Positions 1-40,914 of a stretch of DNA of 40,914 nt are shown piece after piece (position 1 is the first letter of the stretch; each line of letters opens with the position of its first letter). The notes below the pieces were generated by a model. It was not told where the DNA came from. It saw only the letters and a list, made by a program, of their open reading frames with translations, and did no database searches. This DNA comes from a virus. Taxonomy: Duplodnaviria; Caudoviricetes. The position numbers and the translations under genes were made by a program. Where the stretch lies: IMG/VR virus record IMGVR_UViG_3300017700_000575, positions 1 through 40,914 of that record; one strand, written 5' to 3'.

Positions 1-123
1 AAGGCCTATGCAGAAGCCAAGTCCTTGCCGGAATTCTTCGACACGGGACGCTCTTTCCTGGGGAAGGGCAGCAGCGACAAGGCCACGGCCAATTCCGCGC
101 CCGCACTGGCCGACATGCTTGCG
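1..123. repeat. Terminal direct repeat (circular assembly overlap), copy 1
   Basis: 1-123 is identical to 40792-40914 and falls mid-ORF with the frame preserved. Confidence 0.95.
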
Positions 124-657
124 AACGCCAACGTCCAGCAGCAGGCCGCCACCCGCGCCGGCACCACGAATGCCGCCCGAGAGACTGCGCTGGAGGGCAC
201 TGGACCCGCTCGGGCGCTGGCTCGCCGTATAGACCAGAGCACTCCCGTACAGGCCAAGCTTGCCGAGATCTACGGCCCTGGCCGTGCGCGCGATATCGCC
301 AACCGGGCATCGGCCGAGAGCACATTCGCCGACACCAGCAACGACATCCTGCGGGGCTCCAAGACGGCCGACAAGCTTCTCGAGGTGGTGGACGACGCCA
401 ACAACATCAGCCTGCGCGGCGGGACGGGCGGCCTGTCGGCTCGCGTGATCGAGAACCTGGGCGCGCTTGCCCAGAAGCTCATGGGACCGAACGAGGCCGT
501 TCGCAACCAGATCGGCCGCGCCATGCTGAACCCGGACACCGCGGAAAGCCGCCGAGTGCTGGCGCTCGCCGCTGAGCTCGTGCGCAAGCGCGCCTCCGGA
601 ACCCCCATTCGCGCCGGCTTGATCGAAGGCGCGGCCAGCCAAGCAGGAGGACAGTAA
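1..657 (+). CDS. C-terminal part of a large internal virion (DNA ejection) protein that starts at 39319 and crosses the origin (~709 aa in total)
   Basis: Frame of ATG 39319 continues through 40792 (=position 1) into ORF 25..657; Ala/Gly-rich helical sequence; follows other ejection genes. Confidence 0.75.
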   Translation, partial: KAYAEAKSLPEFFDTGRSFLGKGSSDKATANSAPALADMLANANVQQQAATRAGTTNAARETALEGTGPARALARRIDQSTPVQAKLAEIYGPGRARDIANRASAESTFADTSNDILRGSKTADKLLEVVDDANNISLRGGTGGLSARVIENLGALAQKLMGPNEAVRNQIGRAMLNPDTAESRRVLALAAELVRKRASGTPIRAGLIEGAASQAGGQ

Positions 658-658
658 G

Positions 659-1405
659 TTGCCCTTTAACGGTTCAGGAGTTTACATCCCGCCAGCTTCC
701 CCCGGCGCGTTCAATCCTGCGATCAGCGGGCAGAATGCGACGCCTGCTGCCTGGAACACGCTGCTGGCCGACATCTCCATGGCTCTCAGCACGACCATCA
801 CCAAGGATGGGCAGACCACCATTTCACAGGACATTCCATTCGCTGGTCACAAGATCACGGATCTGGGAGACGCGACGAGCTTGACGGATGCCCTCAACCG
901 GCAGGGGGCTTGGTACAAATACGCCGAGCAGGACCTCGTTGCTCAGTCCCTCGTAGACTTCACGGATATCCCAGCCGAGGTCAATAACCTGCAGTGCGTC
1001 TTTGAGGCTTTGCCCACGGCGAATGGCTCTACGTTTAGGCTCCAAACTTACGGCGCAGATGGCGTTCTGGATACGGGTGGATCTGACTACAGCGACGCGG
1101 GCCTTCTTATGAGTTCTGGCGCCGTAGCCAGTTTCGGCATCACCGGGGCAAACGTTCGATTAATCGGCACCGAATTAATCTCGACATCTATCCCAGTCGG
1201 CATCACCGGCCAATTGACTGCCGCAAATATTCAAGCCGCAACTTATACCAAATTCATGGGCGTTACCGCGTTTTGGAGCGGAAGCACTTTCAACACATGC
1301 AGCGTGATGGGCGTACGCAACGAAGCGGACAGGATCACGGGGTTTCGCGTCTCCGTGTCGGCCGGTGTCTTTACCGGCAAATTCACCCTGTTCGCGAGCG
1401 CGTGA
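659..1405 (+). CDS. Tail fibre/spike protein with N-terminal virion-anchor domain
   Basis: N-terminus MPFNGSGVY...WNTLLADISMALSTTITKDGQ resembles podovirus fibre anchors; beta-rich, lower-GC C-terminal half; follows ejection genes. Confidence 0.7.
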   Translation: MPFNGSGVYIPPASPGAFNPAISGQNATPAAWNTLLADISMALSTTITKDGQTTISQDIPFAGHKITDLGDATSLTDALNRQGAWYKYAEQDLVAQSLVDFTDIPAEVNNLQCVFEALPTANGSTFRLQTYGADGVLDTGGSDYSDAGLLMSSGAVASFGITGANVRLIGTELISTSIPVGITGQLTAANIQAATYTKFMGVTAFWSGSTFNTCSVMGVRNEADRITGFRVSVSAGVFTGKFTLFASA

Positions 1406-1422
1406 GCAATTAGGAGCGCCAC

Positions 1423-1614
1423 ATGCCCGACATCACCATAAACCCCTCCGCGCTCGTCACGAACGGCGCCCTCGTGAGCGAGTCAAACCCGCTGCCGGCA
1501 ACGAGTGTCGCCACAGGACCCGCAGGGACGGACATAACCATCAACCCCCGCACTTGGGTGGTCAACGGCGCCATCGTCAGCGTCTCGAATCCTCTCCCCA
1601 TTTCCCTGGTGTAG
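1423..1614 (+). CDS. Small fibre-associated protein made of two DITINP..NGA.VS.SNPLP repeats
   Basis: AGGAG RBS upstream; internal duplication; same motif begins the next gene. Confidence 0.65.
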   Translation: MPDITINPSALVTNGALVSESNPLPATSVATGPAGTDITINPRTWVVNGAIVSVSNPLPISLV

Positions 1615-1617
1615 CCA

Positions 1618-2280
1618 ATGCCCGACATCGCGACCAATCCGACGACTCCCGTCACCAACGGGGCCAACGTCACGACCGCCAACCCGCTGCCGGTCTACCT
1701 GGTGGGCGGCATCGCGGCGACCACCATCACCGTGGGAACGACGGCGGTTGCCAGCGGCACGGCGAGCGGCATCCTTTGGAACAATGCCGGGACATTGGCG
1801 AGCGGTCCGGCGCTCACCGACACGACGGGCAATGTCACACTCCCCGCGGCAGGGGCTTTCGGCTGGACCAGTCTCTCCAAGATCGTCCCCCAAGCGGACG
1901 GCATTCTCACCCTGCTCAACAACGGCGGAACGGGTTTCACCCGCCTCCAGTTCGGCGGCACCACGTCGAGCTTTCCGGCTATCTCCCGGTCCGGCGCAAC
2001 GATCCAATTTGGGTTGGCGGACGCATCAGGCTGGGCGGGCATGCAGGGCGGCGCATTAGAAATCCGCCCCGACACCGCGCTTACAGCTGGCGGGGCCGCC
2101 AATATGCGACTGTCCTTCAGCAGCTCTGCCGTCGCTGTTTATGCGGGTTCGGGTGCGCCGTCCGTCTCTGCCCCCAAGGGCTCGCTCTACCTCCGCAGCG
2201 ACGGCAGCGGCACAGGCGACCGCGCGTACATCAACACCAACGGCACCACCGGGTGGGCCGCAATCACAACTGCTTCCTAG
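1618..2280 (+). CDS. Tail fibre/spike-like protein
   Basis: N-terminal NPLPV repeat; Gly/Thr-rich; C-terminal GSGAP..SAPKGSLYLRSDG...AYINTNGTTGW motif typical of spike/fibre C-termini. Confidence 0.65.
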   Translation: MPDIATNPTTPVTNGANVTTANPLPVYLVGGIAATTITVGTTAVASGTASGILWNNAGTLASGPALTDTTGNVTLPAAGAFGWTSLSKIVPQADGILTLLNNGGTGFTRLQFGGTTSSFPAISRSGATIQFGLADASGWAGMQGGALEIRPDTALTAGGAANMRLSFSSSAVAVYAGSGAPSVSAPKGSLYLRSDGSGTGDRAYINTNGTTGWAAITTAS

Positions 2281-2289
2281 GAGGCTGTC

Positions 2290-2574
2290 ATGGCACTCAG
2301 CAAGTCTCTCGCAACCCCATACGGCATCAATGCCGGGTACTGGGTTATCACCAGTCTCATCTTCGATGTCGACAACCAGCTCGCATCAGTGACGCTCAGT
2401 GGCTACGTCGACGCCGCCGCTCGCACAGCGCGTGTCGCGCCTTTGGCCAGCCGCCCTTATTCGAGCCCGATCCCCGGCACGTTCGAAGACCTGACGCGAG
2501 CCGCGATCTACAACTTCGTGCGCACCAAGGTAGGCGACGCCCTCAATGGCGCAACTGTAGTGGCGGACGCATGA
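2290..2574 (+). CDS. Putative tail fibre assembly/chaperone-like protein
   Basis: AGGAGG RBS; MAL.K...T.YGI.A.YW.I start seen in fibre-adjacent phage genes; position. Confidence 0.55.
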   Translation: MALSKSLATPYGINAGYWVITSLIFDVDNQLASVTLSGYVDAAARTARVAPLASRPYSSPIPGTFEDLTRAAIYNFVRTKVGDALNGATVVADA

Positions 2575-2729
2575 CCGAAGCGCAGATCAAAGAACTCCTC
2601 GGCACCATGCTGATCTCCGTTCGGACGGCGGAGATCGCCATGCAGGCTATTCAGACGGAGAACGAAGCATTGAAGGCAGAGAACGAAGCTCTGAAATCGG
2701 CCCCCAAGCCCAAGGCAAAGCGGAAATGA
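2571..2729 (+). CDS. Small coiled-coil hypothetical protein (52 aa, MTEAQIKELL...)
   Basis: ATGA coupling to the previous stop; ENEALK repeat. Confidence 0.6.
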   Translation: MTEAQIKELLGTMLISVRTAEIAMQAIQTENEALKAENEALKSAPKPKAKRK

Positions 2730-2733
2730 CCAA

Positions 2734-2864
2734 TGGTCAGAGTGGCCACCCTCCCGGCGGGAGGGAAAACGCGCGTGCGTGAAGACTAAAGCAGCGGACC
2801 TCGACAGCACCGGAAGTACTGCCGAGGCCCTGACCAAAGACCGACCCCCAAGGAGGGCCGAACA
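2734..2864 (+). promoter_or_regulatory. Structured leader upstream of the lysis cassette
   Basis: Hairpins at 2749-2765 and 2796-2830; TGGTCAG (2734) complementary to CTGACCA (2830); AAGGAGG RBS; related to the 18674 leader. Confidence 0.5.
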
Positions 2865-2930
2865 GTGGCTACAGAGACGTTACCCGTGAGAGTGAGCGGA
2901 GTCTGTGAGAAATGGCACCTCCATGGCTGA
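2865..2930 (+). CDS. 21-aa mini-ORF (MATETLPVRVSGVCEKWHLHG) overlapping the holin start
   Basis: Strong RBS, GTG start; TGA 2928-2930 lies between the holin ATGs at 2923 and 2932. Confidence 0.4.
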   Translation: MATETLPVRVSGVCEKWHLHG

Positions 2931-3192
2931 CATGGTCGACATCCCAACGAATGTTTTGGCGGCTGGAACCGTCGTGTTCGGAGCCGTCACTGGGGCCGTG
3001 GGCTACCTGTGGAAGGGTAAGCAGAAAGACCTCGATGATGCGCGGGCGGACCTGAAGGCCATGCAGATCAAATATGAGGAACTGCTCAAATCCATGATCG
3101 AGGCGGAGCCGGCGCGCAAGGCGGCCCTGGAAAGCATGGCCAAAGCGCTCGCCGACAATACCGCGTTGCTACGCGAGAGGATACGGCAATGA
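2923..3192 (+). CDS. Putative holin (single N-terminal TM plus coiled coil)
   Basis: Hydrophobic VLAAGTVVFGAVTGAVGYLW segment; two genes upstream of the endolysin; start could be 2923 or 2932. Confidence 0.55.
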   Translation: MADMVDIPTNVLAAGTVVFGAVTGAVGYLWKGKQKDLDDARADLKAMQIKYEELLKSMIEAEPARKAALESMAKALADNTALLRERIRQ

Positions 3193-3431
3193 GACAGCGC
3201 CTTAAAGACGAGATCGACGAGGCCAAGATCCGCATTGAGGACCTGGAGCGGCAGGTGGCGGACGTGAGGGCCGATTCGGCGGCGGCGTCGCATGCGATCA
3301 ACGTGCAGGTCCGCTACGCCAGCCGGGTGCAGAACGTGGCCCGGTCGATTCCGCCCGAGGGCAGCTTCCTGCACTCCATGCACGAGCTGATCGACGCCAG
3401 CCGGGACGCTTTACTCGCGAGGGGAAAATGA
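3189..3431 (+). CDS. Hypothetical lysis-cassette protein
   Basis: ATGA-coupled on both sides. Confidence 0.65.
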   Translation: MRQRLKDEIDEAKIRIEDLERQVADVRADSAAASHAINVQVRYASRVQNVARSIPPEGSFLHSMHELIDASRDALLARGK

Positions 3432-3865
3432 AGACCAGTGAACAAGGCCTGTCCCTCCTCATGGACCGGGAAGGGCGCATGCACACCGCCTATCGCGACA
3501 GCGTGGGTGTCTGGACGATCGGCATAGGTCACACCGGCCCCGAGGTCCACGAGGGCCTTGTCTGGACGGACGGCCAGGTGCGGGATGTCTTCGCCAAGGA
3601 CATCGAGCGGTTTGAGAAGGCGGTCAACGACGGGGTCCATGTCCCGCTCGAGCAGCACCAGTTTGACGCCTTGGTGAGCTTCGCCTTCAACGTCGGCTGC
3701 GGGGCCTTCTCCAGCTCGACCATGCTGAAGAAGATCAACGCCTACGCCTTCGACGAGGTGCCGGCGCAGTTTGATCGCTGGCATATTCCCCCAGAGATCA
3801 CGTCTAGGCGGAACGGGGAGAGGGAGCAGTTCAAGGGCACCGCGTTTGCGGCGACGATTCCATAG
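3428..3865 (+). CDS. Endolysin, GH24 phage lysozyme
   Basis: REG...AYRDSVGVWTIGIGHT catalytic E-D-T motif; QFDALVSFAFNVG; RR..E..F ending. Confidence 0.93.
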   Translation: MKTSEQGLSLLMDREGRMHTAYRDSVGVWTIGIGHTGPEVHEGLVWTDGQVRDVFAKDIERFEKAVNDGVHVPLEQHQFDALVSFAFNVGCGAFSSSTMLKKINAYAFDEVPAQFDRWHIPPEITSRRNGEREQFKGTAFAATIP

Positions 3866-3875
3866 GAGAGCAGAC

Positions 3876-4061
3876 ATGACTGATGAGCAGTTCGAGAAGA
3901 TCATGAAGAAGCTGGATGAGCTAAAGGAGGCGCGACAGGCGCTGCCGGTCTACTACCACGGATACCCGAACTTCACCGCGCCGAATCCGAACATCCCAGC
4001 GCAGCCGAGATACTACGACGGGCTGCCGGCGCACTGGGTCATCCCGATGTCGACGGACTAG
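3876..4061 (+). CDS. Hypothetical protein (MTDEQFEKIM...)
   Basis: AGGAG RBS; between endolysin and spanins. Confidence 0.55.
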   Translation: MTDEQFEKIMKKLDELKEARQALPVYYHGYPNFTAPNPNIPAQPRYYDGLPAHWVIPMSTD

Positions 4062-4063
4062 TC

Positions 4064-4324
4064 ATGAGCGCGATTGGGGCCTTCCTCGCCGGCAACCGCG
4101 TGGTGATCCTGACCCTGTGCGGAGCCGCGGTGATCCTAGCAGGGATGTGGCTTCTCCGGGACTACGGGAAGACCAAGGAAACGGCAGGAGCCGCAAAGGT
4201 CACTACCGCTGTTCAGGCTGATTCGATCAAACGAAGTGAAGAGGCTCGGCAGGACAAGGTGCGGGTTGATGATGCCGTGCGCGCGAAGCCGATAGACGCT
4301 GTGATCGATGAGGATTTGAAATGA
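4064..4324 (+). CDS. Inner-membrane spanin (Rz-like)
   Basis: N-terminal TM followed by a helical periplasmic region; downstream of the endolysin. Confidence 0.7.
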   Translation: MSAIGAFLAGNRVVILTLCGAAVILAGMWLLRDYGKTKETAGAAKVTTAVQADSIKRSEEARQDKVRVDDAVRAKPIDAVIDEDLK

Positions 4325-4647
4325 GCCCGACAAGCAAACGCCGCCCAACAAGGAGCGGCGTCGCAAAGGGTAATCTCTACGCTTGGGTGCAGGCTACATG
4401 GCGGCGGCCTCTGGCGACTTTAGCGGTTGCCGGCAGTGTACTCCTCGCTGGGTGCGGCGACAAGCCGGTAGTGGTGAACACCGTGTCGGACACCTTCTGC
4501 CAACGCGTCGAGAGGTTCCACGCTACCGAGGCGGAGAGGGCAGCCCTGAAGGCCAATTCAGGCCCCCTGGAGCGGCTTATCCGGTGGGTGGCGGGAATCA
4601 ACGGCCAGTGGGATGCCGAATGCCTTAAGCCTGCGAAGGGGGCTTAG
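4321..4647 (+). CDS. Outer-membrane spanin lipoprotein (Rz1-like); true start may be GTG at ~4387
   Basis: Lipobox LLAG-C; SDTFC and terminal C typical of o-spanins. Confidence 0.7.
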   Translation: MSPTSKRRPTRSGVAKGNLYAWVQATWRRPLATLAVAGSVLLAGCGDKPVVVNTVSDTFCQRVERFHATEAERAALKANSGPLERLIRWVAGINGQWDAECLKPAKGA

Positions 4648-4946
4648 GGGCCAGAGATGTTGACGACACCATGCCGACGCGTAATCGGCCAGCTCCCGGC
4701 GAGATAGCGGGACTGAGGACGCGGCGGCGCGACTGGCCCATTGCCGATCAGGTAAACCTTGCCGGGCGGCACGGCGCTCGAAACAATGATATTCATGCCC
4801 GCCAAATCCGCGCCGGTCATGCCGCATTCCTTGCGTAGGAATTCCACCGTCAGCGGGCCAACGTGGTACGCGCGTTCCGCACCATAGGTGAGTGGCATGT
4901 GGGCAAGCAGTTTGCTAAGCGTCAGCTCGGTCCGGTCGTCGTCCAT
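4644..4946 (-). CDS. Hypothetical accessory protein
   Basis: AGGA RBS upstream; stop overlaps the o-spanin stop. Confidence 0.5.
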   Translation of the reverse strand: MDDDRTELTLSKLLAHMPLTYGAERAYHVGPLTVEFLRKECGMTGADLAGMNIIVSSAVPPGKVYLIGNGPVAPPRPQSRYLAGSWPITRRHGVVNISGP

Positions 4947-4979
4947 CTCTTCATCCTATCACAGATCAGTGGAACTAGG

Positions 4980-5342
4980 TTAGGGGTGGCTCGGCTTCGC
5001 CTCGCGGAGTCCTTCAGAGAGACCTTCCGCCTTCGCAATCGCGGCGCGGGCGATTTCCCCTACGCTCTCGACGTAGTCGCCCACGACTCCATCGCCGCGT
5101 CCCATCCGCAGTTCCGCCAATTCCTTCAGCGCGGCCAGCAGATCGGGAGCGGCGGCGATCAGCGTTCGATCCCAGCCCCGAGGCGCGTAGTGCCCGCCAT
5201 CTGTTTCCACGATGGCCTCAAGGGAAACCCAGTCTCCCGACATATCGCCCGCGATGAAGGCGTTCCATTCGACCAGATTGGCGGCGCTGTAGAGGTTGCC
5301 GTCTTTGGCCCAGACCCAAGGCCCCGGCGTGTGTGCAGCCAT
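4980..5342 (-). CDS. Small phage accessory protein (HTPGPW...LIAAAPDLL...ARAAIAKAEG family)
   Basis: Widespread phage motifs; AGGGG RBS. Confidence 0.8.
   Translation of the reverse strand: MAAHTPGPWVWAKDGNLYSAANLVEWNAFIAGDMSGDWVSLEAIVETDGGHYAPRGWDRTLIAAAPDLLAALKELAELRMGRGDGVVGDYVESVGEIARAAIAKAEGLSEGLREAKPSHP
4982..5013 (-). repeat. Junction motif A, copy 1 (AGGACTCC-GCGAGGCGAAGCCGAGC-CACCCCT)
   Basis: Flanks identical to 5421-5456; GA-mismatch hairpin with GCGAAGC apex. Confidence 0.75.
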
Positions 5343-5360
5343 GATATTCCCCTATAGAGC

Positions 5361-5397
5361 AAAATTAGGACTACGCAGCCTCGCGAAGCGAGGGAAC
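5361..5397 (-). repeat. Junction motif B, copy 1 (GTTC-hairpin-CTGCGTAGTCCTAATTTT)
   Basis: Same layout as 7492-7530 and 19121-19160. Confidence 0.75.
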
Positions 5398-5420
5398 ACT
5401 ACTCCCGTATCAGGACAGGA

Positions 5421-5456
5421 AGGGGTGCCTCCGCGCTTCGCGCTCCGGGGAGTCCT
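5421..5456 (-). repeat. Junction motif A, copy 2 (AGGACTCC-CCGGAGCGCGAAGCGCGGAGG-CACCCCT)
   Basis: Flanks identical to 4982-5013; covarying stem. Confidence 0.75.
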
Positions 5457-5459
5457 GCA

Positions 5460-5810
5460 TTACGGACCTTCCTGCTCCTTACCCAGCAAAACAGCCATGA
5501 ATTCCTCAGTATCGTCTGGAAGCCTGAGGAGCCCTTCCGCAAGGGCTCCGTCGATCCATCCGCAAACGACAATCTTCGCGGCAATCCGGTTCGCGTCCTC
5601 GCTCAAATCCTCATCGACAGGCCCCGGCAGCATGTAGGCGCTAGTTGTCACATGTTCCCGCATTGCCTCTATGGCGGCGCGGGCGGCAACCCGGAAATCT
5701 TCTCGTAGGGACTCGGTCGTCATTTCCCAGTCTGCACGCCATGCTGGCTGATCGATGTGGCCTTGCAGGCGCTCAAACAGCACCCTCGCTACCTTCTCGA
5801 TCATGGTCAT
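5460..5810 (-). CDS. Small phage accessory protein (MIEKVAR...ARAAIEAMRE family)
   Basis: Recurrent phage motif; ATGA coupling. Confidence 0.75.
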   Translation of the reverse strand: MTMIEKVARVLFERLQGHIDQPAWRADWEMTTESLREDFRVAARAAIEAMREHVTTSAYMLPGPVDEDLSEDANRIAAKIVVCGWIDGALAEGLLRLPDDTEEFMAVLLGKEQEGP

Positions 5811-6019
5811 CGCGTGGTCTCCTCAGAGGCGGCAAGTGCCGCTGTGATGGCTTCCTTGAACCCCGGCTGCGGCGTGTCTACCAGAATGCAGGTCTCCAGC
5901 ACGCGCAGCCCCTTGGATTGACGGCAGGCAGGGCAGGCGCGCATTTCAACCACCTTGGAGGGCCACCAGCGCCGCGCCTCGACCCACGCGGCCTTGAGCA
6001 TGGCGGGCGTGATCGTCAT
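5807..6019 (-). CDS. Hypothetical protein with CxxC
   Basis: Translationally coupled; MTITPAMLKAA start. Confidence 0.6.
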   Translation of the reverse strand: MTITPAMLKAAWVEARRWWPSKVVEMRACPACRQSKGLRVLETCILVDTPQPGFKEAITAALAASEETTR

Positions 6020-6570
6020 GTGCCGGGTGTCGTGCGGTCGCCATTTCTTCGCCCGGGCGTGTTCGTCGTTGTCTGCGCGATCATCTGTTGGCCTCCTGTC
6101 AGTATTTTATGGGCGTTTACGCTGGCATAGCAGATGGAAACGCGGGTTTGCTAAACCGTTAATGGGGGTAAACCCCATTCGAGGGTTCGAATCCCTTCCT
6201 CTCCGCCATTTCTGCATTATACGTCCGTCCCCTCTGGGGGAACAGCCGAAAAACCAGATATACTTGTGCCGGGTTTTGTGCCGCCCAGTCTCATGGCGCG
6301 CTGTTTCTCTTCGGGCGTCAGGTACTTCAAATACACTTCGGTTGTCTTGATGGAGGCGTGCCCAAGTATGCCCTGCAGGTCATAGATGTAGCCGCCGCGC
6401 CGGAGGAACATGACGGCGAAGTAATGCCGTAGATCATGGAACCGGAAGCGCACCCCCTCCCGCACACGCCATGCCCGGAAGTTGGCGGCAAAATTGGCAT
6501 AGGGATGTCCGTCGCCGTGCCAGAACACGAGGGCGCTTGTGCTGTGCCGAGGTGTGCCGGCTAATGTGCC
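6019..6570. promoter_or_regulatory. Putative integrase arm-type sites (TGTGCC pairs spaced 12 bp)
   Basis: TGTGCC at 6019 (with CGTGCG at 6031), 6265/6277 and 6543/6553/6565, flanking the core. Confidence 0.55.
6145..6208 (+). mobile_element. attP core: 3' portion of tRNA-Ser(GCT) from the anticodon loop to CCA
   Basis: GGT-TTGCTAA-ACC anticodon loop, long variable arm, GGTTCGAATCC, CTCTCCGCCA end; no 5' acceptor/D arm; adjacent to the int stop. Confidence 0.9.
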
Positions 6571-7296
6571 ACGAGCCTCAGCCAGCAGGGGACCATCGAG
6601 CGGAATTGCGCGGGGTAGATCCGTCTTGCTGCGCCCTACCGTGATGACGCCCCGATTGAGTTCGACTTGCCGCCACGTGAGGCCCAGCAGCTCGCCCTGA
6701 CGCATGCCCGTCAGGGCGGCTACCTCGATCAGGCGGGCAAAGGAGGGGGCCATGGCGACGGCCTTCTGGACCTCTTCCGGGGTAGGTATGTCGATCGGGT
6801 CGCGACGCTCCCGGATTAGGCTGCGGTCGTACTCGCGGGCGGCATTGTGCTCGGCGACGCCCCAACTGATTGCGCTGGCCAGCACGCGCGACACCGCGGT
6901 CAGGTCTCGGGTGATGCTCGCGTTCGTCACCTTGCCGGCGCGCTTTCGGGCGCTGATGATGGCGGCTATCTCACGTCGGCCGATGGTGTCCACGAACATT
7001 TCTTCAAGGGAAGGCAGCGCCAGGCCAACTTGGTTGAGGCTTATGAGGTAGCGAGTCGCGGTCGATTCCTTGATGGCTCCAGGCATGACCTCGGCGCAGT
7101 AGCGGCCAACAGCCTGTTTCCATGTCATGCGCGCATGGCCATATTGCTCAGCTTCGTTTAACTGCTCCTTCCACTTGCGGAGCCGTTTTTCCGCCTCGAG
7201 CTGATTAGGCGTTCGTAGACTTTTTCGTAGCTCCTTGTTGCCGGACTGAACGCGGCCCCAGTAGGTCTTGCCGCGCTTATAGAGGTTCCTCGCCAC
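6217..7296 (-). CDS. int: Tyrosine integrase
   Basis: TGMRQGEL (R), FHDLRH (HxxR), LGH, TEVY; GTG start at 7296 with GGAGG RBS. Confidence 0.95.
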   Translation of the reverse strand: MARNLYKRGKTYWGRVQSGNKELRKSLRTPNQLEAEKRLRKWKEQLNEAEQYGHARMTWKQAVGRYCAEVMPGAIKESTATRYLISLNQVGLALPSLEEMFVDTIGRREIAAIISARKRAGKVTNASITRDLTAVSRVLASAISWGVAEHNAAREYDRSLIRERRDPIDIPTPEEVQKAVAMAPSFARLIEVAALTGMRQGELLGLTWRQVELNRGVITVGRSKTDLPRAIPLDGPLLAEARGTLAGTPRHSTSALVFWHGDGHPYANFAANFRAWRVREGVRFRFHDLRHYFAVMFLRRGGYIYDLQGILGHASIKTTEVYLKYLTPEEKQRAMRLGGTKPGTSISGFSAVPPEGTDV

Positions 7297-7466
7297 GTCT
7301 CTTCCTCCTTGCCGGCCACCCACTGGCGCACGGCTTCTTCGCGGAATGTCCACATCTTGCCGAAGCGAGCGGCGCTCGGGATGCCCGCCGCGAGCTTCTG
7401 CACCGACCGTAGCGATAAGCCCGTCATTTCCGCCACCCTGGTGATCTTGATGCGCTCGCTGCCCAT
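7158..7466 (-). CDS. xis: Excisionase / helix-turn-helix protein overlapping int
   Basis: VAEMTGLSLRSVQKLA...FGKMWTF...VRQW winged-HTH pattern directly upstream of int. Confidence 0.75.
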   Translation of the reverse strand: MGSERIKITRVAEMTGLSLRSVQKLAAGIPSAARFGKMWTFREEAVRQWVAGKEEETWRGTSISAARPTGAAFSPATRSYEKVYERLISSRRKNGSASGRSS

Positions 7467-7491
7467 CCGGGGGGTCCTTCGCCTATGCGTT

Positions 7492-7530
7492 AAAACTGGG
7501 AGAACACAGGCTGGCCGCAGGCCAGCGAGC
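7492..7530 (-). repeat. Junction motif B, copy 2 (GCTC-hairpin-CTGTGTTCTCCCAGTTTT)
   Basis: 7-bp stem with a GCA triloop on the + strand; starts at the stop codon of the upstream gene. Confidence 0.7.
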
Positions 7531-8648
7531 TATCCTCTCGTCCCATTGGACGAGGGATTCAGGAGCGCGCGGATAGCAGACAGGATTTCATCGCATTGCT
7601 CTGCCCGGCAATGCCATGCGAACTGCAAGTCGTTCTTGACCATCGCGTCGGCCGATCCCCGCGCTCGATCTCTGGCCAGTTCGACTATGACCCGTATCGA
7701 TTCCAGCGCCTCTTCCCGTCCACCGTCTCCCGGTGGGGAGCGGAGAGCGGCGGCAGCCAACTTGTGCGCGAGCCCTCTCATTCCAGCTTCTACGAGACAA
7801 GCGCCATCATCTGACGAGCATTTGCCGGTTCGGCGCAGCGCGCTGCATTGGTTTTCACACAGTATCTTCAAAAGCCTGTCGGCCAGTACGTCGTCTCCCC
7901 CTTGGGATGGAGGGGAGATGGGGGTGTCGCGCAAGAGCGCTCCGCCATGCGGCCCGACTTCATCGGGTGGTGCCTGCTCCAGAATAGAAATCCGGCAGCG
8001 TCGCGGGGTCAGGGACCCGTTGTCGAACTTATCGATCAACTGTAGGCAGTCCGCCTCGTCAACATGCAGCGTGGCGAGGTCCGGCACGCCTAAGGCATCG
8101 ACGCCGATCCAAAGATCCTCTCCTCCCCCTCTGGTCTGGGTACCTTCCGGCTGGGCTCCTTCGATTGCCGACCAATAGGTTTCCAGTGCTGCGTCGCATT
8201 TGATATACAAAGGGTGCTTCGGCGCGCCGCTCTTGGTCTTGCCGAGGCAATGCAACGACACTCCGAGCGACCGAGCCAGCCACATGAGGCGAACGTCACG
8301 GCCATGAACAGGATTGGCGCCCCACCCGCAAAGCACGACGCCGCCCAGCGTACGGACAGCCTCTAGAGCGGATTTGATATGGCCGTCGTTCTCGCTGCCG
8401 ACGCGCACGGTTGCCTTGTAGAGATCGGCAGGCTTAGTCGCGCGGAACCCAAACAGGTTGACGACGATCAGTCGGCCGCAATTTTCCCGCAAGGCAAAGC
8501 CCTTGCATCGCCGGATCGTCGGATCATCCAACTCTGCATCGGCGGTGCTCGGATTCAGCATGACAAAGACACACGTCCTGAACGCCTCGCCGACGGTTCG
8601 ATCCAATCTGTAGCGATACAGGCCGCATGGGCTGATGACCGCGCTCAT
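7530..8648 (-). CDS. DUF1643-family protein with a long C-terminal extension
   Basis: SAVISPCGLYRYRL..FVMLNPSTADA..DDPTIRRC..NLF.FRAT.P..WG..PKHPLY. Confidence 0.85.
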   Translation of the reverse strand: MSAVISPCGLYRYRLDRTVGEAFRTCVFVMLNPSTADAELDDPTIRRCKGFALRENCGRLIVVNLFGFRATKPADLYKATVRVGSENDGHIKSALEAVRTLGGVVLCGWGANPVHGRDVRLMWLARSLGVSLHCLGKTKSGAPKHPLYIKCDAALETYWSAIEGAQPEGTQTRGGGEDLWIGVDALGVPDLATLHVDEADCLQLIDKFDNGSLTPRRCRISILEQAPPDEVGPHGGALLRDTPISPPSQGGDDVLADRLLKILCENQCSALRRTGKCSSDDGACLVEAGMRGLAHKLAAAALRSPPGDGGREEALESIRVIVELARDRARGSADAMVKNDLQFAWHCRAEQCDEILSAIRALLNPSSNGTRG

Positions 8649-8950
8649 CTCTCCTCTCCCTCACGTAGTACGGGAAGTGACGAAGGGGGGCTCGCTGCGG
8701 CTGAACACCTCTCTCCGTCCTGTGGGGGAGGGGAAAGGGCGGCACGATGTCGATCGACGAAAGCTAGAGCCTTTTGCTTGAACGCCAGCACGCGGCCTTT
8801 AGGATCGCACTGACACGGCATCCGAGGATCTTTCAAAAACAAACATCCGGGCAGATGCCCCATCGGTGCGCGGAAGCCTTCGTCCAATAGGTCGAGTGCC
8901 TCTCGCATCGCTTCCTCTCCTGATAGGGGAGGTGTGGGCTTGTCGGTCAT
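8645..8950 (-). CDS. Hypothetical protein (H..C..C.C)
   Basis: Translationally coupled; C-terminus runs through junction motif C. Confidence 0.6.
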   Translation of the reverse strand: MTDKPTPPLSGEEAMREALDLLDEGFRAPMGHLPGCLFLKDPRMPCQCDPKGRVLAFKQKALAFVDRHRAALSPPPQDGERCSAAASPPSSLPVLREGEER

Positions 8951-9546
8951 GGCTTCAGGGCCTCTCTGTAGTTGGCCGCGGCTTCGTCCAGTTCTTGCAG
9001 GCGTCTCTCGTGGGCGGCTGCATCGCCATCGGTGAAGCCGTTGCCGGTGCCGTCACAGCCCAGGCAGCGGATGGCGGTGTTCGAGATGATCTCGCGGCCG
9101 GTACCGTGGCAGCGCGGGCACTTCCAAAACATGCGGGGTGTCTGTCTCACGGCTATCTCTCCTTCATCGGGACCTTCAGCCGCATGCCAATCGGTGTATG
9201 CATCGCACAAGTGCCGAAAGTTGCGGTCGGACTCTTCGTCCCATTCGGAAACCGGCTCGAAGGGATCACAGCATGCGTTGATGTAGTTGCAGAGCGCGCC
9301 GTCGATCCGGTCCACCTTGGCAAGCAACTCAGCGTTCTTTGGCTCGTACCAAGGGAAAACGTCAACGATCTCGATTGCCTGTCGGAGGTGATGGCTGGCT
9401 TCGATGGTGACAGCGTCCTCCGTCAACGGGGACCCCCGCCCGCGTAAGGTGGCCTCCGCCAAAGCATGGGCCACCACTTGCACGGCATCGCCGCACAAGT
9501 CGGCCCGCAGTGGCACGGCAAACGAGGAAACCGGCTTATTGGTCAT
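8947..9546 (-). CDS. Protein with DnaJ-type zinc-finger repeats
   Basis: CPRCHGTG and CLGCDGTG; ATGA-coupled start at 9546. Confidence 0.7.
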   Translation of the reverse strand: MTNKPVSSFAVPLRADLCGDAVQVVAHALAEATLRGRGSPLTEDAVTIEASHHLRQAIEIVDVFPWYEPKNAELLAKVDRIDGALCNYINACCDPFEPVSEWDEESDRNFRHLCDAYTDWHAAEGPDEGEIAVRQTPRMFWKCPRCHGTGREIISNTAIRCLGCDGTGNGFTDGDAAAHERRLQELDEAAANYREALKP

Positions 9547-9749
9547 GGCGTGCCTTTCTCTCTTTGGACACGCAGCAGTTTCGGCCTGAACAACAACGAC
9601 GGCTTCCACCATTGCGGCGCGTTGTGAACGGTCAGGTTGACATAGACATTGACCGTCGCGCCGCCACCTGTGGCCTTGATCGAGACGCCGCCGGACTTGC
9701 TGTCGACAAGGCGCAATATGGCCTCGGCCAACTTTTCGATGTCGCTCAT
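9543..9749 (-). CDS. Hypothetical protein (MSDIEKLAEA...)
   Basis: ATGA coupling; GAGGAG RBS. Confidence 0.55.
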   Translation of the reverse strand: MSDIEKLAEAILRLVDSKSGGVSIKATGGGATVNVYVNLTVHNAPQWWKPSLLFRPKLLRVQREKGTP

Positions 9750-10111
9750 ATCTCTCTCCTCACCGTTTCCCCTGAAACCTTGCGCCGCCACTGTCTGTTC
9801 CAAGTGCTGCGCTTCTTGATCCCCAGGTGCTTCTGTTCGCATCTGACCGCCTTGGCGATCACGGCCACGTCCTTGGCGGTCTTGCCCTCGGCGCCCCTAT
9901 GACAGCAGGACTTGCCCAGCAGCCAGCCATCTTCGAGGGTGAGGGGCTTCGTCTTGTCGACAACCAGGGCCTCGGCCAGCTTGTGGTCGATCTCTCCGTC
10001 GCCGCGCTTGAGCACCAGGCCGCAGTTCTCGCAGCAGGCGCGGCCGGCGGCGTTCGTTGAGCGCAGGACGATGGCGGCCTTCTGGGCTCGGGTGAACTCG
10101 CGGCGCTTCAT
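9746..10111 (-). CDS. HNH endonuclease
   Basis: RREFT..K, CENCG, EIDH, CCH..KT.KD...IAK motifs. Confidence 0.85.
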   Translation of the reverse strand: MKRREFTRAQKAAIVLRSTNAAGRACCENCGLVLKRGDGEIDHKLAEALVVDKTKPLTLEDGWLLGKSCCHRGAEGKTAKDVAVIAKAVRCEQKHLGIKKRSTWNRQWRRKVSGETVRREI

Positions 10112-10458
10112 CGCGTGGCCTGCATCTCCGCCCGCCGCGTCGACTCTGCCGACCGGGCAAACTCGCCCATGATCTTGGCGCCGTCGTATCGAACGCGGGC
10201 CAGGTTCGCGAGGCGGCGGGCGTCCACCATCTTGCCGATATGCTCGGCATAGCGTTCGTCACCCTTGGCAAGCGCCTCTGCCTTCCATGCGGGCTGGTCC
10301 AGATGCTCCTTGGTCAGCTTGGCGAGCAGGGTGCCCTTGGTTTCCTCGAGCAGATCCGCCGCGGCCTCGGCGTCGGCCCACAGTTCGCCCCGGCTGACGA
10401 TCGACTGGGCGAAGCGCGCGGGGTCCGCCAGCGAGCTATTGGCAAGCCTGTCGCTCAT
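10108..10458 (-). CDS. Helical recombination-accessory protein
   Basis: WADAEAAADLLEETK motif; directly downstream of the SSAP. Confidence 0.65.
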   Translation of the reverse strand: MSDRLANSSLADPARFAQSIVSRGELWADAEAAADLLEETKGTLLAKLTKEHLDQPAWKAEALAKGDERYAEHIGKMVDARRLANLARVRYDGAKIMGEFARSAESTRRAEMQATR

Positions 10459-11216
10459 GCGGCTACCGCCGGCAGGTCGTCGCGCTTGGCCTCTACCGCG
10501 GCGATGATGGCGGCAAAGTCTGGCTCGGGTAGCTTCTCGCGCAAGCCTGCCTTGTGCTCGTCCCACCACGCCTTGAGCTCAAAGCGGTTGGAACTGGTGC
10601 CGATCGCCAGCAGGGCGGTTTTGTTCAGAAGCTCGATCTCCTTGCGATCCTTCGTGACCTGGTAGGTCGAACGGGTTTCCGTCGTCAGGCCGTCCCTGCG
10701 GGCTTCGTCAGCGAACTCGCCGGGAGGCGTGCTGCCGGGGATGTGGCCACCGCTGGCGAACTCACGGGTGGTCTCGCGGACGTACTTCTCGTCCTCGAAC
10801 ATCCCCATGTGGATGTCCGCACCCATGCCGATCTGCTTCATGGCGTTCGACAGTGCGTCGGTGTAGGATGCCTTGAAGGCTTCGTCGTTGGTGAAAGGGC
10901 CGTACTTGTTCTTGCCCAGCACCTTGTCGCCGCCGACGCCGTAGACCGTAGCGTGCTCGCCGCCGTTTCCCGCGTCCTTGTACCAAAGCGACACAGTGCA
11001 GAAGACAAGGATTTCCTCGCCTGCAATCACCGTCTCGAACTTCGGCTCGCCCATCCCCCATCCAGAGCCAGCCGGCCCGAACTGCTCGGTAAGGCGCTTG
11101 GTAAGCCAGATAGGCTTGATGGCCGTCCCCTGGAATCCGCCCGCCCGCTTGAAGCCCTTTGTATGCCTTGGGTCCGTCTTGGAGACGGCGTTCCAGATGC
11201 GAAGGTTGTCAGACAT
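10455..11216 (-). CDS. Single-strand annealing recombinase, Rad52/Sak-like
   Basis: NL.IW..V.KTDP..TK...GGF.GTAI.P....LTEQFGP.G.GWG; EAFK..TDAL..A...IG.GADIHMG.F. Confidence 0.8.
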   Translation of the reverse strand: MSDNLRIWNAVSKTDPRHTKGFKRAGGFQGTAIKPIWLTKRLTEQFGPAGSGWGMGEPKFETVIAGEEILVFCTVSLWYKDAGNGGEHATVYGVGGDKVLGKNKYGPFTNDEAFKASYTDALSNAMKQIGMGADIHMGMFEDEKYVRETTREFASGGHIPGSTPPGEFADEARRDGLTTETRSTYQVTKDRKEIELLNKTALLAIGTSSNRFELKAWWDEHKAGLREKLPEPDFAAIIAAVEAKRDDLPAVAA

Positions 11217-11397
11217 TGAGGGGTTCTCCTTTCAAGGCGCATGCCTCATCGACGGCGCGAGCATCGCGGGCGGCGATCTCGGCGTTGATGGCGGCGATTT
11301 CTCGCTGAAGTCCCCACTTCCTCAAGATCAGGTCGCAGGTGGAGGTCATCGCCAGCGTGGGGGCGTTCGATAGCGGGTGGTGGAGGGAATCGGGCAC
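11209..11397 (-). CDS. Hypothetical protein
   Basis: GGAGG RBS; coupled to neighbours. Confidence 0.55.
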   Translation of the reverse strand: MPDSLHHPLSNAPTLAMTSTCDLILRKWGLQREIAAINAEIAARDARAVDEACALKGEPLNV

Positions 11398-11667
11398 CTA
11401 GGCCTCCTTGATCGGATGAAGCTTTCCGTCCTTGAAGGTGTTGCGCGCCGACACGCGCTGAAAACGACCCCAGTTGAGATGGCCGTTGGTGGGATGCGCG
11501 CGCTCCAGCAGGTCGGTGTAGGATGCGCGGCATTCATCAATCATTGCTCCAGCGCTGGACATCTCCATCACTGCGAGGCAGTGCATGAAGCCGTTCTTCT
11601 CGGCGGCCTCGATCGCCGCCAGCGCCTTGCGCAACTGCTCGGCGTCTACACAAAACTGCATGCTCAT
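11398..11667 (-). CDS. Hypothetical accessory protein
   Basis: AGGAG RBS inside junction motif C leader. Confidence 0.7.
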   Translation of the reverse strand: MSMQFCVDAEQLRKALAAIEAAEKNGFMHCLAVMEMSSAGAMIDECRASYTDLLERAHPTNGHLNWGRFQRVSARNTFKDGKLHPIKEA

Positions 11668-11720
11668 TGCAGGACACTCCTATTGGTTATGATGCGAAAG
11701 GGCGCGCCGCTGCGCGCGAA

Positions 11721-11921
11721 CTACCCTCCCAGTCCTCGAACGATGGCGATGATGCCTACCGCCACGAAAGCCGGTGCGATCCAAGGCCATATGCTGCGCT
11801 TGCGGGCCATAGGCTCGACCTTGAGGAGGTCCCACCTGTCATCCGTCCCTCTGCGCATATCGCGGTGGAGCATGGCTTGGGCCTCTTTCATCGTCGGGAG
11901 GATCTCGGGGCGGGCGTTCAT
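11721..11921 (-). CDS. Small membrane protein
   Basis: C-terminal TM IWPWIAPAFVAVGIIAIV. Confidence 0.65.
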   Translation of the reverse strand: MNARPEILPTMKEAQAMLHRDMRRGTDDRWDLLKVEPMARKRSIWPWIAPAFVAVGIIAIVRGLGG

Positions 11922-12166
11922 ACGTCCCTCCGCATTGCAGCGATGGACTGAGGGGAGAACCGCCCGTAAGGCACGCCACCAGCAGCTGGGGAGATGGCGA
12001 CCGCGATCCAGCCCCGCGGCGGCTCGTCATAGAGCGCCAGGGCCTCCTCGAGCGTGTCCTCGTGCTCGTACTGGAAGCGGTTGTCTGCCGTGAGGGTCAC
12101 GACGTATCCGGTGCTGCGTGGCTGTGCAGATACGGGCGCGGCGGGCTGCATCAATGTGTCGGGCAT
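11918..12166 (-). CDS. Hypothetical protein
   Basis: AAGGA RBS; ATGA coupling. Confidence 0.65.
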   Translation of the reverse strand: MPDTLMQPAAPVSAQPRSTGYVVTLTADNRFQYEHEDTLEEALALYDEPPRGWIAVAISPAAGGVPYGRFSPQSIAAMRRDV

Positions 12167-12205
12167 GGTGTTATCCTTTCATCTTGGAGAGGGCGGCGCG
12201 GGCGA

Positions 12206-12358
12206 TCACAGCGGCCATCCGCCGGGCATCAGCCGGGCCACGATGTCGAGCAGGCCCCACAGGGCGAACGGCGACAGGATCAGGATGGTTATGGAGAGGC
12301 GCTGGGCCTGCTTGCGGAGGCGGGCATTCTCGCAGCAGAGGAAGGTGCGGGGGCTCAT
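12206..12358 (-). CDS. Small membrane protein (50 aa, MSPRTFLCCENARLRKQAQRLSITILILSPFALWGLL...)
   Basis: Not in the ORF track; ATGA overlap with the methyltransferase stop; TM segment. Confidence 0.55.
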   Translation of the reverse strand: MSPRTFLCCENARLRKQAQRLSITILILSPFALWGLLDIVARLMPGGWPL

Positions 12359-13128
12359 GCGTCACCGTTGGTCGCGGTGATCAGGCAGGCCGATACTTCG
12401 GTGCCGGATTCCGAGAAGGTCCCGGATGGCAGGTCCTCGACCTCCGCGCCGATCTCGCGCAGCCACCCCTGAAAGGCGCGCTCCTCCTTCGACTGATTAA
12501 CCAGTGCGCCGTGGTCGCAGATCGCCACCAGCGAGCCGCCTTCGCGCAGCCATCCCCATGCTTGCTGGATGTGTCGGATGGCCTGCTTGCCGGTGAACGG
12601 CGGATTCATCATGACGATGTCGAAGGGCGCGGAATGCTCCGGCAGTGTCAGGAAGTCCGCCCTCAGCACGTTAGTTGCTGGCAGCAGATCGTGCAGGAAA
12701 GGGATATTCGCGTCCCATATCTCGATGGCCCAGACCTGCGCGCCAGCATCGAGGCAAGGCCTAACGAGACGACCGCTGCCGGCGCTGGGCTCCAGCACCT
12801 TGTCGCCAGCAGAGACATTGACCCGCCGAACCATCTCCGCGGCCAGCGGCTCCGGCGTCTCGAAGAACTGATACTTGGTCTTCAGGTTCTCGACGGCGCC
12901 AGCCTGGACGCCACCGCGCAGTAACGCGGTCGGATCGGAGACGAAGACGTGCCCACCCTTGTGACGGTTCCACTTGCCGCCCAACGCTGTCAGCGCCTTG
13001 TTGACCTTCTCGTAGACGGGGCGGGCGAGCTGGCCGGGTGGCAGTTTTGCGACGGTGCCGTCGATCGACATGCCGGCAAGGATGGTGCGCGTCTCGTCGT
13101 CGAGAGCGATGGAGGCGCGCCCGCTCAC
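12355..13128 (-). CDS. SAM-dependent (probably N6-adenine DNA) methyltransferase
   Basis: QFFETP, VLEPSAGSG (motif I), MMNPPF (motif IV), LP.GTF.ESGT. Confidence 0.88.
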   Translation of the reverse strand: MSGRASIALDDETRTILAGMSIDGTVAKLPPGQLARPVYEKVNKALTALGGKWNRHKGGHVFVSDPTALLRGGVQAGAVENLKTKYQFFETPEPLAAEMVRRVNVSAGDKVLEPSAGSGRLVRPCLDAGAQVWAIEIWDANIPFLHDLLPATNVLRADFLTLPEHSAPFDIVMMNPPFTGKQAIRHIQQAWGWLREGGSLVAICDHGALVNQSKEERAFQGWLREIGAEVEDLPSGTFSESGTEVSACLITATNGDA

Positions 13129-13337
13129 AGCCGCACCCCCATGCGAGCCAACTCAGCCACCGACAGCGGCCGGTCGTTGATGTCGCCCGCATGCGCCGCC
13201 ACGATGTCAGCCGGGACTCCGAAGCCTTGGAGCATGATGGCGTACCCCGGAACGCGCGCGGCATCGTGAAGGGAAACCACGGTGCCCGGGGTGGCAGACA
13301 GCGCGGCTGCGGCGAGGAGGGAGAGGGTGGGGCGCAT
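13125..13337 (-). CDS. Hypothetical protein
   Basis: GGAG RBS; GTGA coupling. Confidence 0.5.
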   Translation of the reverse strand: MRPTLSLLAAAALSATPGTVVSLHDAARVPGYAIMLQGFGVPADIVAAHAGDINDRPLSVAELARMGVRL

Positions 13338-13340
13338 GAT

Positions 13341-13763
13341 CTAGGCTCCAATCCCAGCGGCCTTGGCGCGATGGATGCGCAACGCCCAAAAACCATCATC
13401 ACGCTGCAGCCACTCCCCGATCTTGATGCTCTTGCCCGTTTCGTCTTCAACCTCGACGAAGCGTCCACTTTCGTGGCTGGGTGGTCCGTCGAAGACGATG
13501 TCAATGAAAGGAACCGAAGGCTTGGGCGGCGCTTCCGGTCCGCCGTGGCCTACGCACGCGAGGCCCGGCACATAGCCGTCATACCGACCGTCGATGCGCG
13601 TGTAGCGACCCTGCCCGACGTTCCAAATTCGCGCGCTGGGCGGGGGACGTCCGTAAGCTGGCTTGTCACAGAAGCCGTCTGGGCAGCCGCCGGACCACAT
13701 GGGGACCGAGCACTTGCCGACGCCGTCCGTCAGTTCCTCGTGGTGCTTGCTCATGCGCGCCAT
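13341..13763 (-). CDS. Two-module hypothetical protein (Cys-rich N-terminus; IDIVFDGPPSHESGRFVEVED C-terminus)
   Basis: TGATG coupling; recurrent phage domain. Confidence 0.7.
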   Translation of the reverse strand: MARMSKHHEELTDGVGKCSVPMWSGGCPDGFCDKPAYGRPPPSARIWNVGQGRYTRIDGRYDGYVPGLACVGHGGPEAPPKPSVPFIDIVFDGPPSHESGRFVEVEDETGKSIKIGEWLQRDDGFWALRIHRAKAAGIGA

Positions 13764-13993
13764 CACACCACCCCCTTCAGCATCCCGCGCACGCCGCGCA
13801 GCGCCGCGATGGAAGAGGCGGCCACGCACAGCTTGTGACCGTCATCGAAGCGAACGATGAACCAGCCAGCCAGCGTGCGGTCAGGGCGGACGATCGTGGC
13901 GGCCTCGACGCGCCCAGCCGCTCCGGCGATCTGGACTTGCTGGCGGCGCTTGAAGGCTGCGGTCTTTGTCTTGGCGGTGTGGGTGGTGGGCAT
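13763..13993 (-). CDS. Small SH3-like beta protein
   Basis: AGGAGG RBS; GWFIVRFDDG. Confidence 0.65.
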   Translation of the reverse strand: MPTTHTAKTKTAAFKRRQQVQIAGAAGRVEAATIVRPDRTLAGWFIVRFDDGHKLCVAASSIAALRGVRGMLKGVV

Positions 13994-13994
13994 G

Positions 13995-14171
13995 TCAGCG
14001 GCCCTCCTTTCGGCGAAGGCGCTCGCGGTCTGCCAGATCAGCCAGCCGCTCAGTCATCGCGCCGTGGGCTTCGTCGCCGGCCTGCTTGTAGGCGCGGTCG
14101 AACGGGATGCCGGCGTCTTCCTTCTCGGCGAGAAGGCGCTCCATTTCGGCGAACCAGAGGTCTTTGGACAT
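13995..14171 (-). CDS. Hypothetical protein (MSKDLWFAEMER...RKEGR)
   Basis: GGAG RBS; abuts both neighbours. Confidence 0.65.
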   Translation of the reverse strand: MSKDLWFAEMERLLAEKEDAGIPFDRAYKQAGDEAHGAMTERLADLADRERLRRKEGR

Positions 14172-14172
14172 G

Positions 14173-14442
14173 TCAGGCTCCGATCCCAGCAGCCTTGGCG
14201 CGCTCGATGGCCTTCTCGACTTCGACCAATGCGCCCAGCGGGGTGCCGTCGCCAACGAACGTGGTGCGATGCTTGGCGAAGTAGTCGAGGAAGCGCTGGG
14301 CCTCCTCCAACGCCTCAAGCATGGCGCGGACGACGGGGTCATTGGCCACAACCTCCGCGCGGGTGAACGGAATTGCGCCCGGCGCTACGTGGTCATTGTC
14401 GACTGGCGGCGTGATGGAGAGGGCGGTGTGGGTGGTGGGCAT
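14173..14442 (-). CDS. First gene of the PL operon, hypothetical
   Basis: GGGAG RBS; MPTTHTA start; MLEALEEA...AIERAK motif. Confidence 0.65.
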   Translation of the reverse strand: MPTTHTALSITPPVDNDHVAPGAIPFTRAEVVANDPVVRAMLEALEEAQRFLDYFAKHRTTFVGDGTPLGALVEVEKAIERAKAAGIGA

Positions 14443-14499
14443 TGCGGCTCCCGGTTCCGTGAAGTGTTCAATTTGGAACACCTCACTGTTGACGGGATA

Positions 14500-14543
14500 A
14501 CTATGGGCCCGATTTGGGCCCGTGTAAAGCCCAAATTGTCCCC
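14500..14543 (-). promoter_or_regulatory. PL promoter with two operators
   Basis: Minus strand TTTACA-N17-CATAGT; operators GGGCCCGATTTGGGCCC (14505-14521) and AAGCCCAAATTGTCCCC (14527-14543). Confidence 0.75.
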
Positions 14544-14699
14544 CGCATTATTTTTTTGTTGCAGACGAGGGAACTACAGCGGGAGGGAGCGAGCCTAAGC
14601 GGCTGTGATCATTTGGGAATTATACGTACGCAGTACGCGCAACTTTGCTGCTTGCATTTTAAGGAATGCAAGAAGTAGGTCTTTACGTCCGGTCTGCGA

Positions 14700-14963
14700 T
14701 TACTTGATAATCCGTAGTCGGCGGGAGGGCTCTGCCCCGTAGATCCAGTACTCAACTGGGCGCGCCAGAAGGATCGATAACGCGGGGAGCAAGTGCAATG
14801 GAAACGCGGAACCAGGCCGGTTTTCATATTTCTTATAAGTGGTTTTCTTCAAACCTAAACTGAGAGCGAGCTGCTCCTGAGACAGGCCGCGTTCTTTCCG
14901 GGCGGCCCGTAGGCGCTCCTGGAATTCCCGATTGAATGTGGCCTCGTCCTTTGAGGGGTCCAT
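14700..14963 (-). CDS. CI-like XRE-family repressor, HTH only
   Basis: RLRAARKERGLSQEQLA..LG....TY.KYE; divergent from the cro-like gene. Confidence 0.85.
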   Translation of the reverse strand: MDPSKDEATFNREFQERLRAARKERGLSQEQLALSLGLKKTTYKKYENRPGSAFPLHLLPALSILLARPVEYWIYGAEPSRRLRIIK

Positions 14964-15061
14964 TTAGTACCCTTTATTGCGCTACGCACAGTGCGCAATA
15001 GGACTCGGTCGCAAAGGGCCCAAAAAGTGCCTTGACGTAGGACCCGATTTGGGCCCATGCT
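14956..15061 (+). promoter_or_regulatory. PR/OR region with three operators
   Basis: TTGACG at 15032, CATGCT at 15056; operators at 14956-14972, 15016-15032 and 15040-15056. Confidence 0.75.
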
Positions 15062-15067
15062 GTGCGC

Positions 15068-15304
15068 ATGAAAGAAATCGTTGCCCTTCTCGGCTTGGAA
15101 ATCGGTGCCAGCAAAGCTGACCTCAAGAAGTGGAGGCAGCGCGGCATCGTCCCCCACAAGTACCGCCACGACATGATCGAGATCGCCCAGCGCAAAGGCT
15201 GGCCGGTCCAGAAGAGCGATTTCGACTTCAAGCCCAGCCTGAAGAGCGAAGTGCCGGCGTGGAAGAAGCGCATGGCGCGCGCCGGTCAGCAGGCAGCGGC
15301 GTGA
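15068..15304 (+). CDS. Cro-like protein, probably leaderless
   Basis: KKWRQRGIVP motif; ATG ~7 nt after the -10 with no RBS. Confidence 0.75.
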   Translation: MKEIVALLGLEIGASKADLKKWRQRGIVPHKYRHDMIEIAQRKGWPVQKSDFDFKPSLKSEVPAWKKRMARAGQQAAA

Positions 15305-15522
15305 GCGCTCAGCTCGTCCGCAACGACGATGGGCCGGTGATGTGCTTTGCCATGCCTCTGACGGGCTGGTGGCGCTGGTTCGCTTGGTATCCGGTCAAGA
15401 CGTGGGACCACCGCTGGCGCTGGATGTGTTGGGTCGAGCGTCGCCTGCTCCAAACGAAGGAGCACCTGACACCACCGACGTTCACATGGTTTCAGCATCG
15501 CATTGTGAGGGCCGCATCATGA
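15301..15522 (+). CDS. Trp-rich hypothetical protein (WFAWYPV family)
   Basis: GTGA coupling; recurrent phage motif. Confidence 0.65.
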   Translation: MSAQLVRNDDGPVMCFAMPLTGWWRWFAWYPVKTWDHRWRWMCWVERRLLQTKEHLTPPTFTWFQHRIVRAAS

Positions 15523-15776
15523 GCACTTTGCGAGAGCGCGTGATTGATGAAGCCACAGGCATCATCATGGATGAGCGCGAGGATATGCCCTCCGGCGAGA
15601 TTGCCGCGCTGGTCGCAGACGCCGCCATCTCCCTCGTCTTGGAAGAGGCGGCGAAGGTGGCGGATGAGGTTGCCGACAACTACGAGGTCGACGGTTGGGG
15701 CCATGCGGCCTGCGAGTTGATCGCTCGCCGCATCCGCGTCCTTGCCAAGCCCTCTTCTCAAGACGGTGCCCCATGA
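15519..15776 (+). CDS. Hypothetical protein (LEEAAKVAD...IARRIR motif)
   Basis: ATGA coupling. Confidence 0.65.
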   Translation: MSTLRERVIDEATGIIMDEREDMPSGEIAALVADAAISLVLEEAAKVADEVADNYEVDGWGHAACELIARRIRVLAKPSSQDGAP

Positions 15777-16039
15777 CCCGCCGCACCCTCGATCTTGAAG
15801 GAGTCTGGCACACCATGACTCCAGAAGAAGAAGCAATTGCTGTCAGCACAGACCCAGTTTGGACGGCAAGGCAGTTGGGTTCGGCCGTAGTGACGGCCCC
15901 TAGAACGCCGGCCGCTGAAGCCCCTCCTGCAAAGAAGCCCCAGAGGCTTAGCAGCCTGATGAACCTGCCGAAGGAACCGTACCGGAACGCCAGATACGGC
16001 AGCTCCATCACCGTCGATCCCGACTTTGACGAGGCCTGA
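15773..16039 (+). CDS. Hypothetical protein
   Basis: ATGA coupling. Confidence 0.55.
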   Translation: MTRRTLDLEGVWHTMTPEEEAIAVSTDPVWTARQLGSAVVTAPRTPAAEAPPAKKPQRLSSLMNLPKEPYRNARYGSSITVDPDFDEA

Positions 16040-16042
16040 GCC

Positions 16043-16618
16043 ATGCGCTCCGACGATCCCATTCTGCACCCCGACCTGATCCGTGCGCCTGAGCCCGACG
16101 TGCTGGGCATCGTGACCGAAGCGCGAGAGCGCCGGAACACGTTCGAGAAGTTCGTCGAGCGCCGCGTGACGCAGATCATTGAATCCAACGCCTTTCGTCT
16201 GCAGGTGACCCGCCTGGTCGATCAGAAGCTTCAGGAGGAGGTGGATGCCATCGTGGCGCGCCGAACCCGCGAGAGTGTGAAGGAGATCGAAGCGTTGCGG
16301 CCGGCAGACGGGCCGACTGTGCTGGGAATCCTCAATGCTGTCGCCGGCGTCACGGGCTTCACCTGTGCCGAGCTTACTGGTCCGCGCCGCGCCCGTCGTG
16401 TCGCTAGAGCGCGCCAGCTCGCCTATCACCTTCTCCGCGTCCTGCGTCCCGATTTGAGCCTGCCGATGATCGGCCGCGCGATCGGCAACCGTGACCACAC
16501 TTCGATCATGCACGGACTCCGGGTTGTAGCCTCCCATCGTGAGGCCCAACCGCTCAAGGCATGGCTCGCTCACCCCGCGATCGCGAAGCTGATGGAAAAA
16601 GGGAGCGCGCCTTCATGA
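16043..16618 (+). CDS. Protein with a DnaA C-terminal (domain IV-like) HTH
   Basis: RR..VARARQLAY.L.R.....SLP.IGR..G.RDHTSIMHG. Confidence 0.85.
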   Translation: MRSDDPILHPDLIRAPEPDVLGIVTEARERRNTFEKFVERRVTQIIESNAFRLQVTRLVDQKLQEEVDAIVARRTRESVKEIEALRPADGPTVLGILNAVAGVTGFTCAELTGPRRARRVARARQLAYHLLRVLRPDLSLPMIGRAIGNRDHTSIMHGLRVVASHREAQPLKAWLAHPAIAKLMEKGSAPS

Positions 16619-16728
16619 CGACGGGGCTTCTCCGACGCGCTCCCCACGCTGCCCGACAGGGGACTGGCAGCGATCTCCATCTCATTGCGGCGACGTGCCT
16701 CCCCGGGCGCCCCTCTCGTCGCCGCATC

Positions 16729-16773
16729 GGGCCGCTGGCTGGTTTCTCCCCTGGCTGGCGGCCCGTCTTTTCT
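16729..16773 (+). terminator. Putative intrinsic terminator (tR-like)
   Basis: GGGCCGCTGGCTGG...CTGGCTGGCGGCCC stem followed by GTCTTTTCT. Confidence 0.45.
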
Positions 16774-16846
16774 GCTGGGCGCTGCGATTTCCGCGCACCC
16801 GGAATTTCTCTGAGCCGTCAGCCTGGCAGCGAGCCGGCTCAGGACT

Positions 16847-17359
16847 TTGCCAATCGGTCTCCACGTCTCTTCGGTGATGGGCTTCGTCATGCCCAGCACT
16901 GTGGAGAGGTTCATGACCGAGTTTCAGAACAAGCGTCCCGCGTCCAAGGAGAGTTCTTCCGCCATGCCGGCAATTGTCAGGGCGAATGAAATGTTTCGTG
17001 CCGTCTGCGGTCAACGCGGATGGAACGACACCCGTGAAAGCTGGATCGCGCGCGGCGCGGCCCGGTGCCGCCTCACTGTCCGCCGTGCGCGGGCCATCGT
17101 CTACCAAGAACCAATAAGGCTATCGGCCGATGAATACGTCGCCATCCAGACCGCCTTCGACGAGTTCAACCTCAAGCTTCAAAGGACCGATGCGGCTTTG
17201 GCGGCGGTTTCAAGTCTGGCGGGGAATGCGCCTGCTGAAGCGAGCCGACCAGATGTTGGATGCGGCCGGGTTCATGACGGCGCGCGCACTCGAGTTGAAG
17301 CGGGAAGCCGCCCGGCTGATCGGGAAGAACACCCAGGCGCCAAGTACTTTGCTGGATAG
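16847..17359 (+). CDS. Putative CII-like regulatory protein (start uncertain)
   Basis: W....ESWIARGAAR..LT.RRARAIVYQE HTH-like segment at the CII position. Confidence 0.55.
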   Translation: MPIGLHVSSVMGFVMPSTVERFMTEFQNKRPASKESSSAMPAIVRANEMFRAVCGQRGWNDTRESWIARGAARCRLTVRRARAIVYQEPIRLSADEYVAIQTAFDEFNLKLQRTDAALAAVSSLAGNAPAEASRPDVGCGRVHDGARTRVEAGSRPADREEHPGAKYFAG

Positions 17360-17374
17360 AGCGGGAGACGACCG

Positions 17375-18145
17375 ATGATCAAAGCTGGCCCCATCACGCT
17401 CAAGACGCACCTCAAGGGCCTTATCGAGGAACTGGAGGCATCGGATGACCGGATCGCCTCGGAGCGCGAACTGCAGAAGGCCGCGCTGGACGCCTCGAAG
17501 GAGGCCCACGGCACCGAGGCCGCCAGTGTCCGCAGATTGGTCAGCCTGCGCCGCAAGATCGCCAAGGATCCGGCAGAGGCGCGGCGGATCGAGGAAATCG
17601 ATGACCAGTACCGTTTCCTGGTCGAAGGCGGAGACCGGCCGGCGCACGCGCCCGAGGTCATGGACGAACTGAGCCGGGTTCTGGCGCTCACCAACACGTC
17701 GAAGCCGCCCAAGATCGAGGCCATCAAGAAGGCTCTCGGGTGCAGCCAGGGAAAGGCGCACAAACTGCGCTCGCTGGCTGCGGCGCGTCTGGCGAGCGGC
17801 GCGCGGGAAAGTTCAAGTTCATCGACCCCGCGTGAACATGAACATTTGGCCCCGCACGATGCAGACGGTGTTGTGCAGGAGGAGGTGGAGCGGAGCGAGG
17901 GAATCGAACCCGTCGTCATTGGTTTGGAAGACCAAAGCTCTGCCATTGAGCTAGCCCCGCAGCGCGCAGAGCCTACCACAGACGACGCTTCCCCTCCATC
18001 CGTTTTCACGGGTGAAAGGAGCGCGCCGGCACCGATCGGAGGGACGTCGGGCGGCACACCTTCAGACGACTGGGACGCCATAGCCCGCGAGCAGGCCGCC
18101 CTGAACGAGGCTCGCCGTCGTCGTCTTGCACAGGTGCCGGCATGA
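17375..18145 (+). CDS. GapR/DUF2312-like nucleoid-associated protein with HTH-like middle and low-complexity tail
   Basis: LKGLIEELE...VRRLVSLRRK..DPAE.....DQY resembles GapR. Confidence 0.6.
   Translation: MIKAGPITLKTHLKGLIEELEASDDRIASERELQKAALDASKEAHGTEAASVRRLVSLRRKIAKDPAEARRIEEIDDQYRFLVEGGDRPAHAPEVMDELSRVLALTNTSKPPKIEAIKKALGCSQGKAHKLRSLAAARLASGARESSSSSTPREHEHLAPHDADGVVQEEVERSEGIEPVVIGLEDQSSAIELAPQRAEPTTDDASPPSVFTGERSAPAPIGGTSGGTPSDDWDAIAREQAALNEARRRRLAQVPA
17886..17960 (-). tRNA. tRNA-Gly(UCC)-like sequence, antisense within the CDS, with a 1-nt T-stem bulge
   Basis: GCGGGGC TA GCTC AATGGCA GAGC T TTGGT CTTCCAA ACCAA TGAC GA(C)GGG TTCGATT CCCTC GCTCCGC T CCA. Confidence 0.75.
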
Positions 18146-18288
18146 CCGTTCGCTCACAACTCGCTCGGCTTCGCAGAGAGCACGCCAAGGCTTTCAGGCT
18201 TTGGAAGGCTACGCGCTCCCCCAGGTACTGGAAGGCGCTTCGTGACCTGACAACGGCCATCGTGGCGCTGACTGGTCGGCCCGCATGA
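18142..18288 (+). CDS. Small basic protein (48 aa)
   Basis: ATGA-coupled on both sides. Confidence 0.55.
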   Translation: MTVRSQLARLRREHAKAFRLWKATRSPRYWKALRDLTTAIVALTGRPA

Positions 18289-18614
18289 AGCCCCGCTCGA
18301 AATATCGCAACGTGCCGACCGTCGTTGACGGCGTGCGGTTCGCGTCGAAGGCAGAGGCCGTCCGCGACTACGAACTCCACATGCTTGAGCGGGCTGGCAA
18401 GATCCGCAACGTGAAGCGCCAGCCTCGCTACCCTCTCTACGTCGAGGGCAAGCTGATCACGACCTACGTTGCCGACTGGTGCTACCAGGAGGTCACGCAG
18501 GACGGCCCTGTCTACGTCACCGAGGACCGCAAGGGCGTTCTCACCCCCGCCTTCAAGATCAAGTGGGCACTCGCGAAAGCCCTCCATCCAGAGATCGAGT
18601 GGAGGCTGTCATGA
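18285..18614 (+). CDS. DUF1064-family PD-(D/E)xK nuclease/resolvase
   Basis: SKY.N..TVVDG.RF.SK.EA; QP.Y; YVAD..Y; EDRKG. Confidence 0.85.
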   Translation: MKPRSKYRNVPTVVDGVRFASKAEAVRDYELHMLERAGKIRNVKRQPRYPLYVEGKLITTYVADWCYQEVTQDGPVYVTEDRKGVLTPAFKIKWALAKALHPEIEWRLS

Positions 18615-18637
18615 TAGCAGGAAAAGCCCGTATTTCC

Positions 18638-18741
18638 TTGCTTATTCGCACACGCGCGAGTAGAAAGTTAGACGAGCCGGGCGGTGCTGGAAACACCTCT
18701 CCCGGCTCTAATCACAACGCTGGCACAGGAGGCCGAGCGCA
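18638..18741 (+). promoter_or_regulatory. Putative internal promoter and structured leader
   Basis: TTGCTT-N17-TAGAAA; hairpin GAGCCGGG..GGTG CTGGAAA CACC..CCCGGCTC; AGGAGG RBS. Confidence 0.5.
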
Positions 18742-19113
18742 ATGACTGCCCAACCCTTTACCACGAATCCGTCCGTGCTTCGCGCCCTCGCAGATAGATG
18801 CGAGCGGGAGGAGCCGAGCGACAAACTGGACGCCGCGATCGCGCGGGCTGTGCTGGGCCCAAACCGCTATGTCCTGCCCTACACCACCTCCCTCGACGCT
18901 GCCGTAACGCTCGTGCCGGAAGGGTGGTGCATCGACTCTCTGGGTGACGAGGGAACTTACGGCGACGCCCAACGGTTCGAAATCACTGGATGCTCTGTCC
19001 GCCTGTCAGATGGATTTTCCGAGTCATCCTTTGGGGAGGCGAGTTCCCGGGCCGCAGCGATCTGCGCCGCTTCTCTCCGTGCTCTCGCTCTCCTCGCAGA
19101 AGGTGAAGCATGA
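18742..19113 (+). CDS. Phage ABA-sandwich/NinX-like protein
   Basis: LDAAIA...PYTTSLDAA.TLVPEGW...A.AICAA.LRA. Confidence 0.7.
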   Translation: MTAQPFTTNPSVLRALADRCEREEPSDKLDAAIARAVLGPNRYVLPYTTSLDAAVTLVPEGWCIDSLGDEGTYGDAQRFEITGCSVRLSDGFSESSFGEASSRAAAICAASLRALALLAEGEA

Positions 19114-19120
19114 GAGGGGA

Positions 19121-19160
19121 GTTCGCCCGCCAAGAGGCGGGCCTGTGTATTCCTAATTTT
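19121..19160 (+). repeat. Junction motif B, copy 3 (GTTC-hairpin-CTGTGTATTCCTAATTTT)
   Basis: Same layout as 5361-5397 and 7492-7530. Confidence 0.75.
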
Positions 19161-19229
19161 ACTGCACAGGAAGCATCACCGACCCGACGTACGATCGCAG
19201 CATCGCCCAACCGCGCAGTGCTGGGCGGG

Positions 19230-19664
19230 ATGCGCGCGAAGAACAACGGGCGCTACAACGGCAACGGCCGGCACTGGCAGACGCCACCCGAGGTGTTCGA
19301 CCCGCTCGAGCGTGAGTTCGCCTTCACGCTAGATCCCTGCTGCACCGTCGAGTCGGCAAAGTGCCCGAAATTCTACACCGAGGCAGAGGACGGCTTGGCG
19401 CAGGATTGGCGCGGCGAGCGGGTGTTCATGAATCCGCCCTATGGCCGGGAAATCTACGACTGGACGCGCAAGGCGCGCACGTCCGGCGCTCTGGTGGTCG
19501 GCCTGCTGCCCGCGTCCTGTGACCTGAAATGGTGGCACGATGACGTCGTGGGCCATGCCGAGGTCCGATACATCCGCGGCCGCGTGCGCTTCCTCACGGG
19601 CGGTCCCTACCGTGCGTCCGGCTTCTTCGCGAGCGTCATCGTCATTTGGAGGGGCGGGGCATGA
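19230..19664 (+). CDS. Phage N6-adenine DNA methyltransferase (phage Dam family)
   Basis: W.TP..F..L..EF.FTLDPC; EDGL.QDW; VFMNPPY; IRGR.RF; start may lie upstream at 19110. Confidence 0.88.
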   Translation: MRAKNNGRYNGNGRHWQTPPEVFDPLEREFAFTLDPCCTVESAKCPKFYTEAEDGLAQDWRGERVFMNPPYGREIYDWTRKARTSGALVVGLLPASCDLKWWHDDVVGHAEVRYIRGRVRFLTGGPYRASGFFASVIVIWRGGA

Positions 19665-19924
19665 CCGACTTCTCCGCTGTGGAGCGTCGCGCGCTCGAAA
19701 TCTGGCAGGAACGCGAGCGCGGCATGCCCGCCCGCGTCCGTCGCATGCACCCCGACCGGTGGGACCATTGCTCTGGCGCGTGGCAGCGAGTGCTGGACCA
19801 AGCGCGCGTCGAAGTGGAGGCGAAAGCGTCTCTGACACACGAGATTGGAGCGGTAGCCCCGTCATACGGGGCGCGTAGCCTCCACTCCCCTCCCTCTCCT
19901 ACCCGACAGACGAGGGGCGCATGA
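19661..19924 (+). CDS. Hypothetical protein
   Basis: ATGA coupling. Confidence 0.5.
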   Translation: MTDFSAVERRALEIWQERERGMPARVRRMHPDRWDHCSGAWQRVLDQARVEVEAKASLTHEIGAVAPSYGARSLHSPPSPTRQTRGA

Positions 19925-20889
19925 CAGATCCATTCACGCCCGCTGACTGCGACCTGCGCGGTATGCCCTACATGCCGCTTCACGGCGATCGGCTTTTCGG
20001 CTCGGCAACATGGATAGGCGCGAACGCCGAGGCCAAGGTCGCCGCGCTACGCCTGTGGTGGCGATCCTTTGCCCATGAGGTGCCGGCTGCCAGCTTGCCG
20101 GACGATGACGTGCTGCTCGCCGACTATGCGGGCTACGGCGTCGGCATCAAGGCATGGCGCAAGGTGCGACCCCAGGCGATGCGCGGCTGGGTTAAGTGTG
20201 CCGATGGCCGCCTCTATCATCGCACGGTTGCAGAGGTCGCCCTTGAGGCGTGGGACCAGCGCAAGCGTAACCGCGAGAAGCAGGAAAAGTGGCGGCAGAA
20301 AAACCGCTCAGTAACCCCTCCTGTAACGGTTACGCAGGGGGTTACGGAACGGTTGTGTAACGCCGGAAGTGAAGGGAAGGGAAGTGAAGCTAAGGGACTT
20401 AAAGATGCACCAGCAGCGACGCGCGAGGACGAAGCCCTAGCCGAGTGGCAGAGCGGAGCGGCTGGGCATGGTTGGCGGAGTGCCGATTTCATGACCAGCA
20501 CGCGCCGCTTCCGCTTCGCTGCTGCGCTCGACACCTACGGCGGGCTTGAGGGCTGGAAGCGCATTCTCGACAAGGCGTCTGAGGCTGGCTTTTTCCTCGA
20601 TGACAACGGCGAGTGGCACCACTGGTTCACGCTCGACTGGCTGCTCGACCAAGACCACATCGCGCGCCTGCTTGAGGGGGCATACGCAGAGCGTCGCAAG
20701 CCTCTTGAGCGCAAATCCCGATACGGGAAATCCCCTATCGATGCGAACAGCATGCCGGCTGCCGAGGAATGGGGGCCGCGCCTGGACGGTTGGCGCAAGA
20801 GCGGTTTCTGGCCTGTGCAACTGTGGGGGCCTAAGCCCGGCGAATCGGGCTGCCGAGCCCCCGCCGCCCTGATCGGAGGAACAGCATGA
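19921..20889 (+). CDS. Replication initiator, DUF1376/YdaU-like N-terminus
   Basis: P.DCDLRG.PYMPL...RL; PAASLPDDD..LA; GW..C.DGRLYH; FTLDWLL....LLEG.Y. Confidence 0.8.
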   Translation: MTDPFTPADCDLRGMPYMPLHGDRLFGSATWIGANAEAKVAALRLWWRSFAHEVPAASLPDDDVLLADYAGYGVGIKAWRKVRPQAMRGWVKCADGRLYHRTVAEVALEAWDQRKRNREKQEKWRQKNRSVTPPVTVTQGVTERLCNAGSEGKGSEAKGLKDAPAATREDEALAEWQSGAAGHGWRSADFMTSTRRFRFAAALDTYGGLEGWKRILDKASEAGFFLDDNGEWHHWFTLDWLLDQDHIARLLEGAYAERRKPLERKSRYGKSPIDANSMPAAEEWGPRLDGWRKSGFWPVQLWGPKPGESGCRAPAALIGGTA

Positions 20890-21071
20890 AGTGGTGGCCT
20901 TTCACGTTCATCCGAAAGCATGACCTGCGCATGCTTAGGCTGGAGAACTCGACACTCCGCAGCGACCTCGGCAACGCGATGGTGGAGCTGCGCAAGCACC
21001 GCCTACTGATCGCGTCCCTGAGCACTGGCGAGCCGGAAATCACCAAGGCGATGGAGCGCGCCCGCACATGA
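20886..21071 (+). CDS. Hypothetical protein
   Basis: ATGA coupling; GGAGG RBS. Confidence 0.6.
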   Translation: MKWWPFTFIRKHDLRMLRLENSTLRSDLGNAMVELRKHRLLIASLSTGEPEITKAMERART

Positions 21072-21403
21072 CCCCCTTCGCTACCCGCCTGTTCAACGAC
21101 TGGCACGCAGGCCAGGGCGCCAAGATCAAGGACGCTCGCTCAATGGCTGTCTACGGGCAATGCCTGATGCTCGCCAAGGACCGCGCGGCAGCGGCTGACG
21201 AGCATGTGTCCAAGATCCTGCTGACCGCCGAGCAGATCGAGCTTTGCACGGAGCGGGCGCTGTCGTCGGCGCGTCTCGCCAAGTTCGGGGCTGTCCCCCG
21301 GTCGCCCGAGGAATGGAACGACCAGCGCGACCGCGTGCGTGAGGACTGGGCGGCTGAGAAGGCCAAGCCCAACGACACCCCCGCCAAGAAAGAGGCTGCA
21401 TGA
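21068..21403 (+). CDS. Hypothetical protein
   Basis: ATGA coupling. Confidence 0.6.
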   Translation: MTPFATRLFNDWHAGQGAKIKDARSMAVYGQCLMLAKDRAAAADEHVSKILLTAEQIELCTERALSSARLAKFGAVPRSPEEWNDQRDRVREDWAAEKAKPNDTPAKKEAA

Positions 21404-21471
21404 CCCGCAAGCAAGGCTGGTACTGGGTACGCCGCACCATGAACGCGAGCTAAATCGGTCAGGAGACGGGG

Positions 21472-21714
21472 ATGAGGAAGATGAAGCGCGAATGGACGGC
21501 GGACCACACCAAGACGCTGAAAGCATTGGTGAATATCGGCCTGAACAATGCTACAATCGCCGCGCACACAGGCCATCACGTCGAGACGGTCAGGCGCCGA
21601 CGCGACGCCCTCGGGCTGCCCGACACCTACGAAGTGCGCTACGGCTCTTGGGCTGATCTGCCGGTATCGGCTCTGCGCGCGATGGAACGTGAAACACGGA
21701 GGATGGCGGCATGA
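21472..21714 (+). CDS. Small HTH protein, GcrA-N-terminus-like
   Basis: WT......LK.L...GL....IA...G......VR.R...LGL. Confidence 0.6.
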   Translation: MRKMKREWTADHTKTLKALVNIGLNNATIAAHTGHHVETVRRRRDALGLPDTYEVRYGSWADLPVSALRAMERETRRMAA

Positions 21715-21923
21715 GTGACAAGCCAGAGTACCCGATCAATGAGGCCATCTTCGGCCGCGCCTTTCGCGACCTGCCGGACGGCGTGGATGAGATGCGCGCC
21801 AAGTATCGCGCTCGCGGCATGATGAGCCTGCCCGAATTGCTCTTGGCAGAGGGCGTTGAGCCGGGATCAACCATCGACTTCAATGCTGGCGCGATCCTGC
21901 CGCCCGAAAAGTCCGATGGCTGA
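21711..21923 (+). CDS. Hypothetical protein
   Basis: ATGA coupling. Confidence 0.6.
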   Translation: MSDKPEYPINEAIFGRAFRDLPDGVDEMRAKYRARGMMSLPELLLAEGVEPGSTIDFNAGAILPPEKSDG

Positions 21924-22131
21924 TGTGTTCGCCGTCGCGGCTTTGCTGGCATACTTGGCCGTGTGCGTTTGGGTGGGCGTAGTGATTCCGCTCTTGTACG
22001 AGCGCCGCATGCGGAGGAAGTCAGACGAGCGCTGGGCAGCAAACGTCGCTTGGGTGGACGCGAGCCAAGCCGCCTATTCCGTGGCAGCACTGAGGGCCAT
22101 GGAGCGAGAGACACGGAGGATGGCGGCGTGA
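21916..22131 (+). CDS. Small membrane protein sharing its C-terminus with 21472..21714
   Basis: N-terminal TM; ends ALRAMERETRRMAA. Confidence 0.6.
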   Translation: MADVFAVAALLAYLAVCVWVGVVIPLLYERRMRRKSDERWAANVAWVDASQAAYSVAALRAMERETRRMAA

Positions 22132-22379
22132 GCGAGGAAACACACGGGTACGAATGGAAGAACCATTCAGTCTCGGTAGCTGGATTGGCTAGCCCAGCCC
22201 TCATCTCTGCCATAAGCCATGCAGAGGATGCGATGAGCCATTCGATATCGCGCGCGCTGTACGCAGACACTGGCCCGCACAAGCCACCCACGCGGTGGGA
22301 GCGCCTGAAGGCGTGGCGAGATCGCATGCGCAATCGTCTGGCCTACTGGATTGCCACGGACGACGCCTTCGATCGATGA
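22128..22379 (+). CDS. Hypothetical protein
   Basis: GTGA coupling; GGAGG RBS. Confidence 0.55.
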   Translation: MSEETHGYEWKNHSVSVAGLASPALISAISHAEDAMSHSISRALYADTGPHKPPTRWERLKAWRDRMRNRLAYWIATDDAFDR

Positions 22380-22624
22380 GGGATGACTGGACCTTTGAGG
22401 ATTTGGGCCGCCTCACCAGCGAAGCTATGGTCGCAGAGGACAAGGCCCTGCTCACGCGCATTTGGTGGTCCGATAATTTCGAGCCCAGTCTCGGCGCTGA
22501 GGGCGGCTTGAAAAGCATTATCATCGTGACGCCCGATGAGAAGCGAGCAGAGCGAAAGCGGGTCGAGGCACTTTTTGCCGAACGGGCTGCAATCAAGGCG
22601 CGCTGGTCCGCACAAAACCCTTGA
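22376..22624 (+). CDS. Hypothetical protein
   Basis: ATGA coupling. Confidence 0.5.
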   Translation: MRDDWTFEDLGRLTSEAMVAEDKALLTRIWWSDNFEPSLGAEGGLKSIIIVTPDEKRAERKRVEALFAERAAIKARWSAQNP

Positions 22625-22657
22625 CTTCCTAAGTAGGAATTTCCCCATTTGTCTTAG

Positions 22658-23053
22658 GTGAGCAAATCACCGGACATAACACAGCGCCTAGACGTCAACA
22701 CAGCAAAAGCTGGCCCCGACGATTGCTGGATTTGGACGGGTGAGGTAGCGCCTACCGGCTACGGTACCCTGAAGGTCGGCAATCGGAACGTGCGAGCCCA
22801 TAGGCTCGTGTATGAGTTGAGCCACGGTTCAATCCCAGCCGGAAAGCTGGTTTGCCATCGCTGCGATAATCGCCGCTGCGCAAACCCAGCCCATCTGTTC
22901 ATCGGCACCCATCGAGACAACACCCAAGACATGATCGCCAAGGGGCGTGATCGGTTTTTCGGGCGCGAAAGCGTAAGCCGTCACCGGCGCGAAGAAGTGG
23001 ACACCTGGCGCGATGTTTGTGCGCCGGACAGCCACGATTTGCGCATTCCGTAA
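22658..23053 (+). CDS. HNH endonuclease (homing type)
   Basis: CWIWTG; GYG; AHR..YEL..G.IP; VCHRCDNRRCANPAHLFIGT..DN..DM..KGR. Confidence 0.92.
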   Translation: MSKSPDITQRLDVNTAKAGPDDCWIWTGEVAPTGYGTLKVGNRNVRAHRLVYELSHGSIPAGKLVCHRCDNRRCANPAHLFIGTHRDNTQDMIAKGRDRFFGRESVSRHRREEVDTWRDVCAPDSHDLRIP

Positions 23054-23074
23054 CGCAACAGCGAGCATCGGCAC

Positions 23075-24253
23075 ATGGCCGCACAGGCCACTCATCATCA
23101 AGCAGTCCAGGATTTCCTTCCCGTCCTCGAAAACTGGTTCGGGCAGGACATGGCGTTGCTGTATCGCAACCCGCCGGCCCGCAAAGACGGCATCCTTATG
23201 GGATGCCCGATCTTCGGCGAGAAATACCTCGCCCGATTCGAGCAGTATTGTCTGCCGTCCCTGATGGCCCCGCAGAACCTGGCTGTCCTCAAGGGCCGTG
23301 CCCGCCTGGTGCTCTACACCGACGCTGACAGCTTCATCCACCTCTGGTCTATCACCCGCAAGCTGGAAGGCCTGGGCATCGAGGTCCAGCTTCCCCTGAT
23401 CCCGCCCGAGGTCATGGCGCACTTCCCCCGTGGCCTGCATCCCGACGACCCGCGGCAACTCAACAAATACTGGATCCTTGGCGTCGCGCAGAACGTGCTG
23501 GTGCAAATGGCCGGTCGCGCCGGCATGGCCTTCCACGCCCTGCACCCCGACCACGTCTACGCCCAAGCCTACTTCCCCAACATGGACCGCCTCCTCAAGG
23601 CCGGCCACGACAACCTCGCCCAGACCGGCATCAGCGCCAATATCCAGACCGCGGCGGCTGAACTCGAGAAATACCGCCTGTCTACGGGCGAACTTGTCAT
23701 CAGCGATCGGAACCTCGGCGACCTTGGTTGGCGTCATCTCCACAAGCAGACCCGCGCCAGCCTGATGAACTCGGCCGACATGGAGAACAGCCTTCCGCAT
23801 AGCCATTTCCTGGCCTGGCAGGGCAGGGACGCCCTCCACCTCTACAGCTGCCACATGAACGCCGTGCACCTCTCCCCGGCCAAATGCGCGGCTGCAGGAA
23901 CGCGTCTGCCGGCCACCCTTGACGCTGAGTTGCCAAGCTTCATGGGACAGGAATTCTACGTCCCCACCCCTGAAGATGGCCTGACCTTCATCGAAGTAAG
24001 CGACGACACCAAGGAAGCGGAGGAGGGCGACGTGCCCTTCACGGAATTCGCGCGCCGCTGGTGGCTTCACGTCCGCTTCTCCGACGACTGGATGAAATAC
24101 TCCAACACCGTCTGCAAGGTGCCCATCCACGAGCAGGACAATTTCATCAGCGATGAGGAAATCGAGGCGCAGCACGAAGCCTTGGTGAGCCGGCTCGAGG
24201 CGGCCAAGGGCGATCTCGCCATTGCCTTCATCCAGAAGCTGGGATCGGCTTAA
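23075..24253 (+). CDS. 392-aa putative glycosyltransferase-like (GT-A-like) protein
   Basis: P.FGEKY...F..YCLPSL.AP.NL; LVLYTD; HPDH at a DxD-like position; good codon usage; function is inference. Confidence 0.5.
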   Translation: MAAQATHHQAVQDFLPVLENWFGQDMALLYRNPPARKDGILMGCPIFGEKYLARFEQYCLPSLMAPQNLAVLKGRARLVLYTDADSFIHLWSITRKLEGLGIEVQLPLIPPEVMAHFPRGLHPDDPRQLNKYWILGVAQNVLVQMAGRAGMAFHALHPDHVYAQAYFPNMDRLLKAGHDNLAQTGISANIQTAAAELEKYRLSTGELVISDRNLGDLGWRHLHKQTRASLMNSADMENSLPHSHFLAWQGRDALHLYSCHMNAVHLSPAKCAAAGTRLPATLDAELPSFMGQEFYVPTPEDGLTFIEVSDDTKEAEEGDVPFTEFARRWWLHVRFSDDWMKYSNTVCKVPIHEQDNFISDEEIEAQHEALVSRLEAAKGDLAIAFIQKLGSA

Positions 24254-24255
24254 TA

Positions 24256-24450
24256 ATGAGCGCAGCCCTACTTACGCGCGGCGCCCTGTTCGCCGACTAC
24301 ATTGATCAGCCAGACACGGCCAAGCGAACGAGGCTTGCCGTGCAGGCGATCCCGTTTGCTCTGCCGGAGAGGCCTGTAACCAGGCAGGACGAGCACGCGC
24401 GGGCCGGCCGCATCAATCAGAAGAGCCAAGCGCTGGGGGCCGATCAATAA
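24256..24450 (+). CDS. Hypothetical protein
   Basis: Fills the gap; TAATG coupling to terS. Confidence 0.45.
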   Translation: MSAALLTRGALFADYIDQPDTAKRTRLAVQAIPFALPERPVTRQDEHARAGRINQKSQALGADQ

Positions 24451-24896
24451 TGGCCCTGACAGCAAAACAGCAGCGTTTCGTTGCTGAATACCTGATCGAC
24501 CTGAACGCCACGCAGGCGGCCATCCGTGCCGGCTACAGCGAGAAGACCGCCTACAGCATTGGCGGCGAGAACCTGAAGAAACCTGAAATTGCCGATGCCG
24601 TGGCTGCAGGGCAGGCCAAGCGCGCGGGTGTGGTCGAAATCACCGCTGAGAAGGTGCTGCGCGACCTTGAGGAGGTGCGCGTCATGGCCCTCAAGGACGG
24701 CGCCTATGGGCCGGCCGCCAAGGCCATCGAGCTTTGCGGCAAGCATATCGGCATGTTCGTTGAGCGCAGCGAAAGCAGCGTGACCCTCAACAACGCGATC
24801 GATCGGCCTCCGCAGGAGACGCGAGAGCAGTGGATCGCGCGTAGGCAAAAGGAGTTGGCGGGTGCGATGGGCCCCACAGCCGGGACCGCAGACTGA
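24450..24896 (+). CDS. terS: Terminase small subunit
   Basis: LTAKQQRFVAEYLIDLNATQAAIRAGYSEKTA. Confidence 0.95.
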   Translation: MALTAKQQRFVAEYLIDLNATQAAIRAGYSEKTAYSIGGENLKKPEIADAVAAGQAKRAGVVEITAEKVLRDLEEVRVMALKDGAYGPAAKAIELCGKHIGMFVERSESSVTLNNAIDRPPQETREQWIARRQKELAGAMGPTAGTAD

Positions 24897-26355
24897 TGCG
24901 ATCACAGCCAACTGGTGCGAAGAGCTGTTCTACGGTGGTGCCGCAGGCGGGGGGAAGACTGACTTCCTGCTGGGCGACTACCTGCAGGACGTGGAGCACT
25001 TCGGCGCGGCGTGGCAGGGCATCCTGTTTCGCCGCTCCATGCCTGAGCTCGAGGAAATCATCGGGCGCAGCCAAGAGCTATTCCCGCAGACGGGCGCCGT
25101 ATGGCGTGAGCAGAACAAACGCTGGCACTGGCCGAACGGGGCCAAGCTTCGGCTGCGCTACCTTGAGGCCGACCGCGACGCCACGAGATACCAGGGCGGC
25201 GCGTACACATGGATTGGCTGGGACGAGCTTGGCCAGCATCCCACGCCTTTCGGCTACAAATACCTGCGCGGACGCCTTCGCTCGGCTCATCCCGTCAGCC
25301 GCAAGCGCATCCGCTCGTCTGCCAATCCTGGCGGCGTTGGCCACCACTGGCTTAAGGCCAAGTTCGTGACCCCGGCTCCCCTGGGTGGCGTCCTGCTGAA
25401 GGACCCGGACACGAATGGCGACGTGATGTTCATCCGCGCCAAGCTGGCGGACAACAAAATCCTCGTGGCCAACGATCCACAGTATCGCGAGCGCTTGAAA
25501 GGCATGGGCTCGGAAGCGCTCGTCAAGGCGTGGCTGGATGGCAACTGGGATGTCATCGCTGGGGCGTTCTTCGCGGAATTCGATGTCGAGAAGCACGTCG
25601 TTCCGCCGCAGCACCTTCCCGAGGACTGGCCGCGATTCCGGTCGATGGACTGGGGCTCTGCAAAGCCCTTCAGCGTGGGCTGGTGGGCATTGAGCGATGG
25701 TTCTCTGCCCGCGTTCCCGCGCGGCGCACTGATCCGATACCGAGAGTGGTACGGCGTGAAGACCAAGGAAAACGGCACATTCGAGCCCAATGTCGGCATC
25801 AAGTTGCCGGCTGAAGACGTGGGAAGCGGCATCGCCGAGCGCGAGGCTGCGGAGACGATCAACAACGGCGCGTCGGTGCTCGATCCCTCGGCTTTCGACA
25901 ACTCAGGAGGCCCGAGCTACGCGGAGCGCATTACCAACGGTGGTGGCAAGTCGGACGAGGGCGTGAGCCGCGTCGCCTTCCGCAGGGCCGACAACAAGCG
26001 CGTAGGCAAACTGGGCGCCATGGGTGGCTGGGATCAGGTCCGCGCCCGCCTCAAGGGCGAGAACGGCAAGCCCATGATCTATTTCTTCGAGACCTGCACG
26101 CACGCCATTCGTACGTTGCCAGCCCTCCAGCATGACGAACTCAGGCCCGAGGACGTGGACAGCGAGGGCGAGGACCACGCGCCCGACGAGATCCGCTACG
26201 CCTGCATGAGCCGCCCCTACCTGCCCAAGAGCATGCCGAAGGAGGAGCCGGTGTTCCCCGGCATCCCGATCGGCGGGGCTCAGCCCGGCGTGCGCATCAA
26301 GACGCCGACCATGGATCAGCTGTGGAAAGACCACGCCAAGGGAGCGACTGAGTAA
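24862..26355 (+). CDS. terL: Terminase large subunit
   Basis: PQPGPQ; YGGAAGGGKT Walker A; WDEL Walker B; SANPGG; MDWG; EDHAPDE.RY. Confidence 0.95.
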   Translation: MRWAPQPGPQTDAITANWCEELFYGGAAGGGKTDFLLGDYLQDVEHFGAAWQGILFRRSMPELEEIIGRSQELFPQTGAVWREQNKRWHWPNGAKLRLRYLEADRDATRYQGGAYTWIGWDELGQHPTPFGYKYLRGRLRSAHPVSRKRIRSSANPGGVGHHWLKAKFVTPAPLGGVLLKDPDTNGDVMFIRAKLADNKILVANDPQYRERLKGMGSEALVKAWLDGNWDVIAGAFFAEFDVEKHVVPPQHLPEDWPRFRSMDWGSAKPFSVGWWALSDGSLPAFPRGALIRYREWYGVKTKENGTFEPNVGIKLPAEDVGSGIAEREAAETINNGASVLDPSAFDNSGGPSYAERITNGGGKSDEGVSRVAFRRADNKRVGKLGAMGGWDQVRARLKGENGKPMIYFFETCTHAIRTLPALQHDELRPEDVDSEGEDHAPDEIRYACMSRPYLPKSMPKEEPVFPGIPIGGAQPGVRIKTPTMDQLWKDHAKGATE

Positions 26356-28601
26356 TGGCCCTCGCACCAGCCCTCTACGACCCCCCGGCGACCGAAGACG
26401 ACCAGCGCGACGGGCCGCCCAAGCGCACCCCCGCGCAGATCGCACAGTATTGGCTCGACGCCATCCAGTCGGCCGAGAAGAAGCGCAAGCCCTACATCAC
26501 GCGCGGCAAGCAGATCATCAAGCGCTTCAAGAACAAGCGCACCCTGACCACGCTGGGCGTGCCGGTCGCCACGCGGCGCATGAACGTCCTGTGGAGCAAC
26601 GTTCAGACCCAAAAGCCGGTGCTCTACAGCCAGACGCCCAAGGCCAACGTATCGCGCCGCAACAAGGCCAAGGACCCCATCGGGCGCACGGCGGCGATTG
26701 TCCTCCAGAATTGCCTGCAGAACTCGCTGGGCATGGAGGACTTCGACTACGTGATGGGGCAGGTGGTCGAGGATCGCCTGCTGCCGGGCTGCGGCGAGGC
26801 CATGGTCGAATACGTGCCCGAGGTGGCCGAGGACCAGGTGGGATGGCAGGCCGCAGAAACGCGCTACCTCAATTGGCAGGACTTCCTGACCAACGTCGCC
26901 CGCACCTGGCAGGAAGTGACGTGGTTCGCCTACAAGGTCTATCTCACGCGCCGCGAGTGCTACGACGTTGCGCTGACCAACTCCAAGACCGATGAGAATC
27001 CCGAGGGGGACAAGGCCTTTGCTGACGACGTATGGCGGGAAATCACCCTCGACCACAAGGAGGACAAGAAGGCTGACGGCTCGGAGATGCGCGACGACAC
27101 CGCGCCGGCCAAGGCTACCGTGTGGTGCATCTGGGACAAGACCAGCGGCAACGTGATCCAGATCTCGCCGGGCTACCCCAAGGCCCCGCTGGGCGTGATG
27201 CCGCCGCCCGTGAAATTCGATGGGTTTTTCCCCATCCCCCGCCCGTTGCAGAGCACCACGTCGAATGACAGCACCATTCCGGTGCCGGATTTCGAGCAGT
27301 ACGTGGACCAGGCCGACGAAATCGACCTGCTGACCCAGCGTATCGGTATCCTGACGAAGGCCCTCAAGGTGCGTGGCTTGTACCCCGCCGACATGGACAG
27401 CCTGAAGCTGCTGGCCGACAGCGGCGACGCGGACATGATCCCCTACGACCAGTTCCAGCTCATTCAGGAGCGGGGCGGGGCCGAGGGGCTGATCGTGTGG
27501 TTCCCGGTCGAGACGATCGCCAAGACCCTGGTGCAGTGCATCGAGCTTCGCCAGAACGCGCTCGAGATCATGTACGAGATCACGGGCATCTCGGATATCC
27601 GCCGTGGGCAGACCGAGGCCAGCGAGACGGCGACGGCCCAGCAGCTCAAAGCGCAGTACGGCGCGGTTCGGATTCGCGACAGCCAGCGCGACGTGCAGCG
27701 CTTCATCCGCGACCTGTTGCGGCTCAAGGCTGAGATCATCTGCGAGCAGTTCTCGCTGGAGGTGATCAAGGCCATGGCGGGCGTGAAGCTGCTGAGCGAG
27801 AAGGAAAAGCAGCTTGTGCAGCGCGCCGCGCAGATTTGGGACCAATTCGGCCAGATGGCTGCTCAGGCCCAGCAGGAGGGCGTGCAGCCGCCTCCGCAGC
27901 CGCCCGTCCCCCAGCCGTCCCCCGAGATGATCGAGGCGCTGGAGGAACCCTCGTGGGATCAGGTGATGGGCATCCTGCGCAACGAGAAGCTGCGCGGCTT
28001 CATCGTGGACGTGGAGACCGACTCGACCATCGAGCCCGACCAGCAGGCCGCCCAGCAGTCGGCGTCCGGCTTCGTGGAGGCCGTGACGGCGTTTATGACC
28101 GCGGCACTGCCGATCGTGCAGGCCGAGCCCCAGGCAGCCGACATGATGGGCGAAATGCTGTCATGGGCGGCCAACCAGTGGAAGGGCGCCGATACGATCG
28201 TGGGCTCGATCGATGAGTTCGTGGACAAGGTCAAGAAGAAGGCCGAGGAGGCGGAAAAGAACCCGCCGCCGCCCCCGCCCGAAGTGCAGGCCGAGCAGAT
28301 CAAGGCTCAGGCGGAAGGCCAGAAGGCGCAGGCCGACGTGGCCATGGTGCAGCTCAAGGCCAACACCGAAGCGCAGCAGGCCCAGATGGACATGCAGGCC
28401 AAGTTTGCCGAGTTCCAGATGGAGATGACGAAGCTCCGCGCGGAGATCGAGGCGCTTGCCCAACAGAACCAGCTCAAGGCCGAGGACATGGTGCGGAGCC
28501 AGGAGGCGGCCGAGCACGGCCACGAGTTGAAGCTGGAGACCATGGACGCGCAGGCGCGGGCTCGACAGGAAGCCGCGGAAACTGGAGGTGCAGATGCGTA
28601 A
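26355..28601 (+). CDS. Portal protein (podovirus type, long Gln/Ala-rich C-terminal coil)
   Basis: Follows terL; 748 aa; YEITGISDIRRG....ETATAQ. Confidence 0.88.
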   Translation: MALAPALYDPPATEDDQRDGPPKRTPAQIAQYWLDAIQSAEKKRKPYITRGKQIIKRFKNKRTLTTLGVPVATRRMNVLWSNVQTQKPVLYSQTPKANVSRRNKAKDPIGRTAAIVLQNCLQNSLGMEDFDYVMGQVVEDRLLPGCGEAMVEYVPEVAEDQVGWQAAETRYLNWQDFLTNVARTWQEVTWFAYKVYLTRRECYDVALTNSKTDENPEGDKAFADDVWREITLDHKEDKKADGSEMRDDTAPAKATVWCIWDKTSGNVIQISPGYPKAPLGVMPPPVKFDGFFPIPRPLQSTTSNDSTIPVPDFEQYVDQADEIDLLTQRIGILTKALKVRGLYPADMDSLKLLADSGDADMIPYDQFQLIQERGGAEGLIVWFPVETIAKTLVQCIELRQNALEIMYEITGISDIRRGQTEASETATAQQLKAQYGAVRIRDSQRDVQRFIRDLLRLKAEIICEQFSLEVIKAMAGVKLLSEKEKQLVQRAAQIWDQFGQMAAQAQQEGVQPPPQPPVPQPSPEMIEALEEPSWDQVMGILRNEKLRGFIVDVETDSTIEPDQQAAQQSASGFVEAVTAFMTAALPIVQAEPQAADMMGEMLSWAANQWKGADTIVGSIDEFVDKVKKKAEEAEKNPPPPPPEVQAEQIKAQAEGQKAQADVAMVQLKANTEAQQAQMDMQAKFAEFQMEMTKLRAEIEALAQQNQLKAEDMVRSQEAAEHGHELKLETMDAQARARQEAAETGGADA

Positions 28602-28947
28602 GCGATACCGCTACGACGCCGACTTGGATTGCGTGGTCGAGATCGGCGGCAACTACTTCGAGGAGCGCCCCCAAGGCCCCAACGTCATCAGCGACGCCAT
28701 CGGCGGCGTGAATGGCGTGCTCCACCTGCCGAGCGGCAAGCACCTCGACTCCAAGAGCGCGCACTACAAGGAAAACAAGCGGCGCGGTCTGGAGCATGTG
28801 GGCAACGAGGAAAACTTCGCCAGCAAGCGCGAGAAGCCCAACGGGGATTACTACGTGCGCGAGGCCATCACGGCCCAGCAGCAGATCGCTGGGAATTGGA
28901 ACGGCACTGCCGACTGGCTGGCTCGGCAGAAGGAGCGACGCCAGTGA
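28594..28947 (+). CDS. Conserved small protein between portal and scaffold
   Basis: GGAGG RBS; P.VISD..GK..DSKS motif. Confidence 0.7.
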   Translation: MRKRYRYDADLDCVVEIGGNYFEERPQGPNVISDAIGGVNGVLHLPSGKHLDSKSAHYKENKRRGLEHVGNEENFASKREKPNGDYYVREAITAQQQIAGNWNGTADWLARQKERRQ

Positions 28948-29147
28948 AAGATTTGCAAATCGTAGAATCGGCATTCGGCCCCACAATTCGAATCATGGGA
29001 CCGCCCACCGGGCGGCCAGGAGAGCGCGTGTTTATGGCCTGCTTTCCTCAAGACTTCCCATACAGGAACACAACGACTTCGCGTGCCGAAGCAGAGCGCG
29101 AGCTAGAGCGCCTTCAAATTCTAGAATCCTGCAGCCTCCTAAACTAG
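28944..29147 (+). CDS. Hypothetical low-GC insert (67 aa)
   Basis: GTGA coupling; AAGGAG RBS. Confidence 0.4.
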   Translation: MKDLQIVESAFGPTIRIMGPPTGRPGERVFMACFPQDFPYRNTTTSRAEAERELERLQILESCSLLN

Positions 29148-29162
29148 CCGGAAGGAATACCC

Positions 29163-30215
29163 ATGGCTGACCCAGACGCCCCCGATAACGTCATGGACGA
29201 CGTTCTGGCCGCACAGCGCGAGCTTGCCGGCGAGACGCCCGAGGCACCGCCGCAGGAGCCGGTCGAGCAAGAGCCACCGCAGGAGACCGCGCAGCAGGCC
29301 GCTGACCGCGCCCGCGACGAAGCCGGCCGGTTCAAGGCCAAGGAGCCTGAGACCAAGCCGCGCGAGACGCTGACGCTCAAGGACAAGCCGCAGACCGAGC
29401 AGCCTCAGGCACAGCCGGGCACGCCTGAGAAGCAGCCAGACCAGCCCGTCCCGCCGCCCGCCGAATGGAAGGGCGCCGGCAAGGTCCAGTGGAACAAGCT
29501 GCCCAAGGCGGTGCAGGCCGAATTGCGCGAGACCTACGAGAGCGTCGCCGCCCAGCGCGAGCAGTACGCCCCGCTCGAGGCCGCCATCGCCCCGCATCGC
29601 GAGGTCCTGCTGCGTGACGCCGGCAGCGTCGAGAACGGCGTCAATCAATTGATGCAGTTCTACCGCGCGTACCTTGACAATCCCGCTGGGCTCATCCAGC
29701 ATATCGCTCGCACACGAGGCATTGACCTCGGCGCGCCGCAAGGACAGCCCCAGCCGGGCACTCCGCAGCCGACGCCCGACATCAACAGCCTCATTGCGCA
29801 GACCGTCCAGCAGGCAATCGCTCCGATCCAAGAGCGTTTTGCGCAGACGGAGAACCAGCAACTCACTCAGACGATCGAGTCGTTTCGAGAAGATCCGAAA
29901 CACCCATACTTCGAAGACGTGCGCGTTCAGATGGGGCAGCTCCTGACCGCCGCCGCGAAGATGGGCCAGAAGATGACCCTCGATGACGCCTACGATCAGG
30001 CGATTTGGGCCAACCCAGCCATTCGGGCGCAGCTACTAGCTGACCAGGCCGAGGAAGCGAAGCGAAACCAAACCGCGCAGGTAGCAACGGCCCAACGGGC
30101 TCGCGCCGCCTCACTTCGCGGTTCGCCGCTTCCCAACCCCTCGGGAGGAGCGAGCCAAGGTTCATCGGTCCTCGATGATGTCCGCGCAGCAGCCGCGGAG
30201 ATGGCGGGGACTTAG
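29163..30215 (+). CDS. Capsid scaffolding protein
   Basis: Acidic, Pro-rich N-terminus; RDEAGRF; LDDAYDQAIWANP; precedes the capsid gene. Confidence 0.82.
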   Translation: MADPDAPDNVMDDVLAAQRELAGETPEAPPQEPVEQEPPQETAQQAADRARDEAGRFKAKEPETKPRETLTLKDKPQTEQPQAQPGTPEKQPDQPVPPPAEWKGAGKVQWNKLPKAVQAELRETYESVAAQREQYAPLEAAIAPHREVLLRDAGSVENGVNQLMQFYRAYLDNPAGLIQHIARTRGIDLGAPQGQPQPGTPQPTPDINSLIAQTVQQAIAPIQERFAQTENQQLTQTIESFREDPKHPYFEDVRVQMGQLLTAAAKMGQKMTLDDAYDQAIWANPAIRAQLLADQAEEAKRNQTAQVATAQRARAASLRGSPLPNPSGGASQGSSVLDDVRAAAAEMAGT

Positions 30216-30230
30216 CCGTAGGAAACTAGC

Positions 30231-31223
30231 ATGGCCGTGCCCGGCAATATCGGTGATCTCGTCACCACCACCCTGCGCAATCGCACCCGCAAGCTTGCGA
30301 ACAACGTGACGCGCAACAACGCCATCCTGCGCGAGTTGAGCAAGCGCGGCAACGGCCTCATGCCGTTCGATGGCGGTCGAGTAATCGACCAGGAAATCAA
30401 CTACGCCAACAACACCAACGCGACCTGGTACGCCGGGTACGAGACGGTGGCGATCAATCCGCAGGAGACTTTCTCCATGGCGGAATTCGACATGAAGCTG
30501 CTCGCGGTCGCGGTCAGCATCAGCGGCGAAGAGATGCTGAAGAACAGCGGCGCCGAGCGCTCGATCAACCTCGTTGCCTCCCGCGTCCAGAACGCCGAGG
30601 ACACCATGGACAACGTGGTGGCCGGCTCGATGTACTCGGACGGCACCGGCTCGGGCGGCAAGGAGATCGGCGGCCTGCAGTTGCTGGTGGCCAAGACCCC
30701 GACCAACACCGTGGGCGGCATCTCGCGCTCGACGTGGCCTTTCTGGGCCAACATCGCGCAGAGCGGGACGACCTTCACGGGCGCCGCCATCCAGGCCAGC
30801 ATGAACACGCTGTACCTGCAGCTGGTTCGCGGCAACGACGGCCCGAAGATCATCCTGGCCGACAACACCTCGTATGCGGCCTATCTGGCCAGCATGCAGA
30901 CCATCCAGCGCGTCACGGACCCCGACTGGGCGAGCGCCGGCTTCAAGAACCTCGCCTACATGGGCAATGTCCCCGTCATCCTCGACGGCGGCTATCAGGG
31001 CTCGACGGCGCCGCCGCCCGGCCCGGCCATCGGCGGCTCGCCTGCCTCGACCATGTACTTCCTCAACACGAAGTACCTGCATTTCCGCCCCCACCAGGAC
31101 CGCAACATGGTCGTGATGGATCCTGACCGTTACTCCACCAACCAGGACGCTGTGATCAAGCTGATCGGCTGGGCGGGCAACATGACGATCAGCAACGGCT
31201 TCCTCCAGGGCGTCCTGTTCTAG
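30231..31223 (+). CDS. Major capsid protein
   Basis: 330 aa after scaffold; TTL.NR..KLA.NVT.NNA; YSDGT; GF..L.Y; YFLNT.Y; strong codon bias. Confidence 0.9.
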   Translation: MAVPGNIGDLVTTTLRNRTRKLANNVTRNNAILRELSKRGNGLMPFDGGRVIDQEINYANNTNATWYAGYETVAINPQETFSMAEFDMKLLAVAVSISGEEMLKNSGAERSINLVASRVQNAEDTMDNVVAGSMYSDGTGSGGKEIGGLQLLVAKTPTNTVGGISRSTWPFWANIAQSGTTFTGAAIQASMNTLYLQLVRGNDGPKIILADNTSYAAYLASMQTIQRVTDPDWASAGFKNLAYMGNVPVILDGGYQGSTAPPPGPAIGGSPASTMYFLNTKYLHFRPHQDRNMVVMDPDRYSTNQDAVIKLIGWAGNMTISNGFLQGVLF

Positions 31224-31245
31224 GCGCGGGAATAGGAGAAATCAC

Positions 31246-31830
31246 ATGACTTACACTCCCAATTGGGTTTCGGTGAACCTCCAGCTTGGCTGGCCCGCTC
31301 CTGGCACCGTCGACACCGGCAAGGTGGGCAGCGACGGCACGACCGTCGTTGACACCACGGTGCCGATCGGCACGCAGGCGCAGTTCCGCGACACCAGCCC
31401 GCTGGGGCTCGGGACTGGCACCTTCATCTTCCTGCCTGGTGTCACCAACACCGCGCGAGGCGACGTGGTCACCTACCGCCTCAGCAACGGCGGCGCCTCC
31501 TATGACCCGATCAGCGACGGTGCGGCTACCGCGCGCTGGACGGGCACCGGCAACACGGGCGCGCCGCTCGCGGTCGCCACGGCAGCCACGGACATCCAGA
31601 CGAAATGGGGCTGGTACCAGGTCCAGGGTGCCGCGGTGGTCAACGTCACCGGCACGATCGCGGCGGGCAACTCGGCCTACTTCGGCCAGACTGCCACGCT
31701 CGGCGCCACGGTCGCGGGCGGCAAGCAGGTCCTCGGCGCTGTCGCCAACTCGGCGGCCGGCGGCAACCTCGAGTCTGGCAAGGCGGTCTACACCCTGAAC
31801 AACCCGACCGTTCAGAGCCAGATCACCTAG
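31246..31830 (+). CDS. Capsid decoration/cement protein
   Basis: Directly after the capsid gene; G/T/A-rich; WGWYQVQG. Confidence 0.7.
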   Translation: MTYTPNWVSVNLQLGWPAPGTVDTGKVGSDGTTVVDTTVPIGTQAQFRDTSPLGLGTGTFIFLPGVTNTARGDVVTYRLSNGGASYDPISDGAATARWTGTGNTGAPLAVATAATDIQTKWGWYQVQGAAVVNVTGTIAAGNSAYFGQTATLGATVAGGKQVLGAVANSAAGGNLESGKAVYTLNNPTVQSQIT

Positions 31831-31841
31831 AGGGCGTCACC

Positions 31842-31870
31842 TGGCGGGGCTTCGGCCCCGCCACTCTTTT
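31842..31870 (+). terminator. Intrinsic terminator after the capsid genes
   Basis: TGGCGGGGC-TTCG-GCCCCGCCA followed by CTCTTTT. Confidence 0.8.
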
Positions 31871-31904
31871 CATCAACCCGGAAGCCCAAGGAGGCCATGG
31901 ACTC

Positions 31905-32543
31905 ATGAACGACCAGCCGCAGAGCTATCGCTGGAAGGACCCCAACCTCGGTCCGAACGCGCCCGCCCTCTACCTCTATTTTCTCCAGGAATCGCATGTG
32001 AACGTGGCCGAGACTGAGAAGGCCGGTGTGCAGACCTACGACAACGTGCTGGTGGGCTACATCGCGCCGACGCCGCAGTCGAAGTCCAACGCGGCCCACG
32101 AGATCCGCCGCACCCTGCCGGACGGCACGGTCAAGAACCACCCCATCTATTCGATGAAGTACGCCGAGCAGCTGAAGCACTACGACGCCAACGTGTCGGC
32201 CGAGTCGCTGGGCACCCCGCTGCGCGACCTCATCGGCATGACGCCGGCTACCATCATGAACCTGAAGGCCCGCGGCGTCGCCACGGTCGAGACCCTGGCC
32301 GAGATGCCGGACTCGATGGGCACTGAGTTGATGGGCTTCTGGGAATTGCGCGATCGCGCCAAGAAGCACCTCGAGCTTCGCGAGAAGGAAGCGCCGATGG
32401 TGCGCATGGCCGCGATCGAGGAGCGCCACAAGAACGAGGTCGACGCGCTGCACCGGCAGATCGAGGACCTGTCGGCCCGCGTCGAGGCCAAGGCCGAGAA
32501 GCGCGGCCCGGGCCGTCCGCCCAAGGTTCAGGAAGCCGCCTGA
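31905..32543 (+). CDS. Morphogenesis-region protein with HhH-like motif and AT-hook-like tail
   Basis: GTPL..L.G.TPA....LKARGV.TVE.LA; KRGPGRPPK. Confidence 0.75.
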   Translation: MNDQPQSYRWKDPNLGPNAPALYLYFLQESHVNVAETEKAGVQTYDNVLVGYIAPTPQSKSNAAHEIRRTLPDGTVKNHPIYSMKYAEQLKHYDANVSAESLGTPLRDLIGMTPATIMNLKARGVATVETLAEMPDSMGTELMGFWELRDRAKKHLELREKEAPMVRMAAIEERHKNEVDALHRQIEDLSARVEAKAEKRGPGRPPKVQEAA

Positions 32544-32965
32544 TGGCCGGTCCGGCGCAGGGTAATATGATGCAGCTTGCAGCGGCTTTGATGCGCAATC
32601 GCGCGCCTCAGTCGCGACCGGCGGCATTTGCCCAGCCCTATGCCGGCCCGACCAATGACGGCGGATTGCCGCCGTTCCAGATCCCCGGCCTGAACAGCGC
32701 ACCCTCGATGGTTCCGGCCGACGTGGTCCGCAACACCCAGCCGACTGCGGCGTTGCCGTCCATGCCGCCGGTCACCGTGACGGCCCAGGCACCGCAGATG
32801 CAGCCGCAGGAGGCGCCAATGCCCGCCCCCGAAGCGCCGGCAATGTCCCCGCCCCAGTCTGTGCGCAGCGATGTGATGGCTGCGCTTCAGCAACTACAGG
32901 CGCAGGGCAAGCTTCCCGAGCAGTGGAAGGGGGCATTTTCTCCAGGCTACGGCGAGCCCGTATGA
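32543..32965 (+). CDS. Pro/Gln-rich hypothetical protein
   Basis: TGATG and ATGA coupling. Confidence 0.55.
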   Translation: MAGPAQGNMMQLAAALMRNRAPQSRPAAFAQPYAGPTNDGGLPPFQIPGLNSAPSMVPADVVRNTQPTAALPSMPPVTVTAQAPQMQPQEAPMPAPEAPAMSPPQSVRSDVMAALQQLQAQGKLPEQWKGAFSPGYGEPV

Positions 32966-33684
32966 CCGCTCTTTCGATCATTCAGACGGTTTGCGCGTGG
33001 CAGGCCTTGCCCATCCCGACTGCGCTCTTTTCGTCGATGGACCCGCAGACGGTCGAGATGCGGTCGCTCCTGAACGAAGAAATCGGTGAACTCGCCCGCT
33101 GGCCCGACTCGCTATGGCGCAAGCTCATGCGCCAGCACACGTTCATCAGCGAGGATTCCGACGTTCAGACGTTGAGCCCGCTGCCGGACGATCTCGAGTA
33201 TATCATCCCCTCGACCATGTGGGACCGCACGATGACGCGGCCCTGCCTGGGGCCGATCGACCCGCAGACGTGGCAGGCATGGAAGGCGCGGCCGATTCTG
33301 ACCAGCGTGCTGTGGGGCTGGCGCCTACGCGGCAACGAGTTCCTGACGGCGCCCAATCCTCCAGCCGGCGATACGGTCTGCTACGAGTATGTGAGCAATC
33401 TGTGCGTCTATTCGGATGGCGCCACGACGCCCGACAAGCAATATTTCACGGCCGACAGCGATACCAGCATCTTCAATGAGCTGATGGTGGCCCGCGGCGT
33501 GCGCTGGCGCTTTCTCAGCCAGAAGAAACTCGACTACACCCAGGAATATCAGGTGTGGATCGGCCTGGTGCAGCGCGAGGTCAGCCGCAACAAGGGCATG
33601 CCGGTGCTCAATGCCGCCAATCCGACGTGGCCGGCGCTCGCGGGGCCGTATGTGCCCTCGTTCGGTTTCCCTGGGCCTACCTGA
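32962..33684 (+). CDS. Head-tail adaptor (tail tubular protein A-like)
   Basis: MT.L.IIQ.VC; T.WDRT; GP..PQ.WQ; G..WRF; position. Confidence 0.75.
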   Translation: MTALSIIQTVCAWQALPIPTALFSSMDPQTVEMRSLLNEEIGELARWPDSLWRKLMRQHTFISEDSDVQTLSPLPDDLEYIIPSTMWDRTMTRPCLGPIDPQTWQAWKARPILTSVLWGWRLRGNEFLTAPNPPAGDTVCYEYVSNLCVYSDGATTPDKQYFTADSDTSIFNELMVARGVRWRFLSQKKLDYTQEYQVWIGLVQREVSRNKGMPVLNAANPTWPALAGPYVPSFGFPGPT

Positions 33685-33932
33685 TGGCGGACGAGCTTCA
33701 ACAGCTCGCCCCACAGCAACTGTGGCGTAGGCAGGTCGCGCAGAGGCTTGGAGGGGGTGGCGCGGTGCTGTCGGTCAGTGCAGTGACCGGATTCTCCTAT
33801 CTGCCGGTCGTGGGCGGCGTGCCCACCGGGACCCCCACGCCTGTGAGCGGGCTGTCCGCGATCTGCATCAGCAGCACGGACTACCGCCTGTATTGGTTTG
33901 TCGGCGGCGCGTGGCGGAAGGCTGGTCCCTGA
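33684..33932 (+). CDS. Small virion protein with a fibre-tip-like motif
   Basis: GF.YLP...G.PTGTPT...RLY.F.GGAW; TGATG coupling on both sides. Confidence 0.6.
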   Translation: MADELQQLAPQQLWRRQVAQRLGGGGAVLSVSAVTGFSYLPVVGGVPTGTPTPVSGLSAICISSTDYRLYWFVGGAWRKAGP

Positions 33933-35485
33933 TGTTCATTCCGGCCTCCCTCGATCCGCGCTTTCGCCTGAAGAAGCAGAAGGCCATGTCTTTCAGCCTG
34001 CCGGCTCCTGTCGGTGGCCTGAACGCGCGCGATGCGCTGACCAACATGGAAAAGCAGGATGCCGTCATCCTGAACAACGTATTTCCCGAGGCCACGACGC
34101 TTTCAGTGCGCGGGGGCTATGTCGAGTCTTCTACGGGCATGACGGACCCGGTGCGGTCTTTGCTGACGTGGAACGGCCTGACGGGCGCCGACAAGCTCTT
34201 TGCAGGCGCTGGGACGGCCATCTGGGACGTGAACACAGCCACGGCCTCGACCGTCGTCACCGGGCTCACCAACGTCGATTTCCAGTGGACCAACATTAAG
34301 ACGCCTGGCGGCATCTTCCTCGTCTACTGCAACGGGGCCGATGCTGTCGGGCATTACAACGGCACGGTATGGGCCAACCCGGCCATTACGGGCGTGACGA
34401 GCTCGACCCTGATCAATGTCTGCCAGTTCAAGGAGCGCCTGTGGTTCGCCCAGCGCGATTCGCTGGATGTCTATTACCTGGGGCTGCAGTCGATCTCCGG
34501 GGCCGCGACGCTGTTTCCTTTGGGCTCCGTCTTCCGCCGCGGCGGCTATGTGATCGGCATCGGCACCTTCTCCAATGATGCAGGCGAGGGGCCTGACGAC
34601 TTCCTGACGTTCATCACGAACAACGGGGAAATTGCCGTCTATCAGGGAACGGACCCCAGCAGCATCAACACCTTCGCCCTGGTGGGCCGGTTTGATGTCG
34701 GCATGCCGCTCGGCCGGCGCTGCACGGTGCGGGCCTCTGGCGACCTTGGCATCATCACGCAGGACGGCGTGGTTAGCATGCAGGCAGCATTGCGGTTCGA
34801 TCGCGCCAGCATTCAGCGCGCAACGATCACGGGCAAGATCCAGACGCTCTTCAGCCAGTACGCCCAGGACTACAAGCAGAATTTCGGCTGGTCGCCCTGT
34901 ATCTTCCCCAAGTCGCGCTATTTCATCGTCAACGTCCCGGTTTATTCCGACTCGAGCCAGATCCAGCTCGTAATGAACACGATCACGGGGGCCTGGTGCC
35001 GTTTTACGGGCATGGCGGGGCCTTGCTGGGGTGTGGCCAACGACCGACTGTATTTCGGTGGCAACGCCGGGACGGTCTATGAGGCCAATGTCGGCTATCT
35101 CGACAACGCGACCACGAATATCGAATGGGAAGTGCAGACCTCCTGGCAGATGCTGGCCGGGCCGACCAACAAGGCCTTCACCATGGTACGGCCGACGATG
35201 GTCGTGGGGACGGGCGTGCGCTTTGGCATCACGGTCAACGTTGATTTCCGCTCGCAGGCGCCCGTGATTGCCCTTGATGCTCTGTCCGCCGGGACGGCGA
35301 CCATGACCTGGCCATGGACGTGGCCGGGGACCTGGGGCGGCCAGAGCGTTATTGACCAGCGGTGGCAGTCGTTCGGCGTGTTCGGGACGTGGTCGAGCGT
35401 CTACATGGCGGGGACGGTGCGCGATGGCGGCTGTTCGATCAACGATTTCGAGTTGATCGCGGAGAAGGGGGGACCGCTAGGATGA
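33932..35485 (+). CDS. Tail nozzle / packaged-DNA stabilisation protein (tail tubular B-like)
   Basis: LPAPVGGLNARD; beta-rich; FK.RLWF; ~517 aa; position. Confidence 0.8.
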   Translation: MFIPASLDPRFRLKKQKAMSFSLPAPVGGLNARDALTNMEKQDAVILNNVFPEATTLSVRGGYVESSTGMTDPVRSLLTWNGLTGADKLFAGAGTAIWDVNTATASTVVTGLTNVDFQWTNIKTPGGIFLVYCNGADAVGHYNGTVWANPAITGVTSSTLINVCQFKERLWFAQRDSLDVYYLGLQSISGAATLFPLGSVFRRGGYVIGIGTFSNDAGEGPDDFLTFITNNGEIAVYQGTDPSSINTFALVGRFDVGMPLGRRCTVRASGDLGIITQDGVVSMQAALRFDRASIQRATITGKIQTLFSQYAQDYKQNFGWSPCIFPKSRYFIVNVPVYSDSSQIQLVMNTITGAWCRFTGMAGPCWGVANDRLYFGGNAGTVYEANVGYLDNATTNIEWEVQTSWQMLAGPTNKAFTMVRPTMVVGTGVRFGITVNVDFRSQAPVIALDALSAGTATMTWPWTWPGTWGGQSVIDQRWQSFGVFGTWSSVYMAGTVRDGGCSINDFELIAEKGGPLG

Positions 35486-35940
35486 AGCGCCGCCTGCTCT
35501 GGGGGCACGACCAGACGGTTATCGACTTCGTGGCCGAGCGCGCCCCGATCGAGCGGCCCCTGTGGCGCGATCTCTACGCCGGCATTGGGATCCTGCGCGA
35601 AGATGGCGGCCTGATCGGCGGCATCGTCTTTTCCGAGTACAAGCCGCAATTTTCTACTGTTGAAGTGAGCGTTGCTGGAGTAACATCGTACCTGTTCGAC
35701 ACCCAAATCTTCCGAGACATCGGCGTCTTCGTATTTGGACAGTTGAACATCCTCAGAGTTTCAGCGCGCACCTGCGATTCCAACTTGCGAGCCAAGGCCA
35801 TGTTGAGGGCCATCGGCTTCAAGAACGAAGGCGTAAAGGTGCACTATTTTGGCCGGGGCCATCATGCCAGCGATTGGCGGGTTATCCGTCCGGAATGGGA
35901 AGCAAAGTGGGGCTCGGTAGAGCTCCAGAAGGCGGCCTAG
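35482..35940 (+). CDS. GNAT-fold virion assembly protein
   Basis: N.RA...L..IGFK.EG motif; sits between nozzle and ejection genes. Confidence 0.75.
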   Translation: MKRRLLWGHDQTVIDFVAERAPIERPLWRDLYAGIGILREDGGLIGGIVFSEYKPQFSTVEVSVAGVTSYLFDTQIFRDIGVFVFGQLNILRVSARTCDSNLRAKAMLRAIGFKNEGVKVHYFGRGHHASDWRVIRPEWEAKWGSVELQKAA

Positions 35941-36876
35941 ATGCAAGGCGGTGGCGGCAGCGCACCAACCTTCAACTCTCAGTACGTGTCGCAGCAGCAG
36001 GACAAGGCCAACGTCCTAGCTGGCGTCGATACCATGCGCCTGAACAACGTCAACCAGATCACGCCGTATGGCAACCTGAGCTATGCCGAGACGGGCGGCA
36101 CGCACGACTGGAACGGGAATTGGATTCCGCAGTTCACGGCGACGCAGACGCTTTCCCCCGAGCAAAAGGCCATCTACGACAAGACCACGGGACTGCAGAG
36201 CGGCGCGCTGGACACGGCCAAGACGGCCCTCGGCAACGTCAACTCGGCGCTCAGCACGCCGCTTAATTTCGACGGCCTTCAGGAAATCAAGGACCAGGGC
36301 CAGTTCCGCGACGACGCCTACAACGCCATCTCGGCGCGCGGTTCCAAGTCGATCGCAGATGCCGAGAATGCCCAGAAGGTCCAGCTCGCTAACGGAGGCG
36401 TTGCGGCGGGGTCGGACGCCTATGCCCGCGGCCTGCGCGAGTACGGCGAGGCTCGCAACGATCTGGCCAATACGGCCCTGCTCGGTGCGACGCAGCTTGC
36501 CGGCGAGAATATCAACCAGGCCGTCGGGCTCCGCAACCAAGGCATCAACGAGCGCCTGACGCTGCGCAACCAGCCGATTCAGGACCTGACGGCGCTGCTA
36601 GGCTTTGGCGGTGGCGTGACGCAGCCCAACTTCGTGAACACGCCGCAGAGCCAAGTTCAGGCTACCGACGTGACCGGGCCAGCCATTGCGCAGTATCAGG
36701 CCCAGCTTCAACGCCAACAGCAACAGGCTCAGTCCAGTAACGCGCTGATGGGGGGATTGTTCGGGTTGGGCGGCTCGATCCTCGGCGGCACTCTGGCTGG
36801 TCCCTTGGGGGGGAAGATCGGCGGCAGCCTGTTCGGCTTGGGCGGCAGCGCCGCAGGGAGCGGTACCCAGTGGTAA
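35941..36876 (+). CDS. DNA ejection (internal virion) protein
   Basis: GGGG.AP start; NQ.TPYG.L.Y; QTLSPEQ; Gly-rich hydrophobic C-terminus. Confidence 0.7.
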   Translation: MQGGGGSAPTFNSQYVSQQQDKANVLAGVDTMRLNNVNQITPYGNLSYAETGGTHDWNGNWIPQFTATQTLSPEQKAIYDKTTGLQSGALDTAKTALGNVNSALSTPLNFDGLQEIKDQGQFRDDAYNAISARGSKSIADAENAQKVQLANGGVAAGSDAYARGLREYGEARNDLANTALLGATQLAGENINQAVGLRNQGINERLTLRNQPIQDLTALLGFGGGVTQPNFVNTPQSQVQATDVTGPAIAQYQAQLQRQQQQAQSSNALMGGLFGLGGSILGGTLAGPLGGKIGGSLFGLGGSAAGSGTQW

Positions 36877-36878
36877 CG

Positions 36879-37517
36879 CTACTCTCTGATCGGAAGGTTC
36901 AAGCGTTGGGTCGTGCCCGATTGGCCCGGCCAATCATTGAACACGGCATCCATGATGTAAGGCATGACAACATTCAGGTTGGGGATGCTGCCTACGCTTG
37001 TCGCCGTGGATTCGTAGACCACAGCGGGTTTATTGGCGGTCGTTCTCTTGGCATCAAGGATGTAGACGCGCACACGCCGTGTGTAGACGGTATCCTCCAC
37101 GGGAGCGTATCCGGTAACACCGAAGGTCGGGGGCGTGTAGGTCGAGCCCGAAATAGGTGTTCGGCCGACATATCCCGTAGTGGTCGTAGTCGTGCCGCCC
37201 CCGGTCTGTCCGTAGACCGGAACGGAAGACACCGTGGTCCGGCCGCCGTCTATAACATAGGTCAGGAAAACAGCCAGGTCCGCTTCGGAGGCGTAATCGA
37301 CCCGGACAAGGCCCTTGTTAGTCAGGCGCCTGGATACAAGGTTGGCGTAGTTCCGCCACTCAAGACTGCCTTCTTGATCCGGGATCGGCACCATGGCGAA
37401 GGTCTTGCCCGTGGGGGCTTCCTGCAGCGTATGGAAGGCCGTCACTTCTGTTTGAACGCGCGGGGTTGTCGAGCAGGCGCCCAGCAAGACGGCAAGCACC
37501 AAAGCAATATATCGCAT
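36879..37517 (-). CDS. Lipoprotein moron, DUF4136-like
   Basis: MRYIALVLAVLLGA-C lipobox; V...VT.FH; YTR...I; F..WPG.SG; GGAG RBS; opposite strand. Confidence 0.8.
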   Translation of the reverse strand: MRYIALVLAVLLGACSTTPRVQTEVTAFHTLQEAPTGKTFAMVPIPDQEGSLEWRNYANLVSRRLTNKGLVRVDYASEADLAVFLTYVIDGGRTTVSSVPVYGQTGGGTTTTTTGYVGRTPISGSTYTPPTFGVTGYAPVEDTVYTRRVRVYILDAKRTTANKPAVVYESTATSVGSIPNLNVVMPYIMDAVFNDWPGQSGTTQRLNLPIRE

Positions 37518-37582
37518 CGTTATTCTCCGCCCCGTCGGGCCGGACAATACCAGCATCACCATGCAACCGCTAGGGGTGCCCG

Positions 37583-39319
37583 ATGAGCGACGCCCTCGCT
37601 GCCGCCCTGCTGGCGACCCAGAAGCGCCAAGCCGATCCGAACGAGCGTTATCGCAAGTACGGCGAAATGCTCATGCAGCAGGGTGCCAGTACGGCCCCCG
37701 TGCGCTCGCCTCTGGAGGGACTTGCTCGAGCCCTGACGGGAGCCGCGGGCGGCTTCTTTGCCGGACAGGCAGACCGCACACAGGAAGAGAAGCAGAGGCG
37801 CACGCTTGAAGGCCTGTCGTCTGCCCTTGCGGCGCCGGATGAAGCCTCGCGCAATCAGATCCTGCAAGGCCTGAAGGGCGACCCGGATATCCTGGCACCG
37901 TTCCTGGCCACGACGCTTTCGCAGAAGATCGCCGACGAGCGGAAGAACGGTATTCTTGACCGCCGGCTTGATGCGTCTGGCGTTCCTGGCTTGGGCGGCG
38001 GGACGGGTCTTGGCGGCGGCCAGCCGGGTCCGCTCACCATCAACATGACTCCGCTGCCTAATCAGTCGGTTGCGCCGGGCGCGTTCGCGAACAACACCGG
38101 GAATATTCGAGCAACCCCAGGTGTGTCTTTCCCCGGACAAGGCGCGCCGCAGAATGGCTTTATGACGTTCGAAACGCCGCAAGCGGGCGTCAACGCGCAT
38201 CTGGCCAATCTGCAGGCCTATGGGAAGGCAAATCCCAATATCACGGTGGCGCAGGCAATCGCGAAGTGGGCGCCCCCGACAGAGAACAACACCCAGCAGT
38301 ATATCAGTCAGGTGGCGGAGGGGACGGGCATCAATCCCGGCATGCCGCTGGCGGAGGTGCTGCGGGACCCCGCGATGGCGGCGCAGCTTCTCGACGCGAT
38401 GACCCGCAAAGAGAAGGGCGGCCTGCCTACCGGCGTCACGGCCGACACATTCATGGCGGCGACCGGCGGCGGCCAGCCCCCGGTACAGGTCGCACAGGGC
38501 GGCGGAGACCCCTCTGGCACGCCTATCCAGCCGCGTCCGCAGACCGCTCCAGCCATCGTCACGCCAGACCTACCGGAGATCAGCCCGGCCGCCGCCACCT
38601 TGTTCCAGCAGGCCCAGCAGCTCCGCGCTGGCGGAGACCGCGAGGGCGCCTTGGCGCTCATGCAGCAGGCGCAGAAGGTCCAGGCGACCTACGCCCAGGA
38701 GCGCGCGCTCAAGATGGACGAGCGGGGCTACGGACAGGCCAAGACGGCCGACGAGCGCACCTACGGGCAGGAGAAGACCGCAGACCAGCGCGCCTACGAG
38801 GCGGCTGAGCACGATCGGCGCGAGGCCAACAAGCCTCTCACCAAGGACCAGTCAGACGCTGCGACGTTCGCTGATCGCATGGCTCGAAGCCACAGCATCC
38901 TGACCGATCCTCGCAAGGACGCTCCGCCGCTTGACGTCATGGGCACAAATGGCAGTGGGCGCCTGCTAGAGTCGAAGGTTTTTGGTGTGGGCATCCCAGG
39001 TGCCAACCGCGCCCTGAGTTCTGATTATCAGAAATTCATGCAGGCGCGGTCCAACTTCATCAACGCGCAGCTGCGCCGTGAATCGGGCGCGGTCATCAGC
39101 GACTCAGAATATGAGGCCGCCGACAAGCAGTATTTCCCGCAGCCCGGCGACAAGCCCGAGGTAATCGAGCAGAAGCGCCAGAATCGCATCGATGCCCTTG
39201 AGGGCATGAAGCGGGCGGCGGGCCGGGGCGGTCCGACTGCTGCGCCGACAGGTGGCGCGCAGAGCATTCCGAACGCTCCTGCGCCGGTCGACTACAAGAG
39301 CAAATACGGGCTCGATTGA
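37583..39319 (+). CDS. DNA ejection protein with an NNxGNIR lysozyme-like domain
   Basis: ANNTGNIR..F.TP.AG..YG...T....I.KWAP..ENNT..Y; F.NA.LR.ESGA.I..E....QYFPQPGD. Confidence 0.8.
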   Translation: MSDALAAALLATQKRQADPNERYRKYGEMLMQQGASTAPVRSPLEGLARALTGAAGGFFAGQADRTQEEKQRRTLEGLSSALAAPDEASRNQILQGLKGDPDILAPFLATTLSQKIADERKNGILDRRLDASGVPGLGGGTGLGGGQPGPLTINMTPLPNQSVAPGAFANNTGNIRATPGVSFPGQGAPQNGFMTFETPQAGVNAHLANLQAYGKANPNITVAQAIAKWAPPTENNTQQYISQVAEGTGINPGMPLAEVLRDPAMAAQLLDAMTRKEKGGLPTGVTADTFMAATGGGQPPVQVAQGGGDPSGTPIQPRPQTAPAIVTPDLPEISPAAATLFQQAQQLRAGGDREGALALMQQAQKVQATYAQERALKMDERGYGQAKTADERTYGQEKTADQRAYEAAEHDRREANKPLTKDQSDAATFADRMARSHSILTDPRKDAPPLDVMGTNGSGRLLESKVFGVGIPGANRALSSDYQKFMQARSNFINAQLRRESGAVISDSEYEAADKQYFPQPGDKPEVIEQKRQNRIDALEGMKRAAGRGGPTAAPTGGAQSIPNAPAPVDYKSKYGLD

Positions 39320-40914
39320 TGGCCGACACCGATCGCATCAAACGCAACCTCCAGAAGATGGCCGCGGCGAACGCGCCGGAAGCCGATATGGACGGTTATC
39401 TTGCGTCGGAAGGCTTCAACTCGGCCGCCGACTGGCGCGCCGCTCTTGCCCCCAAAGTGGTGGCGCAGGGCCGTTCCGACGCTGCCGCAAATGCGCTCGG
39501 CCAAGGCGCGACCTTCAATTTGGGTGACGAGATCGCCGCGGGCGTTCGTGCCGCCCTGCCTGACTTCTCCAACTGGATGATGAAGGGGCCGGCGTGGAAG
39601 CAGGTTGGCGGCGGCGAACCCACGCCACAGACCGTTTCAACGGCGCCGGACTTTCAAGGTCGCTATGACGAGGAACTGGCCAAGGCGCGCGCCCAGACCA
39701 AGGCCGACTCCGCAGCATACCCCGTCATGACGACTGGCGCGAATATCGCCGGCAACGTGGCAACCACGGCCCTGGCGCTGCCGGCGGCTGCGACCTCGCT
39801 TGGCCCGTCTCTGGTGGGCAATACCATCAAGCTTGGGGCGACGGGCGCAGCACTCGGTGGGGCGGCCGGATTCGGAGAAGGCGAGGGGGGCTTCGAGAAC
39901 CGGCTGGGTGCAGCCATCCTCCCGGCGGCTGTCGGCGGCGCGCTGGGTGCGGCCCTTCCCACGGCCGGCGCTATTGGCCGCTCTGTGGTTGAAAGCGCAC
40001 CGGGCCGATGGGTCGGGCGTGAAGTCGTGGCGCCGACAATGCGCCAGCTGGGCCTTGGAGGCGCGCCGCGCTCCTTGTCGGCCGCTGCACCCGATGGCGG
40101 CGCCGGTTCGGGCGGCATGCTGGCTCCCTTTGTCGACAGCGCGGCGAACACCGCGGAATCCGGCATGATCCAGCGCTTGGCGACCGCCCTGCAGCGCTCC
40201 AAGCTGGATCCGGCTCGAGTTGAAGGGCGCCTGACCCAACTGGGCGACGGCGCGATGCTGGCCGACGTTGATCCGCAATTCCTCTCCATGGCGCGGACGG
40301 TGAACACGCTGCCGGGGGAAACGCGATCGTTTGCCAAGAACGTGCTGGAGGGCCGCGATCGGCAGGCTGGGAATCGCCTCGTGTCGGCATTCGAAGGGGG
40401 CGAAAACCCGCCAAGCAGCTTTGCCCTGCGCGGGGAAGGGCAGGCCTTTGATCAAAACGCGCGCGCGGTGGGCCGACAGGTCTACCAGGGCGACATGGTA
40501 GATGCTGGCCTCAACCAGACGCCCCGCCTACGCCAGATGCTCGACCAGCCGGAAGTAGACGCCGCCATCAAGCGCGTGACCGAGAGCATTTCAAAGGCCC
40601 GCGCCGGCCGGCCTGACGCGCCCGCACCTTCGTCTATCGAAGTGATGCACATGGTAAAGCAGGAAATCGCCAAGCTGGGCGAGGATGCCGCCACCGGCCG
40701 GCCACTTTCCACGCAACAGGTTTGGCGCGACCTCGCCAACGACTTCGTGAACGCGCTCAAGGACGCCAACCCGGCTCTGCGCGCGGCCGACAAGGCCTAT
40801 GCAGAAGCCAAGTCCTTGCCGGAATTCTTCGACACGGGACGCTCTTTCCTGGGGAAGGGCAGCAGCGACAAGGCCACGGCCAATTCCGCGCCCGCACTGG
40901 CCGACATGCTTGCG
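39319..40914 (+). CDS. N-terminal part of the large ejection protein (continues across the origin to 657)
   Basis: TGATG coupling; QGATFNLGDEI motif; reads open to the window end. Confidence 0.75.
   Translation, partial: MADTDRIKRNLQKMAAANAPEADMDGYLASEGFNSAADWRAALAPKVVAQGRSDAAANALGQGATFNLGDEIAAGVRAALPDFSNWMMKGPAWKQVGGGEPTPQTVSTAPDFQGRYDEELAKARAQTKADSAAYPVMTTGANIAGNVATTALALPAAATSLGPSLVGNTIKLGATGAALGGAAGFGEGEGGFENRLGAAILPAAVGGALGAALPTAGAIGRSVVESAPGRWVGREVVAPTMRQLGLGGAPRSLSAAAPDGGAGSGGMLAPFVDSAANTAESGMIQRLATALQRSKLDPARVEGRLTQLGDGAMLADVDPQFLSMARTVNTLPGETRSFAKNVLEGRDRQAGNRLVSAFEGGENPPSSFALRGEGQAFDQNARAVGRQVYQGDMVDAGLNQTPRLRQMLDQPEVDAAIKRVTESISKARAGRPDAPAPSSIEVMHMVKQEIAKLGEDAATGRPLSTQQVWRDLANDFVNALKDANPALRAADKAYAEAKSLPEFFDTGRSFLGKGSSDKATANSAPALADMLA
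40792..40914. repeat. Terminal direct repeat, copy 2
   Basis: Identical to 1-123. Confidence 0.95.

Follow-up and report, generated by a model that had tools for sequence, protein, structure and literature searches.

One structured repeat of about 55 nt borders the accessory genes of the phage genome described here; homologues with covarying pairs occur in 18 other phage contigs, the carriers being a group of freshwater temperate phages, and gene content is found to change at the repeats between close relatives, a conclusion that the comparisons support. The repeats are tentatively read here as priming-type single-stranded DNA (ssDNA) signals shuffled by phage annealases, a possibility to which we give somewhat less than even confidence. 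The window, i.e. the whole stretch of DNA analysed (40,914 nt), is a complete circular phage genome with a terminal overlap of 123 nt and a lambdoid gene order (lysis, integrase, repressor, replication, terminase, portal, capsid), and its structural genes are common to two complete relatives.

The best named relatives of the window integrase are from Ferrovibrio, Vineibacter and Magnetospirillum, and GapR-like genes are present in relatives of the phage; judged from these sequence relationships, the host is probably an alphaproteobacterium. A tRNA-Ser(GCT)-like 3' part at 6128-6208 (+), beside the integrase, is likely the attP core and a clue to the host. A tRNA-Gly(TCC) gene lies at 17886-17960 (-), antisense within ORF 17375-18145, and short purine-rich repeats within the replication gene (20362-20398) are possibly origin iterons. 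The copies of the repeat in the window are confined to the early and accessory regions, with none in the structural half (Table 1).

Table 1. Copies of the repeat and associated genes in the window.
Feature	Position	Strand	Remarks
Motif A, copy 1	4983..5030	-	within 3' end of gene 4980-5342
Parts of copy 1	X 5028-5022, spacer 5021-5013, Y 5012-5006, GA/GA hairpin 5005-4989, CA 4988-4987, tail CCCC	-	
Motif A, copy 2	5422..5476	-	overlaps stop of gene 5460-5810
Parts of copy 2	X 5472-5466, spacer 5465-5456, Y 5455-5449, GGA/GGA hairpin 5448-5428, CA, tail CCCC	-	
Motif B	5351..5399	+	A-family variant against transcription; with A copy 2 forms tail-to-tail doublet 5351-5476
Motif B	7482..7532	+	between DUF1643 gene and excisionase-like gene
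Motif B	19119..19170	-	before Dam methylase gene
Degenerate X box	19095-19104	+	end of gene upstream of motif B 19119..19170
Motif C	8672..8708	+	imperfect hairpin; upstream of DUF1643 gene
Motif C	11676..11723	+	upstream of gene 11398-11667
Accessory gene, 120 aa	4980..5342	-	phrog_1273 (function unassigned); B at 5' side, A at 3' side
Accessory gene, 116 aa	5460..5810	-	no family match; ends in X box of A copy 2
Phage tyrosine integrase	6217..7296	-	not IntI (29.7 bits vs cut-off 265); adjoins attP-like tRNA-Ser fragment
Predicted Rad52/Sak-like single-strand annealing protein	10455..11216	-	feature score 0.94; one structure row TM 0.86

The alignment comprises 56 distinct copies of motif A from the window and the 18 other contigs, found by pattern scans; 14 of these 18 belong to one accession series and are not independent. 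Of 60 parsed sites, four were excluded: two were duplicates, one was chance-like and one had a broken hairpin. Contig L054 was left out as identical to the window, and pattern matches without a hairpin were dropped before counting (11 of 17 loci, 5 of 7 and 5 of 34 in successive scans, as well as L006 and L108). The layout consists of box X, spacer, box Y, a 2-bp stem, a G·A/G·A loop, a variable hairpin, CA and a tail. Box X is a purine box reading GGAAGGT in 40 of the 56 copies, the spacer varies between 8 and 11 nt, and box Y is GGACTCC in 43 copies. The internal loop is GA/GA or of a 3x3 G·A type; the inner stems occur in 25 distinct forms with mostly GNA tip loops. The CA after the hairpin is invariant (56/56), and the commonest tails behind it are CCCC (18/56) and GTTC (12/56). 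Loops of the d(GCGNAGC) type are unusually stable. Pairing of the outer positions reaches 98.2%, and 27 changes there are two-sided; none of 500 shuffles scored as high. GC/CG swaps of the outer stem occur in 24 and 3 sequences, counts of a kind that kinship inflates. Energy folding was uninformative (z -1.7 to +0.6) and also strand-neutral.

The original prediction had described three motifs, A, B and C, at six accessory-gene junctions beginning with G(T/C)TC, and all six tetranucleotides are present (4972, 5394, 7527, 8703, 11718 and 19121). Five follow a purine-rich tract (10-12 of 14 positions), which 4972 lacks (4 of 14), and perfect stems of 6-7 bp follow at 5394, 7527, 11718 and 19121, while the hairpin at 8703 is imperfect and was not caught by the stem scans. 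A rule derived post hoc from that description, requiring a purine tract, G(T/C)TC and a stem no shorter than 6 bp, matches five places in the window, namely four of these sites and 15879; in 60 shuffles it matched 0.03 times on average and never more than once. The facing ends AGGACT at 5367 and AGTCCT at 5451 with GCGAAGC loops on opposite strands, and a unit of 416 bp around gene 4980-5342 with the next GTTC 6 nt later, were likewise confirmed; the stops lie at 4980-4982 and 5460-5462. The three motifs are real, but they are not separate: all are variants of the one repeat. Motif A reaches about 20 nt further 5' than had been called, up to the GGAAGGT box, and B and C show this layout on the other strand: one box, the spacer, a second box, the hairpin, GA and C(A/T) follow each other as in A. 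Their GTTC is consequently the 3' base of the hairpin itself in reverse complement, and a role as a separate IS91-type tetranucleotide target is not supported.

Motifs B and C recur in G001 and G003 with three more copies each. A first scan of viral contigs for motif B gave four matches, none with a hairpin or a downstream box, and a second gave eight, of which two were known (G001, G003) and six lacked a hairpin. Blastn detected no motif A in cultured phages and plasmids, and matches to the repeat in Shinella and Ralstonia were rejected as chance. No copy turned up in a Bradyrhizobium phage, in a spring phage with related capsids, or near any of six distantly related versions of gene 4980-5342. 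G003 (L075:3148, 5893 and 6408; L076) has additional variants, in which the GA loops are nested or the Y box differs, and also encodes at least five related HNH-like genes. At L007:808 there is one weak hairpin-CA match with no X or Y box, in a phage whose integrase is 34% identical.

Orientation was assigned by hand from ORF maps. Of the 56 copies, 27 point in the direction of transcription; most of these stand at the 3' end of a gene and have a CC tail. The other 29 point the opposite way and are mostly found where a gene starts, with a GT tail and a CGTC flank (association of tail or flank with orientation, p=0.0006-0.007). The contigs carry 2-8 copies each, in both orientations and at gene ends. 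Neighbouring copies are inverted in 24 of 37 pairs (11 tail-to-tail, 13 enclosing genes) and direct in the remaining 13; eight of the 11 tail-to-tail doublets are spaced 81-176 nt. Open frames often run through the repeat, and stops and starts are frequent within it. In L069 (3046-3276) a 76-codon open frame spans a whole doublet, from sense copy to antisense copy. The G·A-type loop is intact in 26/27 sense and 27/29 antisense copies; from this we infer that the repeat acts at the DNA level, in agreement with the ssDNA-type signal first proposed, the fold looking like DNA rather than RNA.

The same counts make it improbable that the repeats are RNA or translational signals (portable RBS, stop/restart element, processing site or attenuator) like the PeSL cassettes of T4-type phages, which are hairpin-marked shuffling seams (PMC2839356). 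Consistent with such signals, box X resembles a Shine-Dalgarno sequence and is often followed, at a distance of about 5 nt, by an ATG within the spacer, and the outer box of some A copies, and usually that of B and C, serves as the SD of the next gene. However, transcription of half of the copies yields the reverse complement, yet these copies keep the same strand-specific loop, and no Rfam family matches the repeat. Moreover, between 4500 and 12500 in the window there is no sigma-70 match to the E. coli consensus, which may miss alphaproteobacterial promoters, and terminator-like sites are below chance (0 vs 1.5; 3 vs 6.1). PeSLs share with the present repeat the occurrence of stem-loops in variable regions beside genes of unknown function and the shuffling between copies (PMC2839356), whereas the present repeat has no sigma-70 promoter and no surplus of terminators, stands in both orientations, has a DNA-type fold with a G·A loop and is found in temperate phages. 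A joint of the repeat comparable to the PeSL mini-circles, or an excision joint of the window unit, was not found in the contigs of one freshwater metagenome run, which drop rare variants; an empty 5397-to-4976 site for the window unit was not found either. TIGR arrays and C4-type antisense RNA were rejected, as the repeat is not tandem and matches no Rfam family.

Exchange at the repeats is seen in a filled/empty pair, in which L049 is about 940 bp longer than L069 and the extra segment lies between two direct copies sharing an identical 23-bp core and one spacer; its main gene has no Pfam match and is, by its sequence, a probable methylase. Homologues of gene 4980-5342 are accompanied by B and A in the window, by a weak copy and A in L047, by C and box X only in G001, and by a 5' A copy in G002. 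Pairs of copies with an identical hairpin differ in the spacer in 13/13 and in the tail in 9/13 cases, and pairs with an identical spacer differ in the hairpin in 8/8. Junctions map 5' of X, within the spacer and immediately behind CA, and there is reassortment of flanks, spacers, hairpins and tails. Gene content thus changes at the motifs, as had been predicted, but not at one fixed point, for which GTTC or CACCCCT had been named: the flank switches at several points within the repeat, with no single crossover point.

Over all pairs, 11 of 50 ends of shared segments fall at sites, compared with 5.9 for random placement (p=0.024) and 10.1 under a gene-end null (p=0.42). In pairs at least 88% identical, 9 of 11 ends do so with a 20-nt margin (gene-end null 4.1, p=0.001) and 6 of 11 with a 10-nt margin (p=0.07), the high-identity subset and both margins having been chosen afterwards. 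Enrichment of the repeats at segment ends beyond that of gene ends is weak. A search for palindromic X..X' empty sites gave one chance-like match.

Crossovers at every conserved box, together with the many degenerate or partial copies, would also fit inherited linkers, i.e. relics of host or plasmid palindromes that spread as shared gene-end sequence and whose fold is now functionless; box X is moreover the natural AKAEG-coding end of the family of gene 4980-5342 in unrelated, hairpin-less phages. We consider such linkers decidedly unlikely, since drift alone is expected to erode the fold, whereas pairing is maintained in 25 different inner stems, covariation is seen in the outer pairs, and 53/56 copies have the G·A loop. 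The reassortment of spacers bears on another reading, in which X-spacer-Y is an asymmetric tyrosine-recombinase site and genes move like the Acinetobacter dif modules. Both have asymmetric sites with variable spacers, often in alternating orientation around accessory genes (PMC13141974), and here two different arms enclose a variable spacer from a small repertoire, 24 of 37 neighbouring pairs are inverted and the copies flanking the L049 insert share one spacer. In contrast to the fixed 6 nt of dif, the spacer is 8-11 nt long; identical hairpins never keep the spacer, although pdif exchange needs matching spacers (PMC13141974); 13 of the 37 neighbours are direct; and the covarying hairpin attached to each site would be left without a role. 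Spacers here change through exchange, and dif-like movement is very improbable.

The priming reading draws on likenesses to plasmid and phage replication signals. One phage copy matches 1041 plasmid records, about 1000 of them at 20/21 nt including the CA-GTGA tail, and a Streptomyces plasmid end is also among the matches. A strict descriptor derived from the phage copies has a single match in ColE1 (L109:1330; shuffle mean 0.08), a region aligned by 7 of 64 sites on the same strand and by 1 on the other. The F-G intergenic hairpin of phiX174 shares the CC-GA...GA-GG base and has a long loop; this match is without CA, fails the strict descriptor and needs a longer-loop descriptor allowed after the sequence was known. 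Just 3' of that hairpin, L110:2360-2385 resembles box X plus spacer, which may be chance, as both are SD-like. We take the two matched hairpins to be the mapped PriA primosome assembly sites (pas) of ColE1 (ssiA, or n'-pas) and phiX174. The ssiA of ColE1 is described as a signal for PriA assembly that becomes exposed on the downstream side of the origin, with a second pas, ssiB, in ColE1-type origins (PMC3167613), and the phiX174 pas as a PriA-bound hairpin (PMC5778457). The ssiB site of ColE1 gave no descriptor match.

With the PriA sites the repeat has in common a two-pair hairpin base with tandem G·A and a stem, and with ColE1 also the GNA loop and the CA-GTGA tail; the outer pairs covary in the plasmid homologues too. 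In contrast, a GAGGAAGCGG box 3' of the hairpin is kept in 4/4 plasmid-type homologues displayed, of five examined, and is absent within 40 nt in 56/56 phage copies; the repeat adds an upstream X-spacer-Y module; and PriA sites stand singly beside an origin, whereas the phages carry several copies at gene ends. A G4-type primase context after CA occurs in 5/56 copies and, in two controls, in 1/56; numbers this low carry no weight. A further reservation about counting the repeat among the PriA sites is that hairpins with G·A pairs could be a device of ssDNA in general, so that the repeat may at most be said to work like a pas.

According to the proposed mechanism, the repeat would be a PriA-type priming hairpin, as predicted from these likenesses, that makes accessory-gene ends preferred exchange points. 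Annealases of the Rad52/Erf type would recombine two copies at their conserved boxes, and a crossover between direct copies would lead to gain, loss or swapping of the genes between them. More speculatively, host PriA would bind the hairpin on the exposed strand and turn the joint into a replication fork, and such binding might account for the retention of the fold irrespective of strand. The predicted Rad52/Sak-like annealase of the window (10455..11216) is a candidate shuffling enzyme; it has no Pfam match by sequence, while its structure row meets the bar for PF04098. G003 encodes a homologue 74% identical to it, and G001 has an Erf annealase gene.

Several results argue against parts of this mechanism. 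The missing GAGGAAGCGG box, the lack of an ssiB match and the longer loop of phiX174 speak against priming, as do box X and the fixed spacing, which lie beyond the reach of PriA, and the finding that sites to one side of the replication gene occupy both strands. That 11/50 segment ends fall at sites, as gene ends predict, argues against a strong role in exchange. The shared boxes offer only 10-23 bp of homology, which is short for annealases and argues against crossing-over by them; Rad52/Erf-type annealases do tolerate diverged homology (PMC3945230). How new genes first acquire the repeat is outside the reach of the priming and annealase model and is not explained by it.

The acquisition of the repeat by new genes, as well as the invariant CA junction, would be best accounted for by a dedicated gene-capture or cassette system, in which the repeats are ends recognised by a hairpin-recognising enzyme (HUH-, Ssn- or integrase-like) acting in trans, later recombination having blurred the junctions. 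A capture system with an enzyme in trans is what the original prediction had proposed; we regard such a system as unlikely, though not remotely so. Many unrelated genes end or begin within the repeat, and in G001:12413 a gene is cut off directly after CA(G) against its uninterrupted homologue in L049:5042. The tails differ by orientation (GTTC in 11/29 antisense vs 1/27 sense copies, p=0.002). DDE-transposon ends, considered for the terminal CA, were rejected, the paired tails showing by eye no target duplication. Recognisable cargo among 146 neighbouring proteins includes methylases, Lar, DUF551, DUF1643 and similar.

No such enzyme was found. Among five phage records, Y1 transposases (0/5; control 6/14), GIY-YIG PF01541 (0/5; control 12/14) and IS110 were all lacking, and the best IntI score was 29.7 bits against a cut-off of 265; a Y2 HUH search was positive in 0/5 records and in none of the control genomes either. 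A T5orf172-domain gene of G001 is not flanked by repeats, and the 146 proteins neighbouring the sites include no transposase, Y2 type included. The prediction that no enzyme is encoded in cis is thus supported, while a co-occurrence of the repeat with a recombinase or HUH gene, also envisaged, was not found. No chromosomal arrays were found in genomes among which the true host may be absent: the search of 185,579 species genomes with the strict pattern yielded a single contig, a phage-like one, and a looser pattern gave 8 matches vs 13 for the control in 401 sampled Pseudomonadota genomes, i.e. chance level. This contig, L079 (G005:C250), is 10 kb long and encodes GapR-like, RusA and methylase genes; its place in a Planctomycetia bin is probably a binning error.

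Systems served by such enzymes resemble the repeat in part. The attC core pair of integrons follows the pattern RYYYAAC...GTTRRRY. As in integrons, small genes end in a folded ssDNA site with a variable tip (PMC8618304), but the repeat has no attC core (0/56), is without IntI and stands in both orientations (27 copies sense, 29 antisense), and the statement that these are not attC sites was upheld; integron arrays without IntI do exist (PMC8618304). REP/REPIN repeats with RAYT comprise a Y1 transposase flanked by repeats and many chromosomal copies in inverted doublets. Tail-to-tail doublets close together are common to REP/REPIN and the present repeat, which differs in having no nuclease or transposase gene between copies and in that no chromosomal arrays were found. 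The SRM/NTS repeats of Ssn are likewise ssDNA hairpin repeats in inverted doublets, in which the C behind the palindrome is conserved and the sequence directly upstream varies; SsnA needs this C and cuts a few bases upstream, where spacers change here (PMC11893778). None of the 56 copies fits the published SRM pattern, however, and no GIY-YIG gene lies beside the repeats in the five records.

Hairpin-CA-GTTC resembles the terIS of the IS91 family, and a palindrome stands beside GTTC, GTCC or GTAC in 15/56 copies, with no target duplication evident, as in the oriIS/terIS described in PMC13181058. A tail tetranucleotide with T in position 2 occurs in 20/56 copies, the GTTC of B and C belonging to the hairpin base; in contrast to IS91, the commonest tail is CCCC, no Y2 transposase is seen, and the copies are inverted versions of one motif on opposite strands, whereas IS91 has two distinct ends on one strand. 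Capture and priming might also be combined: freshwater alphaproteobacterial temperate phages would run an enzyme-less, integron-like capture, in which a host ssDNA hairpin enzyme joins the repeat to foreign gene ends at CA and the priming hairpin lets the single-stranded cassette be copied and inserted, a scenario we hold to be rather unlikely.

It is still a matter of debate how temperate phages acquire and exchange small accessory genes almost exactly at gene boundaries, and the repeat offers a defined, covarying 55-nt substrate for the study of gene swapping. The DNA-type, two-orientation version of hairpin-marked seams looks new in the literature searched. If the priming link holds, a replication-restart signal would double as a gene-shuffling seam, which was not found in literature where subscription and older papers are sparse; if a trans-acting enzyme exists, the repeats would mark a new cassette system.

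Other repeats were also observed in the window. Two direct two-copy repeats at gene ends, unrelated to motif A, lie at 13343-13377 / 14175-14209 (35 nt, 89%) and 21670-21718 / 22087-22135 (49 nt, 82%). A second hairpin type, with a pyrimidine arm and a purine arm, occurs at module joins (7892, 8708, 8914 and 19893) and also within the long C-terminal part of the DUF1643 ORF; the pieces 8711-8741 and 8900-8920 are shared by other contigs of one freshwater metagenome run.

Follow-up and report, generated by a model that had tools for sequence, protein, structure and literature searches.

A tRNA-Gly(UCC) gene lies antisense within the predicted linker region of a remotely GapR-like gene of a temperate phage

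The window, i.e., the whole stretch of DNA analyzed here, is a complete virus record of 40,914 bp with direct terminal repeats. Because it encodes an integrase, a terminase, a portal protein, and a major head protein (Pfam and PHROG profile matches), as well as a repressor-like helix-turn-helix (HTH) protein whose gene (14700-14963) lies upstream of the tRNA-bearing open reading frame (ORF), it is read here as the genome of a temperate tailed phage. The host likely belongs to the Reyranella family; a homolog of the tRNA-bearing gene is found in a Reyranella MAG, and an integrase homolog (53%) in a member of that family (G130) adjoins a tRNA-Ser(GCU) gene, the 3' part of which recurs on the plus strand of the window at 6145-6208, beside the integrase gene. 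The variable arm of this attP-like tRNA-Ser(GCU) part is unlike that of the host-family copy. Two DNA methyltransferase-like genes, 12355-13128 on the minus strand and 19110-19664 on the plus strand, are also present in this temperate phage of only 41 kb.

The gene that carries the tRNA is a 256-codon ORF on the plus strand (17375-18145), which overlaps its neighbors through ATGA at both ends. In an AlphaFold prediction made with a 37-sequence alignment, its product consists of a helical N-terminal domain (amino acids [aa] 9-84; 17399-17626; pLDDT of 88-98 over aa 11-80), an HTH-like domain, where conservation across the family is highest (aa 93-146; 17651-17812), a disordered linker that holds the tRNA (aa 147-229; 17813-18061), and a C-terminal helix past the tRNA codons (aa 230-252; 18062-18130; pLDDT of 80-91). 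The linker is delimited by pLDDT values, which are below 50 over most of aa 172-228, the tRNA codons included, by GC3 (0.48-0.65, as against 0.82-0.85 in the domains), and by the lengths of the family tails, which vary between 52 and 256 aa and are assembled, mosaic-like, from recurring motifs. A minus-strand ORF at 17272-18081 has no Pfam or PHROG match and was taken as a shadow frame rather than a gene.

The initial annotation called this ORF GapR-like, a designation that holds up as a remote profile similarity: hhalign comparison with PF10073-positive proteins gives a probability of 99.4 (E value of 1.1e-21) over 161 columns, including the shared HTH, and the protein matches phrog_639 with an E value of 2.9e-5. 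It does not extend to formal membership in the Pfam family, as there is no PF10073 match at E ≤ 0.01 in the window protein and a single one among the 37 family members (1/37; E value of 0.0034), while the match to PF11126 (T4 DsbA; E value of 0.0078) is below the cut-off. Thus, the protein shares with the GapR-like (PF10073) and DsbA (PF11126) proteins a predicted helical N-terminal domain, remotely similar to both, and has profile similarity to PF10073-positive phage proteins but differs from them in scoring below the Pfam cut-offs and in carrying, as a fusion, an HTH plus a linker that is long and variable. A Foldseek search of the predicted structure against the PDB returned no match at E ≤ 0.001. 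Judging from the PHROG, AlphaFold, and hhalign results, the protein looks DNA-binding, and no functional tie between it and the tRNA was found.

At the boundary of the HTH and the linker, there is an in-frame inverted repeat, GTTCAnGTTCA...TGAACnTGAAC (17811-17843; coding for SSSS..EHEH), which is unique in the genome and is a possible binding site of the protein on its own gene. A repeated or inverted in-frame pentamer directly after the HTH is seen in the window and in L001-L003, L006, L025, L026, L029, L030, L033, L035, L038, L041, L054, and L059, and it varies with the HTH subtype (GTTCA, TTTCA, GTCCC, or GGTCC/GTCCA). At the other end of the protein, many homologs terminate in a motif like DLxIPxFLRR, which we take to resemble the C-terminal peptide of alphaproteobacterial FtsZ; the window protein has the helical end instead.

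The minus strand opposite the linker encodes a tRNA-Gly(UCC) of 75 nt (17886-17960), with the anticodon at 17928-17926 and an encoded CCA. This observation of the initial annotation is confirmed, and the element is real: ARAGORN calls a single tRNA in the entire window, which is this Gly(UCC) tRNA on the minus strand; the Rfam family RF00005 matches it with 56.3 bits (gathering score, 29; E value of 1.2e-9); and its minimum-energy fold is the cloverleaf, but with a z score of only -1.46. The details described earlier are all found on the minus strand from 17960 to 17886, namely, a 7-bp acceptor stem with one G.U pair (G5.U68), a GG in the D-loop, a fully paired (5/5) anticodon stem, the UCC anticodon, a UUCGAUU T-loop, U73, and the CCA end. 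The glycine identity set comprises G1-C72, C2-G71, U73, and C35/C36; the tRNA has the first three elements, as had been pointed out, and C35/C36 too. A regular 5-bp T-stem is absent, since a single extra C, at 17912, bulges from its 5' strand and brings the total to 75 nt; in the Rfam alignment, it appears as an insertion. Immediately before the tRNA, at 17878-17887 on the plus strand, we noted AGGAGGAGGTG, which can be read as a strong Shine-Dalgarno sequence in the plus direction and, in that of the tRNA, as an anti-Shine-Dalgarno-like trailer; a 14-nt copy is found at 16232-16245.

As claimed initially, the plus strand is open across the tRNA: the frame 17375-18145 is uninterrupted and yields VERSEGIEPVVIGLEDQSSAIELAP. 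At the sequence level, dual coding is borne out, as the ORF runs past the tRNA to the predicted C-terminal helix, which is identical in 12 of 25 positions to the end of P0040, a relative without the tRNA peptide, and is coupled to the next ORF through ATGA. The concern that the protein might really end upstream of the tRNA is countered by this relative-like C terminus and the coupled stop, and we infer that the full 256-aa product is translated. The length of 75 nt does equal 25 codons, as had been stressed, but the tRNA begins at codon position 2 and is not in phase with them. At least one stop-free antisense frame is found in 51 of the 64 distinct tRNAs of the loci examined, so that an open frame across a tRNA is by itself unremarkable.

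The extra T-stem base is common to phage-type homologs of this tRNA. A pattern requiring it matched 10 metagenome and 2 viral stretches; the set of bulged tRNAs leaves out the window itself (L022) and the duplicates of L010 (L015 and L024), and the L023 tRNA is the same as that of L014. L013 (Met) and the Glu-type L018 and L020 were dropped, as they have ordinary 5-nt variable loops. There are six tRNA-Gly(UCC) loci with 6 nucleotides facing 5 in the T-stem, with the bulged base being C, as in the window, in L017 and L019 and A in L010, L014/L023, L016, and L021. The closest homolog is that of L017, which stands alone ahead of phage-family genes; TATAAT lies 8 nt upstream of it, and a run of T follows downstream. 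The tRNAs of L016, L019, and L021 are found in tRNA clusters, which in L016 and L021 are ordinary multi-tRNA arrays; the L019 tRNA has A73, no encoded CCA, and TATAAATA just upstream. Because the same extra base occurs in homologs outside this gene, the idea that the extra C serves to keep the frame falls, and the length of 75 nt is best seen as a precondition that passed the frame filter, not as an adaptation to it. In L010, the tRNA lies antisense in a lysis region, overlapping the 5' end of a 139-codon open frame (L010:1976-2395, plus strand) that comes after a spanin-like gene and ends in a lipobox-like peptide; this is a possible fourth case of an embedded tRNA.

The tRNA-Gly(UCC) of the likely host family is a regular 74-mer without the T-stem bulge. 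The window tRNA reaches no more than 79% identity with the host-family copies and differs from them in 4 of the 5 anticodon-stem pairs, and it has the same 7-nt anticodon loop, CUUCCAA, as all 12 of the loci read from this presumed host family. Searches by other means gave no matches to the exact 25-nt tRNA pattern in viral contigs, no match with tblastn against GenBank phages, and only generic tRNA matches with blastn.

Among the 41 proteins found for the family, 36 are close homologs, and none of these has the tRNA peptide, including one that is 78% identical to the window protein over the folded part. The antisense peptide of the tRNA is found, with 24 of 25 residues identical, in two distant GapR-family proteins, P0039 and P0041, which were retrieved via this peptide and whose parts preceding it are 30 to 31% identical to the window protein. 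In both, it is preceded by the protein's own HTH region and followed by a C terminus of the family type. Conservation among the three carriers stops at the first base of the tRNA on its 5' side and about 3 codons past the CCA on its 3' side, and in P0039 and P0041, the peptides upstream of the tRNA are different. Two distantly related phage genes appear to harbor the same tRNA, with its pairing in P0039 and P0041 read from their peptides. Two further peptide searches revealed no other embedded copy; P0042 and P0043 proved to be shadow ORFs of free tRNAs, and P0044 is unrelated. Of 335 viral GapR loci, the best 80 were scanned with ARAGORN; they contain 19 distinct ORFs of more than 110 aa, and in none of the 80 does a tRNA lie inside the ORF. 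A genome scan with the peptide from the HTH to the tRNA gave one true relative, L006, among the matches listed (L007 is a spurious match), and a single-protein scan of viral contigs found nothing. As neither the 36 close homologs nor these 80 best viral loci carry it, the embedded tRNA would be rare and dispensable for the family, and it is a sporadic and apparently mobile cassette.

Comparison of homologs had been proposed at the outset as a check for the insert and for compensatory changes, and its outcome is divided: the insert is absent from 36 of 36 close homologs, whereas compensatory changes are seen relative to the L017 tRNA. These two tRNAs differ at 5 positions, all of them in stems, and no pair is broken; there are two double compensatory changes and one change from G-C to G.U. 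Under random placement of the differences, the probability that all fall in stems and remain paired is 5.5e-5 to 3.3e-3, and under the weaker null, which asks just that all pairs be kept, it is 0.05 to 0.23. In an alignment of 9 distinct tRNAs of the lineage, 3 of which are canonical 74-mers, 96.8% of the cells are paired and 11 of the 21 pairs have two-sided changes, a level reached in none of 500 shuffles, a control that is inflated by the relatedness of the sequences. This shows structural selection on the tRNA lineage as a whole, not on the embedded copy in particular. At the second position of the anticodon stem, C is seen or implied in P0039, P0041, L010, and L017, in contrast to the U-A pair of the window; provided that there was a single capture event, this double change of the window would have arisen while the tRNA was embedded. 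Since P0039 and P0041 are known as peptides only, the compensatory changes are not placeable on the embedded branch.

A candidate promoter for the tRNA is the extended -10 element TGTG-G-TAGGCT on the minus strand (17970-17980), which has a weak -35. The core of this element, TG-G-TAGGCT at 17978-17970, was spotted in the initial annotation, and it indeed lies 9 nt upstream of G1 and is rarer there than expected by chance: TGnTAnnnT occurs at 13 sites on both strands of the genome (P of ~0.002 for a 10-position window), and the plain TAnnnT occurs at 202 sites (P = 0.024). Because of the weak -35, the candidate was not called by a sigma-70 scan that requires this element. Among five homologs examined, three have no TAnnnT within 80 nt upstream. 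Transcription starts ~7 nt downstream of a -10, which would leave a leader of ~3 nt. In predicted precursors with leaders of up to 10 nt, the acceptor stem is kept (mean pair probability of 0.57 to 0.99); with an 18-nt leader, the result is mixed (0.03 without the trailer and 0.9 with it), and a 30-nt leader abolishes the stem (0.0). Between the tRNA and position 13000, no minus-strand terminator was called except the D-arm itself. The sequencing-run search listed no RNA run containing the stretch, a result that has no bearing on expression.

The closest precedent for this arrangement is the reversed selC gene inside selB of Shewanella and Ferrimonas (Mukai 2021, PMC8124441), where a reversed tRNA gene also lies within a protein-coding gene and has its promoter in the coding sequence. 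The hallmarks of such nesting, an entire tRNA within an uninterrupted ORF and an ORF that continues past it, are both found in the window. Unlike the selB/selC pair, however, it pairs a phage gene with a tRNA for a standard amino acid, and no functional link of this tRNA to the encoded protein was found; the tRNA occupies an internal linker, whereas selC lies in a C-terminal extension; and its occurrence is sporadic, with the tRNA apparently shuffled between divergent genes and with other cargo in the same slot of relatives. The arrangement is not a member of the selB/selC system, and its overlap is not conserved across a clade (it is found in 0 of 36 close homologs and in two distant GapR proteins). 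With respect to its possible role, the window tRNA resembles the counter-defense tRNAs described in PMC10264068 and PMC11559606 in being phage-borne and unlike the host isoacceptor. The former describes loop-mutated phage tRNAs as counter-defense (van den Berg 2023), and the latter cites the action of T5 tRNAs against Retron and PARIS. In contrast to those of PMC10264068, the window tRNA has an anticodon loop unchanged from that of the likely host and, therefore, does not fit the loop-mutation model as given there. It also differs from the counter-defense tRNAs covered in these papers in being the only tRNA of a temperate phage, hidden in a gene rather than placed in a cluster, and in being known from sequence alone. 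Our survey of an open-access library found no paper on tRNA genes embedded in the coding sequences of phages or on a T-stem-bulged phage tRNA-Gly.

The reading that we prefer, tentatively and as a slightly less than even call, is that of an expressed spare tRNA-Gly directed against host defenses that target tRNAs. A phage-type tRNA-Gly would have been captured by recombination into a linker that tolerates any stop-free, frame-keeping insert. It would be transcribed from the adjacent extended -10 with the short leader, matured by host enzymes through RNase P cleavage and 3' trimming, and charged by the host GlyRS via G1-C72, C2-G71, U73, and the C35/C36 anticodon. When defenses deplete the host tRNA, it could add to the pool or escape by virtue of its stem and T-arm differences; the peptide encoded by the 75 nt would be a passenger. 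According to PMC11559606, the toxSAS FaRel2 targets tRNA-Gly, and phages use isoacceptors against tRNA-targeting defenses. The FaRel2 determinants listed there (1-72, 2-71, 4-69, and Pu5-Py68) are all present in the window tRNA, which would, therefore, have no obvious resistance and constitute an extra substrate for this type of toxin. The initial suggestion of a replacement against anticodon nucleases is weakened by the 7-nt anticodon loop being the same as in the tRNA-Gly(UCC) of the likely host. The T-stem region is read by EF-Tu, and the bulge may impair decoding.

It is also conceivable, if somewhat unlikely, that the tRNA is an inert passenger, a recently captured gene, still intact, that is carried along by a tolerant linker without useful expression. 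Its absence from all 36 close homologs, the sharing of mosaic linker modules by divergent genes, the near-identity of the three carriers, which may reflect recent exchange, and the usual openness of antisense tRNA frames (51 of 64) are what such a passenger would leave behind; the end of conservation at the 5' boundary and ~3 codons past the 3' end, the lack of any broken pair relative to L017, and a rare extended -10 at the right distance are not. We consider it rather improbable that the tRNA is expressed as a non-elongator, with the bulge weakening EF-Tu binding and the molecule serving either to divert acceptor-end toxins, as a decoy, or to donate glycine to a transferase. The 6-versus-5 T-stem of six other phage-type loci, absent from the 74-nt host tRNA-Gly, and the retention of the FaRel2 determinants agree with such a role, as does the existence in Staphylococcus aureus of a non-proteinogenic tRNA-Gly(UCC) with weak EF-Tu binding (PMC4574755). 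The S. aureus tRNA has the same anticodon and likewise an odd feature in the arm contacted by EF-Tu, but the window tRNA, unlike that species as described there, keeps G18/G19 intact, and its oddity is a bulge. Another user of Gly-tRNA is reported to be Mom of phage Mu (PMC13219725); however, no match to the Mom family (PF25680) is found in the complete window genome or in the two viral records that contain homologs, and there is no acyl-transferase match among the 90 ORFs scanned against Pfam. The placement of L016 and L021 in ordinary multi-tRNA arrays also speaks against a non-elongator.

The suggestion that the minus-strand transcript, or the act of transcribing it, damps the rightward early operon was made in the initial annotation and is left without positive support. 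The candidate promoter does oppose this operon, downstream of the repressor gene, with no called terminator down to position 13000 save the D-arm, and Mukai proposed mutual antisense action for the reversed selC in selB (PMC8124441). However, the tRNA is located ~510 nt into the ORF, still ~180 nt short of the next start, covers no ribosome-binding site, keeps its structure and identity elements as expected of a tRNA, and has free-standing homologs, which makes an antisense regulator very unlikely. Harder still to credit is codon compensation, i.e., decoding of GGA for phage genes in a GC-rich host. GGA accounts for 11.8% of the Gly codons in 36 phage ORFs and for 4.5% in 73 host-family ORFs, a 2.5-fold gap that is inflated by the filtering of the host set for GC3 > 0.8; yet it ranks only 11th among the enriched codons, within a general shift to A/T-ending ones, the major capsid gene uses it in 0 of 34 Gly codons, and the host family owns a tRNA-Gly(UCC). 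An attachment-site remnant or an assembly artifact can be rejected with near certainty. The phage is temperate and has an integrase, but its attP-like sequence is the tRNA-Ser(GCU) part at 6145-6208, which matches G130, so that the Gly tRNA, with its 79% identity at best to host-family copies, is not an att remnant. As for an artifact, there is an identical contig, and unrelated records contain the extra base as well. This Logan contig of run X1 corresponds to positions 16800-18600 without a single difference or gap, at a depth of 67.5, and X1 is possibly the source of the window DNA, so that the agreement is not independent. The other tRNA contigs of the X1 comparison are one base short at 17912/17913, and runs X2 to X4 match only pieces of the stretch.

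In relatives of the window gene, the linker appears to behave as a cargo slot, with its DNA carrying information beyond the peptide that it encodes. Divergent genes share tail modules, such as an SVGA-type motif (13 of 41 tails) and RVA (20 of 41). The linker of L003 holds a complete nested gene in the +1 frame (L003:238-453, plus strand, inside the host ORF L003:3-611) with an AAGGAG ribosome-binding site; as its product exceeds the cut-off of 27 for the PF24729 Acb2/Tad1 hairpin family with 36.4 bits, cargo of the anti-defense type does occur in this slot. The tails of L030, L035, L006, and L002 contain RNA-like sense-strand modules of ~90 to 105 nt, each enclosed by a TGCGG...CCGCA stem whose outer pairs covary (folding z scores of -2.9, -4.2, -2.5, and -1.1, respectively); no Rfam match to such modules was found in the two loci scanned, L002 and L012, and a matching ESCG-type peptide is present in 11 of 41 tails, compared to 0.05 in shuffles. 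Relaxed ARAGORN matches (ps80-95) in the tails of relatives were treated as noise.

Our most speculative proposal, less probable than the spare-tRNA reading, is that the GapR-HTH linker of alphaproteobacterial phages may be a fixed in-frame bay in which anti-defense modules are swapped while the host gene stays unbroken, with the bulged tRNA-Gly lineage being a working counter-defense tRNA tuned away from the host form. As only one nested protein gene is shown on DNA, the notion of an anti-defense cargo bay has two examples, one of them the tRNA. The linker slot would also be a place to look for new anti-defense genes, as the Acb2/Tad1-family gene of L003 suggests. Should the tRNA be expressed, it would show that temperate phages of small size are able to carry counter-defense RNAs without lengthening their genomes. 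When a predicted tRNA falls within a coding sequence, gene callers regard the pair as conflicting and generally keep a single feature, so that nested tRNA genes would be missed in phage annotation. The recurring T-stem bulge, in turn, poses a question on the recognition of tRNA-Gly by EF-Tu and by toxins.

Several tails have additional peculiarities. That of P0032 contains a probable translation of a sense-strand tRNA (27.3 bits; 1 of 820 shuffles scored as high), a possible second tRNA nested in the family. The tails of P0013, P0016, and P0026 have GGE[HD] motifs followed by out-of-frame-looking text, compatible with further nested genes with a ribosome-binding site and ATG. Finally, antisense TGCTACGCG, which corresponds to the RVA codons, is conserved near the end of the linker in L001, L003, L029, L033, L038, L041, L043, and L059, where it might represent part of a leftward promoter or else a site for a protein.
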